From the sequence record SRR20825010_4822: a stretch of DNA of 62,717 bases; one strand, given 5' to 3'. Below are positions 1-62,717 of this stretch, piece by piece (the stretch's first letter is position 1; each line of letters begins with the position of its first letter). Made by a program: the position numbers and the translations under genes. The notes under the pieces are model-generated. The model did no database searches and was not told where the DNA came from. It saw only the letters and a program-made list of their open reading frames with translations.

Positions 1-819
1 AGGGCTGTGGCACAATCAATGCTGTCATGGTTGGTTATGATGACTTTTAGAAATGGAGAAATTCCTTACTTAAAAGACGCTTCAAAGGGAATTGCCCCTA
101 CAACCCAAGAGTTGTTAGATTATGCAAAACTATTGAGCGTTGACTGGAAAAAAGAGATATCTCTTTCAGATTCTGGGTATAGGAAATTTTCTAATGAGAA
201 TATGGAACTCATTGTAGATGTAGGGGCGATTACCCCTTCTTATCAGCCAGGACATGCGCATGCGGATGAGTTAAACTTTGTACTAAACCTTAAGGGAAAG
301 CCATTTATTGTTGATGTTGGTATTTCTACTTATGAGAAGAACCAACGAAGACAGTTAGAAAGGTCAACTATTTCTCATAACTGTGTTTCTTTAGGTAACA
401 CCAATTCCTCTGAAGTATGGGGAGGCTTTAGAGTTGCTAAACGTGCAAAGGTTCATGTATTGAATGATTCGATCTCTGAAATTGTGGCGGAGCATAATGG
501 ATTTGGAAAAAAAGGGCTAAGTGTTAAACGAAAATTCAGCGCTAGTCAAAGCGCTATTTACGTTGAAGATATTTTAAAGGGGAGCAGTTCATTGATCGAG
601 GATACAGTCTCTTCTCTGCATTTTCATCCCGATGTTAAGTTGAAAGTTTCAGGAAATGATATTTTTGCAGATAATATAAGGATTAAGTTAGAGGGCTTTC
701 GTTCCTTTGCACTTGAGAGTTACGAATATGCTGATGGTTTCAACCGTCTAATCGGAGCAAAAAAATTAGTACTGAAACCAAGTGAAACAAACCAAATAGA
801 AATTCAATATGCTGATTGA
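1..819 (+). CDS. Heparinase II/III-family protein, C-terminal part (5' truncated by window edge)
   Basis: Frame open from base 1; motifs PGHAHAD, IVDVG-STYE and RST-SHN typical of Hepar_II_III proteins in polysaccharide loci. Confidence 0.8.
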   Translation, partial: RAVAQSMLSWLVMMTFRNGEIPYLKDASKGIAPTTQELLDYAKLLSVDWKKEISLSDSGYRKFSNENMELIVDVGAITPSYQPGHAHADELNFVLNLKGKPFIVDVGISTYEKNQRRQLERSTISHNCVSLGNTNSSEVWGGFRVAKRAKVHVLNDSISEIVAEHNGFGKKGLSVKRKFSASQSAIYVEDILKGSSSLIEDTVSSLHFHPDVKLKVSGNDIFADNIRIKLEGFRSFALESYEYADGFNRLIGAKKLVLKPSETNQIEIQYAD

Positions 820-1894
820 TATTATTGCTGGGGCTCGCCCTAATTTCATGAAGATTGCACCAATAATTCACGCTATTCAAAAAGCTGAAGATAGTGGTTC
901 AAAACTGAAATATAGACTAGTCCACACTGGGCAGCATTATGATAAGAAGATGTCAGGTGACTTTTTTGAGCAACTCAATATTCCTCATCCGGATGTGAAT
1001 TTAGAGTCCGGTTCTGGAACCCAAGCAGAGCAAACCGCTAAGATCATGGTCAGGTATGAGGCCCTTCTATTAGAAAAGCCTTGTGATTTAACCTTGGTAG
1101 TTGGTGATGTAACCTCTACAATGGCCTGTTCGATTGCAGCAAAAAAATTAAACATTAAGGTGGCTCACGTGGAAGCAGGTATTCGCTCTTTTGATCTTTC
1201 GATGCCCGAAGAGATAAATAGAATGGTTACCGATAGTATAACGGACTACTTTTTTACTACCTCTGAACGAGCGAATAGTAATTTGAAAAGGGCTGGCGTT
1301 GAAGACGAGAGAATCTTTTTCGTGGGTAATACAATGATTGATACTTTGCTTAAGAATCGGTCGCGTTTTATGAGGCCTGAGGTTTGGGATGAATTAAAAC
1401 TTAAGGAGTCAAACTACATTGTGATGACCTTGCATAGACCTGCAAATGTTGATGAGGAGCATAAGTTAAAAGGTCTAATACAAGAAATTGTAGATCATTC
1501 TCAGGGAATGCCTCTAGTTTTTCCAATTCATCCAAGAACTGCTAAAGTTTTCGAAAACCTAGGGATCACACACGATAATTTACACCTGATCGAGCCACTT
1601 CCTTATTTGGAATTTAACTTCTTAGTGGAACGAGCGAAGGCTGTGATTACCGATTCAGGAGGGATAACGGAGGAGACAACAGTGATGGGCGTTCCGTGTA
1701 TGACCCTCAGGGATAATACTGAAAGACCAGAGACTTGTGAGCTAGGAACCAATGAGCTTTTAGGAACAAACCCAAAATCAATAGGGCCAGCGATGGCGAA
1801 GCTATTTTCAGGAAGTTGGAAGAAGGGGGAGATTCCAAAATTATGGGATGGAAAAACGGCAGAGAGGATAATAGAGTGCTTGAATAAATTATGA
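809..1894 (+). CDS. wecB: UDP-N-acetylglucosamine 2-epimerase (non-hydrolysing)
   Basis: GARPNFMK, HTGQHYD, HVEAGIRS, MPEEINR, TDSGG and RDNTERPE motifs. Confidence 0.93.
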   Translation: MLIDIIAGARPNFMKIAPIIHAIQKAEDSGSKLKYRLVHTGQHYDKKMSGDFFEQLNIPHPDVNLESGSGTQAEQTAKIMVRYEALLLEKPCDLTLVVGDVTSTMACSIAAKKLNIKVAHVEAGIRSFDLSMPEEINRMVTDSITDYFFTTSERANSNLKRAGVEDERIFFVGNTMIDTLLKNRSRFMRPEVWDELKLKESNYIVMTLHRPANVDEEHKLKGLIQEIVDHSQGMPLVFPIHPRTAKVFENLGITHDNLHLIEPLPYLEFNFLVERAKAVITDSGGITEETTVMGVPCMTLRDNTERPETCELGTNELLGTNPKSIGPAMAKLFSGSWKKGEIPKLWDGKTAERIIECLNKL

Positions 1895-3063
1895 AGATAC
1901 TTTATTTGACTTTTTATTTCGAACCAGACCTTTGTGCTGGATCATTTAGAAATACACCCTTGGCTTACGAGTTAAATAGAAAACTCAAAGAAGGTGATGA
2001 GGTTCATGTGATCACTACCATGCCAAATCGTTATAAGTCTTTCAAAGAAGACGCTCTTGAGGTTGAGCAAAGAGACAAACTATTTATTCAGCGAATCCCT
2101 ATTCCAGATCATCAAAGTGGTTTTTTGGATCAAATTAATTCGTTTAAAACATTTTTCTTTAATGCATTGAAGTTGACTAAAGGAAATCACTATGATTTGG
2201 TCTTTGCGTCCTCTTCACGTCTTTTTACGGCCTTTTTAGGGAAATATCTAGCGAACAAACATAAAGTCAAACTCTATCTTGATATCAGAGATATCTTTAC
2301 CGATACAATGAATGAGGTGCTCGAGAGCAGAGTATTGAAAATGCTCAGTTTGCCTGTTCTCAGAAAAGTAGAAAATTATACCTTTAAAAACGCCAACCAT
2401 ATTAACCTCGTATCAGGTGGTTTTGAAGGGTATTTTAAAAAATTCAAAAACCCATCATACTCATTCTTTACGAATGGAATTGACGATGAATTTTTAAATC
2501 TCCCTGAATCCCAAGAGAGACTTACTCGTCAATTCATCATAACCTATGCTGGTAATATTGGAGAGGGGCAGGGTTTACATAAAATTATACCCCAAGCGGC
2601 TAAGGAGCTAGGTGATAATTACAAGTTTGTGATTATTGGTGATGGGGGTGCAAAAGGCAAACTAATAGATCAAATTGAAAAAACAGGAAGTACCAATATT
2701 GAACTCGTTGAGCCACTGAGTAGAACTGCGCTGAAGGATTTTTATATGAAGTCCGACTTTCTTTTTCTCCATTTAAATGATTTTAAAGCTTTTGAAAAGG
2801 TGCTTCCATCAAAAATATTTGAGTACGGAGCCTATGATAAACCCATAATTGCAGGTGTTGCTGGGTTTTCAAATCATTTTATTCAAGAAAATTTAGAAAA
2901 TTATATTCTCTTTGCTCCTGGAGATGTTGAAGCATTTGTGACGAAGGTTAAGTCTTTTGAGTTCAAAAATCAAAGAAGATCAGCCTTCATATCTGCATTC
3001 AGCCGTAAGAATATAATGGAAAAAATGGCTGACAGTATAATTGCCAGTGCCAATAAAGGTTAG
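1891..3063 (+). CDS. GT4 glycosyltransferase (WbuB-like)
   Basis: YFEPD N-terminus, YAGNIGEGQGL, LPSKIFEY. Confidence 0.85.
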   Translation: MKILYLTFYFEPDLCAGSFRNTPLAYELNRKLKEGDEVHVITTMPNRYKSFKEDALEVEQRDKLFIQRIPIPDHQSGFLDQINSFKTFFFNALKLTKGNHYDLVFASSSRLFTAFLGKYLANKHKVKLYLDIRDIFTDTMNEVLESRVLKMLSLPVLRKVENYTFKNANHINLVSGGFEGYFKKFKNPSYSFFTNGIDDEFLNLPESQERLTRQFIITYAGNIGEGQGLHKIIPQAAKELGDNYKFVIIGDGGAKGKLIDQIEKTGSTNIELVEPLSRTALKDFYMKSDFLFLHLNDFKAFEKVLPSKIFEYGAYDKPIIAGVAGFSNHFIQENLENYILFAPGDVEAFVTKVKSFEFKNQRRSAFISAFSRKNIMEKMADSIIASANKG

Positions 3064-3071
3064 CAGGAGAT

Positions 3072-3926
3072 ATGAAGACAGTTCTTATTACGGGCGCATC
3101 TGGTTTTGTTGGGCAACGTTTTTGTGTCAATAATAGGGACAGATATTTAATAAAAACGGTTTCGCTCCAGAATGTTCAGATTGAAGGCTTAGATTTATCG
3201 GGGGTAGATGTAATTCTTCATTTGGCCGGAATTGCTCACCGAATGGAGAAGACAGATGACTCACTTTATTTCGAAGTGAACCACGAGTTAACTAAGAAAT
3301 TGGCAGAAGCCGCCAAGCAAGCCGGAGTAGGTCACTTTCTTTTTGTTAGTACAATTAAGGTATATGGAGATGATTATGAATTACTTACTCCAGAGACAGC
3401 ATGTAGGCCAAATGATGCCTATGGCAAGAGCAAGCTCATGGCTGAAGAGGCGCTTAAAAATGTAGAGTCTAAAGATTTTATAATTTCTATTGTTCGCCCA
3501 CCACTCATTTATGGGCAGGGTGTAAAGGGCAATATGCAGAAACTTATGGCCTTGGTTGAAAAGAGAAAATACATCCCATTAGGGAATATTAATAACAAGA
3601 GAAGTATGCTGGGGCTGGACAATTTTGTAGCTCTTTTAGATAGGGTAATAGAAACCAGTAAGTCAGGTACTTTTTTAATTCAAGACTCCAAACCAGTGTC
3701 TACTTCAAGACTAATCTCAGAAATTGCTAAAGGAAAGAACATTCGAATTAAGCTGATTTCAATTCCATGGCTGGTGAGATTTACGATAAAAAAAATTGCA
3801 CCTGAAATATATAAGAGGCTATTTGGCTCTCTCGTAGTCGATGATAGTGCAACAAGGAATATATTGGACTTTGAACCACCTTATTCATTTGAAGAAGGGA
3901 TTCGATTAATGGCTAAAAACAATTGA
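3072..3926 (+). CDS. NAD-dependent epimerase/dehydratase (SDR)
   Basis: GASGFVG, HLAGIAH, YGKSK, RPPLIYG. Confidence 0.88.
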   Translation: MKTVLITGASGFVGQRFCVNNRDRYLIKTVSLQNVQIEGLDLSGVDVILHLAGIAHRMEKTDDSLYFEVNHELTKKLAEAAKQAGVGHFLFVSTIKVYGDDYELLTPETACRPNDAYGKSKLMAEEALKNVESKDFIISIVRPPLIYGQGVKGNMQKLMALVEKRKYIPLGNINNKRSMLGLDNFVALLDRVIETSKSGTFLIQDSKPVSTSRLISEIAKGKNIRIKLISIPWLVRFTIKKIAPEIYKRLFGSLVVDDSATRNILDFEPPYSFEEGIRLMAKNN

Positions 3927-3927
3927 A

Positions 3928-5148
3928 ATGAGTAAATTATTCAATATTGATCGATTTATATCAGAGTATGTAACCGAGAGAAAACAGAGCCTTTTCTCAA
4001 AGGATTTGTTGACTTTTCATGAAAGGCTAACAGAAAAAACAGAAGGAAGATCGGCCTTGGTTATTGGAGGAGCAGGGACTATTGGCTCATCTTTTATAAA
4101 AGCACTCCTAAAATTTAATATTAGTAAGCTTTACGTTGTTGATATTAATGAAAACGGTTTAACAGAACTTGTTAGAGATCTTCGAAGTTCGGTGGGACTT
4201 AATGTGCCTAATGACCTTAAAACGTATCCTATAAGTTTTTCGGATCCTGTCTTTAAGAAGATGTTCCTTGCATCAGTTCCTTTTGACATTGTTGCTAATT
4301 TTGCAGCTCACAAACATGTGAGAAGTGAAAAAGATCATTATTCCATCGAGGCAATGATTCAAAATAATGTGCTCAAGGCCAAAGGACTTTTAGATCTTTT
4401 GGTTCAAAACCCTCCAGAACACTTCTTTTGCGTCTCAACGGATAAAGCTGCAAACCCCGTAAATGTTATGGGGGCGAGTAAAAAGCTAATGGAGGATTTA
4501 ATTCTTGCCTACTCTGATAGATTACAAATTTCAACAGCAAGGTTTGCCAATGTTGCGTTTTCTAACGGTAGTCTTCCTTTTGGTTTCATGGAGAGGTTGG
4601 CCAAACAACAACCTTTTTCTAGCCCATTGAATATTAAAAGGTATTTTGTGTCACCCGAAGAGTCAGGACAAATTTGCCTTTTAGCTTGTCTTTTAGGTGA
4701 TTCTGGAGAAATATTCTTTCCAAAGCTAGACTATAACAAGAACATGAAAACGTTTTCGTCTATAGCGATAAGTTTGTTAAAAGAATTGGGCTTTGAAGCA
4801 GATGTATGCTCAACAGAGGGTGAGGCGAGAGAAAAAGCTTCACAGCTGCAAACTAACTCTAGTACTTATCCAGTATATTTTTTCGAATCGAATACCTCAG
4901 GTGAAAAGTCTTTTGAAGAGTTTTATACTGACGATGAGCAGCTGGATGTTGATAGCTTCTCTGGTTTGGGAGTAATAAAGAATACAAAAAGGAAATCAGC
5001 TGAAGAATTAATGAAAATATTTTCTAATCTAGAGTCAACATTCAATTCAGAAACGATATCAAAGGCGAGTGTGGTTCAGGTTTTGAAGGCATATCTTCCT
5101 AATTTTGATCATATCGAAAAGGGTAAAAACCTGGATCAAAGCATGTAA
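3928..5148 (+). CDS. CapD-like UDP-GlcNAc 4,6-dehydratase (soluble, short form)
   Basis: GGAGTIGS, AAHKHV, STDKAANPVNVMGASK, RFANV. Confidence 0.85.
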   Translation: MSKLFNIDRFISEYVTERKQSLFSKDLLTFHERLTEKTEGRSALVIGGAGTIGSSFIKALLKFNISKLYVVDINENGLTELVRDLRSSVGLNVPNDLKTYPISFSDPVFKKMFLASVPFDIVANFAAHKHVRSEKDHYSIEAMIQNNVLKAKGLLDLLVQNPPEHFFCVSTDKAANPVNVMGASKKLMEDLILAYSDRLQISTARFANVAFSNGSLPFGFMERLAKQQPFSSPLNIKRYFVSPEESGQICLLACLLGDSGEIFFPKLDYNKNMKTFSSIAISLLKELGFEADVCSTEGEAREKASQLQTNSSTYPVYFFESNTSGEKSFEEFYTDDEQLDVDSFSGLGVIKNTKRKSAEELMKIFSNLESTFNSETISKASVVQVLKAYLPNFDHIEKGKNLDQSM

Positions 5149-5150
5149 CT

Positions 5151-5816
5151 ATGTATAAATTTTTTAAAAGGCTTTTAGACATGACTGTTGCTTTTATAGC
5201 AATAATAATTCTTCTCCCACTATTACTCCCAATTATGATAGGACTTAAATTGACGGGTGAAGGGTACATATTTTATAAGCAGAAGAGAATAGGGCTGAAT
5301 AACAAGTATTTTGAGATTCTTAAGTTTGCGACCATGCTTAAGGATAGCCCTAATATGGGCTCAGGCTCTATCACGTTAAGGAATGACCCTAGAGTTACCC
5401 CAATGGGTGGGTTTTTGAGGAAAACAAAGATCAATGAACTGCCTCAAATATTTAACATATTGTTGGGGGATATAAGTTTAGTGGGGCCAAGGCCATTGGT
5501 TGATAAAACATTTAACGCCTATTCTGAAGAGGTGAGAGCACTCGTATACAATGTGAAGCCAGGCCTAACGGGTATTGGCTCAATTGTTTTTAGAGATGAG
5601 GAGTCCCTTATATCTAATAGCAATTTAGATCCCCATACCTATTATGAAAATACTATCGCTCCATATAAAGGCAAGTTAGAGCTATGGTATCAAGAAAGAG
5701 CTTCAATTTGGGTGGACTTTAAAATCATATTTCTGACAGCTTGGGTAATATTCTTCTCAAGCTCGGACTTACCCTATAAGGTATTTAAGTCTCTTCCTTC
5801 CAAACCATCTTTTTAA
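5151..5816 (+). CDS. Monotopic phosphoglycosyl transferase (Bac_transf)
   Basis: KRLLD, KFATM, DPRVT, NELPQ, SLVGPRP, KPGLTG. Confidence 0.9.
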   Translation: MYKFFKRLLDMTVAFIAIIILLPLLLPIMIGLKLTGEGYIFYKQKRIGLNNKYFEILKFATMLKDSPNMGSGSITLRNDPRVTPMGGFLRKTKINELPQIFNILLGDISLVGPRPLVDKTFNAYSEEVRALVYNVKPGLTGIGSIVFRDEESLISNSNLDPHTYYENTIAPYKGKLELWYQERASIWVDFKIIFLTAWVIFFSSSDLPYKVFKSLPSKPSF

Positions 5817-5905
5817 TACGAAGGGCCTCAGTTATTTATTAATTGATCCTTCGCCTTTCAATACTTGGTTTAACTGTTTAACTTTACAAAGAATAACAGA
5901 ATTGA

Positions 5906-7033
5906 ATGGAACAGTTTTTTCTACTGGGAGGTACTTCATTTTTAATAACTTTTTTGATCTTTCCGGTTTTTATCAAGGCGTTCAAAAAACGTAACTTTTT
6001 AGATACCCCAGGAGGACGAAAGATTCATACAGTACATACGCCTTCGATGGGTGGATTGGCAATTTTTATTGGGTTCACAATCTCGCTTTTTATTTGGATG
6101 CCTTTTGACGGACTTAAAGAGATCAAGTACGTAATTAGTGCCTTAACCATAATGTTCATAATTGGCTTTAGAGATGATTTGATTAACCTTAGGGCATTCC
6201 AGAAACTTCTTGGCCAAATTGCATCAACACTCATTATAGTAGCAGTCTGCGATATCAGGCTCGTTTCTCTTTATGGAATTTTTGGAGTGTATGAGATTCC
6301 AACGATTTTTAGCTATATCCTCTCAGTATTTACGATAATTGTTATAACAAATGCTTACAACCTCATTGATGGAATTGATGGCTTGGCAGGCTCAATTGGT
6401 ATAATTAGCACCTTGTTTTTTGGCATCTGGTTCTACCTAGTAGGTGCTGATGCATACGCTTTTCTTTCTTTTTCTTTGTTAGGTGGCTTGTTAGCTTTCC
6501 TACAATTTAACTGGGCTCCGTCAAAAGTATTTATGGGTGATACTGGCTCTTTGATGATTGGCTTTTTTCTATCTATAGTATCCATAAAATTTATTGATTT
6601 AAACTTCAATCTCCAAGCAGCGCATCCATTCCGATTTGATTCATTTGTTGGGCCAGCTATAGGGGTCTTAATTGTACCGCTTTATGATACTTTGAGAGTG
6701 TTTATCAAGAGAATGCTGAGAGGGAAGTCTCCAATGCATCCAGATAGGACTCATTTACACCATATCCTTCTTCGTTTGGGTTGCAACCACGCACAAGCTA
6801 CGGGTATTTTGGTAACGGTAAACGTGATTTTTGTTTTATTGACTTTGGTATTAAAAGGTTTTTCAGATGCAATTGTGCTCCCTGCGCTTATTGTTACTGC
6901 ATTAACTTTGGGTACAATTACTGAGCTTATTTTCAAATCTATGATTGATAAGCGTAAGGAAGAACTGAAGGAAAGAAATAGAACTTATAGAAAAGAAGCG
7001 AAAGTAGTATCAATTACAAAGTCGGTAGGCTAA
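5906..7033 (+). CDS. wecA: WecA/MraY-family undecaprenyl-phosphate HexNAc-1-phosphate transferase
   Basis: Polytopic; [30 protein letters not shown]. Confidence 0.85.
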
Positions 7034-7131
7034 AAAACGAAACCATTAGAGTAGAATGCTTTAACAGCTAAACATTCTTATGTTTGGCTTTTCTTTTATC
7101 TTGCATACGAATTAGACGGATTAACCAACAA

Positions 7132-9711
7132 ATGGGGCAAAAAATCAAATATTCATTTCTTATTCTGGGACTGTTAACCCTGTTTTTTAACCAGCCGGCA
7201 ATGGCTCAAGCATTGCCTGATTTTACTGCTATTAAGGTTGACGAGCTTTCAGATGAGCAAATCCAAAGTATGATGCAGAAGGCATCTTCAATGGGGTATT
7301 CACAACAAGATTTGTTTGCTGCTGCTCAGGGGCAAGGTGTGTCATTGGCCGAAATATCAAAACTGGGTCAAAGGATGAATAAAATACAAAGTTCCAGAGT
7401 ATCTAAGGCTGAATCAGCTCCAACGGGAAGATCTAATCGAACCAATATGGAAGCATTGATTTCTGAAAATCAGCCTTTATTACCCTCTGAGATATTTGGT
7501 TTGTCCATCTTTCAGAATGGTAATGCCAAAAATGGTTTTGTATCGAATCTGAATATCCCGACTCCAGAAAACTATGTGCTAGGTGCAGGAGATGAGATTT
7601 TCATTGATATTTATGGAAGCTCAGAACAATACTATCAGTCTGTAATTAACCCTGAGGGAAGTATTATTCTGGAAAATTTTGGGCCTATATTCTTATCGGG
7701 ACTAAATGTTAAAGCTGCTGAGGCCAAGATAAAAAATAAACTTGCCAAGGTAATTACTGATTTGGAAGGAGAATCTCCCTCAACCTTCATCTCTGTTACT
7801 TTAGGAAGGGTTAAGTCAATTGATATCACAGTGGTGGGTGAAGTTGCTGTTCCAGGTACATATACCATGAGTGCATTTAGTACAGTATTTAATGCGTTGT
7901 ATTCCGTGGGTGGTGTAACCGAAAATGGCACACTCAGAAATATAAAAGTGTTTAGGGAAGATAAATTGATCGCTCAACTTGATGCTTATGATTTTTTAAT
8001 TTCAGGAGATAGCAAGAGTAATATACGACTTCAGAGTAATGATATAATTGTTATCGACCCATATACCAATCGTACCACAATTAGTGGCGCGGTAAAAAGA
8101 CCAGCTATTTATGAATTGAAGGAGAACGAATCCCTTTCAGATCTAATTAGGTATGCTGGTGGGTTTAACGAGAATGCTTTTTCGGAACAAATAAATGTGG
8201 TTAGGAATGTGGGTAAAGAGAAAGTGGTTGCCGATGTTTTTGAGAATCAGTATGCCGTTTTTACTCCCAAACCAGGTGATGTTTATCAAGTTAAACGCGT
8301 CTTGGATCGCTTCTCAAATCGAGTTCAAATTAAGGGAGCTGTTTTCCGCCCAGGACAGTACTCAATTTCTGGAGAGCTAACAGCCAAACAACTTATTGAA
8401 AAGGCTGATGGATTAAAGGGTGATGCTAGCCTGAGCAGGGCTTTAATTATTAGAACAAATTCTGATTTATCTACAGAGACTATATCCATCAGTTTGAAGA
8501 GCTTAATGAATGGAACTTCAAATGATGTTCAATTGCAGCGTGAAGATGTTGTTCAAATATTTTCGATATATGATTTGAAAGAGGAGAGTTATGTAGAGGT
8601 TTCAGGGGAGGTAAACTCTGGTGGAATCTTTAGGTTTTCAAATCAAATGACGATTGAGGATATCTTGATATTGGCTGGGGGCTTTAAGTCTTCAGCATCT
8701 GAATCAAAAATTGAAATCACACGAAGATCCGGTGATGCCAAAGTTGGAAATGTATCGGAGGTCTTTGTTGTAGACGTTGATAGAAATCTGTCGCTTAATA
8801 CCTCAGATAAAACTTTTGAACTTCAGCCCTTTGATCATGTCATTGTAAGAAAGAACCCCAATTTCTATGTTCAGAAATTTGTAGCCATAGAAGGCGAGGT
8901 AGCCTATCCGGGTAATTATGCCATAATGAATCAAACGGAGAGGATATCAAGCCTTTTGAAGCGTGCAGGAGGTGTAAATAAGTATGCATATATAGAGGGG
9001 GCTACTTTACTAAGAAAAACCGAATTCCATTCAGAGATAAGCAATATTGAACAGAAAGTTCAGGCATTGGAAGCACTCCTCGATAGGTATGCCGAAGGAG
9101 ACCCGTCCTTATCTGAATCGGAGTTGGCACAAGTGGCTAGGCTTAATCAGCAGCTTAATGAGCTTGATAAACAAAACTTAGACACTGAAGGAGACCCATT
9201 CTACGCGAAAAAGGAAAGGCTCAGGGAAATTGTTCAACGAAATGCTCTTTTTGGAGATGTGCAACTGGGTGACTCTGACGCTATTGGAATCGACCTGAGG
9301 AAAATTATTGATACTCCGAAATCTAAATTTGACCTTATTCTTGAGGAAGGTGATGTGCTTGTTCTCCCGAAACAGCAAGAAACGGTCAGGTTAAGAGGTA
9401 GAGTGCTTTATCCTACCACAGTGGTTTATGAACCTAACCGAAACGTCAAGCACTTTATCAACTTGGCGGGAGGCTTTGGTAATAGAGCTCAACGTAAAGA
9501 CACGCATGTGATTTACGCCAATGGGAAAGTAGCGAAGACAAAAAAATTCTTGTTTTTCAAATTTTATCCTCGTGTATCACCAGGTGCTGAAATTATCGTT
9601 CCTTCCAAGCCACTTAAATTGCCATTTGCTATTTCTGAGGTTGTTGGTATCACTAGCGGCTTAGCCACTTTAGCTCTTCTTATTAGTCAAATCAATTTTT
9701 CCGGAAAATGA
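7132..9711 (+). CDS. SLBB-repeat polysaccharide export protein (KpsD/Wza-like)
   Basis: YVLGAGDE Poly_export motif and repeated V-G-V--PG-Y/AGG SLBB units; start moved to ATG 7132 because a signal peptide follows and TATGTTTG lies at 7079-7086. Confidence 0.85.
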   Translation: MGQKIKYSFLILGLLTLFFNQPAMAQALPDFTAIKVDELSDEQIQSMMQKASSMGYSQQDLFAAAQGQGVSLAEISKLGQRMNKIQSSRVSKAESAPTGRSNRTNMEALISENQPLLPSEIFGLSIFQNGNAKNGFVSNLNIPTPENYVLGAGDEIFIDIYGSSEQYYQSVINPEGSIILENFGPIFLSGLNVKAAEAKIKNKLAKVITDLEGESPSTFISVTLGRVKSIDITVVGEVAVPGTYTMSAFSTVFNALYSVGGVTENGTLRNIKVFREDKLIAQLDAYDFLISGDSKSNIRLQSNDIIVIDPYTNRTTISGAVKRPAIYELKENESLSDLIRYAGGFNENAFSEQINVVRNVGKEKVVADVFENQYAVFTPKPGDVYQVKRVLDRFSNRVQIKGAVFRPGQYSISGELTAKQLIEKADGLKGDASLSRALIIRTNSDLSTETISISLKSLMNGTSNDVQLQREDVVQIFSIYDLKEESYVEVSGEVNSGGIFRFSNQMTIEDILILAGGFKSSASESKIEITRRSGDAKVGNVSEVFVVDVDRNLSLNTSDKTFELQPFDHVIVRKNPNFYVQKFVAIEGEVAYPGNYAIMNQTERISSLLKRAGGVNKYAYIEGATLLRKTEFHSEISNIEQKVQALEALLDRYAEGDPSLSESELAQVARLNQQLNELDKQNLDTEGDPFYAKKERLREIVQRNALFGDVQLGDSDAIGIDLRKIIDTPKSKFDLILEEGDVLVLPKQQETVRLRGRVLYPTTVVYEPNRNVKHFINLAGGFGNRAQRKDTHVIYANGKVAKTKKFLFFKFYPRVSPGAEIIVPSKPLKLPFAISEVVGITSGLATLALLISQINFSGK

Positions 9712-10778
9712 GTGAACATCACCATATTAATGAAGAGCGAATATCTATTGCTGGCCTAATACGGAATTTTCAGGCATGGGTAAAAGCTATGTTCAGCGCA
9801 TGGTTGAAAATTATTGCTGGTGCCATTGTTATTGGAGGACTATTTTTTCTTTATCAGTCGGTTAGAAAAACAAATTATAGGGCCGAAACTACATTTACAC
9901 TTGAAGATGAATCTGGTGGAGGTTTAGGGCAGTTATCTTCTCTAGCTTCTTTGGCTGGAGTTAATGTAGGGGGCTCATTAGGAGGAGAGAGTACCCTTTT
10001 TCAGCTAGATAATATTACGGAACTCTATATGTCATACACCATGATGAAGGAGACGCTTTTGGCAAAAAGTGAATCGGAAATCGGTGTTGAAAGACTTATA
10101 ACCTGGTATGGTCGTGAAAATAAACTGGACAAAAAGTGGGCAAAGGTTGGAATCAGTTTTGAGATGCCTGAAGACAATATGATTGTGAGGCATGACAGTG
10201 TTTTAAAGGAGGTGGTTAAAGATATTAGGAAAAGAAACCTTGTCGTATCAAAGCCCAGCCGTAAACTGAGTATATTAAGTGTAGCATACACCTCTAATGA
10301 TGAATTGTTTTCTAAAAAGTTTAATGAAACTTTAGTTCAGCATGTAAACGAGTTTTATAAAGCAGCGAAAACAAAAAAGACTAGTGAAAATTTAAAGGTA
10401 TTGGCCTATCAGGCAGATAGTGTTAAAAAGGTTTTAGATCAGTCCTTAAATGATTTAGCTCAGTTTGATGAGCGCAACCCTTACCTTAATTCTTTGAAGT
10501 CTATGGCATATGTGCCTAGGCAAAAAATAATGATAGATGTTCAAGCTTCATCAGCTGTTTATGAAGAGATTGTCAAAAATTTAGAAATTGCGAAGATCTC
10601 TAACCGAAATAATACACCTCTAATACAGGAAATAGATAAGCCTATTTTACCACTAGAAGACGATCATATGAAGTGGTATAAGGCTTTGGTGATTGGCTTG
10701 TTTTTAGGGGGGATTATAATGGTGGGGTACTTTACTTTAATGCGAATTTACACGTCTGTTATGAGTCAAGAAGATTGA
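9708..10778 (+). CDS. wzz: Wzz-like polysaccharide co-polymerase / chain-length regulator (no kinase domain)
   Basis: N- and C-terminal TM helices, LASLAG motif, coiled-coil middle, Pro-rich IDKPILP before the last TM. Confidence 0.75.
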   Translation: MSEHHHINEERISIAGLIRNFQAWVKAMFSAWLKIIAGAIVIGGLFFLYQSVRKTNYRAETTFTLEDESGGGLGQLSSLASLAGVNVGGSLGGESTLFQLDNITELYMSYTMMKETLLAKSESEIGVERLITWYGRENKLDKKWAKVGISFEMPEDNMIVRHDSVLKEVVKDIRKRNLVVSKPSRKLSILSVAYTSNDELFSKKFNETLVQHVNEFYKAAKTKKTSENLKVLAYQADSVKKVLDQSLNDLAQFDERNPYLNSLKSMAYVPRQKIMIDVQASSAVYEEIVKNLEIAKISNRNNTPLIQEIDKPILPLEDDHMKWYKALVIGLFLGGIIMVGYFTLMRIYTSVMSQED

Positions 10779-10872
10779 TTTAATTCTCACATAATTTTAA
10801 TCAGGAGCCCCGCTAGTTATCAAAGAGGTTAGAAAAATAATTAAGAGCGTTTCTTTCGCTAACTTCTTTCAC

Positions 10873-12069
10873 TTGTCGCTAAACCAAGGTGTGAATGTCC
10901 TTGTTGCAGTGGTTATCACACCATTACTTTACCAGAACTTAGGTGAAGCCCAATTCGGTTTAGTCGGTTTAGGGCTTACGGTTGTAATGTTCTTAAGCGT
11001 CCTTGTCAATTACGGGTTTTATTTAAACGGGCCGAAGCGGCTAGCATTAACCTTAGGAGATACCGATAAACAGCAAGAGTTGGTAAATGAGATTATAGTT
11101 ACCAAGCTGATGCTTTCTGTTCTGCTCAGTTTGTTGATATTAATTGCTATTTATGGCTTCAATTTTTTCCCTGATTATTCTTCCATACTTTCCTTGTCGT
11201 TAGTGATTTTGCTAGGGGAAGCCCTGTTTCCGATGTTTATTTTGCAGGGGCTCGACAAGCTTTCCTTGGTTTCAGTTGCCAATGCCATATCTAAGCTGTT
11301 TTATTTAATTACCGTAGTCATAGTAGTGAGAGAAGGCAGTGATGCTAAATGGGTTAATTTTTTATTCGGAGCTTCTTCGGTCATTGTCAATTTCGGTTTG
11401 GTAGTGTTTGTCTATCGAAAGTGGGGGCTCAGGTTTTATTGGGTGAGCGCGGCAAAGGTATTTAATAGAATAAAGGAGAATTTTCAGTTTTTCCTTTCAA
11501 CTATTGGTGGACATATTTCAGTTCATGGAGGTTTGCTGATTCTAAGCAACTTTGTTTCAGACACAGAGTTAGGGAGATATAGTTTGGCACAACGGGTAGC
11601 CTTTTTATTGAGAATGATTCCTATTTTTTTAGCCCAATCTATTCTGCAGAATGCCTCAAGACTTTATGATGAGGATAAATCTGCATTTAATAAGTATTTA
11701 TTTAAAGCTTACAAAGGTGGGTTGGCATTAACTTTTGCTATCGGATTGGGGTTTGCAATACTTTCTCCATACATCATCCTAATTTTGGGTGGGGAATATG
11801 TCGATTATAGCGCTAATGTGTTAAGATTATTGTGCTTTATTCCATTTTTTGGAATGTTGAATATTGCCAATATGATTAAAATTTTAGTGGCGGAGCGGAA
11901 AGAGATTTTGGCCAAAGCCACCTGGCTAACGACAATTTTTATGCTTGTTATTGCCATGTTGGGTAGTTATTATTATGGAGGCTATGGGCTGGCCGTAGCA
12001 CTACTTCTTTCTGAAATGTTAAGTTTTGCAGTGCATTATTATTTATTAAAGAAGTATGGTGTTGAGTAA
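10873..12069 (+). CDS. wzx: Wzx oligosaccharide flippase (true start probably upstream, see findings)
   Basis: Multi-TM; PLLYQNLGEAQFG, NYGF, LGRYSLAQR. Confidence 0.85.
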   Translation: MSLNQGVNVLVAVVITPLLYQNLGEAQFGLVGLGLTVVMFLSVLVNYGFYLNGPKRLALTLGDTDKQQELVNEIIVTKLMLSVLLSLLILIAIYGFNFFPDYSSILSLSLVILLGEALFPMFILQGLDKLSLVSVANAISKLFYLITVVIVVREGSDAKWVNFLFGASSVIVNFGLVVFVYRKWGLRFYWVSAAKVFNRIKENFQFFLSTIGGHISVHGGLLILSNFVSDTELGRYSLAQRVAFLLRMIPIFLAQSILQNASRLYDEDKSAFNKYLFKAYKGGLALTFAIGLGFAILSPYIILILGGEYVDYSANVLRLLCFIPFFGMLNIANMIKILVAERKEILAKATWLTTIFMLVIAMLGSYYYGGYGLAVALLLSEMLSFAVHYYLLKKYGVE

Positions 12070-12980
12070 TGATGGGATTAAATAAAATTGCAATTATTTT
12101 GGTGAACTGGAATGCCTATGACCTTACGGTTCGATGCATTAATAGTTTAGAGAATATAGGTTTCCCAAGCATAAATATACTTTTGGTAGACAATGCTTCA
12201 GCGGATAATTCGGGCCCTAGACTTAGAGAGAGGTTTAAGGAAGTTACCTTTATTCAGAATACAGAGAACTTAGGCTTCACAGGAGGGAATAACGTAGCGA
12301 TTACACAGGCTTTGGATATGGGCTTTGAGTACATCATGCTTTTGAATAATGATACAGAGGTCACGGAAAGTTTTATCGAACCATTGCTTTTGGCTATAGA
12401 AGGGAATGATAAAGTTGCAGCAGTTCAGCCGTTGATCTTGGAACTGAATCGGAAAGACTTGATATGGAGTGCGGGTGGAGATACGGATCGATTCTTTGGT
12501 TTGTCGAAAACACGTTTTTTATATCAAGAGCTAGACGCAGTAAGGTCAAGCATTAAGTCAGACACGGATTGGATTACAGGCTGTTGTATTTTAGTTCGAT
12601 CTTCGGTTATCCGCGAGATTGGTGCTTTGGATAATAAGTTCTTTGCCTACCATGAAGATGTAGATTGGTCCATTCGGATGCGTAAAGCAGGGTATGAGTT
12701 AAAGGTGGCTGCAGAAAGTGTAATCTTTCATCTTTCCATGGCCTCCTTAAAAAGTGACACCAAGCAGAAAGAAGGGTTTCTGTCGCCCTTTATGCATTAC
12801 CTTCATGCTAGAAATCATTTGTTTTTGGTTAGAAAACACAAAGATTATTTTAACCCCGTAGGCGTTTGGGGTTATCAATTTTTTAAACTGGTTGGCTATT
12901 CGACTTACTTTATTGTCAGAGGTCGATTTAACAAGCTAAGGTCTGCTATGAAAGGGTTTAAAGATGGGTTAACAAAATGA
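12069..12980 (+). CDS. GT2 glycosyltransferase (WbbL/RfbF-like)
   Basis: IILVNWN, VDNAS, NLGFTGGNN, LLNNDT, FFAYHEDVDW. Confidence 0.9.
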   Translation: MMGLNKIAIILVNWNAYDLTVRCINSLENIGFPSINILLVDNASADNSGPRLRERFKEVTFIQNTENLGFTGGNNVAITQALDMGFEYIMLLNNDTEVTESFIEPLLLAIEGNDKVAAVQPLILELNRKDLIWSAGGDTDRFFGLSKTRFLYQELDAVRSSIKSDTDWITGCCILVRSSVIREIGALDNKFFAYHEDVDWSIRMRKAGYELKVAAESVIFHLSMASLKSDTKQKEGFLSPFMHYLHARNHLFLVRKHKDYFNPVGVWGYQFFKLVGYSTYFIVRGRFNKLRSAMKGFKDGLTK

Positions 12981-12998
12981 AGTTAATCACATTATGAA

Positions 12999-13030
12999 TT
13001 GAAGGTTCAGTACAGAGTATTCTATCTTTG
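12999..13030 (+). promoter_or_regulatory. Bacteroidota housekeeping-type promoter (TTG-N21-TATCTTTG) with no sense gene downstream
   Basis: TTG 12999-13001, TATCTTTG 13023-13030. Confidence 0.45.
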
Positions 13031-13155
13031 TTGCGATTTTTTAATGAGCAGCTTTAGGTGGAGGTGTTACTGATTTTCTGAGACAGCGCCATGTGATTAA
13101 TAGAATAGTATTAGATCATTATAAATATATTATATAGATAAAATAATGATCTAAT

Positions 13156-14046
13156 TTAATTTTTTCTTGCAATCAAAATTACTGGAAACTTGAGTTGACA
13201 TACGCCATTTACTTTGATGCTTCTAAATAATCTTAGTAGGATGGGGTTATTTTCTATTGCTTCTACCCAATGAGTTTTTATTCTTACTTTTTTGAAAAGA
13301 GAATATTTAAGCTTTGGAATTGGTAAAATAGTTGAAACCTCTCTGAACCCAATCTTCTTAAGTTGGTTTGCCATTTCGGTATGTGTAGATTCATTTACAT
13401 GACCTCCTTCTGCTGCCAGTTTTCCTGACTGAGAAAAATCCTTGATGCGAGTAACATCCCAAGGGCCGAAGAGTCTGTTAGGCATTATGATTATTAACTT
13501 TCCATTGGGTTTCAAATGATTAAATATGTTTTTCAGGTGTATATCAGCATCCTCTGGAACAAGGTGTTCTAAGACATTATCAGAAAAAGCAACATCAAAA
13601 TCTTCATCAAATTCATAATTAATAATATTAGACTCTATAAAACGGATTGTTTTATGAGACTTGAGGTTTTCAGGAATTACCACATCTATCCCAGTCAGGC
13701 TTTTGGTTTTTAGGTGTCTCTCTATACTTTGAAGCATATATCCCTGACCACTCCCGTAGTCGACAACGCAAGCATTCTCCAGCTCTTTCGCAAATAACTT
13801 TACGTATTTGTCCTTTTGGTTTATTCCATCAGTTAGGCTAGTGTCCCTGCCATAAATAGGAATGAGCTTAGAATAGAATTCATCGTATAGTTGTACTCGT
13901 TTGTCAAAATTCTTTTCATTAAGCAAGAGTCGGTGATAGTGTTCTTCAACCTTAAAGGCTGCTACTAAAACTTCTTCAGATAGGCCTTCTGAAACTGAGT
14001 ATCTTTGAATATCAGGAAACTCTAAATAACCGTGATTTTTTGTCAT
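13156..14046 (-). CDS. Class I SAM-dependent methyltransferase
   Basis: VVDYGSGQG motif I, FDVAFSDNVLEHL, LKPNGKLII. Confidence 0.85.
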   Translation of the reverse strand: MTKNHGYLEFPDIQRYSVSEGLSEEVLVAAFKVEEHYHRLLLNEKNFDKRVQLYDEFYSKLIPIYGRDTSLTDGINQKDKYVKLFAKELENACVVDYGSGQGYMLQSIERHLKTKSLTGIDVVIPENLKSHKTIRFIESNIINYEFDEDFDVAFSDNVLEHLVPEDADIHLKNIFNHLKPNGKLIIIMPNRLFGPWDVTRIKDFSQSGKLAAEGGHVNESTHTEMANQLKKIGFREVSTILPIPKLKYSLFKKVRIKTHWVEAIENNPILLRLFRSIKVNGVCQLKFPVILIARKN

Positions 14047-14386
14047 ATTGACCTGCTCTTGCTCTTTATGTATGAATCATCAAAAATATAGATTTTTTAT
14101 CAATAGTATCCTAAATGAGAGTTTTGTCTGTCACTCGCCCACGGTGAACAGCTATGTTGAAAGGGTTAAGAAAATTGCCCCTTTGCTCAGCTAAGGGCTG
14201 AAGATTTGTGGGTATATTGCATACGTTATTGCTTAGGAGATTTATTTCCCTAAAGTTTGTGGTTAGAGGTTTGCCAAATGGCTTAACCAAGTAGTCATCA
14301 TTCAATTGATTTTGAAACGGTTTGTCATTGTCAAAATATAATAATTTTATTACTCATACTAACTATTGTCTACTAAGCTAGGTTCA

Positions 14387-15541
14387 ATGAAAATTCTCCA
14401 GGTTCACAATATATATAAAGGAAAGACGGGTGAAGAAACCGTTGTTGAGGAAGAGAAAAAAATACTAGAGCGCCATGGCCATTGTGTAATTCAGTTTATC
14501 AAGGATAACTCTGATTTGGATAAATATTCAAAATTAGATAAGATGAAAATATTGGGTTCTCTTCACTCCTCAAAATCCATTGGGAAGGAATTAGAAGAAT
14601 TTATTCAAAGGGAGAAGCCGGATATCTGTCATGTACATAATACATTTCCTTTGATTACACCTATTGTCTATGAAGTTTGTAAGTCTAAAACTGTACCAGT
14701 TGTTCAGACCTTGCATAATTACAAAATGGTATGTACTAATAGTCTTCTATTTCGTAATGGAGAGGTGTGTGAAGAGTGTTTGAATAAGAGCCTTTATAAC
14801 TCTATTAAATTTAAGTGTTATAGAAACTCATATTTTGCAACTGCCGCTCAGGCTCACGTAATCCAATACCATAGAAATAAAGGAACCTGGGATAGCCTGA
14901 TTGATCGATACGTATGCTTGACCGAGTTTCAGAAAGAGAAAGTTTTTGGAGACACCTTAAAAGACAAAGTCGTGGTCAAGCCCAATTTTCTGGCTGAGAA
15001 TAATTTAGTGACAGTTCGGGAAGATTTTTTTCTATTTGTAGGTAGACTTAATGATTCAAAAGGGCTTCAGGATTTGCTTTATTTGTTCAGAAGAAATTCA
15101 CATTCCAAATTTGTTCTTATTGGTAAATCAGATAATCCAGAGATATTCCGTGAGTTTAAGAATGTCAAACACTTAGGGGAAAGAAATCGAGATGTTGTTT
15201 TGGAAAATATGAGAAAGTGTAAAGCTGTTATTTTCCCTTCTAAATATTATGAGGGAATGCCAATGGTTATTCTTGAGGCTTTTTCATTAAAAAAACCGGT
15301 AATTTCGAGAGATAGAGGGGCCATGGCTTCCATGATTGATGATGGGGTCAATGGCCTTAAATATGAAATTGAAAGTGGTTTAGTAGATGCTATTGAAACG
15401 ATGGAAGAAAACCCCGCATTGGTAAACCAATTGGGAGAACGGGCTTATGTAGATTACATGGAGAATTATACCGAAGAAAAGGGGTATGAAAACCTGATAA
15501 ACCTTTATGCTGAAGTATTGAGCTCTCGATCACTCGTTTAG
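14387..15541 (+). CDS. GT4 glycosyltransferase
   Basis: MKILQVHN-Y start at ATG 14387, HVHNTFP, QTLHNY, FVGRL--SKG, EGMPMVILEA. Confidence 0.88.
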   Translation: MKILQVHNIYKGKTGEETVVEEEKKILERHGHCVIQFIKDNSDLDKYSKLDKMKILGSLHSSKSIGKELEEFIQREKPDICHVHNTFPLITPIVYEVCKSKTVPVVQTLHNYKMVCTNSLLFRNGEVCEECLNKSLYNSIKFKCYRNSYFATAAQAHVIQYHRNKGTWDSLIDRYVCLTEFQKEKVFGDTLKDKVVVKPNFLAENNLVTVREDFFLFVGRLNDSKGLQDLLYLFRRNSHSKFVLIGKSDNPEIFREFKNVKHLGERNRDVVLENMRKCKAVIFPSKYYEGMPMVILEAFSLKKPVISRDRGAMASMIDDGVNGLKYEIESGLVDAIETMEENPALVNQLGERAYVDYMENYTEEKGYENLINLYAEVLSSRSLV

Positions 15542-15565
15542 TTCACTTAATGATAAAATGACCGA

Positions 15566-16957
15566 ATGACTGTCGTTGCTACTTTTCTTTTAATACTCTA
15601 TTCCATATTATTTTTCTATGTGCTCGAAGCTGTGCTTAGGGGTAAGTTTGAGTATGTGCTGCTTTTTTCCGTAATCTTTTTCCCTATTTACGCGCTTTTC
15701 TTAACCTTTAATTACGATGCTTTTGAATTGCCTATTTTAGTTAATTTGATTCAATACTCTAAAGAGATAGTGATCTTTGGAGCCCTCGGGCTATGGATAT
15801 CAGGCCAAAGAAACATACTCAATAGAAAGTGGAAAATATCTTTTTTGGATGGCCTTTTTCTTTCCTTTCTTGTGCTCTCTTTCGTCTTCTTTGTATTGGG
15901 TGTTGGCGAAGCCACATTTACCAATAGAGCCGTATATTTGAAAAACATCTTGTTGATAGGGATATTTTACTTTTTTGGTCGCCAAATCAAAATTGACTTT
16001 AAGTATTGGGATAGAGTTTTCAACGTCATATTTATCATGACTGTTTTGGCTTGTGGGCTGATTATTTTAGAAAGAGTTTTCAGTACTCACTTTCATACTT
16101 TAGTGGGCTATGCCAAGTATAACTTACATTTGAAGGATTTTGAACCAGTTGGTACATATGGTCTTAACTGGACCTTTGAGGCAGAGGGTGGACGACCAAG
16201 GTACGGCTCCTTTTTCGCCAACCCATTGGAGCTTTCATCCTCTATGCTCATTTCGGTTGCCTTGAGTACTATTTATTTACTTTCAGTTCCATACAAAACA
16301 AACAAGGGTAAGTACTTTGTGATACTCACTTGCGCATTCATTTGCGTATTACTCGCCTATTCTAGAGCGTCATTTGTTGCATTTTTTTTAATGCTCATAT
16401 TCATCGCCTTTTTAATGAGGTATTATAAGATTTTGAAAGCAGCCATTGCCGTTGCGGTTTGTATGGTTTTGTATATTTCTTTTTTTGCGGCTGATGAAGT
16501 TCGATATTTTGTTATCGATACGCTTACATTTCAAAACTCTTCCAGTTTGACTCACATCGTGGATTGGCTAAAAGCAGTGGAGAGTATGTTGTCAAACCCA
16601 ATGGGGATTGGGTTGGCAATGAGCGGTAATGCGGGTGGTGTCGAAGAAAGCTTGATTGTAGGAGGTGAGAATCAATACTTGATCTATGGTGTTCAACTTG
16701 GCTTTCTTGGGGCGTTAATTTACATAGGAATGCTCTTTTTTGGTATCCGTGACTCATGGAGGGCTTTCCGCTTATCGAGAAGCCGGCAAGAAGCAATCAT
16801 CCCCTTTGTTGCGGCTTCAGTCAAATTCGGATTGCTATTACCTTTATTTACAGCTAATGCGGAAGCATATATATATGTGTCATTAATTTCTTGGTGGTTT
16901 ATTGGGTATGCAGAAACCATTTACCAAAGGAATAAGAAGTATCAAGTATTATCATAA
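15566..16957 (+). CDS. Wzy polymerase / O-antigen ligase-family membrane protein
   Basis: Multi-TM; RYGSFFANP, AYSRAS, NPMGIGL, ENQYL (Wzy_C-like). Confidence 0.75.
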   Translation: MTVVATFLLILYSILFFYVLEAVLRGKFEYVLLFSVIFFPIYALFLTFNYDAFELPILVNLIQYSKEIVIFGALGLWISGQRNILNRKWKISFLDGLFLSFLVLSFVFFVLGVGEATFTNRAVYLKNILLIGIFYFFGRQIKIDFKYWDRVFNVIFIMTVLACGLIILERVFSTHFHTLVGYAKYNLHLKDFEPVGTYGLNWTFEAEGGRPRYGSFFANPLELSSSMLISVALSTIYLLSVPYKTNKGKYFVILTCAFICVLLAYSRASFVAFFLMLIFIAFLMRYYKILKAAIAVAVCMVLYISFFAADEVRYFVIDTLTFQNSSSLTHIVDWLKAVESMLSNPMGIGLAMSGNAGGVEESLIVGGENQYLIYGVQLGFLGALIYIGMLFFGIRDSWRAFRLSRSRQEAIIPFVAASVKFGLLLPLFTANAEAYIYVSLISWWFIGYAETIYQRNKKYQVLS

Positions 16958-16963
16958 ATAAGC

Positions 16964-17875
16964 GTGAGAACGAATAGAGCATATAGTATTAGAGAGCATT
17001 TTTCTGCTGTGAGAAAGTACTTCATTACTAAACTCTCATTGTTTTTTCTAAAGTTTTTTAATAGTCAGAGCCTAACTATTATTAGAGATGGTGGGTTTGG
17101 AGATGCTATTATGGCTTCATCAGTGGTAAAGGCTATTCAAAATAAATACCCGAAAGCAAGGGTTTTATTGAGCTCAGGATTTCCTGAGGTATTCGAAAAT
17201 TTGGAATTTACCGAGCATTCGCGTTTAACTTTTCCCGTGATTTGGTTGAGTTATAGCCACTATGACTTTTTTCCTTGGACAATCAGAAAACCACTTCACT
17301 GTAGGCTCATAATGGGGGAAATGGCAGGTGTATTAGACGAACATAAAAACCAACTAGCCATTTCTATAGATGAAACAGAGCATAAGGGCTTTTTAAGAGA
17401 GCATATTGAAAATAAAAAATACCTCGTTATTCAATCAGGAGCAGGTGCGTGGTTTCAAGAGAAAAATTGGGATCAAAATAAATGGTTAGACCTTGTTGAA
17501 GAGCTCAAGGCTATGGGTTATGCTGTTTATCATATTGGTACACAAGATAATGCCCCAATAGCAGGAGTAATAGATTTCAGGGGTAAAACCGATATTTATG
17601 AAAGCTTACTTTTAGTAAAGCATGCCAAACTGCTCATTGGAGTAAACTCCTTTGCCGAACAAGCGGCTTGGGTATTTAATGTGCCATCTGTTATTCTTTA
17701 TGGACCTACAAATCCAAAGTACTCTCTAAACCCAGGCCAAGTAGCTGTTTTCTCAAATCAGGCTTTTGAATATAGAGATTTATATAACTTGCCATATCAA
17801 TTTAAGAATATGAATAGTATTGAGGTAAAAACGGTTTTGAATGCTGCATCTACAATACTTAACCAAACGAGTTAG
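16964..17875 (+). CDS. GT9 (heptosyltransferase-fold) glycosyltransferase
   Basis: GGFGDAIMA, KNW, DFRGKT, IGVNSF, VILYGPT. Confidence 0.75.
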   Translation: MRTNRAYSIREHFSAVRKYFITKLSLFFLKFFNSQSLTIIRDGGFGDAIMASSVVKAIQNKYPKARVLLSSGFPEVFENLEFTEHSRLTFPVIWLSYSHYDFFPWTIRKPLHCRLIMGEMAGVLDEHKNQLAISIDETEHKGFLREHIENKKYLVIQSGAGAWFQEKNWDQNKWLDLVEELKAMGYAVYHIGTQDNAPIAGVIDFRGKTDIYESLLLVKHAKLLIGVNSFAEQAAWVFNVPSVILYGPTNPKYSLNPGQVAVFSNQAFEYRDLYNLPYQFKNMNSIEVKTVLNAASTILNQTS

Positions 17876-17922
17876 GAGCTGCATGATTTTTAAGACGTTA
17901 AAATAATTGAGACAAAACCGAG

Positions 17923-18690
17923 ATGAGTCTACCGTTTAAGAAGTATAAATTATTCGTACCTGAATATGCTAATGTAGATTATGAATTGGCTTCCGAAATC
18001 ATTGTGGAAAACGGTATTCAAAGACTTAGTTTCGGTGTTTCTGCGCTTGCCGTGCATGGCTTAATGACTAGCATTACCGATCCTCAATTGGGGCAAGTGA
18101 TAAACAATATTGACTTAATAGTTCCAGATGGTCAACCTGTGAGGTGGGCGCTCAATAGTTTTTATAAACTTGGAATGAAGGATAGAGTTTATGGTCCAGA
18201 GCTCACGCTATGGGTACTGAAAAAAGCAAGTGAAAAGGCTTTGAAAGTTTACCTTTATGGGAGTACGGAACGTACCCTGTCTAAATTTCAAGAGTTTATT
18301 GAGAGAGACTATCCAAGTGTGGATATATGTGGGGTACATATCGATAGGTTTAGAGAGGCAACTGAAGAGGAGGATCTTGAAGATATTGAAAAGATAAATA
18401 GTAGTGGGGCAAACATAGTATTTGTGGGCCGAGGTTGCCCGAGGCAAGAGTTTTGGGTGGCTAATCATAAAGGCAAGGTCAATGCTGCTATGATGGCAGT
18501 TGGTGCCGCTTTTGATTTCCATGCAGGAACAGTAAAGCAGGCACCTAGTTGGATGCAGAAAAATGGACTTGAATGGTTATTTAGGTTAAGTCAAGAGCCG
18601 AGAAGATTATTCAAACGCTATTTTGTAACGAATTCTACTTTTATCTTTCTCTTTCTAAAGTATAGGTTAATTTTGAGGCGTCCTTATTAA
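17923..18690 (+). CDS. WecB/TagA/CpsF (WecG-like, GT26) glycosyltransferase
   Basis: PDGQPV, RVYGPEL, FVGRGCPRQE, VGAAFDFHAG, GLEWLFRLSQEPRRLFKRY. Confidence 0.9.
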   Translation: MSLPFKKYKLFVPEYANVDYELASEIIVENGIQRLSFGVSALAVHGLMTSITDPQLGQVINNIDLIVPDGQPVRWALNSFYKLGMKDRVYGPELTLWVLKKASEKALKVYLYGSTERTLSKFQEFIERDYPSVDICGVHIDRFREATEEEDLEDIEKINSSGANIVFVGRGCPRQEFWVANHKGKVNAAMMAVGAAFDFHAGTVKQAPSWMQKNGLEWLFRLSQEPRRLFKRYFVTNSTFIFLFLKYRLILRRPY

Positions 18691-18734
18691 TTATGTCCTA
18701 TGTGGCAGAATGTTCTAAAATATAAACCACACTA

Positions 18735-19568
18735 ATGTCCGAAACCATCCATGCCAATGAGATCGCCAATGCTGTTGCTAAGGTTGAAAGCGAAGTTATA
18801 ACAGCGAATAACCCTAAGGATCTCGAATATTTCTTATATCATGAAAAGCGTTTTGAGAGAATGGCTCAGAGTATTGTCAAGTCAGTACCTAGGGGGGGGA
18901 AAATATTAGACATAGGAAGCCATTATCTGCACTCGTCAATGATATTAGCACAATTGGGTTATAAGGTCTTTGCCGTAGATGTTTCCGCATTTTGGGAGAT
19001 AGATTTTATTAGGGCAAGAATGGCGGATTTTGATATTCAAGGCATCCCTGAAAATGACTTGGAATCCTTTCAATGTGTTAAGGAAATGCCTGATATGTAT
19101 GATGTCGTTCTATTCACTGAAATTTTGGAACATATTACGTTTAATCCTGTCAACTTTTGGAGAGAGGTATATGGAACGTTGAAGAATGATGGAATAATTT
19201 ACTTGACCACCCCAAACTCTCTAGCCCTGCCAAGCTTGCTCCGATCAACAAGAAATTTGGTTTTATTAAAAGGCATTGGTATTAAGGTGCAGGATATTTT
19301 CTCTCACGTTACTTACGGTCATCATTGGAAGGAGTTTTCACGAAATGAAATCAAGCAGTATTTTAGTATGCTCTCTGAAGACTTTGATGTGCGTACTTCC
19401 TTCTTTATTTTTCATAAAAGAGTAGCTGGGGGTGGTATTAGAGACTGGTTATGGCAAAGTCTAATTTTCTTGGGGCATGTATTATATTATTTCTCTCCTA
19501 CTATTGAAGCAATTATCAAGGTTAATAAAAATGTGGGGTTCGGAATAGACCCGCCTGAATATCATTAA
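18735..19568 (+). CDS. Class I SAM-dependent methyltransferase
   Basis: KILDIGS, YDVVLFTEILEH, LKNDGIIYLTTPN, HWKEFS. Confidence 0.82.
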   Translation: MSETIHANEIANAVAKVESEVITANNPKDLEYFLYHEKRFERMAQSIVKSVPRGGKILDIGSHYLHSSMILAQLGYKVFAVDVSAFWEIDFIRARMADFDIQGIPENDLESFQCVKEMPDMYDVVLFTEILEHITFNPVNFWREVYGTLKNDGIIYLTTPNSLALPSLLRSTRNLVLLKGIGIKVQDIFSHVTYGHHWKEFSRNEIKQYFSMLSEDFDVRTSFFIFHKRVAGGGIRDWLWQSLIFLGHVLYYFSPTIEAIIKVNKNVGFGIDPPEYH

Positions 19569-19634
19569 TGAGCTGATTAAATCATTTATTTTATACGAGA
19601 TTCATTTAATAACAACGAAAAACTAAACTTTACT

Positions 19635-20696
19635 ATGACAAAGAAAAAAATGCTGATCACAGGATCGGCAGGTCTTATTGGAAGTGAGGTAGTGAGTTTC
19701 TTTGCTGAGCGGGGCTGGGAAGTTGTTGGAGTAGATAACAACATGAGAGCAGATTTTTTTGGAGAGGGTGGTGATACACTCTGGAATGCCAGAAGACTCC
19801 AGGAGCAATACGATAACTATTCACATCACTCTATTGATATTCGTGATAGGCAATCAGTTGTTAAGTTCATAGCTAAAATAAAACCGAGCGCCATAGTTCA
19901 TGCAGCAGCTCAACCTAGTCATGATCTTGCCGCTACTCGCCCTTTTGATGATTTTGATGTGAACGCTGGGGGGACGCTAAATATGCTGGAAGCATTAAGG
20001 TTATATTCAACTGAAGTTCCCTTTGTACATATGTCTACCAATAAGGTTTATGGCGATGCGCCAAATTTACTCAACCTGGTAGAACTTGAAAAACGTTGGG
20101 ATTATCAGGATGAAGAATATCGAAATGGCATTAAGGAAGATTTCACAATAGACCAGTCTAAGCATTCTATATTTGGAGCCTCGAAAGTAGCTGCAGATGT
20201 GATGGTTCAGGAATATGGTCGTTACTTTGGAATGCCTACTTGCTGTTTAAGAGGAGGGTGCCTTACTGGCCCAAACCACAGTGGTGTTGAATTGCATGGT
20301 TTCCTTAGTTATCTAATCAAGTGTAATTTAATAGAAAGAGAGTATACAATCTTTGGATACAAAGGAAAACAGGTGCGTGACAATATACACTCGTATGATG
20401 TGGCAAGGTTTATTGAAGAGTTCTTGTTGAATCCGAGGATTGGGGAAGTGTATAATTTGGGTGGTGGACGATCAAACTCCGTCTCAATTCTTGAAGCTTT
20501 TGATTTGATCTCTGAAATTTCAGGTAAACCAATGAGGTTCAAGTATTCTGAACAGAATCGTTCAGGGGATCATATTTGCTACATATCGGATTTGAGTAAA
20601 ATAAAAGATCATTATCCAAATTGGGATATCACCAAAGACCTTAGAACTACCTTTCAGGAAATACATGATTCATGGGTGCTGAGAATGCCTTCTTAA
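19635..20696 (+). CDS. NAD-dependent epimerase, CDP-paratose 2-epimerase-like
   Basis: [37 protein letters not shown]. Confidence 0.75.
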
Positions 20697-22372
20697 AAAG
20701 TATAAGCCAAGTTGATATCTAAGTTGAAGTTGTCTCGATCTTTCCCAGGATAATAAGGAAATGGAGTAGCATTAGGATCAAATACAACTTCCCACTGATA
20801 GTTCAGTGACCTCGTGTAGAACAAGGAGCCCCTAAGGAATAATTTGTCAAATTTCCATTCAACAAAGCTATGTAAACTATAGTCCACCCAATACCGAGTA
20901 AAGTCATTAGAGAAAGTGAAAGTAGCGAAGTCGTTATTATGGACATATCTCTCAACAGCTCCACCGATCCTTTTAAAACCTTTTACCCAAGCAACTTCGA
21001 GGTATTGAGCATTTCCTCCAGGCCCAAGAGCTGAGCCAAGTACTTCACCATTGTTAGTATAGCCGTCTCGTACTAGAGTATGAATATACCAAGCCGAAGC
21101 ATTCCTGAAAAATCTGCTTTCAGTCTGTGACATTTGTGTCAATTCAAAGTTGAATTGATAGAATTCATCTATATTAGTTGTTGAGAAAAGTTTGTTAAAA
21201 CCTATAGTTAAAGCCCTAGAGTGATCCGAATCGACCAATAAATCTCTTAAATTAAGGGATGCGTCATTCTTTCCAAATTCGAAATACAATTCGGCTTTGG
21301 AATCAAACCAAACCCATCTACCAAATATGTTAGCAGCTTGATCTCTATCTACTTCTGACCTAGTTATATTATTGTCGTTATTTCTGAATAAATTAGAAAA
21401 GGCAGGAAAGTAATCATTTGAGGCTTTTGCAATTTCACTATACTGCTGTACCCATCTAGTAAACCCGAGGGAAAGCCCCTCGATCCACTTTGGAGAATAT
21501 GACAAAGAGATTGCCTGAAAGTAACGCCAATCATCTGGTTTTGGCACAAACTGAATATTACCCCTGAATATTTCATCAGAGGCAGGTGGGTTATAGCCCG
21601 ATGCCTCAAGTCGTCCAGTTAGTATTTGCCCTTCAAAAGAACCAATTGAGGATTTGATAGGTTTTTGAGTATTGAATGTTAGGTGCGGAAACCCTTGAGC
21701 ATTATTACTCATCATTAAACTATTCCGAATAGCAGGTCCCCACCAAATATTTTCTGTAGACAAACCTACGGAAAGCCCCCACTGGTTAAGCCTTAAGCTT
21801 GATTGCCCAAATGTGACTTGTGTATAATTGCCATCTCCATAACGTTCAGGTTCATCTATCCTATTAAAAAACACATACCTGGATTGCCATGTGCTTTCCC
21901 AATGGCGCGGTTTTTCTGGGAAGCCTTGGTATCTATTATTTTCTGCAAATATTAACTCTGGTTTCAACTGAATGGTGAGTGGCCCCCATTCTGAATATAT
22001 CCCCGCACTTAGATAGGTTTGCAACCCTCTTGACCGAATCATAGCTCCGTCATTTCTGCTGTCGGGATGATCGCTATCATAGGCTAGTCTGAAATCTAAG
22101 GGTAAAACTTTCAACTTGCCTTTGTTACCATCAAAGCGGGCTATGGTTTTAAAGTAGTTATCGGTATCGAATACTAAGGAGTCGATTTTAAGACCGTTCT
22201 CTCCAAAGACTACTGGTCGATAATTAAATGAAAATGACGAATCAAGATTCCCGAGTAACTGCTGCCTTCTTAAATATTCTTGAACAACCGCTGATCCCAA
22301 AGGGATCGTTTGGGCAAATAATTGGCTGCCAAAAAGTAAGAAGGTATAGATTAACAATATTGTTTTTTTCAT
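20693..22372 (-). CDS. Capsule assembly Wzi-family outer-membrane protein (paralog 1)
   Basis: Signal peptide; ENIWWGP---NSL-MSNNA Wzi-type motif; C-terminal F. Confidence 0.75.
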
Positions 22373-23052
22373 CTTTTCTTAAAAACGCTTATAGATAAAT
22401 TGTCTAAAGACCAGCTTTCATCACACAATGGATTGTCGGAGTTTGGTTGTACTAATCTATCATAAAAGCTTATAGTTGTACTATTCCTTTTATGTAGAAA
22501 TACTTTGTCAAACTTGTAAAGAGATGTTCCGTTTGGAGAATCTTTCCATGCGCACAAACCGGGAAGACTGGTAGAAGAAGCTTCTAATTTTGAGTCATTT
22601 GGAAAGGGGAACTCACGCGGGTAAGATTGGCTATAGCAGAAACCAGGTATACAGAGCCCATTTGAAAATGTAGTTTCAAAGTATATTTTTTCAGAGGACT
22701 TTAGGTTTTCATTTGGGTCAAACTCTAATATCCAAGCGTCATGGTCTTCCCCCAAAGGGTTGGTTCCGTTTGTATTACCATCCCAAGAATCGTGAATATA
22801 CAGATCGAAGGAAACTCGTATATATTCATGACCTGGTAAATCATCTAATGAAAGCTGAAATCCACCATTATTGAAATTACCCATAACAAAATCGCCATCA
22901 AAGTTTAACATCTTTACGCCAGAAATGCCTGAATAGTCCCCATTATCGAAGTCGTTGAAGTAAATAAGTTCTTCCTCGGGTACGATATCCTCACACGAGA
23001 AACAGAACAGAGCAAAAACGCAAAAGATATAGTTGATTGACTTTCTATTCAT
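22369..23052 (-). CDS. Uncharacterised lipoprotein
   Basis: Lipobox CFSC plus acidic export signal; FDLYIHDSWDGN and DESW beta-sandwich-like motifs; 4-nt overlap with wzi paralog 1. Confidence 0.7.
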   Translation of the reverse strand: MNRKSINYIFCVFALFCFSCEDIVPEEELIYFNDFDNGDYSGISGVKMLNFDGDFVMGNFNNGGFQLSLDDLPGHEYIRVSFDLYIHDSWDGNTNGTNPLGEDHDAWILEFDPNENLKSSEKIYFETTFSNGLCIPGFCYSQSYPREFPFPNDSKLEASSTSLPGLCAWKDSPNGTSLYKFDKVFLHKRNSTTISFYDRLVQPNSDNPLCDESWSLDNLSISVFKKR

Positions 23053-23300
23053 TTAATCAGTAAACGCAGGTTTATACTCGTTAAGGAACAATCAAAAATG
23101 AGAAACTTATTCTGAATAAATAAGAAAAGCTGTGAAATATGCCGAGTAAAGCAAAGGAGAGAACAATAATACTCAAGTTAAATTCTGAAGCCGTGAGCTT
23201 TTTATGCTCATTTTATGGATAGAGCAGTTCTTTAAAATAAAGATTGACTGCAGAAATGCATCTGGGATTTGATATATTTGAGGGATTAAATTTAATTGTA

Positions 23301-24800
23301 TTGAGACTCTTTTTATTAGGCATATTCCTGATTCTTTATAGGGTGACGCTGGCTCAGGATGTTTCAGCTAAACTTGACACGCTAGAACTAGAAATTCAAG
23401 CTGGCACTCTTATCTCATCCAAGAGCTTTGCTCCTTATTATCTAGTGAATAACCAATATGGAGAAGTTGATAGTGATGCACCTGTCTTTCTTAAAGGGAC
23501 ACTGCAATATAAAAGAACTATGAGCAAGTCTTGGACCCTTTCTTCAGGCTTGAGCTTTAGAAATGAAAGATTATCAACGCTTTATTTAGGCGCAAAATTT
23601 AAAGACTGGGAATTTAATGCTGGAAGAGTCAAAAAAACTTATGGCGGATTACACTCTGATCTGTCATCTGGGTCATTGGCATTGAGCGAAAATGCACTGC
23701 CAATTCCAATGCTTGAAATTAGTTTGAATGAATACAAGTCCGTTCCTTTCACGCATGGTTATTTGAAATTTAGAGGTTCTTTGAGTCAAAGGTGGATGGA
23801 AAATGATCGATACATTTCAAAAGCGCTTTTACATGGTAAGACTTTTTATGGTATGATTGATTTAGACGGTTTAATTGGTTTACAAATCTCATCGGGGATT
23901 GTCCATTTTGCTCAGTATGGTGGGATTTCCCCTCAAGGAGATAAACAGCCGAGTAGTTTAAACGATTATTTCAGGGTGTTCATGGGAAGAGGCATTCATA
24001 ACCCAGACGGTACAAGCGCTGGCGAGGGAAATGCCATTGGTAATCATCTTGGTTTAACAGAATTCATCTTCAAAAAGAGATTAGGAGCTCATACGCTGAG
24101 TCTTAATTATCAAAAGCCATTTGAAGATGCCGGTAGTATCCAATTCATAAGTTTTAAGGATTTTTTAATTGGGTTAGAATGGGCTTTGCCAGAGCATCAA
24201 TCTTTAATAAATAAACTTTATATCGAGGTGGTGAGAACAAAGTGGCAGAGTGGGCGTGGACTTCCGGACCCCACAGATGATATCCAAACTGAAGAGGAAA
24301 ACAGGAACAATGAATTTGGTGAAAGAGATGATATCTACAATAACTATTTGTATCGTTCGGGTTGGACATACCATGACCAGGTAATTGGGAATCCGTTGAT
24401 TTTAACTTACAAGCATACACTTAACTTTCTCGAACCGTATCCAGATTACGGTGTGGCCATTGCTAATAATAGATTATCAGCGCTACATATTGGCATTGAG
24501 GGGGGTTTTACTTCTAAAATTACCTATAAAGGGCTATTGACATACTCAAAAAACTTTGGTACTTATGCGGGGTTGTATGAGGGTAGATTTAACTGGGGTG
24601 GGATTGATAGAGACCCAAACTTTGAATATGTTTTTCTACCGGCTAAAAAACAATGGTATACATCTGTTGAAGTTAGTTATAAACAAGTGTTTGACTTAAG
24701 GCCATTGTCATTGAATATAAGGCTTGCAAACGATTTTGGTCAACTGTATCAGGCTGTTGGGTTTGAACTGTCTGTATTATATAGATTGTCAAATTATTAA
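23301..24800 (+). CDS. Capsule assembly Wzi-family outer-membrane protein (paralog 2)
   Basis: LSSGSLALSENALPIP, LHGK-FY, GNHLG, YNNYLYRSGWTY; start set at TTG 23301 (signal peptide follows; TATATTTG at 23273-23280). Confidence 0.78.
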   Translation: MRLFLLGIFLILYRVTLAQDVSAKLDTLELEIQAGTLISSKSFAPYYLVNNQYGEVDSDAPVFLKGTLQYKRTMSKSWTLSSGLSFRNERLSTLYLGAKFKDWEFNAGRVKKTYGGLHSDLSSGSLALSENALPIPMLEISLNEYKSVPFTHGYLKFRGSLSQRWMENDRYISKALLHGKTFYGMIDLDGLIGLQISSGIVHFAQYGGISPQGDKQPSSLNDYFRVFMGRGIHNPDGTSAGEGNAIGNHLGLTEFIFKKRLGAHTLSLNYQKPFEDAGSIQFISFKDFLIGLEWALPEHQSLINKLYIEVVRTKWQSGRGLPDPTDDIQTEEENRNNEFGERDDIYNNYLYRSGWTYHDQVIGNPLILTYKHTLNFLEPYPDYGVAIANNRLSALHIGIEGGFTSKITYKGLLTYSKNFGTYAGLYEGRFNWGGIDRDPNFEYVFLPAKKQWYTSVEVSYKQVFDLRPLSLNIRLANDFGQLYQAVGFELSVLYRLSNY

Positions 24801-24866
24801 TTCAAGGGGCAACATGTGAAAGGTTTGGCTTGTTTTAATATCTTTGTGGCAATATTTTTTTTGTGA

Positions 24867-26273
24867 TTGAATTGGAATAAAAATAATTCTCAAGTGGTGA
24901 GAAAAAGGTTTAACAGATACTTTCCGTATTTATTTGTGTTAGGGGAAATGATTGTTTTAACAATTATTTTCTTTAGTTCAGTATATGTGGCTGAGGGTCA
25001 GCTTGTTGTTAGTAAACCGTACCTCTTATTATTGACAATTTATTTATCTACTTGGCCCATTATATCATACCTGAATAAAGATTATAAAATTGGCAGAGCA
25101 GTCAGTTACTATACTACATTCAAAAAAGCCTTTTTTAGCGTATTCATTTTCATTTCTGTTATTTCAATTTTTTGGTTGTTTTCTGAGTCTGAATCTCTGG
25201 AACGTCATTTTTTAACCACTTTAGTCCTGCTTCTCTTCCTTTGGTTAACCATTTATAGAGTTTCGGTTCATCTTGTGCTGGATAAATACAGGGAGTTTGG
25301 TGGTAATATCCGGTATGCCATTATACTAGGCAATGATGATTTAGGTACCAAGTTATTTGAGACACTTAAAAAGAAGAGTCACTATGGAATAAGGTGTCTT
25401 GGGTTTTATGGAGATGTTAATGGCGACAATCGGGAGTATTCATATTTGGGAGACTTTAAAGATTTCCTGAAGGCAAACCTTGATAACGTAGATCACATTT
25501 ATGTGAGTGAGAGAGCTCCCAAATATGTATTGGAAAGGGCAATTGAAATTGGAGAAAGTAGTTTAAAAAGAGTAAAACTCTTGCCAGAATTCAAAACCGA
25601 AGCAATTAAGAACTTTGTGCTTCGAAGATATGATGCTGTACCAGTAATTGATGTTAATAACTTACCTCTAGATGCCAAGGTAAACACTTTCGTGAAACGT
25701 GCTTTTGATGTGGTATTTGCTTTTCTGATTTTTGTATTTTTTCTAAGTTGGATGTACCCTGTCTTTGGCTTGATTATAAAGTTAGAATCTAAAGGGCCGA
25801 TTCTTTTTAAGCAACTCAGACACGGTAAAGGGAATACACCATTTTACTGTTATAAATTCAGGACCATGGTGAAAAACAATGAATCTGATGTTGTTTGGGC
25901 CAGTAAGAATGACCCAAGGATAACCAAGTTTGGTACTTTTCTACGAAAAACAAGCTTGGACGAGTTTCCGCAATTCTTCAATGTATTGATTGGTAATATG
26001 TCAATTGTGGGCCCAAGACCCCATCCACTTTCTCTCAACAAAGCTTATGAAAGTAAAATAGAAAAGTATGCTAAACGACATGCTTATAAACCAGGAGTTA
26101 CTGGCTTGGCGCAAGCCATGGGCTTTAGAGGCGAAATAACGGATTACTATCAAATGAATTCTAGGGTGAGACTGGATAGGTTTTACCTTCAGAATTGGTC
26201 TTTTGTATTAGATGTTAAGATTATTTTTCTCACAATTTATGCTCTGATGAAAGGGCAAAAGCTAGCTTACTAG
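24867..26273 (+). CDS. wcaJ: Undecaprenyl-phosphate glucose phosphotransferase (WcaJ/WbaP-like)
   Basis: N-terminal TMs plus KRAFD, KFRTM, DPRITK, SLDEFPQF, VGPRPH, KPGVTGLAQ; promoter TATCTTTG 24839-24846. Confidence 0.85.
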   Translation: MNWNKNNSQVVRKRFNRYFPYLFVLGEMIVLTIIFFSSVYVAEGQLVVSKPYLLLLTIYLSTWPIISYLNKDYKIGRAVSYYTTFKKAFFSVFIFISVISIFWLFSESESLERHFLTTLVLLLFLWLTIYRVSVHLVLDKYREFGGNIRYAIILGNDDLGTKLFETLKKKSHYGIRCLGFYGDVNGDNREYSYLGDFKDFLKANLDNVDHIYVSERAPKYVLERAIEIGESSLKRVKLLPEFKTEAIKNFVLRRYDAVPVIDVNNLPLDAKVNTFVKRAFDVVFAFLIFVFFLSWMYPVFGLIIKLESKGPILFKQLRHGKGNTPFYCYKFRTMVKNNESDVVWASKNDPRITKFGTFLRKTSLDEFPQFFNVLIGNMSIVGPRPHPLSLNKAYESKIEKYAKRHAYKPGVTGLAQAMGFRGEITDYYQMNSRVRLDRFYLQNWSFVLDVKIIFLTIYALMKGQKLAY

Positions 26274-26297
26274 TTTTGATGTTGATAGTCTTTCAAA

Positions 26298-27695
26298 TTA
26301 TCTTTTGCTTAGGGTGATTTTTTTCTGAAACTCTACCCTGAAACCAATATGTGGAGAGGTGTAATTCCCCCAGTTATATTCTGTACCAATTAATAAATTA
26401 CTCTTTTTGATGTGAATACTGGTGTTCAGCGCAATTGAGCTAAGTTCTAAAGGGGTGTTTAGCGGTATATGCTTCGTCCCAGAATTTGTGAACTTCCTAA
26501 ATGAAAGAGTATATTTAAAATTCCGAATGTGGCCTTGAGAGTAAAGACTGAGGCCACTTACTACATTATTTATCGTATTGCCAAGTGTATTTTCTGGGTT
26601 GATAATGAGGAAAATGGGGCTCCCAATAAACTGGTTGTTATAGGTCCATCCGTTTCGATAAACACTGTTATTAAAAAAATTATCGGGGCCAGCGCCAAGC
26701 CCACTAAGTGAGCCCCCTTGATTTGAGGTGTTTACTATTTCAACTCCTATTTTATTTAAAAATCCTAAATCATCTAGTTGGTTTATAGAAAACCCATATG
26801 CCCCAGCGTTCCAATTCTTTGGTTTTAATCCAGAACCATCTTCCCACAACCATTGAATATAATTTTCTATATTCCAGTTTTCACTAATGGTGATTTTTAA
26901 TTGAAGGTCCCATGTGCCAAGGTGGTTGCCAAGGGCATTGATCTTATCTGTGTCAAGAGCATTCTCATCACCCTTGCTCGCAAGTAAAATCCGCATGAAA
27001 TTGGAAAGCCCTGTAGGTTGTTTTAAGCCGCTCTGGCGGTTTTGACCTCCCCACTGTGCGTTATGTGTTATTCCGAAATTAAACTGAATTGGTAAGCTTT
27101 CTGTATTAAATTTAAAATGAAGATACTTTTCATGAAGCAGTGCTCCACTTTGATGTCTATCCGCTTCAAGCCACCCGTGTGCGATATATCCTTTTACACT
27201 AAGAAAGGATTTGATTAGCGGAAACCAATCACGGGTTTGTAAGGATAACTTCGGGATGGGGCGTGAATTGTTTCCATTCACAAGATTTCCAAAACCAAGC
27301 GCTGGGTTGTAACCGAAAGACTCTTCTTTTTGGCCTACAGTAAAAATAAAGCTAGAGTAACTAAGCCCAATATAATTTTGAATTAAGTTTCCATATACCT
27401 TGTTGGAGGTAATCCCCACCCATTCAATCCCATAGAAATAGTTAAGGTTATTTGTTCTACTTATGTCCTTATTTAAAAATAGATTACTGTAGACAAAACT
27501 TCCCTCCTCATTTTTAAAACGCTGACTATTATTTCCATGGGTCCAGAACGGTACCGTACCATTCACTGACGAGATTAAGCCCTGTTTTATTAAAAGACTA
27601 TGTGATTCTTGAGTTGAGTCATGAGAAAATTGAAAACCGTATAATAATGGCCCAGAGAACAAACCGAAAAGAATTAGGGATCTTTTTATTAGCAT
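26298..27695 (-). CDS. Capsule assembly Wzi-family outer-membrane protein (paralog 3)
   Basis: PFW, NNSRPIP, LHEKYLH, AQWGG, NALGNHLG, FFNNSVYRNGWTY. Confidence 0.78.
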   Translation of the reverse strand: MLIKRSLILFGLFSGPLLYGFQFSHDSTQESHSLLIKQGLISSVNGTVPFWTHGNNSQRFKNEEGSFVYSNLFLNKDISRTNNLNYFYGIEWVGITSNKVYGNLIQNYIGLSYSSFIFTVGQKEESFGYNPALGFGNLVNGNNSRPIPKLSLQTRDWFPLIKSFLSVKGYIAHGWLEADRHQSGALLHEKYLHFKFNTESLPIQFNFGITHNAQWGGQNRQSGLKQPTGLSNFMRILLASKGDENALDTDKINALGNHLGTWDLQLKITISENWNIENYIQWLWEDGSGLKPKNWNAGAYGFSINQLDDLGFLNKIGVEIVNTSNQGGSLSGLGAGPDNFFNNSVYRNGWTYNNQFIGSPIFLIINPENTLGNTINNVVSGLSLYSQGHIRNFKYTLSFRKFTNSGTKHIPLNTPLELSSIALNTSIHIKKSNLLIGTEYNWGNYTSPHIGFRVEFQKKITLSKR

Positions 27696-27732
27696 GTAAT
27701 TGAGACACTAAATAGTAAGCGTTGGTTGTAGC

Positions 27733-28716
27733 TTACTTTATATAGTGGTCAAAATTCTTGTGATCTTTATCGAAAAGCTTCTCTTCTGAAAATGATCTGA
27801 AATAATCGTATGTTATTTTTAACCCTTCAGCACGTGATATTTTAGGCTCCCATCCTAGTATGTCCCGAGCTTTGTCAATGTTAGGTTGTCGCTGCATTGG
27901 ATCATCTTTTGGCAATGGTTTGTAAATCACCTTTTGCTGAGTTCCTGTTAATTTGATGATTTCTTCAGCAAATTGAGAAATTGTAATTTCATCAGGGTTA
28001 CCAATATTTACGGGGTATGCATAGTCCGATAATAAAAGTCTATAAATCCCTTCCACCAGATCATCAACATAGCAGAAAGACCTTGTTTGAGAACCATCTC
28101 CAAAGATCGTTAAATCTTCACCACGCAAAGCTTGGCCAATAAAGGCTGGCAAGACACGGCCATCATTCAGGCGCATACGTGGCCCGTAGGTGTTGAATAT
28201 TCTTACGATTCGGGTTTCTAACTTATGGTAAGTGTGGTAAGCCATTGTTATTGCTTCTTGAAACCTTTTGGCTTCATCATAAACCCCTCTTGGACCAACT
28301 GGGTTTACGTTACCATAGTATTCCTCAGTTTGGGGGTGAACCATCGGGTCCCCATATACTTCGGAAGTTGAGGCAATAAGCATTCTCGCGCCCTTATTTA
28401 AAGCTAAGCCCAAAAGGTTATGGGTTCCCAAAGAGCCTACTTTCAAAGTTTGAATCGGAATCTTCAGATAGTCAATCGGGCTTGCGGGAGAGGCGAAGTG
28501 TAGAATATAGTCGAGTTTACCAGCTACATGAACAAATTTTGAAACATCATGGTGATGAAACTCAAACTGTTCTAGAGGCATAAGGTGCTCAATATTGGAT
28601 AAGTGACCAGTAATGAGGTTATCCATACCAATTACGTAATACCCTTCTTTTATAAAACGATCACATAAATGAGAACCAAGAAACCCTGCAGCGCCTGTAA
28701 TTAAAACTCTTTTCAT
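27733..28716 (-). CDS. uxs: UDP-glucuronic acid decarboxylase (UDP-xylose synthase family)
   Basis: [43 protein letters not shown]. Confidence 0.9.
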
Positions 28717-28718
28717 AA

Positions 28719-30032
28719 TTATATACCTATGCCGTAGTAATCGAAACCAAGACTTTTAACCTCTTCCTTGTCGTAAATATTTCTTCCATCAAAAATCACT
28801 TTTGACTTCATTAATCTCGCCACAACATCAAAGTTTGGAACTCTGAACTCTGGCCATTCCGTAACCAAAAGTAATGCGTCCACATCTATAAGTGTGTCAT
28901 ATTCATCTTTTGCGTAAGCAACGGTGTCTTTCAGGTCGTGTTTAGCTTCTGCCATTGCAATTGGGTCATAAACTTTTATTTTGGCTCCCATCTCCAATAA
29001 TGCATTGATGATTACGATAGAAGGTGCTTCCCTCATATCATCAGTTTTAGGTTTAAAAGAAAGACCCCATACCGCGAATGTTTTGCCAGTTAAGTCACTT
29101 CCATAGTGAGATTTAACCTTGGTTACCATTACAGATTTCTGACGTTCATTTACTTCTTCTACTGCCTTTAAAACGGACATGGTATACCCATTATCTTCGG
29201 CTGTTTTAATTAGTGCTTTTACATCTTTAGGGAAGCAAGATCCTCCGTAACCTACACCTGGGTAAATAAACTTATTTCCTATTCGATTATCGCTGCCAAT
29301 ACCTTTACGCACCATGTTGACATCTGCACCCATGATCTCGCAGAGGTTGGCAATGTCGTTCATGAAGCTGATTTTTGTAGCAAGCATCGAGTTTGCTGCA
29401 TATTTAGTCATTTCAGCCGATGGCACGTCCATGAAAATGGTAGGGTGTCCGTTAAGAAGAAAGGGCTTATAAAGCTTTTTCATCATTTCTTCAGCTTTCT
29501 CTGACTCTACACCCACAACGATTCGATCGGGCTTTAAGAAATCGGCAATAGCAGCACCTTCTTTTAAGAACTCGGGGTTAGAGGCAACATCAAAAGGAAT
29601 ATCTACTCCCCTTCTTTTTAAAGCATCTGCTACTTCTTTTTTTACTTTTTGAGCTGTTCCTACTGGTACAGTGCTTTTGGTAACCACTACCATGTAGTTA
29701 TTCATGTTTTCACCAATTGACCTGGCTACGGCCAAAACATATTTTAAGTCTGCACTTCCGTCTTCACCCGGAGGAGTTCCTACAGCAATAAAAGCTGTTT
29801 CACAATCTTGAATACTCTCTGCCAAATTGGTTGAAAAATGCAAACGCCCTTTTTCATAGTTCTTTTTTACCATGGTTTCCAAACCAGGCTCATATATGGG
29901 CATTATGCCTTCTTTAAGGCCGTCAATTTTCTTTTGATCAATATCAATACAAGTTACGTCAATACCTACTTCGGCAAAACATGTTCCTGTTACTAAACCT
30001 ACATAACCAGTTCCTACTACTGCTATTTTCAT
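28719..30032 (-). CDS. ugd: UDP-glucose 6-dehydrogenase
   Basis: [31 protein letters not shown]. Confidence 0.95.
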
Positions 30033-30138
30033 TACTTATTTTTTTTTGACAAAGGTTAGATAAATAAGGGTCTTATTAATTGAAATTAGTTGAATACACT
30101 GATTTCTCAGATGGGCGTTAACTTATATTAGATAAGTA

Positions 30139-31158
30139 TCAAATATCTTTGGTTAATGTTTTTTGCCAATTCCAAGAGTCTTTTAGTGAGTCCTTCAATG
30201 ACTTTTCGGTTTGCCAACCCAGAGTCTCAGTCGACTTCGAGACATCAGCATAGATTTTTTCTATATCTCCATTTCTTCTTTCACCTACCTTGTAGTTTAG
30301 CTTAATCCCAGAAACTTCCTCGAAAGTATTTACCATTTCCAGAACGGTGTTGCCTCTGCCTGTTCCAATATTGAAGATATCGAAAGATAAATTTGAATGG
30401 AGTGCTAAGTATTCTAAGCTTTTAACATGGGCTTTGGCTAAATCCACCACATGAATGTAATCTCTAACGCAAGAGCCATCTGCGGTATCATAATTATCTC
30501 CAAACACGGTAAGTTGTTCTCTCCAGCCTGCGGCAGTTTGCGTAATAAAAGGCACCAAATTATTTGGGATGCCTAGCGGTAATTCTCCAATCTCGGAGGA
30601 TGGGTGTGCCCCCACAGGATTAAAGTAACGCAAGGCAATGGCTCTAAATGACTTGTCCGAAATAGAAGTGTCTTCAATGATCTCTTCACATACTTGTTTG
30701 GTGTTTCCATAGGGAGATTCGGCAGTTTTCTTCGGGCTTTGCTCCGTTACAGGAAGTTGATCTGGTTGGCCATAAACTGTGCATGACGATGAGAAAATTA
30801 GCTTTTCAACACCTTCATCCTTCATTAAACGAATAAGGGTCATTAGCGAGCCTACATTGTTTTCGTAATAGTCTAAAGGCTTTGCAACTGATTCTCCAAC
30901 TGCTTTGTATGCAGCGAAGTGTATTACACCTGAAATCTCATTTGTTTTAAAAACTTGCCTGAAATCTTCTTTGTTATTACAGTCAATTTGATAAAAAGTA
31001 AAGTCTTTACCCGTAATATTCTTAAGTCCATTTAAAATTGACTTTCTAGAATTAGATAAATTATCGACTATAATAGGGTTATAACCCGCATTATGGAGCT
31101 CAACCACTGTATGTGAACCTATATAACCCGCACCACCTGTAACAAGGATATTTTGCAT
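30139..31158 (-). CDS. galE: UDP-glucose 4-epimerase
   Basis: GGAGYIGSH, HFAAYKAVGES, LRYFNPVGAH, RDYIHV; start ATG 31158. Confidence 0.95.
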   Translation of the reverse strand: MQNILVTGGAGYIGSHTVVELHNAGYNPIIVDNLSNSRKSILNGLKNITGKDFTFYQIDCNNKEDFRQVFKTNEISGVIHFAAYKAVGESVAKPLDYYENNVGSLMTLIRLMKDEGVEKLIFSSSCTVYGQPDQLPVTEQSPKKTAESPYGNTKQVCEEIIEDTSISDKSFRAIALRYFNPVGAHPSSEIGELPLGIPNNLVPFITQTAAGWREQLTVFGDNYDTADGSCVRDYIHVVDLAKAHVKSLEYLALHSNLSFDIFNIGTGRGNTVLEMVNTFEEVSGIKLNYKVGERRNGDIEKIYADVSKSTETLGWQTEKSLKDSLKDSWNWQKTLTKDI

Positions 31159-31231
31159 AAACACAAATTTAGAAGCTTAGAGGGATTAATTAATATCAAA
31201 CCCTATTTTTGTATCGAAATACTAATGCAAT

Positions 31232-32251
31232 ATGTCGAATTCGATCGAAGAAATTAAGAAAGAAGTAGAAGCCTTTGTGGTAAGTTCTGATACTCAGCTT
31301 GAAGCTTTTAGGATGAGGTTCATAAGCCGTAAAAGCGTTATCGGTGAGCTTTTCGGTAACATGAAAACCGTGCCTGCTGAAGAAAGGAAAGCTTATGGTC
31401 AGGATGTAAATGCATTAAAGAACCTTGCTGAGGAACGTTTTCAATTCCATATTGATAATTTAAAATCGGGCACTAAAAAGTCGGAAGATCACCCAGACCT
31501 TACTTTGCCACCTATTGAAAGCCAGTTTGGGACAGTTCATCCTTTAACGGCTACACGCCAAAGGTTCATAGAAATCTTTGAGAGAATTGGGTTTAATGTT
31601 TCTTCGGGACCGGAAATTGAAGATGATTGGCATAATTTCACCGCGCTGAACTTTCCCGAAAATCACCCAGCGAGAGAAATGCAGGATACTTTCTTTTTAG
31701 AGAAGAACCCTGATATTGCCTTAAGAACACACACGTCTTCTGTTCAGATTAGGGTGATGGAAAATGAAAAGCCTCCAATCAGAACACTTTCTCCGGGAAG
31801 GGTTTTTAGAAACGAGGCGATTTCGGCCAGAGCACATTGTGTATTCCATCAAATGGAAGGCTTATATATTGATAAAGGCGTTTCGTTTGCCGACTTGAAG
31901 CAAACGCTTTATCATTTCGCGAAGGAGATGTATACTAAGGAAACTCAGGTGCGCTTCAGGCCGTCATACTTTCCTTTTACAGAGCCTAGTGCCGAAATTG
32001 ATATCTCTTGCCAGATATGCCATGGCGAGGGCTGTAACATTTGTAAATACAGTGGTTGGGTAGAAATCGGTGGTGCTGGAATGGTCGATCCAAACGTATT
32101 GGAAAGCTGTGGAATAGATCCTTCAATATATTCGGGTTTTGCCTTTGGCATGGGCATTGAACGTATTACCATGCTTCGATATGGTATAAAAGACTTACGA
32201 TTGTTTACGGAAAATGATATTCGCTTTTTAAGGCAATTCAATTCATTATGA
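31232..32251 (+). CDS. pheS: Phenylalanine--tRNA ligase alpha subunit
   Basis: HPAREMQDTF, LRTHTS, RPSYFPFTEPS, GFAFGMGIER; promoter TATTTTTG 31204-31211. Confidence 0.97.
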   Translation: MSNSIEEIKKEVEAFVVSSDTQLEAFRMRFISRKSVIGELFGNMKTVPAEERKAYGQDVNALKNLAEERFQFHIDNLKSGTKKSEDHPDLTLPPIESQFGTVHPLTATRQRFIEIFERIGFNVSSGPEIEDDWHNFTALNFPENHPAREMQDTFFLEKNPDIALRTHTSSVQIRVMENEKPPIRTLSPGRVFRNEAISARAHCVFHQMEGLYIDKGVSFADLKQTLYHFAKEMYTKETQVRFRPSYFPFTEPSAEIDISCQICHGEGCNICKYSGWVEIGGAGMVDPNVLESCGIDPSIYSGFAFGMGIERITMLRYGIKDLRLFTENDIRFLRQFNSL

Positions 32252-33111
32252 TGCAATTACAAGACATTAAGAAAGTTGGAGTAGTAGGGGCTGGAACCAT
32301 GGGGCAGGGAATTGCTCAAATTTCAGCCTTAGCGGGTCATAGCGTTGTGTTATATGACCTTCAAACTACAGCTTTGGATAAGGCCAAGCAGAATATTGAA
32401 AGGAACCTGGATAAGGGAATAGAGCGTGGCAAGGTGACCTATGAAGAAAAGGAACAAGCCCTTTCCAACATCACTTTTAGCACCAATTTTGAAGAACTTA
32501 AGGCAGACATCATTATCGAGGCAATAGTAGAAAGGCTTGATATAAAGAAAGAGTTGTTTGAGAAGTTAGAAAACCTGAATTCAGATGAAACCATTTTGGC
32601 TTCTAACACATCATCAATTCCAATAACAAGAATTGCTCGAGACTTGAAGCACCCAGAACGCTTTGTAGGAATGCATTTTTTTAACCCTGCCCATATCATG
32701 AAATTGGTGGAGGTGATTTCTGGGGTAGCCACCTCGGACGAAACTTCGAAACTTGTTTTTGAGTTGGCGAAAGCGTTGGGGAAAGTGCCAGTAATGGCAA
32801 AGGACGCGCCCGGATTTATTGTTAACAGAGTGGCACGTAATTTCTACGTTGAAGGATTGAAAGTACTAGAAGAAGGTGTTTCTGATGTCAAAGGAATCGA
32901 TCGACTGGTAGAAGCTTCTGGTTTTAAAATGGGGCCTTTTAGGTTGATGGATTTAATCGGTGTAGACACTAACTTCTCTGTCACCACATCAATGTTCAAC
33001 GCATTTCATCAAGACCCAAAATTCAGGCCTTCACGCATTCAAGAGCAAAAGGTAGATGCCGGTCATAATGGTCGTAAATCTGGAAAAGGTTTTTACGATT
33101 ACTCGTCTTAG
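32248..33111 (+). CDS. 3-hydroxybutyryl/3-hydroxyacyl-CoA dehydrogenase
   Basis: GAGTMGQGIA, EAIVE, SNTSS, GMHFFNP, PGFIVNR. Confidence 0.92.
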   Translation: MMQLQDIKKVGVVGAGTMGQGIAQISALAGHSVVLYDLQTTALDKAKQNIERNLDKGIERGKVTYEEKEQALSNITFSTNFEELKADIIIEAIVERLDIKKELFEKLENLNSDETILASNTSSIPITRIARDLKHPERFVGMHFFNPAHIMKLVEVISGVATSDETSKLVFELAKALGKVPVMAKDAPGFIVNRVARNFYVEGLKVLEEGVSDVKGIDRLVEASGFKMGPFRLMDLIGVDTNFSVTTSMFNAFHQDPKFRPSRIQEQKVDAGHNGRKSGKGFYDYSS

Positions 33112-34073
33112 AGTAATTCTTCAATCAATTTGTCGATGGTGATACCTTCGGCTTCTGCCTTAAAGTTTCTCACGATTCTATGACGTAGAATTGGTTTTGA
33201 AACGGCCTTTACATCTTCAATATCAGGTGAATATTTGTTATTCAGTAAGGCATTGCATTTGGCAGCAATAATCAAATTCTGTGAAGCTCTTGGACCTGCA
33301 CCCCATTCTACATACTCTTTTGTAATGTCTGGAGCTCTTTCTGATTCAACCCTAGTTTTGTGTACTAGGTTAACTGCGTATTCGATTACATTATCTGCAA
33401 CGGGCACTCTACGTACCAAGTGTTGGTAAGCCAGCACTTCTTCGGCACCTAGTATTTTATTCACTACTTTTTGTTCATCAGTAGTTGTGCCTTTTACTAT
33501 GTCAATTTCAGATGCGAATGATGGATATGTCAATTGAATGTTGAACAAGAATCGGTCTAGCTGAGCTTCTGGCAGAGGATAGGTTCCTTCCTGCTCAATT
33601 GGGTTTTGTGTAGCCAAAACAAAGAATGGTTTCTGTAACGGAATGGTCTGACCCGCAACAGTAACCGCGTATTCTTGCATGGCCTCTAACAAAGCAGCCT
33701 GCGTTTTAGGGGGAGTTCTGTTAATCTCATCTGCCAAGATGATATTGGCAAAGATTGGGCCTTGAATAAATTTGAAGTTTCTGTCCTTATCCAAAGTTTC
33801 AGCACCCAGAATATCCGAAGGCATTAAATCTGGTGTAAATTGAATCCTATTGAATTTCAGGTCTAAGGCGGAAGAAATTGTGCTGATCAACAAAGTTTTA
33901 GCCAAGCCAGGAACTCCAACCAAGAGGCTGTGACCCTGACAAAAAATTGAAGTCAAAAGTAGATTAACTACTTCATCTTGACCAATTATTATTTTTGAGA
34001 TCTCCTTTTTAAGAATATTGAAATCCTCAAAAAACTTATTTGCAAGGGCTACTTCCGACTTTATTTCTTCCAT
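33108..34073 (-). CDS. MoxR-family AAA+ ATPase
   Basis: GVPGLAKT, RIQFTPDLMPSD, ADEINR, ATQNPIEQEGTYPLPEAQLDRF. Confidence 0.95.
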   Translation of the reverse strand: MEEIKSEVALANKFFEDFNILKKEISKIIIGQDEVVNLLLTSIFCQGHSLLVGVPGLAKTLLISTISSALDLKFNRIQFTPDLMPSDILGAETLDKDRNFKFIQGPIFANIILADEINRTPPKTQAALLEAMQEYAVTVAGQTIPLQKPFFVLATQNPIEQEGTYPLPEAQLDRFLFNIQLTYPSFASEIDIVKGTTTDEQKVVNKILGAEEVLAYQHLVRRVPVADNVIEYAVNLVHKTRVESERAPDITKEYVEWGAGPRASQNLIIAAKCNALLNNKYSPDIEDVKAVSKPILRHRIVRNFKAEAEGITIDKLIEELL

Positions 34074-34078
34074 TCTTA

Positions 34079-35422
34079 TTAATTATTCGTTATTCCGCAA
34101 CGATTGAACTCTGGGTCAACCATCACGTAAACTTCTTTCATTTTTTCTTTAATATACTCACTTCTTTTTTGAGCTTTTTTCATTCCTAAAGTAGCTGCTT
34201 TTAATTTTTCATAATCATCCGTCATATTGGCCTTATGAGGCCCTACCTTGGATTTTTTATATATGATTTGAACTGCCTTTGTACCATCGGGCATGTCAAT
34301 GATTTCAGGCTTGGAGATATCTCCTTCGGCCATTTCATCAATGATAAAAAACATGGTCGGGTCTAACGCGTCTGATGGGATTTTGTTTGTTCCAAACTGA
34401 CCGCTCAAAAAGCCACCATTTACCTTTGTACCTTCATCATCGGAATATTGTTTCGCTGTAGCAGCAAAAGTTATACTATCGGATAAAATAAGGGTTCTAA
34501 GGCTATCCAATAGATCAGAAGTTTTCTGAATGTCTTGCTGTGTTGGCTTAGGGGTCATTAAGATGTGTCGTGAATTGAATTCGTTTCCTCGTTTTTCTAT
34601 CAACTGAATAAGGTGTATTCCGAATGATGAAACTACTGGCATTGAGATTTCTCCTGGCTTTAATGCTAAAGCACCAGCCTCGTAAGCCGGATCAAACTGC
34701 CCTCTTTTTGCCATACCCAAATTGCCTCCGTTTGGGCCAGTTGGTCCTTGAGAATTTTCAATAGCCAAAACCTCAAAATTCTCTCCGTTCATGGCCCTTT
34801 CTCGGATTTTCATCAGCTGATCTTTTACCTTCTGTACTTCGGCTTCATTTGCTACAGGTTTTTTAATGATTATGCCAATTTCAAACTCGGTATTGAAAAG
34901 GGGTAGGCTGTCTGTAGGGATATTGTTGAAAAACTTGCGAATTTCGGCAGGGGTTACGGTTACCGAACTCAAGATATTTTCTTCTTGGGCTCCTATTTTT
35001 AACTGCTCTTCAATATTAGGCCTTAACTCTTCCATCAGTTGATCGATGGATTTTCCATAGGCTTCTTGAATAGCACGTTCTGAACCCACTTGTGCAATAA
35101 TGTTTTGCATTCTCATTTGGAGTTCATAATCCACTCTTCCGGCATCGATATCCACAGAATCTAATTCGGACATGGCCAGCATAAGCTTGGTTTCGATGAT
35201 TTGCTCTAAAATATAACAGCGGGCATCGCCTGTAAAGTTTGCTGCTTCACCACTGGATAAAAAACCAGCATAAGCCTGTTCAATTTCACTTTTAAGAATA
35301 ATGTGATTGTCTACCTTGGCCACAATCTTATCTACCACTTCTTGCCCAAAAGTTAGGTTGAGTGAAAGTACTGTAAACAGTATTGCGGTCAATCCCTTAT
35401 TTATATATCTCGTAGTCCTCAT
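34079..35422 (-). CDS. surA: SurA-like parvulin peptidyl-prolyl isomerase / chaperone
   Basis: Signal peptide, VDKIVAKV--HIILKSE SurA N-domain, two parvulin domains; start uncertain (35422 or 35440). Confidence 0.85.
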   Translation of the reverse strand: MRTTRYINKGLTAILFTVLSLNLTFGQEVVDKIVAKVDNHIILKSEIEQAYAGFLSSGEAANFTGDARCYILEQIIETKLMLAMSELDSVDIDAGRVDYELQMRMQNIIAQVGSERAIQEAYGKSIDQLMEELRPNIEEQLKIGAQEENILSSVTVTPAEIRKFFNNIPTDSLPLFNTEFEIGIIIKKPVANEAEVQKVKDQLMKIRERAMNGENFEVLAIENSQGPTGPNGGNLGMAKRGQFDPAYEAGALALKPGEISMPVVSSFGIHLIQLIEKRGNEFNSRHILMTPKPTQQDIQKTSDLLDSLRTLILSDSITFAATAKQYSDDEGTKVNGGFLSGQFGTNKIPSDALDPTMFFIIDEMAEGDISKPEIIDMPDGTKAVQIIYKKSKVGPHKANMTDDYEKLKAATLGMKKAQKRSEYIKEKMKEVYVMVDPEFNRCGITNN

Positions 35423-36272
35423 TTCTTTTTGCTCTTTCATAAACTTTATTCTCCAGACTCTTGGCAATCTCTACCTTACGCTTGTTAATTATAATGTTTT
35501 TAATGTCTTCCTTAACATACTCCAATGGAGAAACCTGCTCGGACAGCTTAAACTCATGAATTCTGAAAAGGTAAAGATATAGAGAATCTGATTCTTCAAC
35601 ATATCGGTTTCTTCTTAGAAACTGAATCTTATTTTCAATGGTGGAAAAAGGTGAGTTTTTGATCAGATCATCAAAATTAATCCACGTAGAATCTTGCAAA
35701 GAGAAGTCGCTTGCAAATTGGAACCCATAGGATTTGAGTGACTCTAAGTCATCAGGTCGATCAGACTTCATCCACCTTCTTACATCTGCTTTTTTCTGTG
35801 CAGCTTGCAAAATTTTCAAATACCGCCCTCTTAAAATATTCTGTCTAAGCTGAAAATTCTCAATATTGTCACCGTAGTACTGCTTTATTTCTTCTTCGCT
35901 TACTTCTCGACTGAGCTGTTGCTCCACCATTAATTTCTGGTATTCATAAGAAATAAGGGTATAACGATAGGCTTCTACTTTTCTTTGAATTTCTGTCTGA
36001 TCAATCTTGCTGTTGCTACTTGCTTCTCTAACAAACAGTTCTTTCTTAATCCAAGTATCAATAAAACGTTCTGTGATTCTAGCACTGTCTTCTGAAGACA
36101 TACTTGCATCTGTTAAATCACTGATATCACTTTTGTATAAAAAGGTATTACCCACCCTGGCTACAAGGTTTGCAGTATTGTCTACTGTGCTCTCTGATTC
36201 TATACCAAGGAACTCGCAAGAGCTGGCCACAAGTAAAATGATGAGTAATATATAGTATTTACCTTTTTTCAT
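35397..36272 (-). CDS. PPIase-related lipoprotein (SurA N-terminal-like)
   Basis: Lipobox ASSC, VARVG--FLY, EIKQYY; sits between two PPIases. Confidence 0.7.
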   Translation of the reverse strand: MKKGKYYILLIILLVASSCEFLGIESESTVDNTANLVARVGNTFLYKSDISDLTDASMSSEDSARITERFIDTWIKKELFVREASSNSKIDQTEIQRKVEAYRYTLISYEYQKLMVEQQLSREVSEEEIKQYYGDNIENFQLRQNILRGRYLKILQAAQKKADVRRWMKSDRPDDLESLKSYGFQFASDFSLQDSTWINFDDLIKNSPFSTIENKIQFLRRNRYVEESDSLYLYLFRIHEFKLSEQVSPLEYVKEDIKNIIINKRKVEIAKSLENKVYERAKRNEDYEIYK

Positions 36273-38175
36273 CAGAAGCGATTTGCCTCAATATTTTAGT
36301 GTAAACATCAATTTTATTGGCCTTTCTTAAAGATTTGACCCAATCACTTTCCAGCCAATCCTGATAGTCTGCCATAACAAGGCCTTTTATCTCCTCTAAA
36401 CGGTATAGCCCCTCAGGAATTATTTCTTCAATGGCGTAAACTCGCTTTTCAATGGGCTGACTAAAAAGAGACTGTTCTTTCCAGTTTTTTGCGAAATTAG
36501 GCAAATCCTCTCGTTGATATGTCCTTTTAGCAATTTTTAACGCACTAAATACTTGAGGATCAAGCTGAGCCTTTAACGAATTTTCAAAGGACATATTCTT
36601 GTTCCATTTAAAGGTGCCAAGCAGTTTGTCGAGGTTTTCAGAATTGGCAGATTCAATTATCCATACGGAGGCTCTTTCTGGGGCTGCATAGTTAGTTTTG
36701 TTTGTGTTGAAAAAGGTGTTGAGGCCAATACTGTCTTCCGCGGCTTTATTCCAGACCTCTTTTTCCATAATTTCGAAAAGCATTAAACCCTCCTTATACT
36801 CATTAAGTAAAAAGCCGTATTCTGGATATTTCTGTGTCGCAAGGCTGTCTTCATGCAGGATGATTTGTTCTCTTTCAAAAAGCTTATATCGATTCCATAC
36901 TGAGGTCAAAGTAATCTGATTTGCATTCCCTAATGAATTAAAGAAGTCAGAATAGGGGACTTTTTTCTCACCAATTTTAAAAATGGTTTGGATAGATAAA
37001 TTGACTAAATCTATATTTGGTAGGCCTACAGCGGCAATTTGGGCAATGGTATTTTGAAGTCTAGGCAAATCTTGCTCAAACCCATTTTCGTGTTTAAGAT
37101 TCTTGACTAATACCTCTGGCGATAATTGATTTCTTCCTGATCGTCTGATATTCTCAGAAATCTTTGGTCTCAATTCTTCCAAAGAAGGCATTTGCTCTAC
37201 AGCATCAAGACGGATGATGTGCCAGCCGTAAGAGGCTTCTAAGGGAGGAGCAATATCACCTGGGGTTTCTATGTTATAGGCTACCTTCAGAAACTCATCT
37301 GGAAGCTCACCAGTGCCCACAAAAGGAAGAGACCCTCCATTAAGTCGGGTTTGGCTATCGTCTGTATATTGTTTGCACAGCTCTTTCCAGTCACCTCCGT
37401 TTTGAATGGAGTCGTAAATCGTTTTGATCAACTGGTTTCCGCTTTCGCTCGAACGGCCATTTTTTGTCAGAAAAATGTGAGAAGTTTTTACCCTGCCTTT
37501 GGCCAATCTTTTATCATTTGTTTTGATAATATGGTAGCCAAATTGTGAACGGATGATTTTTGAAATTCCACCAACTTGGGTTTCGTAAGCTCCATTTTCA
37601 AAGGGGTAAACCATGGTCATGGCTGTAAACCAGCCTAAGGTTCCACCATCTTTGGCTGACCCGTCTTGTGAGTTATTTCTAGCTAAAAGGGCAAAATCAA
37701 CACCATTTACGGCCAAGCTTCTTAGACTATCAGTTTTTTGATAGGCCGTGAGCGTATCCATTGGGTTGGGTTCATTGGCTATGCGGATCAGAATATGTGA
37801 AGCATTTACTTCATATTTCAGTCGATTGTAAACCTCTAGAATGAGACTTTCTTCTGATACCGGGTTCTGCAAATAAGGTTTCTGAATTTGGGAAATGTAC
37901 CCATTGTACTCCTCTTGAAAAGCTTCTGAAGTATCAATTCCAGCTTTTTTGGCTGCCAATACTTTGAGTTTAAAATCAATGTACTGGGTCAGATACGTTT
38001 CAAGTGAATCGTAAACGATAGGTGTATTTTCCTTCTGATTTTTCTGAAAGGCATAAAGGAATTCAGCTTTGGAAATAGGAACACCATTAATTTGAGCCAC
38101 ATTGGTATTGCCTTGAAAAGCCAATACTGGGGTAAAGCAATAGGAAAAGAAAATCAATAAAAGAAGGAAACGCAT
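36259..38175 (-). CDS. Parvulin-type peptidyl-prolyl isomerase (two rotamase domains)
   Basis: ASHILI, GGTLGWF, SQFGYHIIK, second domain SYGWHIIR. Confidence 0.88.
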   Translation of the reverse strand: MRFLLLLIFFSYCFTPVLAFQGNTNVAQINGVPISKAEFLYAFQKNQKENTPIVYDSLETYLTQYIDFKLKVLAAKKAGIDTSEAFQEEYNGYISQIQKPYLQNPVSEESLILEVYNRLKYEVNASHILIRIANEPNPMDTLTAYQKTDSLRSLAVNGVDFALLARNNSQDGSAKDGGTLGWFTAMTMVYPFENGAYETQVGGISKIIRSQFGYHIIKTNDKRLAKGRVKTSHIFLTKNGRSSESGNQLIKTIYDSIQNGGDWKELCKQYTDDSQTRLNGGSLPFVGTGELPDEFLKVAYNIETPGDIAPPLEASYGWHIIRLDAVEQMPSLEELRPKISENIRRSGRNQLSPEVLVKNLKHENGFEQDLPRLQNTIAQIAAVGLPNIDLVNLSIQTIFKIGEKKVPYSDFFNSLGNANQITLTSVWNRYKLFEREQIILHEDSLATQKYPEYGFLLNEYKEGLMLFEIMEKEVWNKAAEDSIGLNTFFNTNKTNYAAPERASVWIIESANSENLDKLLGTFKWNKNMSFENSLKAQLDPQVFSALKIAKRTYQREDLPNFAKNWKEQSLFSQPIEKRVYAIEEIIPEGLYRLEEIKGLVMADYQDWLESDWVKSLRKANKIDVYTKILRQIASDEKR

Positions 38176-38182
38176 GATAGGG

Positions 38183-38602
38183 CTACTTTTCGAAAGTCAC
38201 TTTTTTGAACAAACGAAGGGTGTTTTGATTCGGGCTTGAATCAAACTCTATTTTGTCCATGATTTTCTTCACCAACATAATACCCACGCCCCCTTTTTGT
38301 TTGGTTCGAATTAAATCCCCTAAAATAGGCTCGTTGTACTTTATAATGTCGAAAGCAGCCCCTTTGTCAATAATATCGAACCAAACGCCTTCTTTATTAA
38401 AGCTGATGGAAATTTTTACATAATCTTCAAGGTCAGAACATTGACCATGAATAATAATGTTTGCACATACCTCATCCACTGCCAAGACCATCATATTGGT
38501 TTCTATATCAGGCACAGAATGTTCGTGTAACACATTGGTTACGAACTTTCGCATCAACCTGAGTTTGTTTTTGCTGTAGGGTATGTTAAAACTATAAGCC
38601 AT
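38183..38602 (-). CDS. RsbW-like anti-sigma factor / serine kinase (HATPase_c_2)
   Basis: AVDEVCANIIIHG N-box, DKGAAFD G1, GGVGI G2. Confidence 0.85.
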   Translation of the reverse strand: MAYSFNIPYSKNKLRLMRKFVTNVLHEHSVPDIETNMMVLAVDEVCANIIIHGQCSDLEDYVKISISFNKEGVWFDIIDKGAAFDIIKYNEPILGDLIRTKQKGGVGIMLVKKIMDKIEFDSSPNQNTLRLFKKVTFEK

Positions 38603-38936
38603 TTATCTCTGCTAAAGCCTCTTCTTTTGTGTTTTTAAGTATAAGCAACTGGTCTAGGCCGAGAATGCCAAAAACTTTGAGCACCTTTTCGGATAGGCCG
38701 TAAATAATAAATGTGGTATTGGTTTGATTAATCTCTTCTATGTAAGACATGAATACGCCCAGTCCAGCAGAAGAAATGTAGTTAAGGTTAGTGCAATCTA
38801 TTATGATTTTACTGTGACTTTCGTCAAAAGCCAATCGAAGCCCTTTGTCCAACTTGATGGAAGAACTGGCGTCTGCATCTCCTGTTACGGCAATGGAGAT
38901 ATAATTGTTTTCATTGGTCTGTACAATCTCTAACAT
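38592..38936 (-). CDS. RsbV-like STAS anti-anti-sigma factor
   Basis: IIDC--LNYISSAGLG with phospho-acceptor Ser. Confidence 0.9.
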   Translation of the reverse strand: MLEIVQTNENNYISIAVTGDADASSSIKLDKGLRLAFDESHSKIIIDCTNLNYISSAGLGVFMSYIEEINQTNTTFIIYGLSEKVLKVFGILGLDQLLILKNTKEEALAEINGL

Positions 38937-38953
38937 AAGCTTTTATACGTTCT

Positions 38954-41026
38954 TTATTTGAACTTGATCACCACCATGGTGTAGTCATCATTTAAATTTT
39001 TATCCTCACAAAACTCAAAGAGCTTCTTAATAAATGTCTTTTGAATTGAAACGGCATCGAATTTTGCGTTGTCGGTCAATATCTTTTTCATTCTCTCGTA
39101 ACCAAATTCCTCGCCAGTATGGTTAGAGGCTTCCGAAATGCCATCGGTATACAATACTATGACATCATCTTTCTGGAAGGTCATCTTATTGACGAATACA
39201 TAGTTTTTAAAACTGTCGTTACGAAGAATCCCCAAACCGAGCCCTTTGTTTTCTAGGAACTCAGCACTGGAATTTTGGCTTGAATAATAAAGCGTAGGGC
39301 AATGACCCGCTCTTGAATACGCTACCGATTTAGCCTCCGTATCGATTACAAAGTAAGAGAGGGTAATGAACGAAGTTTTTTCTAAACAGCCGCTCAAAGC
39401 TTTGTTGGCTTTGACTAAAAACTGATCTGGAGCTAAATCTAGCTGTACCAGACTTTGGAATATACCCTTCATTTGCGACATGTGGAAGGCTGCTGAGGTT
39501 CCTTTTCCTGAAACGTCACCAATGACGACAACAAACTTATGCTCGCTTAGTTTGAAGGTGTCATAATAGTCACCTCCCACTTCATCGGGTGCCTGGGTAA
39601 AGGCATGAATCTGAAAAGAATCATCGTGATCGAGGTTTACAGGTAAAAGTGCCCGCTGTACCTTTTTCGCAATGTTGAGCTCCTTTTTATAACGTTCGTT
39701 TTCTAAAGCCTCGCCCAAAAGGCGGAAGTTTTCAATGGAGATACTGGCTTGGCTGGCAAAAGTATTAATGATATTAATCATCTCCTTGTTAAAGCCATCA
39801 CTCAACTCATTGAGTAAATACATGTGCCCTGCTATTTTTTCTTGAATGATAAGAGGAACAACAAGTACCGACCTGAAATTCGATTTCTTAAAAACGATTA
39901 GCGTTTGGTCTTGCTCTGTGGCTTTTGAGAGCGGATTTTTGAGTACGTACTTTTGTTTGCTAACCTTTATTTGCTCTACCACTTCAAGGCGGTTTGTAGG
40001 GCTGAGGTTTTTTCTTCTGATTTCAGACTCTTCTGCCCCTTGTTTGTTACGCTCAATTTCTAACCAACCAGCATCTGCATATACTGCACTCATTGAACTG
40101 GTTAGCAGAATATCAAAAATCTGGTTTTCGTTTTCCCCTTGCTGAATAGATTGACTGAGGCGCTGGAAGTTAATCGCTTCTTCCATCTTCTTCTCAAAAA
40201 CAGAAGAAGTTGGCAAGTTGAAAAGAATTACCAAAAGTGAAAAAATGCTGTAGAAAAGCAGGAATACAAAGAGAGAAATAATAAAGAGGTTGTCTATGGA
40301 TTTTAAAACATCCATAGTTTCATCCCCGGGAACATAAATGGAGGTAAAGAAATAACCTAAGTAAATAGCAATCAGCAGAATGAGCAAAATGCTTTTCCAC
40401 TTTTGCTTAAAATTGAGGTAAGCCACCCATTTTAAATTGGCCGATAGTATTAGGGCCATTAGGGTAATTACTCCGAAAAGGATTTTAAATAAAACGCTGG
40501 TCTGTAGTTCATCACCAGTAAGGTTGTAAAAAATGGAAACCAATACTACGGTTTCAAACACATTCCACCAGATGACTAACCTTTTAGACTTTTGATAGAG
40601 AATAAGCTTTTTCCAAACCGTAAAAGTAGAAATGAGGAAAACAGAAATTAATCCGAAGCGAATACTATACAGTACCTCCTCTAAAAATGGGTTATTGGCC
40701 AGTGCCGAATCAGCAATGGAGTAGTTGAACAGGCCGAGGGCGAGCGAAACTAATGTGGCAATAAGGCCAATGGCGAATACCCGCCAGAGGTAATCGATGA
40801 AATCTGTACTTTCTACTTTTGTAATTCTAAGGCGATAAAACAATACCACAAAGACAAAAAAGAAGTCGATTATAAGTACTGGAACGATGGGGGAAATGCC
40901 TAAATCAACATCGCTTCTGACCGCTAAAACTTGCAAAACATCTAATAGCGTCATGATTAGCCAGAGTAGCGTGGATATCGCTAGGCTAATACGCATGTAG
41001 AATTTTTTTGTAAGCTTGGTTTTCAT
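38954..41026 (-). CDS. Membrane-bound GAF + PP2C (SpoIIE/RsbU-like) phosphatase
   Basis: About 8 N-terminal TMs, GAF-like segment, VGGDYYD, GDVSGKG, LYTDG, DDYT. Confidence 0.88.
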   Translation of the reverse strand: MKTKLTKKFYMRISLAISTLLWLIMTLLDVLQVLAVRSDVDLGISPIVPVLIIDFFFVFVVLFYRLRITKVESTDFIDYLWRVFAIGLIATLVSLALGLFNYSIADSALANNPFLEEVLYSIRFGLISVFLISTFTVWKKLILYQKSKRLVIWWNVFETVVLVSIFYNLTGDELQTSVLFKILFGVITLMALILSANLKWVAYLNFKQKWKSILLILLIAIYLGYFFTSIYVPGDETMDVLKSIDNLFIISLFVFLLFYSIFSLLVILFNLPTSSVFEKKMEEAINFQRLSQSIQQGENENQIFDILLTSSMSAVYADAGWLEIERNKQGAEESEIRRKNLSPTNRLEVVEQIKVSKQKYVLKNPLSKATEQDQTLIVFKKSNFRSVLVVPLIIQEKIAGHMYLLNELSDGFNKEMINIINTFASQASISIENFRLLGEALENERYKKELNIAKKVQRALLPVNLDHDDSFQIHAFTQAPDEVGGDYYDTFKLSEHKFVVVIGDVSGKGTSAAFHMSQMKGIFQSLVQLDLAPDQFLVKANKALSGCLEKTSFITLSYFVIDTEAKSVAYSRAGHCPTLYYSSQNSSAEFLENKGLGLGILRNDSFKNYVFVNKMTFQKDDVIVLYTDGISEASNHTGEEFGYERMKKILTDNAKFDAVSIQKTFIKKLFEFCEDKNLNDDYTMVVIKFK

Positions 41027-41101
41027 CAGTTTTTAGACGCGCCCGAATTTACGAATTTAACGCTATGGCCAAATCTTAAAACTAAAGTTTAAGTAAACGG
41101 C

Positions 41102-42847
41102 TTATCTCAAGTTTATACCTAACTCTTTGAGTTGTGTTTCATCAATGCCAGATGGTGAATCAATCATTACATCTCGGCCCGAAGTGTTTTTAGGGAAAGC
41201 GATGTAATCTCTGATACTGTCAGAACCACCGAACATGGCGCAAAGTCTATCGAAACCGAAAGCAATGCCACCGTGTGGAGGCGCACCATATTCGAAAGCG
41301 TCCATTAAAAAGCCAAACTGAGCTTTGGCTTCATCTTCTGTAAAACCTAAGTGTTTAAACATCAACTGCTGTGTAGCTCGGTCATGAATTCTGATAGAAC
41401 CGCCACCAATTTCAACACCGTTGATGACCAAATCGTAAGCATTGGCCCTTACTTTTCCTGGGTCGGTATCGAGTAAGGCCATGTCTTCCGCCTTTGGCGA
41501 AGTGAATGGATGGTGCATTGCGTGAAAACGTTTCGTTTCTTCATCCCATTCCAAAAGTGGGAAGTCAATCACCCAAAGTGGCTGGAAAGTATTTTTATCT
41601 CTTAAGCCCAATTCTTTACCCATGTGCAAACGCAATTCGCTCATTTGTTTACGGGTTTCGTTGGTGGTTCCGCTAAGCACTAAGATTAAATCACCAGCTT
41701 TTGCTCCCGCTTTGTCTGCCCAAGCTTTTAAGTCTTCTTGACTGTAGAATTTATCTACTGAAGATTTGAAAGTGCCATCGGCATTGCATTTTACATACAC
41801 CAAACCTTTGGAGCCAATTTGTGGTCGTCTTACGTAATCAGTCAGGGCATCTAATTGCTTACGGGTGTATTCGGCACAACCTTGGGCACAAATTCCAACT
41901 ACTAATTCTGCCTGATCGAAAATGCTAAAACCTTTGTTTTGCGCTAAGTCGTTCAGTTCGACAAATTCCATCCCAAAACGGATGTCGGGTTTGTCGTTTC
42001 CGTATTTGCGCATGGCATCGGCATAAGTCATGTGCGGGAAGTCGCCCAATTCTACGCCTCTTACAGCAGAGAACATGTGGCGGGTCATGCCTTCGAATGT
42101 ATTCAGAATGTCTTCTTGATTGACGAAAGACATTTCGCAGTCTATTTGAGTAAACTCAGGCTGGCGATCGGCCCTGAGGTCTTCATCTCTAAAACATTTT
42201 ACGATTTGAAAATACCTGTCGAAACCAGAAACCATTAGCAGTTGCTTAAAGGTTTGTGGCGATTGCGGCAACGCATAAAACTCACCTTGGTTCATTCTAG
42301 AAGGCACCACAAAGTCACGGGCTCCTTCTGGCGTAGACTTGATCAAAACAGGCGTTTCAACCTCAATAAAGTCTTGTTCGGTTAAGTAATTACGAACGGC
42401 CATGGCCAGTTTAGAGCGCAATTGTAGCTTGCTACGTACTTCGTTTCTACGCAAATCCAAGTAGCGGTATTTCATTCTGAGTTCTTCGCCACCATCGGTA
42501 TCATTTTCAATAATGAAAGGAGGTACTTTGGAGCCATTCAAAATCTCTAGGCTTTCCACCTTAATTTCGATGCCTCCTGTAGGAATGTTGTCGTTTTTAG
42601 AATAGCGTTCTACCACCGTTCCTGTTGCTTTCACAACGAATTCACGGCCTAGTTTTCTGGCAGTTTCCAACACCTCGGCAGGGGTACTTCCTTCTTCAAA
42701 AGAAAGTTGAGTAATGCCGTAACGATCTCTTAAGTCGGTCCACATAAGGCCGCCTTTATCGCGCGACCGCTGTACCCAACCACAAAGTGTAACTTGCTCG
42801 TTGCTATTGCTTTCTCTTAATTCGCCACAGGTATGCGTTCTTAACAT
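41102..42847 (-). CDS. aspS: Aspartate--tRNA ligase
   Basis: [48 protein letters not shown]. Confidence 0.98.
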
Positions 42848-43001
42848 GGTATGCTTTCGTAAAATTGAGCCGCAAATTTAGTAATTGTTTTAGCAAATGG
42901 GGCTAATATTAGGCTTCAATCGAAAGAGACTTTTAATCTTTACTTATTCTGAAAAGATTTTCGCTTTCAATGGCCCCTTGGGTAAATAAAACGTTTGAAC
43001 T

Positions 43002-43451
43002 TTGGAACTATCAGTACATAAAGACGAGTTTTTCATGGGTGAGGCTTTAAAGCAAGCTCAAATGGCTTTCGACAGGGGAGAAGTTCCTGTTGGGGCGGTG
43101 GTAGTTGCTGAAAAACGAATTATTGCGCGAGCGTATAATCAAACCGAGCAATTGAATGATGTTACTGCTCACGCAGAAATGCTGGCACTAACTTCGGCCT
43201 TTAATTATTTGGGGGCAAAATACTTGAAAGAGTGTACTTTGTATGTTACGTTAGAGCCTTGTGTAATGTGTGCCGGAGCTCAATATTGGGCACAACTCGG
43301 CAAACTGGTGTACGGAGCTAAAGATATTCGAAGAGGATACAGCATTCACGACAGAAACTTGCTTCATCCTAAAACAGAAGTGGTAGGAGGCTTGTTAGAA
43401 GTAGAGAGCGAAGCGCTTATGAAATCGTTTTTCTCTAAATTGAGACCATAA
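43002..43451 (+). CDS. tadA: tRNA-specific adenosine deaminase
   Basis: EVPVGAV, HAE, TLEPCVMCAGA. Confidence 0.9.
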   Translation: MELSVHKDEFFMGEALKQAQMAFDRGEVPVGAVVVAEKRIIARAYNQTEQLNDVTAHAEMLALTSAFNYLGAKYLKECTLYVTLEPCVMCAGAQYWAQLGKLVYGAKDIRRGYSIHDRNLLHPKTEVVGGLLEVESEALMKSFFSKLRP

Positions 43452-43482
43452 ATTTTTGTTCAACATATAATCATAAATAAAC

Positions 43483-44088
43483 ATGGCATTTAAACTTCCA
43501 GATTTACCATATGCATTTGACGCGCTTGAACCGCACGTGGATGCAAGAACGATGGAAATCCATCACGATAAACATCATGCAGGTTATACCAACAACCTGA
43601 ACGCAGCAATTGAAGGTACTGAAATGGCGGGTAAAAGTATTGAAGAGCTTTTGGCCAATCATACTGACAACGCAGCGGTAAGAAATAACGGTGGCGGTTA
43701 TTATAACCACGATCTTTTTTGGAAAGTAATGTCTCCAAACGGTGGCGGTAAGCCTTCTGGCGATTTAGCGGCAGCAATCGATTCAGCCTTTGGCTCTTTC
43801 GATGGCTTTAAAGATGCTTTCTCAAAAGCAGCAGCGACAAGGTTTGGTTCTGGTTGGGCTTGGCTTTGCGTTCACTCTGGTGGCAAAGTAGAGGTTTGCT
43901 CTTCACCTAACCAAGACAACCCAATGATGCCAAATGTAGGCTGTGGCGGAAAGCCAATTTTGGGCCTTGATGTTTGGGAACACGCTTATTACTTGAACTA
44001 CCAAAACAGAAGACCTGATTACATCAGTGCTTTCTTTAACGTAATTAACTGGGACGAAGTAACCAGAAGATACAACGAAGGAAAGTAA
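43483..44088 (+). CDS. sodA: Superoxide dismutase, Mn-type signature
   Basis: [22 protein letters not shown]. Confidence 0.93.
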
Positions 44089-44111
44089 GATTCTAAAATC
44101 TTGATGAATTC

Positions 44112-44141
44112 AAAACCACCTCTGCAAAGGGGTGGTTTTTT
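44112..44141 (+). terminator. Intrinsic terminator of sodA (possibly bidirectional)
   Basis: AAAACCACCTCT-GCAA-AGGGGTGGTTTTTT. Confidence 0.85.
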
Positions 44142-44230
44142 GTTTTGTAGAGGCGAAAATTAACTATTTGATGTCAAACAGTTAAAGTGGTCAAATTCCA
44201 CCACTTTAAAATTTAGGATAATTCATTTTT

Positions 44231-45466
44231 TTACAAAACCTCTCTCAAAACCCCAATCAATCTATCCACTTCTTCCAGTGTGTTGTAATGCACAAAGCTT
44301 ACGCGTACTGGGCCGCCCTTGGCTTCTAGGTTGAGGGATTGCACCAATTTTTTGGCATAAAAATCACCGAAACGAATACCAATGCGGTGCGGGTCTACTT
44401 GCTTTACAATGGCTTCGCTTTTTAAAGTATCATGATGAAAAGCAATGGTGGATACTCTTCTTTTCTGATCCCCATTTTGCACGCCAAGGGTGGTTACCGT
44501 GTCTTTAGTTTTTAGAAAATCCATAAAGCGATTGGCCAACGCTTCTTCATGGGCGGCAAACAAATCGAAGCTTTTCTGAAATTTCATCTTATCATCCGCT
44601 TTGGCGTCATTTGAAAAATGATGATCGTGAACATCTCTCAAATATTCCGTCAGTCCAGCCATGCTATAGGTCAGTTCAAAGTTCTTATTGCCAGGTTGAA
44701 GTTTGTAAGGCACTTCTGTGATAAAGTAATGGTTAATGCCTGCCATGGCTTCAAGAACTTTCAATTTTCCATACATGAGTGCGCAATGCGGGCCATACAC
44801 TTTATAGCAACTGAATACATAAAAATCCACATCTAAAGCCTGAACATCCACCAAGCGGTGAGGAGCCAGTGCAACGCCATCTACACAGAATAGCGCGCCA
44901 GCTTGATGTACTACTTTGGCTACTTCGGCAATTGGGTTGATGGTGCCTAGAATATTGGAAGCATGCACCATGGTCACCAGTTTCGTTTTGGCTGAAAGCA
45001 GTTGCTTTAGATCTTCGATTTCAAACTCAAGGCTTTCTGGGTTTACCTCCCAAATTTTCACCACAATGCCTTTTTCCTGTAGGTCTGTCCAAGGCGAACA
45101 ATTGGATTCATGTTCAGAGTTGGTGGTAATCACTTCGTCTCCGGCTTTCCATGCTTTTGAAAGCGTTAGGCTCAAAAGTCTAAACATCATGGTGGAGGAA
45201 TGACCCATCACGATTTCTTTTGGGTCTTTGGCATTCACGAGTTTTGCCATTTCTGCTGTCCCGAAATCAACTTTTTCTTTTGCCAGACGCGAAATTTCAT
45301 AGGAAGCCCCGTGCTGTACATCGTAGTTCAAAAGGTATTCTGAAATTCTATCGACAACAGGTTTTAGGGTTTGCGAACCTCCAGCGTTATCCATGTAAAC
45401 AAAGCCGCTATTCAGGGCGGGGAAGTAACTTCTAATAAAATCAAGATCGAGTTGAGGGCTGTTCAT
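44231..45466 (-). CDS. Class V PLP enzyme, cysteine-desulfurase-like (lacks the catalytic Cys)
   Basis: DNAGGSQ, EHESN, ASNILGT, DGV--APH, FSCYKVYG; RFGDFYA where SufS has RAGHHCA. Confidence 0.85.
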   Translation of the reverse strand: MNSPQLDLDFIRSYFPALNSGFVYMDNAGGSQTLKPVVDRISEYLLNYDVQHGASYEISRLAKEKVDFGTAEMAKLVNAKDPKEIVMGHSSTMMFRLLSLTLSKAWKAGDEVITTNSEHESNCSPWTDLQEKGIVVKIWEVNPESLEFEIEDLKQLLSAKTKLVTMVHASNILGTINPIAEVAKVVHQAGALFCVDGVALAPHRLVDVQALDVDFYVFSCYKVYGPHCALMYGKLKVLEAMAGINHYFITEVPYKLQPGNKNFELTYSMAGLTEYLRDVHDHHFSNDAKADDKMKFQKSFDLFAAHEEALANRFMDFLKTKDTVTTLGVQNGDQKRRVSTIAFHHDTLKSEAIVKQVDPHRIGIRFGDFYAKKLVQSLNLEAKGGPVRVSFVHYNTLEEVDRLIGVLREVL

Positions 45467-45491
45467 AGATTAGCAATTTGACGGATAATAT

Positions 45492-45524
45492 AACAAAGGG
45501 TAGCGATCTCTGCTACCCTTTGTT
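45492..45524 (-). terminator. Intrinsic terminator after doxX
   Basis: 13-bp perfect stem AACAAAGGGTAGC / GCTACCCTTTGTT, 7-nt loop. Confidence 0.8.
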
Positions 45525-45551
45525 TTTAAATGGCGGACGAATTAAACGTCT

Positions 45552-45977
45552 TTACTTTTTTCCAATGAATTGATCTACTTCTAGAAATGGCGCTTTGATT
45601 AATGAAAGGCCAAATGCGGCAGCAGCTGCCGAAAACACCGAATAATCGAGAGGAGCTTTTATACCGAAGGAGAAAGCCATTGATAAGCCAAAAATAAGCA
45701 TCAGAACACCACTCAATTGAGCAGTAAGTCTTGTTTTAAAACCAAGGATAAGAAATACGGCAAACAAGACTTCCAGAATAGTAGCACTCCAACCCATGAA
45801 AGGCACTAAGCTTTCGGGTGCCCACGGAACCAGACTGCCAGTGTAGGCCAAGAAAGCCTCCATATTTCCCCAAACGGAAATTTCTGCAGGCCAAAATCCA
45901 CAGCGGTCGGCCACTGCGGAAAGGAATGCCATGCTTAGGGCAAGTCTCAAGAATACTTTTATCCAATGTGCTTTCAT
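45552..45977 (-). CDS. DoxX-family membrane protein
   Basis: 4 TMs, LRLAL--FLSAVADR, KAPLDYSVF. Confidence 0.8.
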   Translation of the reverse strand: MKAHWIKVFLRLALSMAFLSAVADRCGFWPAEISVWGNMEAFLAYTGSLVPWAPESLVPFMGWSATILEVLFAVFLILGFKTRLTAQLSGVLMLIFGLSMAFSFGIKAPLDYSVFSAAAAAFGLSLIKAPFLEVDQFIGKK

Positions 45978-45978
45978 C

Positions 45979-46434
45979 TTATTTTTGGTTTACCTGATAT
46001 TTACCTGGCTCAAATCTAAATGCATCCATCAATCGGTTCCAAGTATTGATCTGAGCAATGGCTAAGGTAAGATTTGCTATTTCTTTTCTAGAGAAAAATT
46101 CTTCTAAGTTGTTAATGTCCTCGTTATTAACTTCATTTTGACTTAGTAGGGTTAGTTTTTCGGCATAATTCAAAACAGCTCTTTCCTTGCCAGAGTAATA
46201 GGACGTTTCTCTCCATGCTGAAATTGAATAGAGTTTCAACTCAGTTTCACCAGCGGCTACTGCTTCTTTAAAGTGCATGTCGAGGCAGTAGGCACAGTGG
46301 TTAATTTGAGAAACCCTGAACCTCATTAACTCTAGAAGTCGATGGTCTAAGCCACAATTATTTAAGTAAGTTTCCACTCCCATGGTTGCTGTATACAAAC
46401 CATTGGGTAATTCTGAGTTTGAAAATCGTTGCAT
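45979..46434 (-). CDS. Carboxymuconolactone decarboxylase / AhpD-like protein
   Basis: RVSQINHCAYCLDMH, INTWNR; start ATG 46434 downstream of the promoter. Confidence 0.88.
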   Translation of the reverse strand: MQRFSNSELPNGLYTATMGVETYLNNCGLDHRLLELMRFRVSQINHCAYCLDMHFKEAVAAGETELKLYSISAWRETSYYSGKERAVLNYAEKLTLLSQNEVNNEDINNLEEFFSRKEIANLTLAIAQINTWNRLMDAFRFEPGKYQVNQK

Positions 46435-46487
46435 AATTTTTATCGTTTTGTGATAGTCCAAATTTCAGAACGATAGACTGGTAAATA

Positions 46488-46503
46488 CTTAAACCAGTTT
46501 AAG
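46488..46503. promoter_or_regulatory. Perfect palindrome, candidate operator for the adjacent Crp/Fnr regulator
   Basis: CTTAAAC-CA-GTTTAAG, 21 nt upstream of GAAATTTG (46466-46459, minus strand). Confidence 0.65.
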
Positions 46504-46515
46504 AAAGTACTTAAT

Positions 46516-47121
46516 TTACTCTCCTTTCTTCTTTTTCTTGGCTTTAATCATACTGAAAAACTCAGGGGTGAAGCCTAAGTAGGAAGCCAGCATTTTCTGA
46601 GGAACTCGTTGTGCAAAAGGGCCAGTTGCATTATTGAAATTATCGAGCATTTCTTCTCGACTGAGGTTAAGTATTAGTTGCAATCGGTTGTGAGCTGCGA
46701 TGAGGGTTTTCTCTGCTATGATTCTAAAGAGTCTTTCTACTTTGGGTACTTTTAAACACAAGCTTTCCATTTTGATTTTATCAAATTTTAGAAGCTCAGC
46801 ATCTTCCAATGCCTGAATATAGTGTAGGGAAGGCTTTTCGTTCACAAAGCTATCATGTTCTGTAATCCACCAATTTTCAATGGCAAAAAGAAGGGTTTGT
46901 TCAGTCCCCTTTTCGTTGAAATAGAAGGTTCTTAAACAGCCACTGAGGATGAAATATTGAGCACGACAAATTTGCCCAGGCTCTAGGAGAAACCTCTTTT
47001 TTACGATTACGATCTTTTCTAAATGATCGAGAAATATTTCGAATTCTCTCTCTTCCAAATCCACATAGCGATTGATGTAATTTTTGATGGCCTCTTTTTG
47101 GCTTTCAGAAATGGAGTTCAT
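46516..47121 (-). CDS. Crp/Fnr-family transcriptional regulator
   Basis: YFILSGCLR cNMP-fold, QALED, C-terminal HTH QRVPQKMLASYLGFTPEFFS. Confidence 0.9.
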   Translation of the reverse strand: MNSISESQKEAIKNYINRYVDLEEREFEIFLDHLEKIVIVKKRFLLEPGQICRAQYFILSGCLRTFYFNEKGTEQTLLFAIENWWITEHDSFVNEKPSLHYIQALEDAELLKFDKIKMESLCLKVPKVERLFRIIAEKTLIAAHNRLQLILNLSREEMLDNFNNATGPFAQRVPQKMLASYLGFTPEFFSMIKAKKKKKGE

Positions 47122-47150
47122 GCACACAAATTAGGAAGTCTTGGGTTCGA

Positions 47151-47186
47151 AAAAAATAAAAAGGGATGCTTTTAGCACCCCTTTTT
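47151..47186 (-). terminator. Intrinsic terminator of amt
   Basis: Minus strand AAAAAGGGGTGCT-AAA-AGCATCCCTTTTTATTTTTT. Confidence 0.82.
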
Positions 47187-47251
47187 CTTGCAAACAAACT
47201 TTGTAACCTAATCTATATACTCGTTGACGATCGATTCAATTTTGATTTTTT

Positions 47252-48550
47252 TTAACCTAGAGTTTCTCCGTGCTGACTTAAGTCTAAACCCCTTTCTTCG
47301 TCTTCAATACTTACTCTCATGGGGATAATCAGGTTGGTTAACTTAAACAGCACATAAGACATTCCGAAGGTAAATGTGCCTACCATAAAAATGGTGGCTA
47401 TATGGCGAAAGAAAGTTGTGGTTTCTCCATAGATAAGGCCTACATCCTTTGCGAAAACCGCGGTAAGAATCATGCCTACAATTCCGCCCACTCCGTGGCA
47501 TGGAAAAACATCTAAGGTATCGTCAATGCCAGTTTTGTTTTTGTAGTAGACTACAATGTTGGATATAATTGCCCCAGCCACACCTATAAAAATACTTTGG
47601 CCAACGGTGACAAAACCAGCCGCAGGGGTAATGGCCACCAAGCCTACTACTGCCCCAATTGATGCTCCCATTCCTGAAATTTTACGTCCCATCAAGGCAT
47701 CATATAATACCCAAGCCAGCATGGCTGCTGCAGAAGCAACGGTAGTGGTAGCGAAAGCCATGGCCGCACTAGAGTTGGCGCCCAGTGCAGAGCCCGCATT
47801 GAAGCCAAACCAACCAAACCAGAGTAAGCCTGTCCCTAACAAAACATAAGGCACATTGGCGGGTTGGTGTTCTGAAGTGCCATGGTCCTTTCTTTTTCCC
47901 AGAATGATGGCCGCGGCTATTGCCGCAAAACCAGCCGACATATGAACAACAGTTCCTCCCGCAAAATCGAGAATGCCCCATTTTCTTAAGAAGCCGTCAG
48001 GATGCCAGGTCATATGCGCTAGAGGAGCATATATAAATACGCTGAAAAGAATGATGAAAAGTAAAAAGCTAGAGAATCTCACTCTTTCGGCAAAGGACCC
48101 CGTAATTAAGGCCGGGGTGATGATGGCGAATTTCATTTGAAATAGTGCGAATAAAATGAAAGGAATTGTAGGAGCTAAGTCCGTTTGAGTGGCCCCTCCA
48201 ACCCCTTTAAAAAAGGCGAAGGTGGCGGGGTTGCCAAAAACACCTCCAATGCTGTCGCCAAAAGCGAGACTAAAACCAAAAATCACCCAAACCAGCGTAA
48301 TTACACCCATGCAGATAAAGCTTTGAAGCATAGTGGAAATCACATTCTTTTTATTCACCATTCCCCCATAAAAAAAGGAAAGCCCTGGGGTCATAAGTAA
48401 TACGAGTCCCGTTGCAGCAAGCATCCAGGCGGTATCGGCACCATTGATATTTGCATCGATAATAACCTCTCCATTATCTACATCGAACATGCTAATGATT
48501 GCTACCAGAATTAGAATAGCAAACCCTGGAATCCACTGTTTTTTGATCAT
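47252..48550 (-). CDS. amtB: Ammonium transporter
   Basis: MTPGL-FFYGG, FQMKFA, DFAGGTVVH, WFGWFGFNAGS, DDTLDVFPCHG. Confidence 0.95.
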   Translation of the reverse strand: MIKKQWIPGFAILILVAIISMFDVDNGEVIIDANINGADTAWMLAATGLVLLMTPGLSFFYGGMVNKKNVISTMLQSFICMGVITLVWVIFGFSLAFGDSIGGVFGNPATFAFFKGVGGATQTDLAPTIPFILFALFQMKFAIITPALITGSFAERVRFSSFLLFIILFSVFIYAPLAHMTWHPDGFLRKWGILDFAGGTVVHMSAGFAAIAAAIILGKRKDHGTSEHQPANVPYVLLGTGLLWFGWFGFNAGSALGANSSAAMAFATTTVASAAAMLAWVLYDALMGRKISGMGASIGAVVGLVAITPAAGFVTVGQSIFIGVAGAIISNIVVYYKNKTGIDDTLDVFPCHGVGGIVGMILTAVFAKDVGLIYGETTTFFRHIATIFMVGTFTFGMSYVLFKLTNLIIPMRVSIEDEERGLDLSQHGETLG

Positions 48551-48673
48551 TGCTTTTGATTTAGGTTAAAAAATGAACAAGTATTTTGATATTTTTTGTA
48601 AAGAAGTGAAAAGCAGGTTTAAAAAACACCCTATTTATTAATTATATTTTGTTTTTGGGCAGACTTTGGTAAT

Positions 48674-48708
48674 AAAAAAGGGGTGATCATTACGACCACC
48701 CCCTTTTC
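48674..48708 (-). terminator. Intrinsic terminator after the coiled-coil lipoprotein gene
   Basis: Minus strand GAAAAGGGGGTGGTC-GTAAT-GATCACCCCTTTTTT. Confidence 0.8.
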
Positions 48709-48730
48709 TCAAACAAAAATTCAAAACCTA

Positions 48731-49501
48731 TTAGTGTAATTTCTTAGCAATCAAATCGATTTTAGGCTTAGCATCTTCTCTACCTAATTCAAGTGCTTTT
48801 TGATAGTTCTCTAAAGCTTGTTTGTAAGTAATTTTTTTCTTGCTAGGGGCTAATTTTGTTCTCTGTGCAGCAAGAGCGTAGGCCTCGCCTCTGGTGAAAT
48901 AGGAGTCTGCTTCGCTAATTTGGAAGGCCGATTTCATTGCTGAAATTTGCTGATCCAAAAGCTCTAGTTCCATTGTTTTTGCTTCAATCATTTCATCTTG
49001 ATTCAAAATGGTTTCTGATTGAATGTTATTTAATGCCACCAACTTTTGATTGTTGTTGGTTTCAGTATCTAATCGAGCTTCTAATAACGCGATGTCATTC
49101 TTTTGCAACTCAAAATCAGCCTTCAATTTCTTTAAGCTATTCGCATAGGTGTTTTGTGCGGTTGTTGAGTTTTTTAATGACTTTTCTAAACTCGAAATCT
49201 GAAGAGAGGTTTGCGCTATATAAGATTTCAATTCAGTTAAATGGGCAATGAAATCCTCTTGAGAGTCGCTGTTCTCTAGAGTTACTCTGAGCATTTTTCT
49301 TCCTAAATCAATTGAATCCAATAAGGTCATCGCTTGCATTAATGTTGCGGATGCCTTTTGATTGCTTTTTAGTTCTGATGAAAGACTATCTAATTTGGCA
49401 GCTAGGCTTGAGTTTTCACTCATCAATACTTCTTTCTCTTTTTCATTAGAGCAGCTGAACAATGTCAAGATGATTACTCCAATGATAATTTGCTGTTTCA
49501 T
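48731..49501 (-). CDS. Uncharacterised coiled-coil lipoprotein
   Basis: Start ATG 49501, lipobox LFSC, long heptad repeats, TPR-like C-terminal helices. Confidence 0.7.
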   Translation of the reverse strand: MKQQIIIGVIILTLFSCSNEKEKEVLMSENSSLAAKLDSLSSELKSNQKASATLMQAMTLLDSIDLGRKMLRVTLENSDSQEDFIAHLTELKSYIAQTSLQISSLEKSLKNSTTAQNTYANSLKKLKADFELQKNDIALLEARLDTETNNNQKLVALNNIQSETILNQDEMIEAKTMELELLDQQISAMKSAFQISEADSYFTRGEAYALAAQRTKLAPSKKKITYKQALENYQKALELGREDAKPKIDLIAKKLH

Positions 49502-49594
49502 GTTTTGTTTTCTGTGTTTGAGCCATTTGACGCAGCTTTTAGAAAAGGTCACAGCAGTAGAATAAAAATATTTTTGGATACCGGGAAGAGATAG

Positions 49595-51625
49595 TTAACG
49601 TGATTGTTTTTTTCTTAATAACTCCTTCAATTCAGCGAGTTCATCACGCAGTCTGGCAGCTTCGATAAAGTCAAGGTCTTTGGCCGCTTTCTCCATCGAT
49701 TTTTGGGTTTTGAGGATCATTTTTTCCATCCCTTCTTTGCTCATATAAGCCACAACAGGGTCGGCCGCTATGGAAATACTTTCGTTTTCAGCATAGTAGT
49801 TCTTTTTCTGTTTTCTGGAATCTGCCACCGAGGTTTGATTCATAATGGCCTCTTTCGATTTATGAATGGTCGTAGGTGTAATACCATGCTCTTCGTTATA
49901 AACCTGCTGAATTGCTCTTCTACGCCTAGTTTCGTCAATGGCGCGCTGCATAGAAACGGTGACCCTATCGGCATACATTATTACCATACCGTTTTGGTTT
50001 CGAGCAGCACGGCCAATGGTTTGCACTAAAGAGCGTTCATTTCGTAGAAAACCTTCTTTGTCGGCATCTAAAATGGCCACGAGAGAAACCTCTGGTAAAT
50101 CGAGCCCTTCTCTCAATAAATTTACGCCCACCAATACATCGAAAACCCCCAGTCTTAGATCACGGAGAATTTCAACCCTGTCAAGGGTGGTCACTTCTGA
50201 GTGGATATAGCGTACTTTCACATTGGCTCTTTCTAAATATTTGGAAAGCTCCTCGGCCATTCTTTTGGTTAAAGTGGTAATGAGTACACGTTCCTCTTTC
50301 TTCACCCGAATGTCAATTTCTTCCAGAATATCATCGATCTGATTTGGGCTTGGCCTTACTTCAATAATAGGGTCTAATAAGCCTGTCGGGCGAATTACCT
50401 GCTCTACTACTTCACCTTGAGTGAGGTTGAGTTCATAATCGGCCGGGGTAGCACTTACGTAAACTGTTTGCTTGGCCAGCCCCTCAAATTCGTCAAATTT
50501 TAGTGGGCGGTTATCCATGGCTGAGGGTAATCTAAAGCCATATTCCACCAAGTTTTCCTTTCTAGACCTATCTCCACCCCACATCGCACGCACCTGTGGT
50601 AGCGTTACGTGACTTTCGTCAACTATCATTAAAAAATCTTCCGGAAAATAATCGAGTAAACAGAAAGGTCTTTGCCCTCTTTCGCGCCTGTCGAAATAGC
50701 GAGAATAATTTTCTACGCCAGAACAATAGCCCAATTCGCGCATCATTTCCAGATCAAACTCTGTCCGTTCTTTAAGTCTTTTGGCTTCTAGGTGTTTTCC
50801 ATCGTCTTCAAATTGGTGGAGTCGCTCTACCAAATCATCCTGGATTTCGAGAATGGCTTGGTTCAATACGTCTTTTCCTGTTACAAAAAGGTTTGCCGGG
50901 AAAATGGTAATGATTTTTTCATCCGAAATCTTCATTCCTGATACGGGGTCAATCATTTGAATAGCCTCAATTTCATCACCCCAGAAGTAAATGCGATAAG
51001 CGAAATCGCCATAAGCAATGAAAATATCTACCGTGTCGCCTTTTACCCGGAAGGTGCCGCGTTTGAATTCAGCCTCGGTTCGGCTGTAAAGAATATCTAC
51101 AAAGGCAAAAAGGAGTTTGTTACGCGAAATGGTATCACCAACTTGGAGTGTTATCACATTTTTGCCAAACTCTTCTGGGTTTCCAATACCGTAAATACAG
51201 GAAACCGAAGCCACTACAATCACATCTCTTCGGCCAGTAAGTAAGGCGGAGGTAGCGCTCAACCTCAGCTTTTCAATTTCCTCATTAATAGAAAGGTCTT
51301 TTTCTATAAAAAGGTTGCTACCCGGAATAAAGGCTTCTGGCTGATAGTAATCGTAGTAGGAGATGAAATACTCTACTGCATTCTCTGGGAAGAATTGCTT
51401 GAATTCTCCATATAGCTGGGCTGCTAAGGTTTTGTTATGGCTTAAGATCAAGGTGGGTTTTTGAACTTCCTGAATAAGGTTGGCTACGGTAAAGGTTTTA
51501 CCCGAACCTGTAACTCCCAACAGCACTTGGCTCGCTTCTCCCGCATTAACACCTTCGGCTAAGGCCTTGATGGCTGTGGGTTGGTCGCCTGTAGGTACAA
51601 ATTCGGAAGTAAGCTTGAAATCCAT
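49595..51625 (-). CDS. uvrB: Excinuclease ABC subunit B
   Basis: [29 protein letters not shown]-terminal UVR domain. Confidence 0.98.
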
Positions 51626-51718
51626 GAGGTAAAACTAAGGTAAAGTGTGAGCAAGAAAAACCTCTCGACACTGTTTTTAGTTCAGAAAGTCTTTGCAGAA
51701 CAGAGTTTAAACAAAAAC

Positions 51719-52462
51719 TTATTTATTCCAAATATCCCAAGCGGCTTCTGCTTGGCAGTGCAGCATTTCCAACCCATTTTTCACCCAGCATTTGGCCTCA
51801 ATTCCTTTTTGCATAAAAGCGGTAACGAGTGGGTTATAAACTAAATCATAGAGAAAATGATCAGTTGTCAATTGCTGGTAAGGTAAATCAGGAAGGCCGT
51901 CTGTTTTAGGCGCCATGCCCAGCGGTGTGGTATTGATGATGAGTTGAAATGTGTTGAGGTGTTGAAGTGTTGAAGTATTGAAATCTTCGTAAGTCAGCTG
52001 CCCTTCTTTCGGTCTTCTAGAAACTAGTTTGAACTGAATGCCCAAATCTGAAAGTGCAGTTTGAACGGCTTTTGAAGCCCCACCTGTCCCTAAAATTAAA
52101 GCTTGGTTAGGCATAGGGTAGGCTCCGATGAACTTTACCAATGAAGTTTTAAAACCAAGGTAATCGGTGTTGTAGCCCTTTAGTTTTCCTTTCTGAATTT
52201 TAATGGTATTTACTGCGCCAATGGCAGCAGCTTTTTCATCAATCTCATCAAGAAACGTCATTACCGATTCTTTATATGGAATAGTAACGTTAATACCTTC
52301 AAGACCTTTAGTGCTTTTTACTAGGCTAGGAAATTCCTCAATATCTTCGAGTGGATAAAGCTCATATTCGGCTTCAATTCCTTCTTTTTCAAATTTATCA
52401 GAGAAGTGTTTTTTCGAAAACGAATGGCCGAGAGGGTAACCGATCAATCCAAATTTCCGCAT
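51719..52462 (-). CDS. aroE: Shikimate dehydrogenase
   Basis: GYPLGHSFS, NVTIPYK, GAVNT, NTD, GTGGAS, DLVYNP. Confidence 0.93.
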   Translation of the reverse strand: MRKFGLIGYPLGHSFSKKHFSDKFEKEGIEAEYELYPLEDIEEFPSLVKSTKGLEGINVTIPYKESVMTFLDEIDEKAAAIGAVNTIKIQKGKLKGYNTDYLGFKTSLVKFIGAYPMPNQALILGTGGASKAVQTALSDLGIQFKLVSRRPKEGQLTYEDFNTSTLQHLNTFQLIINTTPLGMAPKTDGLPDLPYQQLTTDHFLYDLVYNPLVTAFMQKGIEAKCWVKNGLEMLHCQAEAAWDIWNK

Positions 52463-53401
52463 TTACTTTTTAGGGTTTAGCGCAGCTGCAATTCTGTCCA
52501 TTGCCAAGACGATCAGGAAGCCAGCAGCAGCAAATAAAATGGCTTCTAAAAAGAAAGGTTCGGTACCAGTTTTTGCCAAGTATTGATTGGGCAATACATT
52601 CGCTTCTACCAAAGGTTTTAAATCACCATGGCGGTCAATATAAGTCTCAATGGCTTCTTTCCAAGGCCAAACCTTGTTTAAAGAGCCAATCATAAACCCT
52701 GACAAAATACCTACTGTGATATTATGATATTTATGGAAAAGCCAACCCACTAAACGGGCAAAACTGAGTAATCCCACTATGCAACCTAAGCCAAAAATGG
52801 CAATATCTACAACTCTAAATTCTTTAACAGCTGAGAGAATGAACTCGTACTTCCCGAAAATGAGCAAAATGAATGACCCAGAAATTCCAGGTAAAATCAT
52901 TGCGCAAATTGCTACTGCACCAGCTATAAATAAAAACCAAGAAGATTCAGGCGTTTCGGCCGGAGTAGCCGAAGTAATAAAATAAGCAATAGTAATACCT
53001 AAGGTAATGGCCACAAAAACACCAATATTCCAGTGCTTAATTTCCCTAAGAATAATGAGCGCTGAAATTACAATAAGCCCAAAAAAGAAAGACCAAACCT
53101 GAATGGGGTACTCGGCCAATAAATGAGTGATTACTTTGGCCAAAGTAAGAACACTGGTGGCAATTCCTGCCAAAAGTGGTAGTAAGAAGTTACCGTTAAC
53201 GTGTTTCCAGAGCGCTTTGATCTGAAATTTTTTCAGGTACTGCAACGCCTGAAGATCAACGCTGCGAATAGCGTTTAGTAAGGTTTCGTATATGCCGGTA
53301 ATAAAGGCTATGGTCCCGCCTGAAACTCCAGGAACCACATCAGCACTACCCATGGCAATACCCTTGAAGTAGAGGAGAATGGATTCCTTAACGTTCTTCA
53401 T
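52463..53401 (-). CDS. DUF368 membrane protein (undecaprenyl-phosphate translocase family)
   Basis: MGSADVVPGVSGGT and AMILPGISGS tandem re-entrant motifs. Confidence 0.9.
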   Translation of the reverse strand: MKNVKESILLYFKGIAMGSADVVPGVSGGTIAFITGIYETLLNAIRSVDLQALQYLKKFQIKALWKHVNGNFLLPLLAGIATSVLTLAKVITHLLAEYPIQVWSFFFGLIVISALIILREIKHWNIGVFVAITLGITIAYFITSATPAETPESSWFLFIAGAVAICAMILPGISGSFILLIFGKYEFILSAVKEFRVVDIAIFGLGCIVGLLSFARLVGWLFHKYHNITVGILSGFMIGSLNKVWPWKEAIETYIDRHGDLKPLVEANVLPNQYLAKTGTEPFFLEAILFAAAGFLIVLAMDRIAAALNPKK

Positions 53402-53403
53402 TC

Positions 53404-54165
53404 CTACTTGTCCAGAAAGTGACTGAAAGTATCTCCTCTTAAACCTAAACGAATGGTTTCTAGTGGAATTAACTCTTCTGGGGCAATATTACCAAGGTTT
53501 ACATTGGCACCAACCAGTTTAATAAAATATACTTGTTGTGCTTTTTGTGGGGCTTCCCAAATGATTCTTTCAAAAGGAATTTTAGTTAAAATTTCTTGAA
53601 CCAAGCCTGAACGAACCTCTCCACTTGACCTGAAAAGACCAACATTGCCTCCTTCGCGTGCTTCGCCAATTACTTTCCACGCACCAGCGTCTAGCTCTTT
53701 TTGCATCAGTTCAATCCATTTGTAAGGAGGAATAATTTTTTCCTCGTCCTTAGAACCAACTTCTGAAAGCACAGTAACCTGTTTCGATAACTCAGTGATA
53801 TACTCACACTTCTTATCGTGATCCATATCCAATGAACCGTCAGATACTTCAGCAAATGGTACTTGAAATTTATCTAGTAATTTTCTGTATTCGTCAAATT
53901 TATTACGGACAGCAAAGGCTTCGAAAAGTGTCCCTCCAAAGTAAAAAGGTATTCCAGCAGCTCTGAATACATTAAGCTTGTCTTCTAGGCCAGCTGTTAC
54001 GTAAGAGGTAGCCCAGCCTAACTTAATGATGTCTACATGGTCAGCGCTAACGCTAAGGAAATCTTCCGCTTGTCTAACACTTAGGCCTTTGTCCATGACC
54101 ATGGTGAAGCCTTTTTCTCTTGGTTTCTGTGTCCTTTCGGGTAGGTTATCTAAAAAGTAGTGCAT
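53404..54165 (-). CDS. comA: Phosphosulfolactate synthase (ComA family)
   Basis: TMVMDKGL, KLGWATS, GGTLFE, SEVGSK, WEAP, VNLGNI, LRGDT. Confidence 0.9.
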   Translation of the reverse strand: MHYFLDNLPERTQKPREKGFTMVMDKGLSVRQAEDFLSVSADHVDIIKLGWATSYVTAGLEDKLNVFRAAGIPFYFGGTLFEAFAVRNKFDEYRKLLDKFQVPFAEVSDGSLDMDHDKKCEYITELSKQVTVLSEVGSKDEEKIIPPYKWIELMQKELDAGAWKVIGEAREGGNVGLFRSSGEVRSGLVQEILTKIPFERIIWEAPQKAQQVYFIKLVGANVNLGNIAPEELIPLETIRLGLRGDTFSHFLDK

Positions 54166-55569
54166 TTAAATTTTATTTCGGTGCTGATCAATGATCTTGT
54201 ATAATGCTTTTTGGGTTTCAATTTTAGGAAAGAAATCAAAAAGTACTTCGTGATTTTCAAAGTCCAAAATTAAAGCATTTTCTAGATAAGCAAAGGCTTC
54301 TTTGTATCTACCTGCTGATATTTGGTAAACTACCATTCTATACATTAAATCAGAATGTTCGGGAAGTTCTTCCAATGCCCTATCAATCAATTCGATGGCT
54401 TTTATGTGCTCTCCTTGTTCGTAATGAATGAGTGACCAATCAAGCCAGATCATTTCGTTGTTGGGTTCAAGCATAGCGGCCTCTTGATAGGCCTCAAAAC
54501 TTGAAACGATATTCCCTACGTGCTGTTCGGCATCAGCTATTGCCAGCCAATAGTTCGCATTTTCGGGGTCTAACTTAAGTGCTTTGTTAAAGAAATGGAT
54601 GGCCTCATAGTATTTGTCTTGTTCAGACAAGCAACAGCCTATTCCATACCAAGCATCCTCATAAAATTGATCGAGCTTTGTAGATTTTCGGTAATACTTC
54701 ATCGCCAACTCGTATTGTTCGAGTTTTTCATAAGAAGTACCAATGCAGCAATAGGTTTCTGCAGATGGACCTTCATTCGTTAGCGTATTCTTATACGCCT
54801 CTAGTGCTTCATCATACTTGTCAATGTTCATGTAGGAATTACCCATGTTGAACCAAGCAGATGAAAATGTGTCGTCAATAACCAAAGCGTAATCGTAAGC
54901 TTTTATCGCTTCTTCATAACGCTCGAGCTTGTTTAATACAATTCCCAAATTATACCATGCGTAGGTAGAGTAAGGATCTTGATCTATAAACTGCTTATAA
55001 TAATCAACGCTGTCTTCCAATTTGCCAGTTACATCTAGGCAATAGGCAAGCTCATAAAGTGCGCTTTCGTGATTTAAGTTAAGCTCGATTGCTTTTTTAT
55101 AATGCCCAATTGCCTCTTCAAATTTGGAATTGGTTTGGTAGGTAAGACCCACATTATAATATACTTCCGATTTGTCTTCGGCATAATCCAGCGTGCTGAG
55201 TAAAAGCTCAACTGCTTTTTTATACTCACCTAAAAAGGAATAAATGGTTCCTTTAACGGTATTCAATTCCACATCATTCGGATGCAAGTTTTGAGCTTCA
55301 TCAATCACCCTAAGGGCTTCTTGATAATTTTCTTTACCAATGTAGCACTGCGCCATTAGCAAGCTTATTTCTTGAGAAAACGGGAATTGATCAATGGCTA
55401 ACTTGCATGCTTTTAAGCCCTTGCCAAACTGAAGGTGATCGATGTAATACTGAATAATCGTTTCGTATTCAGTGATATCGAAAAAATTATATGTCTTTTG
55501 CTTGAGTTGCTCCTCGAATTTCTTGATCAGCCCACGTTCCTCTTCTCTGCTAGGATAGTCTTCTTGCAT
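54166..55569 (-). CDS. Tetratricopeptide-repeat protein
   Basis: Repeated AW/YYN-G ... A--YY-KA TPR units. Confidence 0.92.
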   Translation of the reverse strand: MQEDYPSREEERGLIKKFEEQLKQKTYNFFDITEYETIIQYYIDHLQFGKGLKACKLAIDQFPFSQEISLLMAQCYIGKENYQEALRVIDEAQNLHPNDVELNTVKGTIYSFLGEYKKAVELLLSTLDYAEDKSEVYYNVGLTYQTNSKFEEAIGHYKKAIELNLNHESALYELAYCLDVTGKLEDSVDYYKQFIDQDPYSTYAWYNLGIVLNKLERYEEAIKAYDYALVIDDTFSSAWFNMGNSYMNIDKYDEALEAYKNTLTNEGPSAETYCCIGTSYEKLEQYELAMKYYRKSTKLDQFYEDAWYGIGCCLSEQDKYYEAIHFFNKALKLDPENANYWLAIADAEQHVGNIVSSFEAYQEAAMLEPNNEMIWLDWSLIHYEQGEHIKAIELIDRALEELPEHSDLMYRMVVYQISAGRYKEAFAYLENALILDFENHEVLFDFFPKIETQKALYKIIDQHRNKI

Positions 55570-55663
55570 CTATTTTGAAAGGTTTATTCAAAGTAAGGAA
55601 TAAATGAATGGCAAACTATGTGGCCTTGCCTTTTTTTTCCTGATCTGTTTATAGCCCTGTTTT

Positions 55664-56644
55664 TTAAAGGTTGTGCATAGATTTAAGTTCTTTAACGCTC
55701 CAGTCTAGCGTTTCGTTCACAGGCCGGAACTCAAAGTTTAAAGCTTTTTTCACTTTGTCATTTCTGAAGTGATAATGCATACGTGATAGTTTTGCGGTAT
55801 CACTTGTGATTAATGCACTTTGGCGCATTATTCTAGAGCGTACGAACTCTAATTTTACGGCTACTTTGAGCATCCAGTAAGGAACTGGTTTGGTGGGCGG
55901 TTTTTTGCCGAAACGGCTGGCTACTTCGGCAAAGAAATCTCTAAACTCTTTTGTGCCTCCGTTAAGTACGAATCTTTCATTCTGAATATTTGCACTAAGT
56001 AATTTAACACAGATTTCAGCTACATCGCGTACATCTACAAAGTTGATGGTGCCTTCTGGGTGGAATGTTTTACTGTCGAAGGCGTATTTAAAAACAGAAG
56101 TACTTCCGCTGCCCCAAAGCCCAGGGCCTAATACTACGGAAGGGTTTACTATCTTTACATTCAAGCCTTCTTGCGCCCCACGCCAAACTTCTAACTCTTG
56201 TAAGTATTTAGATCGTGCATAAATGGAGTCATATTCTGTGCCTTCCCATTTATCTTTTTCGTCAATAAATTGCTGTCCAGGTTTTCTGCCTAAAGCCGCC
56301 ACAGAACTTATTTGGACAAAGTTTTTCACTTCAGCTTTTAGACAAGCGTTTACCAGATCGGCAGTGCCCTGTACATTGGTTTTGTACATTCGATCCTCAT
56401 CTCTTTTATCAAAAGAAATAATCGCAGCCCCATGAATTACTCCGTCAATACCTTCAAGTGCTTCGAGCAGAAAGGTGGTGTCGTTCATATCACCCTCTAC
56501 CCATTCAATTTGGTTAGCAATATCTTCGATCAAAGTCAGCTGGCTACTTCCGCGTTTGACCGCCCGAATGGACTGACCATTTTTAATAAGTTCTCTACAA
56601 ATAAAGCTACCGAGTAAGCCCGTAGCGCCAGTAACAAAAACCAT
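55664..56644 (-). CDS. NAD-dependent epimerase/dehydratase (dihydroflavonol-reductase-like SDR)
   Basis: GATGLLG, NVQGT, ISSVAALG, YARSK, VNPSVVLG, VDVRDVA. Confidence 0.88.
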   Translation of the reverse strand: MVFVTGATGLLGSFICRELIKNGQSIRAVKRGSSQLTLIEDIANQIEWVEGDMNDTTFLLEALEGIDGVIHGAAIISFDKRDEDRMYKTNVQGTADLVNACLKAEVKNFVQISSVAALGRKPGQQFIDEKDKWEGTEYDSIYARSKYLQELEVWRGAQEGLNVKIVNPSVVLGPGLWGSGSTSVFKYAFDSKTFHPEGTINFVDVRDVAEICVKLLSANIQNERFVLNGGTKEFRDFFAEVASRFGKKPPTKPVPYWMLKVAVKLEFVRSRIMRQSALITSDTAKLSRMHYHFRNDKVKKALNFEFRPVNETLDWSVKELKSMHNL

Positions 56645-56648
56645 AACT

Positions 56649-57389
56649 CTAAAGGGAATTATTTAGAAGATCTAAGTCCATTAATTTTTTAAAGTACTTT
56701 GTTTTCACCGCTTCTTTCAAGAGGTCAATATGACCCATATTGTGACAATCGGTACCTACTAATTTCACCGCTTTCATGTCAATGAGCTTTTCTGCAAACT
56801 TTTGCACAGGCTTTGAGTAACAACCTGTAAGAGCAATGATGTTCAGTTGTAGAATTACATTTCTATCAATCAATTCATCCAGTAAATATTCACTTTGCAT
56901 CAAGTATAAATAGCGTTCTGGATGGGCGAAAACAGGTTTATATCCTTTTAAACTTAGCTTGAAGGTGACTTCTTTTAACTGTGGTGGCATGTTCATAAAC
57001 GGGGTTTCGAACAAAATGTGTTTATTGCCAAAAGTCATTAATGGAGCCCCTGAGTCTATCAGTTCTACGAATGATTCATCGAGGTAATATTCTGTGGCAG
57101 CCTCTAACTGAATATTGATTCCTTCTTTTTTGATCGCTTCACGCATGATTTCCAGCCCAGCATAAATATTCTCGGGGGAGTTGTCGTAAGTACCAGGCAT
57201 GGAGTGGGGAGTGGTAATTACCTTCTGATAGCCAAGGGCTTCCATTTCACGTAAAACGGTAAGCGATTCTTCGATAGACTGCACACCGTCATCAATCGCA
57301 GGAATTAAATGCGAATGAATATCTGTTTTGATAGGCAAAACAGAGGCGGGAGAAGTATCCTTTGGCTTTAAAAAAGAAAGTATACTCAA
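56649..57389 (-). CDS. CpsB/CapC-family PHP tyrosine-protein phosphatase
   Basis: DIHSH--P--DDG, TTPH, AHPERY, GTDCH. Confidence 0.9.
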   Translation of the reverse strand: MSILSFLKPKDTSPASVLPIKTDIHSHLIPAIDDGVQSIEESLTVLREMEALGYQKVITTPHSMPGTYDNSPENIYAGLEIMREAIKKEGINIQLEAATEYYLDESFVELIDSGAPLMTFGNKHILFETPFMNMPPQLKEVTFKLSLKGYKPVFAHPERYLYLMQSEYLLDELIDRNVILQLNIIALTGCYSKPVQKFAEKLIDMKAVKLVGTDCHNMGHIDLLKEAVKTKYFKKLMDLDLLNNSL

Positions 57390-57931
57390 AATAAGGGTGC
57401 GTTTTTATACGCTGCAAAATTAGGTAAAAGTTTGTCCTTTTCAGACACGATTGGGTTTTCTATTTGCCAGTCGATATTTAGCGCTGGGTCATTCCATAAA
57501 ATACCGCCTTCAGATGCTTTATTGTAGTAGTTAGTACACTTGTATGAAAAAACACTATCCTCCAAAGCTAAGAAACCATGAGCGAAACCAGCAGGTACAA
57601 GGAATAGGTTATGTCTTTTGGCATCTAAAATTACGGTATGGTGCTTACTGAAAGTAGGGGACTTAGGCCTTAGGTCTACTGCTACGTCCATTACTTTTCC
57701 CAAAGCTACTCTTACAAGTTTTGCTTGCGCGTAAGGCTCGGTTTGGAAGTGAAGTCCACGTAATGTGCCCTTTACAGAAAACGATTCGTTGTCCTGAACA
57801 AAGTCAGTTTGTATTCCGAGGTCCTCAAAAGCTTTTTTTCGATATGATTCAAAAAAATACCCTCGGTCATCTCCAAATACAGTAGACTCAATTTCGTAAA
57901 GGCCATCAAAGCCTGTTTCTATAATTTTCAT
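57386..57931 (-). CDS. rfbC: dTDP-4-dehydrorhamnose 3,5-epimerase
   Basis: DDRGYFFE, QDNES, LRGLHFQ, DVAVDLR, GFAHGF. Confidence 0.95.
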   Translation of the reverse strand: MKIIETGFDGLYEIESTVFGDDRGYFFESYRKKAFEDLGIQTDFVQDNESFSVKGTLRGLHFQTEPYAQAKLVRVALGKVMDVAVDLRPKSPTFSKHHTVILDAKRHNLFLVPAGFAHGFLALEDSVFSYKCTNYYNKASEGGILWNDPALNIDWQIENPIVSEKDKLLPNFAAYKNAPLF

Positions 57932-58097
57932 TGCTAAAAGATTCCTTTCAAACTTAAGCTGTTAAGCTTTCTTATCAAACGATAAGGTGTTACAAAACTA
58001 TTATACCCTTAAATGGTGTTTATACTTTTTAGTTTCATGACGCAATTTCTGGGTTGAATTTAGAAATGGCTTCGATAAGTAGTAATTTTGATGCTTT

Positions 58098-59297
58098 ATG
58101 GGAGGATATTTAACAAGGGATACGGACGAAAAAACAGCAGTGATGGTCGCGCTCATCACTAAAGGCCAACCCGAGGAAAAGGTAATAGAGTATTTGGATG
58201 AATTGGCCTTCTTGGCCGAAACGCTGGGGCTTGAGGTTGTAAAGTCATTTACACAACGGATGGAAAGGCCAGAGGTAAAGACTTTTGTAGGTAAGGGTAA
58301 GCTCGAAGAGATTAAAACTTACATTATAGCGGAAGGCGTTAAAACAATTATTTTTGATGATGATCTTTCTCCCTCTCAGTTACGAAATTTAGAAAAAGAA
58401 CTGGATGTTAAAATCTACGACCGTAGTTTACTCATCCTAGATATCTTTCTCTATCGTGCGCAAACAGCTCAAGCCAAAACTCAGGTGGAACTGGCGAGAT
58501 CCAAATATTTATTACCTCGATTAACCAGAATGTGGACTCACTTGGAAAGACAAAGAGGTGGAACCGGCACAAGAGGAGGGGCTGGTGAAATGGAGATTGA
58601 GACTGACCGTAGGATTGTCAGAAATCAGATTGATGTGCTGAAAAAGAAGCTGGAAAAAATTGAAATGCAGAATGCAGTTCAGCGTAAATCCAGAACAAGT
58701 ATTGTGCGTGTAGCTTTGGTTGGGTACACCAACGTGGGTAAATCTACCCTCATGCGCCTAATGACCAAAGCGGATGTATTGGCTGAAAATAAACTTTTCG
58801 CTACCGTGGATTCCACGGTTAGAAAAATAGCGATTGACGATATTCCTTTCCTGTTGTCCGATACCGTAGGTTTTATTAGAAAACTGCCTACACACTTGAT
58901 CGAATCTTTTAAATCTACTTTGGATGAGGTAAGAGAGGCTGATATTCTTTTACACGTAGTAGATGTTTCGCACCCTTATTTTCAAGACCAGATGGAAACG
59001 GTAAACCAAACTTTGGTAGATCTTGGTGCAGCAGATAAACCAACAATTATCGTTTTCAATAAAATTGACAAGTTGGTTGAATCTTTAGATCCAGAAATAG
59101 AGGAGGAAATGGAACATCCGCCAATGACATTGGAAAGGCTGAAAAAAACCTATTTAAATGCTGAAGGTGAAAGCGTTGTGTTTATTTCGGCAGAGAAAAA
59201 AGAGAATATTGCAGAAATGCGTGAAGTGATTTTCGAGAAGGTGAAAAAGCAGCACATGACCATTTTCCCCAACTACTTGAAGGACACATATTATTAA
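58098..59297 (+). CDS. hflX: Ribosome-splitting GTPase HflX
   Basis: GYTNVGKST, LFAT, DTVGF, NKID; promoter TAATTTTG 58083-58090. Confidence 0.97.
   Translation: MGGYLTRDTDEKTAVMVALITKGQPEEKVIEYLDELAFLAETLGLEVVKSFTQRMERPEVKTFVGKGKLEEIKTYIIAEGVKTIIFDDDLSPSQLRNLEKELDVKIYDRSLLILDIFLYRAQTAQAKTQVELARSKYLLPRLTRMWTHLERQRGGTGTRGGAGEMEIETDRRIVRNQIDVLKKKLEKIEMQNAVQRKSRTSIVRVALVGYTNVGKSTLMRLMTKADVLAENKLFATVDSTVRKIAIDDIPFLLSDTVGFIRKLPTHLIESFKSTLDEVREADILLHVVDVSHPYFQDQMETVNQTLVDLGAADKPTIIVFNKIDKLVESLDPEIEEEMEHPPMTLERLKKTYLNAEGESVVFISAEKKENIAEMREVIFEKVKKQHMTIFPNYLKDTYY
59262..59297 (+). repeat. Direct repeat copy 1 (functional hflX 3' end)
   Basis: ATTTTCCCCAACTACTTGAAGGACACATATTATTAA = IFPNYLKDTYY*. Confidence 0.9.
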
Positions 59298-59315
59298 AGG
59301 ATTAATATACTTCAA

Positions 59316-59345
59316 CTGATAGACCGTTATTTTTGGGTCTATCAG
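59316..59345. terminator. Hairpin just after hflX, possible terminator
   Basis: Perfect 10-bp IR CTGATAGACC / GGTCTATCAG with 10-nt loop; no clear U-tract. Confidence 0.5.
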
Positions 59346-59521
59346 AATGAGGTGATTATCGTTTTTTCTTTAGAATAAATTCTTATTTCTTAGTACCCCC
59401 GTGTCCGCCCGCTACTATCATAATGATCCGAACATTCAAATAAATAAATTTGAAAAACTGGATGACTGGATTACGCATGTACGCTTTTTGGCGCTTTGTT
59501 ATGGTTTGTTTCATAGTATTT

Positions 59522-60979
59522 CTATTCTGGAATTAACCACCAAAATGGTTTCATTTTGGCTTTGTAAATAAATGCATAGTGTAGGGAAAGCTTTACCCAA
59601 TGACCGGCAAGCCCAATATCTCCAAATGTCTTTTTAATGTCCCTTCCGCCTGTTTTTTCATATTTTTTGTAATCTGGAACAATAGGGAAAGTTGTGATAC
59701 TAACGCCACTGCCAGTTATAAGCCCATAACCTGCGGAAGCAATACATGCTGCACCCATATTCCCTAAGGAACCTTTATGGTTTAATGACTCTTTTCCGCT
59801 TTTGATGGAATCGATAATATTGTCTGCTACTAGTTTAGCTGTAATACCTGATGGCATTCCTGTCCTTGGAGGTGCTGGAAATATTTCTGTTCCATTCGGG
59901 TTTTTTCTAGGTTTTGAAATACTATGCGGTGGCGCAAAAGCAATGCCTGGCGCGAAAATGTTTGGATAGTTCGGGTTCTGATAGGTTTCCGGCCAATCTT
60001 GAACTGTCCATTCCTCGTATGGCTTGGCGGTATAGTCGGCATCTACAACCATAAAGCCTTTGAAAAGCTTAGGAGTTATATCTCCTCCTTGTTGGTCATA
60101 AGCTTTGAATCCATGACCCGAAAACGCTGGAATCAGCATGGCGAAATCAAACTCTTCGGTGTTGTGTTCTCCTTCGAGATTTTCATAGAAGGCTTTTCCT
60201 TGATCTATTTTATTGACACCTGCCCCTAAAATCCATTCTATTTCTCTATCCCGGAAAACCATTTCTACCATATCACTTGATTTCATTGGTTTCCCTTGAT
60301 AAGACAGCAGCATTCCATCCATGCCAAAGTCTCCTAAAGAGGACTCATTGGTAATCCATTTTATGGCTACTTTATCCCGAACCTTTCTTCTCCTTAGTTC
60401 TTGCTCTACATTGAGAATATATTCAAAAGCAGCTCCTTGACAGGTAGCTTTTGCATGCCCTGTTCCTATAAGTACTTTTAGTTTGGAGGAGGAATTCTTT
60501 GCTTTTTCAATTAGCTTTTCCAATCCACTTGCGGCATGCTGTGCATGATCATAGGTGCAGACGGAATAAACATCATCTGTACCAGGGTTAAGTCCCTCTG
60601 TTAAGTCAAAAGCTAGTTTTGGTCCTGTTGCATTGACGAGGTAGTCGTAAGCAACTTTCTCTGTTTTCCCCTTCTGTTCACCAAAAACATATTCCACAAC
60701 TACGTATGGTGGGGTACTGTCATCTCCATCAGGATGGAATGACACAACTTTGGCTTGCTTAAAGTTGATGCCTTTCTTTTTGTAGAGCGGTTCCAATGGA
60801 AAAGTAATCTGCTCTGGTTGCATCCTTCCTATCCCCACCCAAATATTTGAGGGAATCCATTGGTAGTTCCGGTTTGGCGAAACGACCAGCACTTCATGTT
60901 TCTTTGAGAGCTTTCTTCTCAAATGGGAAGCGGCAGTATGGCCCGCTATTCCCGATCCTAATATTACGACTTTAGACAT
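59522..60979 (-). CDS. sqr: Sulfide:quinone oxidoreductase, type IV (SqrD)-like
   Basis: GSGIAG FAD motif, WIPSNIWVG, SVCT, ATCQGAAFEY, PPRTGMPSG, AACIAS, C-terminal PFWWLIPE. Confidence 0.88.
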   Translation of the reverse strand: MSKVVILGSGIAGHTAASHLRRKLSKKHEVLVVSPNRNYQWIPSNIWVGIGRMQPEQITFPLEPLYKKKGINFKQAKVVSFHPDGDDSTPPYVVVEYVFGEQKGKTEKVAYDYLVNATGPKLAFDLTEGLNPGTDDVYSVCTYDHAQHAASGLEKLIEKAKNSSSKLKVLIGTGHAKATCQGAAFEYILNVEQELRRRKVRDKVAIKWITNESSLGDFGMDGMLLSYQGKPMKSSDMVEMVFRDREIEWILGAGVNKIDQGKAFYENLEGEHNTEEFDFAMLIPAFSGHGFKAYDQQGGDITPKLFKGFMVVDADYTAKPYEEWTVQDWPETYQNPNYPNIFAPGIAFAPPHSISKPRKNPNGTEIFPAPPRTGMPSGITAKLVADNIIDSIKSGKESLNHKGSLGNMGAACIASAGYGLITGSGVSITTFPIVPDYKKYEKTGGRDIKKTFGDIGLAGHWVKLSLHYAFIYKAKMKPFWWLIPE

Positions 60980-61026
60980 GTTGCTCTATTTATTGAACAA
61001 GTTTACGACTAGTAATAATAGTATTA

Positions 61027-61071
61027 TGACACAAATGTTACATATAAAAAATAAGGGTAACATTTGTTACA
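61027..61071. promoter_or_regulatory. Two Crp/Fnr-type boxes in the divergent sqr / cytochrome c promoter region
   Basis: TGACAC-AAAT-GTTACA (61027-61042) and GGTAAC-ATTT-GTTACA (61056-61071). Confidence 0.7.
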
Positions 61072-61117
61072 GAACTTTCTATTGATTTAGTTTTACTTTA
61101 TTGAAAAAGATAGAATT

Positions 61118-61732
61118 ATGAGGCGACTAATAATCCCACTTATTTTGATTGTAACGGGCTGTACTAATCATAAAGGAACTTCCACACCATCCATTAATGA
61201 GTTAACAGAATTGGCGATGAATGAGGGGGGTGAAATTTCAATTTTGGCACAAAAGACACTCGGTAGCCAATTGAAAAAATCGATCTCAGATAATGGAGTT
61301 ACTTCTGCGGTGCAGTTTTGCAATGTGGCCGCATACCCTATTCTTGATACCTTGAAAACGGTACCTAAAGCTTCAATAAGAAGAGCTTCACTTAGCGCTA
61401 GGAATCAGAAGGACAAACCCTCAGATGTGGAACGGGTGATACTTGAAAAGTATGCACAATCGCTGGAGAAGGGTGGAGATTTAAGCCCAGTAGTGGAAGT
61501 GCTTAATGAAAGCGAGATACTTTATGCTAAGCCAATTTTATTAGATGGTCCTCTTTGTTTGAACTGTCATGGTCAGGCAGGTAGTCAGGTTACTTCAGAA
61601 ACACTAAAGTCGATACAGGAATTGTACCCAAATGACAATGCTCTAAATCATAAAATGGGTGATTTGAGAGGAATATGGAGTATCACATTTGATATCAGTG
61701 AGCTGACCAATTACCTAAAAAATATCAAGTAA
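61118..61732 (+). CDS. DUF3365 (Tll0287-like) c-type heme lipoprotein
   Basis: Lipobox VTGC, AVQFCN, RNQKDKP, CLNCHG heme motif, YPND-A, GDLRGIWS. Confidence 0.82.
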   Translation: MRRLIIPLILIVTGCTNHKGTSTPSINELTELAMNEGGEISILAQKTLGSQLKKSISDNGVTSAVQFCNVAAYPILDTLKTVPKASIRRASLSARNQKDKPSDVERVILEKYAQSLEKGGDLSPVVEVLNESEILYAKPILLDGPLCLNCHGQAGSQVTSETLKSIQELYPNDNALNHKMGDLRGIWSITFDISELTNYLKNIK

Positions 61733-61776
61733 CTTCTTTCTGCTAACCTTAGGAACCCGGTTTTTCCCTTGACAGG

Positions 61777-61792
61777 TGTAACAAATGTTGCC
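61777..61792. promoter_or_regulatory. Crp/Fnr-type box upstream of the DUF2202 gene
   Basis: TGTAAC-AAAT-GTTGCC. Confidence 0.65.
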
Positions 61793-61840
61793 AATACTCA
61801 TTTGGCAATTGGCTTTATTTGAATAAAAATATCATAGATC

Positions 61841-62476
61841 ATGAAAAATTTATTCAATTACATATTGTTAAGCTTATCCGTGGTAACGCTCTCGTGTAGT
61901 GATTCCAGTGATGAGATGATTACTACAGACGATGAATTAATCAATATACAAATTTGGGCACTTCCAGTAGAGCCTTTGAGTGAAACTGAAATAGAGGCGC
62001 TTTTATTTATGCGAGAGGAAGAAAAATTAGCAAGGGATGTGTATGATCATCTATATACGATTTGGTCATCAAAAATCTTTAATAATATCTCAGCGAGCGA
62101 GCAGTCTCATACAGACGCAGTACGAACACTCTTAAATAAATATAAATTGGAGGATCCCGCAATTAATAGTGCCCCTGGAGTATTCGTCAATCAAGAACTT
62201 CAAACATTGTATACAGAATTAATTCAGATTGGATCGGTGAGTTTAGAGAGTGCGCTTAAAGTAGGTGCGGCTATTGAAGAAATTGATATTTTGGACCTTC
62301 AAAGAGAGTTAGGTTCCAATGTGGATAATGAAGACATTATTTTAGTTTTTGAAAATTTGATGAAGGGGTCAAAAAATCACCTTAAATCTTTTGTGCTGAA
62401 CTTAAAAAATCAAAATATTGCTTATATCCCTCAATATTTAACTCAAGAAGAATTTGATGCGATTATCAATTCTTAA
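61841..62476 (+). CDS. DUF2202 ferritin-like lipoprotein
   Basis: Lipobox TLSC; MREEEKLARDVY, SEQSH, IEEIDI, GSKNHL. Confidence 0.85.
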   Translation: MKNLFNYILLSLSVVTLSCSDSSDEMITTDDELINIQIWALPVEPLSETEIEALLFMREEEKLARDVYDHLYTIWSSKIFNNISASEQSHTDAVRTLLNKYKLEDPAINSAPGVFVNQELQTLYTELIQIGSVSLESALKVGAAIEEIDILDLQRELGSNVDNEDIILVFENLMKGSKNHLKSFVLNLKNQNIAYIPQYLTQEEFDAIINS

Positions 62477-62616
62477 TTTCAGAGCAGCTGGGTATCTATA
62501 AACTCCTGTTACATTTGTCATAATCTATCCCCAGCAGGGTTTTATTAGCCATTGGTTGTCTTTATCATTGTTTACCAAGAGAAGCGTCTGTCTTTGTGGT
62601 AAAGTCTCCTAAAGCG

Positions 62617-62652
62617 ATCTTCCCAAATTACTTGAAAGACACATATTATTAA
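62617..62652 (+). repeat. Direct repeat copy 2 (displaced hflX 3' end)
   Basis: ATCTTCCCAAATTACTTGAAAGACACATATTATTAA also reads IFPNYLKDTYY*. Confidence 0.9.
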
Positions 62653-62661
62653 TTAATTTTG
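62632..62661 (+). promoter_or_regulatory. Promoter of tRNA-Arg (TTG-N19-TAATTTTG)
   Basis: TTG 62632-62634, TAATTTTG 62654-62661, tRNA starts at 62681. Confidence 0.65.
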
Positions 62662-62680
62662 TTCCTCCAAAAAAAGGAAT

Positions 62681-62717
62681 GGTCCCGTAGTTCAACGGAT
62701 AGAATAGAAGTTTCCTA
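62681..62717 (+). tRNA. tRNA-Arg(CCT), 3' half truncated by window end
   Basis: GGTCCCG-TA-GTTC-AACGGATA-GAAT-A-GAAGT-TT-CCT-A: acceptor 5' strand, D-arm and anticodon CCT at 62714-62716. Confidence 0.88.

Follow-up and report, generated by a model that had tools for sequence, protein, structure and literature searches.

How did 3,319 nt of accessory DNA come to lie between two host genes, with the 3′ end of the first gene present at both of its edges? The locus is near the right end of a stretch of 62,717 nt (the window), whose host belongs to Roseivirga, near R. echinicomitans. A first-pass annotation, made from the sequence alone, had read it as an islet brought into the end of hflX by site-specific integration, with a tail now in use that came from another host. 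The comparisons below bear out the insertion and change the reading of the repeat.

The repeat and the islet between its copies

The features on which the argument depends are as follows.

58098..59297, + strand: hflX, intact, encoding a GTPase of 399 aa (Pfam GTP-bdg_N, GTP-bdg_M, MMR_HSR1)
59262..59297, + strand: left repeat copy, final 11 hflX codons with the stop codon, forming the tail in use
59298..62616, no strand: inserted islet, 3,319 nt, missing in empty-site relatives
59316..59345, + strand: perfect 10-bp hairpin, CTGATAGACC / GGTCTATCAG, just 3′ of the hflX stop
59522..60979, − strand: SQR-like flavoprotein, 485 aa (Pyr_redox_2)
61118..61732, + strand: Tll0287-like protein (PF11845) with CLNCH (CxxCH, haem-c) and a lipoprotein-type N-terminus
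61841..62476, + strand: DUF2202 protein (PF09968) with a lipoprotein-type N-terminus
62610..62616, + strand: TAAAGCG, 7 nt of the islet right end, common to the variant in L061
62617..62652, + strand: right repeat copy, no longer coding, a relic of the hflX tail; predicted upstream half of the tRNA-Arg promoter
62654..62661, + strand: predicted −7 box TAATTTTG (TAnnTTTG, Bacteroidota sigma-A), 1 nt past the stop codon
62681..62717, + strand: tRNA-Arg(CCT), 5′ 37 nt, cut at the window end (62717)

The left copy, ATTTTCCCCAACTACTTGAAGGACACATATTATTAA (59262-59297), and the right copy, ATCTTCCCAAATTACTTGAAAGACACATATTATTAA (62617-62652), form a direct repeat of 36 nt with 32 of 36 positions identical, the longest direct repeat within 56000-62717. 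All 4 mismatches (ATT/ATC, CCC/CCA, AAC/AAT, and AAG/AAA) are synonymous third positions, and both copies read IFPNYLKDTYY*. The repeat begins at the Ile codon and ends with the stop codon; upstream of the right copy, in-register similarity to hflX is 11 of 27 nt by eye, which we judge not significant. By our own arithmetic, assuming a match probability of ~0.29 and ~2e9 same-strand pairs, a 32/36 match in the window has a chance expectation of ~2e-4. The duplicate, its synonymous mismatches, and its abrupt upstream limit had all been described in the first-pass annotation, and the sequence upholds them. HflX itself has its full architecture of GTP-bdg_N, GTP-bdg_M, and MMR_HSR1, with the left copy as its true end, and is 99% identical in amino acids to that of R. 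echinicomitans. The right copy lies 28 nt from the 5′ end of tRNA-Arg(CCT), for which ARAGORN gives no call since the gene is cut at 62717; the fragment is identical to the complete tRNAs of R. echinicomitans KMM 6058 (L001) and a MAG (L002), which we used as proxies for the DNA beyond. An Rfam search of 59200-62717 gave two matches, both at chance level.

That the duplicate is an assembly artefact, a check named in the first-pass annotation, is refuted to near certainty because independent assemblies have the same structure: five sources carry it, namely the genome L001, the MAG L002, single Logan contigs from two further studies that span 58900-62717 whole (X2, 10,291 nt; X3, 8,481 nt), and contigs of a seawater metagenome (X8) that bridge both junctions. 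Contigs of one run, X1, match the window exactly; at ~4x depth the run is fragmented, and none of its listed pieces bridges 59274-59320.

The islet has a GC content of 0.34-0.43, similar to its flanks, and so gives no GC hint of a foreign source. Only three of its cargo ORFs have family matches (the SQR-like, Tll0287-like, and DUF2202 genes); none among them is an integration, excision, or conjugation gene, and the absence of an integrase between the copies, noted earlier, holds for the ORFs and family matches across 59298-62616. The best solved relatives of the flavoprotein are the sulfide:quinone reductases of A. ferrooxidans and Aquifex (E ~3e-35), with residues 3-415 aligned to 3hyv, and its match to NCBIfam SQR_III is weak (63.6, far under the cut-off of 525); hence the name SQR-like, the SQR function being a prediction from homology. 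Plausibly, the cargo would serve as a periplasmic sulfide sensing or detoxification set. It may be modular, with a Tll0287-like core to which the SQR-like and DUF2202 genes would be optional additions: the Tll0287-like gene is the sole cargo gene common to the window islet and the variant in L061, an R. seohaensis-like metagenome contig. A Tll0287-like gene adjoins DUF2202 in 2 of 14 other Cytophagales loci. A donor search found SQR-like homologues in 8 of 81 family genomes, none of the loci fetched having Tll0287-like or DUF2202 neighbours; the best match to the DUF2202 protein outside the islet is 57% identical. The hairpin just past the hflX stop may be a substitute terminator; the terminator scan does not list it, its loop being longer than 8 nt.

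Empty and filled sites in relatives

Relatives show the 3.3 kb to be an insertion in the hflX end, as had been proposed. Empty sites, with 7-32 nt between the hflX stop and the tRNA, are found in 8 of the 14 Roseivirga genome loci (L003-L008, L010, L013) and in 4 further metagenome loci (L059, L060, L062, L063), and in close relatives the interval before tRNA-Arg(CCT) is ~28 nt. Their tails, predicted to be of the right-copy type, do differ from the right copy at 1-3 positions and from the left at 4-6. Among the loci compared, the full islet is found only in the window, L001, and L002, with the one-gene variant in L061; the type strains of R. seohaensis and R. ehrenbergii lack it and R. echinicomitans KMM 6058 has it. 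The islet is thus a presence/absence polymorphism today, in at least two Roseivirga species groups. The same hflX-tRNA junction holds unrelated cargo, with no repeat, in L009, L011, and L012, and therefore the slot can be filled without a duplication, a point against the reading preferred below; none of these three loci, nor L014, has a tail remnant ahead of the tRNA. In L065 the promoter and tRNA 5′ region stand in tandem multiples, from some other process.

The transfer of the islet can be read from its flanks. Between ~58750 and the end of the window, identity to L002 is 99-100%, as against 92-94% upstream, so that the left end of the recombination tract is ~500 nt inside hflX, away from the repeat. 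This homologous-recombination tract, shared with a sister species, shows that recombination in the flanks is how the islet moves today. Searches of 36 genus genomes, 401 family genomes, 63 hflX loci, and IMG/VR turned up neither a recombinase nor an attP-bearing element nor a further copy of the 36-mer beyond the two, and enzymatic integration is therefore without direct support. In particular, the hflX tail is present in 30 of the 36 genus genomes, with no integrase-bearing element at it; only 4 of the 401 family genomes match, all expected; a second tail copy within 10 kb downstream occurs only in L001, L002, and L061 among the 63 loci; and a pattern scan of IMG/VR for the tail gave 0 matches. 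Neither joints nor empty-site forms appear in the contigs of X1, X2, X3, and X8, in which rare forms would not be visible. The integrase nearest to the islet, a gene of the Arm-DNA-bind_5/SAM_5/Phage_integrase type, belongs to a ~27-kb element that lies beyond this tRNA-Arg(CCT), at its 3′ end, and is seen in L002 only; since L001 has the islet without that element, the two are separate.

The 36-nt segment, the predicted tRNA promoter, and a proposed mode of entry

Bacteroidota promoters have a −33 TTG at a characteristic spacing from the −7 box. In the window, a TTG at 62632-62634, inside the right copy, is separated by a 19-nt spacer from the candidate box at 62654-62661, which sits 19 nt ahead of the tRNA 5′ end. 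This box fits TAnnTTTG, the sigma-A −7 consensus of the phylum as given in an excerpt of PMC9723704. Across the genus loci, T+TAnnTTT[G/A] directly follows the stop in 19 of 20 tRNA-adjacent copies, and, 19 nt upstream of the box, 17 of those 20 have a TTG Leu codon and 2 a CTG one; in copies with no adjacent tRNA the codon is TTG in 2 of 10, both of them recent-insertion cases, although the association is between copies that are not phylogenetically independent. Moreover, third positions of the empty-site tail are conserved more than the hflX background (1/12 vs 0.45 for L004-L005, P=0.009; 1/12 vs 0.46 for L001-L005, P=0.007). For this phylum, a scan for sigma-70 promoters carries no information. 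Taken as sequence evidence, these patterns suggest that the 36-nt segment is probably both the end of hflX and a part of the tRNA-Arg(CCT) promoter; with the −33 TTG in the right copy and the −7 box just past the stop, both copies would be needed. The overlap of the duplicated segment with the tRNA promoter was missing from the first-pass annotation.

We lean toward entry of the islet by one recombination inside this 36-nt overlap segment, after which the two copies would have split the jobs. Where the site is empty in Roseivirga, the −33 half of the tRNA promoter would lie within the final ~8 codons of hflX, and therefore nothing could be inserted between both genes unless the overlap was duplicated. 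A single event with its exchange within the segment would leave two near-identical copies, and could have been either an att-type site-specific reaction, with the integrase lost or supplied in trans, or a single crossover with a circular intermediate. Afterwards, the left copy would drift at synonymous sites because only its coding for IFPNYLKDTYY* is required; the right copy, with the sole role of driving the tRNA, would stay nearly unchanged, and ordinary homologous recombination in the flanks would pass the islet between lineages.

The copies differ in conservation. Left and right are identical at 35/36 positions in L001, 33/36 in L061, and 32/36 in the window; if empty-site tails are taken as ancestral, the left copies have 4 changes in the window, 3 in L002, 3 in L061, and 0 in L001, and the right copies 1, 1, 0, and 0, respectively. 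Three of the 4 window mismatches (left-copy positions 3, 9, and 21) are derived relative to empty-site tails and L001, and are confined to the left copy of the window and L002. The L061 variant has a single gene, Tll0287-like, which is ~79% identical in DNA to that of L001 (78% in amino acids between the two islet lineages), and its right junction is identical to that of the L001 islet over the right copy, 7 nt to the left, and 9 nt to the right. Its hflX is 99.1% identical to that of R. seohaensis L005, whose tail matches the L061 right copy at 36/36 positions; against L005, the last 12 third positions differ at 3 and those elsewhere at 6 of 388 (P=0.001). The foreign/host boundary in L061 thus falls inside the repeat. 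In the echinicomitans clade, repeat position 12 is C (host-type) in the left copy and T (islet-type) in the right. The earlier claim of a foreign tail in use gains real support in L061 and none in the window, where 4 of 12 third positions differ against an hflX background of 0.19-0.31, not a significant excess. An exchange inside the repeat would account for these boundaries; however, recombination that homogenised the flanks of an old haplotype of the islet, right to the edge of the heterology, would explain those of L061 and L001 equally well.

Competing accounts

The strongest competitor, which we hold possible but doubtful, needs no recombinase: one rare duplication-plus-insertion, or a RecA single crossover of a circle carrying the 36-mer, followed by homologous recombination only. 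Such an insertion would have survived because no other type leaves the HflX C-terminus and the tRNA promoter both intact, and its later loss would include deletion between the repeats. With its end exactly at the stop codon and its start ~50 nt before the likely transcription start, the repeat has limits that match functional limits; the negative integrase and attP searches and the recombination tract agree with this account, as do the general variability of the junction and the multiplication of promoter and tRNA 5′ region by another route in L065. However, a one-step 36-bp duplication enclosing foreign DNA is without independent precedent in these data, the sharp in-repeat boundaries of two lineages are consistent with a reaction that stays within the repeat, and the first gain of the 36-mer by a circle would itself need explaining.

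We regard as improbable an islet already present in the ancestor of the echinicomitans and seohaensis groups, the "empty" sites being secondary, precise inter-repeat deletions in an old polymorphism whose age the repeat divergence would reflect. Deletion between 36-bp repeats would give a perfect empty site, and the islet lineages are deeply diverged, as the Tll0287 proteins show, with a right junction still common. Against this, just 2 of 36 genus genomes (G001, G002) have two tail copies, and the same 2 alone have a close Tll0287-like homologue; over 4 kb of flank the window groups most tightly with L001 and L002, to the exclusion of L003 and L004; and at least 3-4 independent losses would be required. 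In any case, this account concerns polarity only and leaves the origin of the repeat unexplained.

A slim chance, slighter still, attaches to an undescribed recombination system of marine Cytophagales that would use the 36-nt segment as its att site and swap promoter-equipped cassettes without a resident integrase. An imperfect dyad inside the repeat (CTTTCCAA-ATTAC-TTGAAAG), a possible core site, fits such a system, as does the GTAAC-N4-GTTAC palindrome that marks each of the cargo modules. Were it true, hflX would be a new integration target; full-text literature searches found no paper describing it as one.

Finally, the first-pass annotation had suggested a serine or IntDOT-like integrase with a crossover homology of ~2 nt (AT) and a whole 12-codon tail from another host, which we now consider very unlikely. 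The window mismatches do begin at base 3, and the L061 tail in use has its excess of differences. Yet the L001 copies differ at 1 of 36 positions, which contradicts so short a core, and in L061 the first 23 nt are identical; the window mismatches are mostly changes derived in the window/L002 left copy, in a number that fits the hflX background; and the larger integrase-bearing elements predicted at the same codon did not appear in the genus, family, hflX-locus, or IMG/VR scans.

Relation to known systems and significance

The islet is att-flanked, integrase-less, and CIME-like, a real yet fairly ordinary small accessory island. CIMEs are described, in an excerpt of PMC6323972, as islands that retain attL and attR minus integration and transfer genes. 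Like them, the islet is bounded by a direct repeat, adjoins the 3′ end of a housekeeping gene that stays intact, and has small cargo and no integrase or transfer gene; unlike them, it has no known cognate ICE/IME or integrase for its site and none turned up in the searches, its repeats are candidate att sites, and its target is hflX overlapping a predicted tRNA promoter. We say CIME-like rather than CIME because the genomes, hflX loci, and IMG/VR entries sampled contain no integrase-bearing element and no extra 36-mer. Tyrosine-integrase islands at gene or tRNA 3′ ends, such as the ~27-kb element of L002, carry a replacement end; they too come with both empty and occupied sites, with repeats of tens of nt at their boundaries, and with a target function that is kept, but the islet is without an integrase and lies upstream of the tRNA instead of at its 3′ end. 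Chromosomal hotspots between conserved core genes are filled and exchanged by homologous recombination in their flanks, and their cargo is usually not bounded by an exact repeat that restores a coding end. The hflX-tRNA slot resembles them in its differing cargo across Roseivirga and in the tract that carries the islet between lineages, and departs from them in just such a repeat, which rebuilds the end of hflX. With IntDOT or serine-integrase insertions the islet shares only a Bacteroidota host, the repeat identity in relatives being 33-35 of 36 nt and not 2-7 nt.

The locus reveals no new mobility mechanism. What it offers is a gene slot that would have been opened where the same bases serve two functions, and a 36-nt duplication of which one copy would be coding and the other regulatory, evolving under different constraints. 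The hflX/tRNA-Arg(CCT) junction joins the list of Bacteroidota variable slots, and KMM 6058 set against the R. seohaensis and R. ehrenbergii type strains provides a natural strain contrast for sulfide tolerance that the SQR-like, Tll0287-like, and DUF2202 genes may confer.

The repeat and the genes it encloses

The 36-nt duplicate of the end of hflX described in the first-pass annotation was confirmed at both of its positions; the copies match at 32 of 36 bases, and the 4 mismatches all fall at synonymous third positions. Three genes lie between them in the window, none a recombinase, which bears out the reported absence of an integrase from this 3.3-kb islet.

Features of the islet in the window
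59262-59297, + strand: left repeat copy, the end of a complete HflX
59522-60979, - strand: SQR-like flavoprotein; best solved relatives, the A. ferrooxidans and Aquifex SQRs (E ~3e-35)
61057-61070 and 61778-61791: GTAAC-N4-GTTAC palindromes (weaker copies near 61030-61043 and 62508-62521)
61118-61732, + strand: Tll0287-like protein; CxxCH motif, lipoprotein-type leader
61841-62476, + strand: DUF2202 protein, with a similar lipoprotein-type leader
62617-62652, + strand: right repeat copy, non-coding, 28 nt upstream of tRNA-Arg(CCT), itself cut by the window end

With up to 1 mismatch allowed, the whole window contains 3 occurrences of the palindrome, two of them within the islet. Both the Tll0287-like and the DUF2202 gene have sites on their 5′ side, as does the region of divergent SQR-like/Tll0287-like promoters, and a copy is also kept 5′ of the Tll0287-like gene in L061, a metagenome contig with a one-gene variant of the islet. 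The palindrome is probably a shared operator, in an islet that itself has no regulator gene. Of 14 other Cytophagales loci, 2 (L124 and L129) also have DUF2202 and Tll0287-like genes side by side, a hint that these two may work as a pair without the SQR-like gene.

Occupied, empty and otherwise filled sites

The hflX loci compared here are a sample, as single scans of metagenome and genome collections were still yielding further loci. Among 14 Roseivirga genome loci, the same islet with a second tail copy is present in R. echinicomitans KMM 6058 (L001) and a Roseivirga MAG (L002), to both of which the window's HflX protein is 99% identical. Eight of the 14 (L003-L008, L010 and L013) are empty, with only 7-32 nt separating the hflX stop from the tRNA, as are 4 metagenome loci (L059, L060, L062 and L063). 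The first-pass annotation had predicted such empty sites in relatives and had named their absence, or an assembly artefact, as grounds for abandoning its reading; empty sites exist, so this prediction holds. An artefact is ruled out by single contigs from two further studies that span the structure, and by a third study that bridges both junctions. Across the genus, the tail pattern was present in 30 of 36 genomes, with two copies only in G001 and G002.

In three further genomes the hflX-tRNA slot is filled by 1.3-1.6 kb of unrelated cargo that lacks the repeat, and in L014 the gap is about 150 nt.

Slot cargo in other Roseivirga loci
L009, 11226-12371: 381-aa lipoprotein-like ORF
L011, 11274-12673, and L012, 11268-12544: a small ORF each and a common ~271-aa ORF

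The tRNA in both L011 and L012 has a new TTG/TAnnTTTG pair upstream of it. A metagenome Roseivirga locus (L065, 11200-11900) has two disrupted tRNA-Arg(CCT) pseudo-copies at this junction, each with hairpin-like inserts and its own TAnnTTTG box, with a small GIY-YIG-like ORF between them and then the intact tRNA.

Boundaries within the repeat and spread by homologous recombination

The proposal of a crossover homology of about 2 nt, as for serine or IntDOT-like integration, is not supported. The L001 copies differ at one base only (AAC/AAT), the left being identical to the empty-site tail of L004 and the right to that of R. seohaensis (L005). Moreover, ATT, CCC and AAG in the window's left copy, common to L002, are derived relative to the empty-site reference, and the number of changed third positions in the window tail (4/12) fits the background of the remaining hflX (0.19-0.31). 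On these comparisons, the copies were near-identical at the start.

The related claim, that the tail in use arrived with the insert, is not supported in the window, where the count is at hflX background, but gains support in L061. In this 2,976-nt contig, with hflX DNA 99.1% identical to that of L005, the hflX-tRNA interval holds only a Tll0287-like gene (78% to the window's at the amino-acid level); the contig shares the window's right junction exactly (TAAAGCG, then the repeat), and the left islet end is unrelated. The right copy is the host-type L005 tail (36/36), and the islet-linked left copy, the one in use, has 3 differences from it, all in the last 13 nt, after 194 nt with none (tail excess, P=0.001, third-position test). 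The foreign/host boundary in L061 falls somewhere in positions 1-23 of the repeat. For the echinicomitans clade it lies to the right of position 12, a base that is host-type on the left and islet-type on the right. Such in-repeat boundaries are explained either by an exchange restricted to the repeat, or by an old islet haplotype whose flanks were homogenised up to the heterology.

Present-day spread does not require an integrase. From ~58750 to its end, the window matches L002 at 99-100% identity, against 92-94% upstream, whereas the window and L001 are ~92-93% identical throughout; in 4 kb of flank, these three form the tightest group. The window/L002 tract is a homologous-recombination tract that moved half of hflX and the islet between lineages, and its one exception, the Tll0287-like gene (61151-61746) at only ~91% identity to that of L002, is a second, nested recombination patch with a third allele. 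Between the echinicomitans and seohaensis/ehrenbergii groups (L005/L006), the 5′ 653 nt of hflX (58098-58750) are 75% identical, against 86-87% for the 3′ half and 88% for the upstream 4 kb; hflX is therefore a mosaic between these species.

Origin of the islet and the probable coding/promoter overlap

No integrase-bearing element, attP or third tail copy was found in 36 genus genomes, 401 family genomes, 63 hflX loci or IMG/VR, and the larger integrase-bearing elements expected at the same codon did not appear in these scans. Full-text literature searches yielded no description of hflX as an integration target, in keeping with the first reading. The genome of L002 has a ~27-kb element, absent from L001, at the 3′ end of tRNA-Arg(CCT) (L002 14750-15979 onward; G002:C7); its tyrosine integrase (Arm-DNA-bind_5, SAM_5 and Phage_integrase) starts 95 nt past the tRNA, with genes for an HTH protein and a DUF3987 protein after it. 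Homology to L001 on the dinB side resumes ~27.1 kb later, where the final ~15 nt of the tRNA are repeated. For the islet, our preferred origin is one exchange within the 36-mer, enzymatic or RecA-driven. By its flanking repeats and lack of an integrase, it is att-flanked and CIME-like, by the definition excerpted from PMC6323972, in a variable slot.

Immediately 3′ of the hflX stop codon stands a T, then TAATTTTG; in flavobacteria the sigma-A -7 box reads TAnnTTTG, as excerpted from PMC9723704. T+TAnnTTT[G/A] is present in 19 of 20 tail copies abutting the tRNA in the genus loci, and the Leu codon 19 nt before it reads TTG in 17 of these and CTG in 2; TTG occurs in 2 of 10 copies that have no adjacent tRNA, both recent-insertion cases, these counts coming from related loci that are not phylogenetically independent. 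Third positions of empty-site tails are more conserved than the remaining hflX (e.g., 1/12 versus 0.45, P=0.009), and occupied sites show 4, 3, 3 and 0 changes in left copies and 1, 1, 0 and 0 in right copies. We read the 36-nt segment as dual-function, coding and putative promoter. After duplication, the coding role alone would be left to the left copy and the predicted promoter role alone to the right, so that the islet would be accompanied by a neat duplication of a coding end and a predicted promoter.
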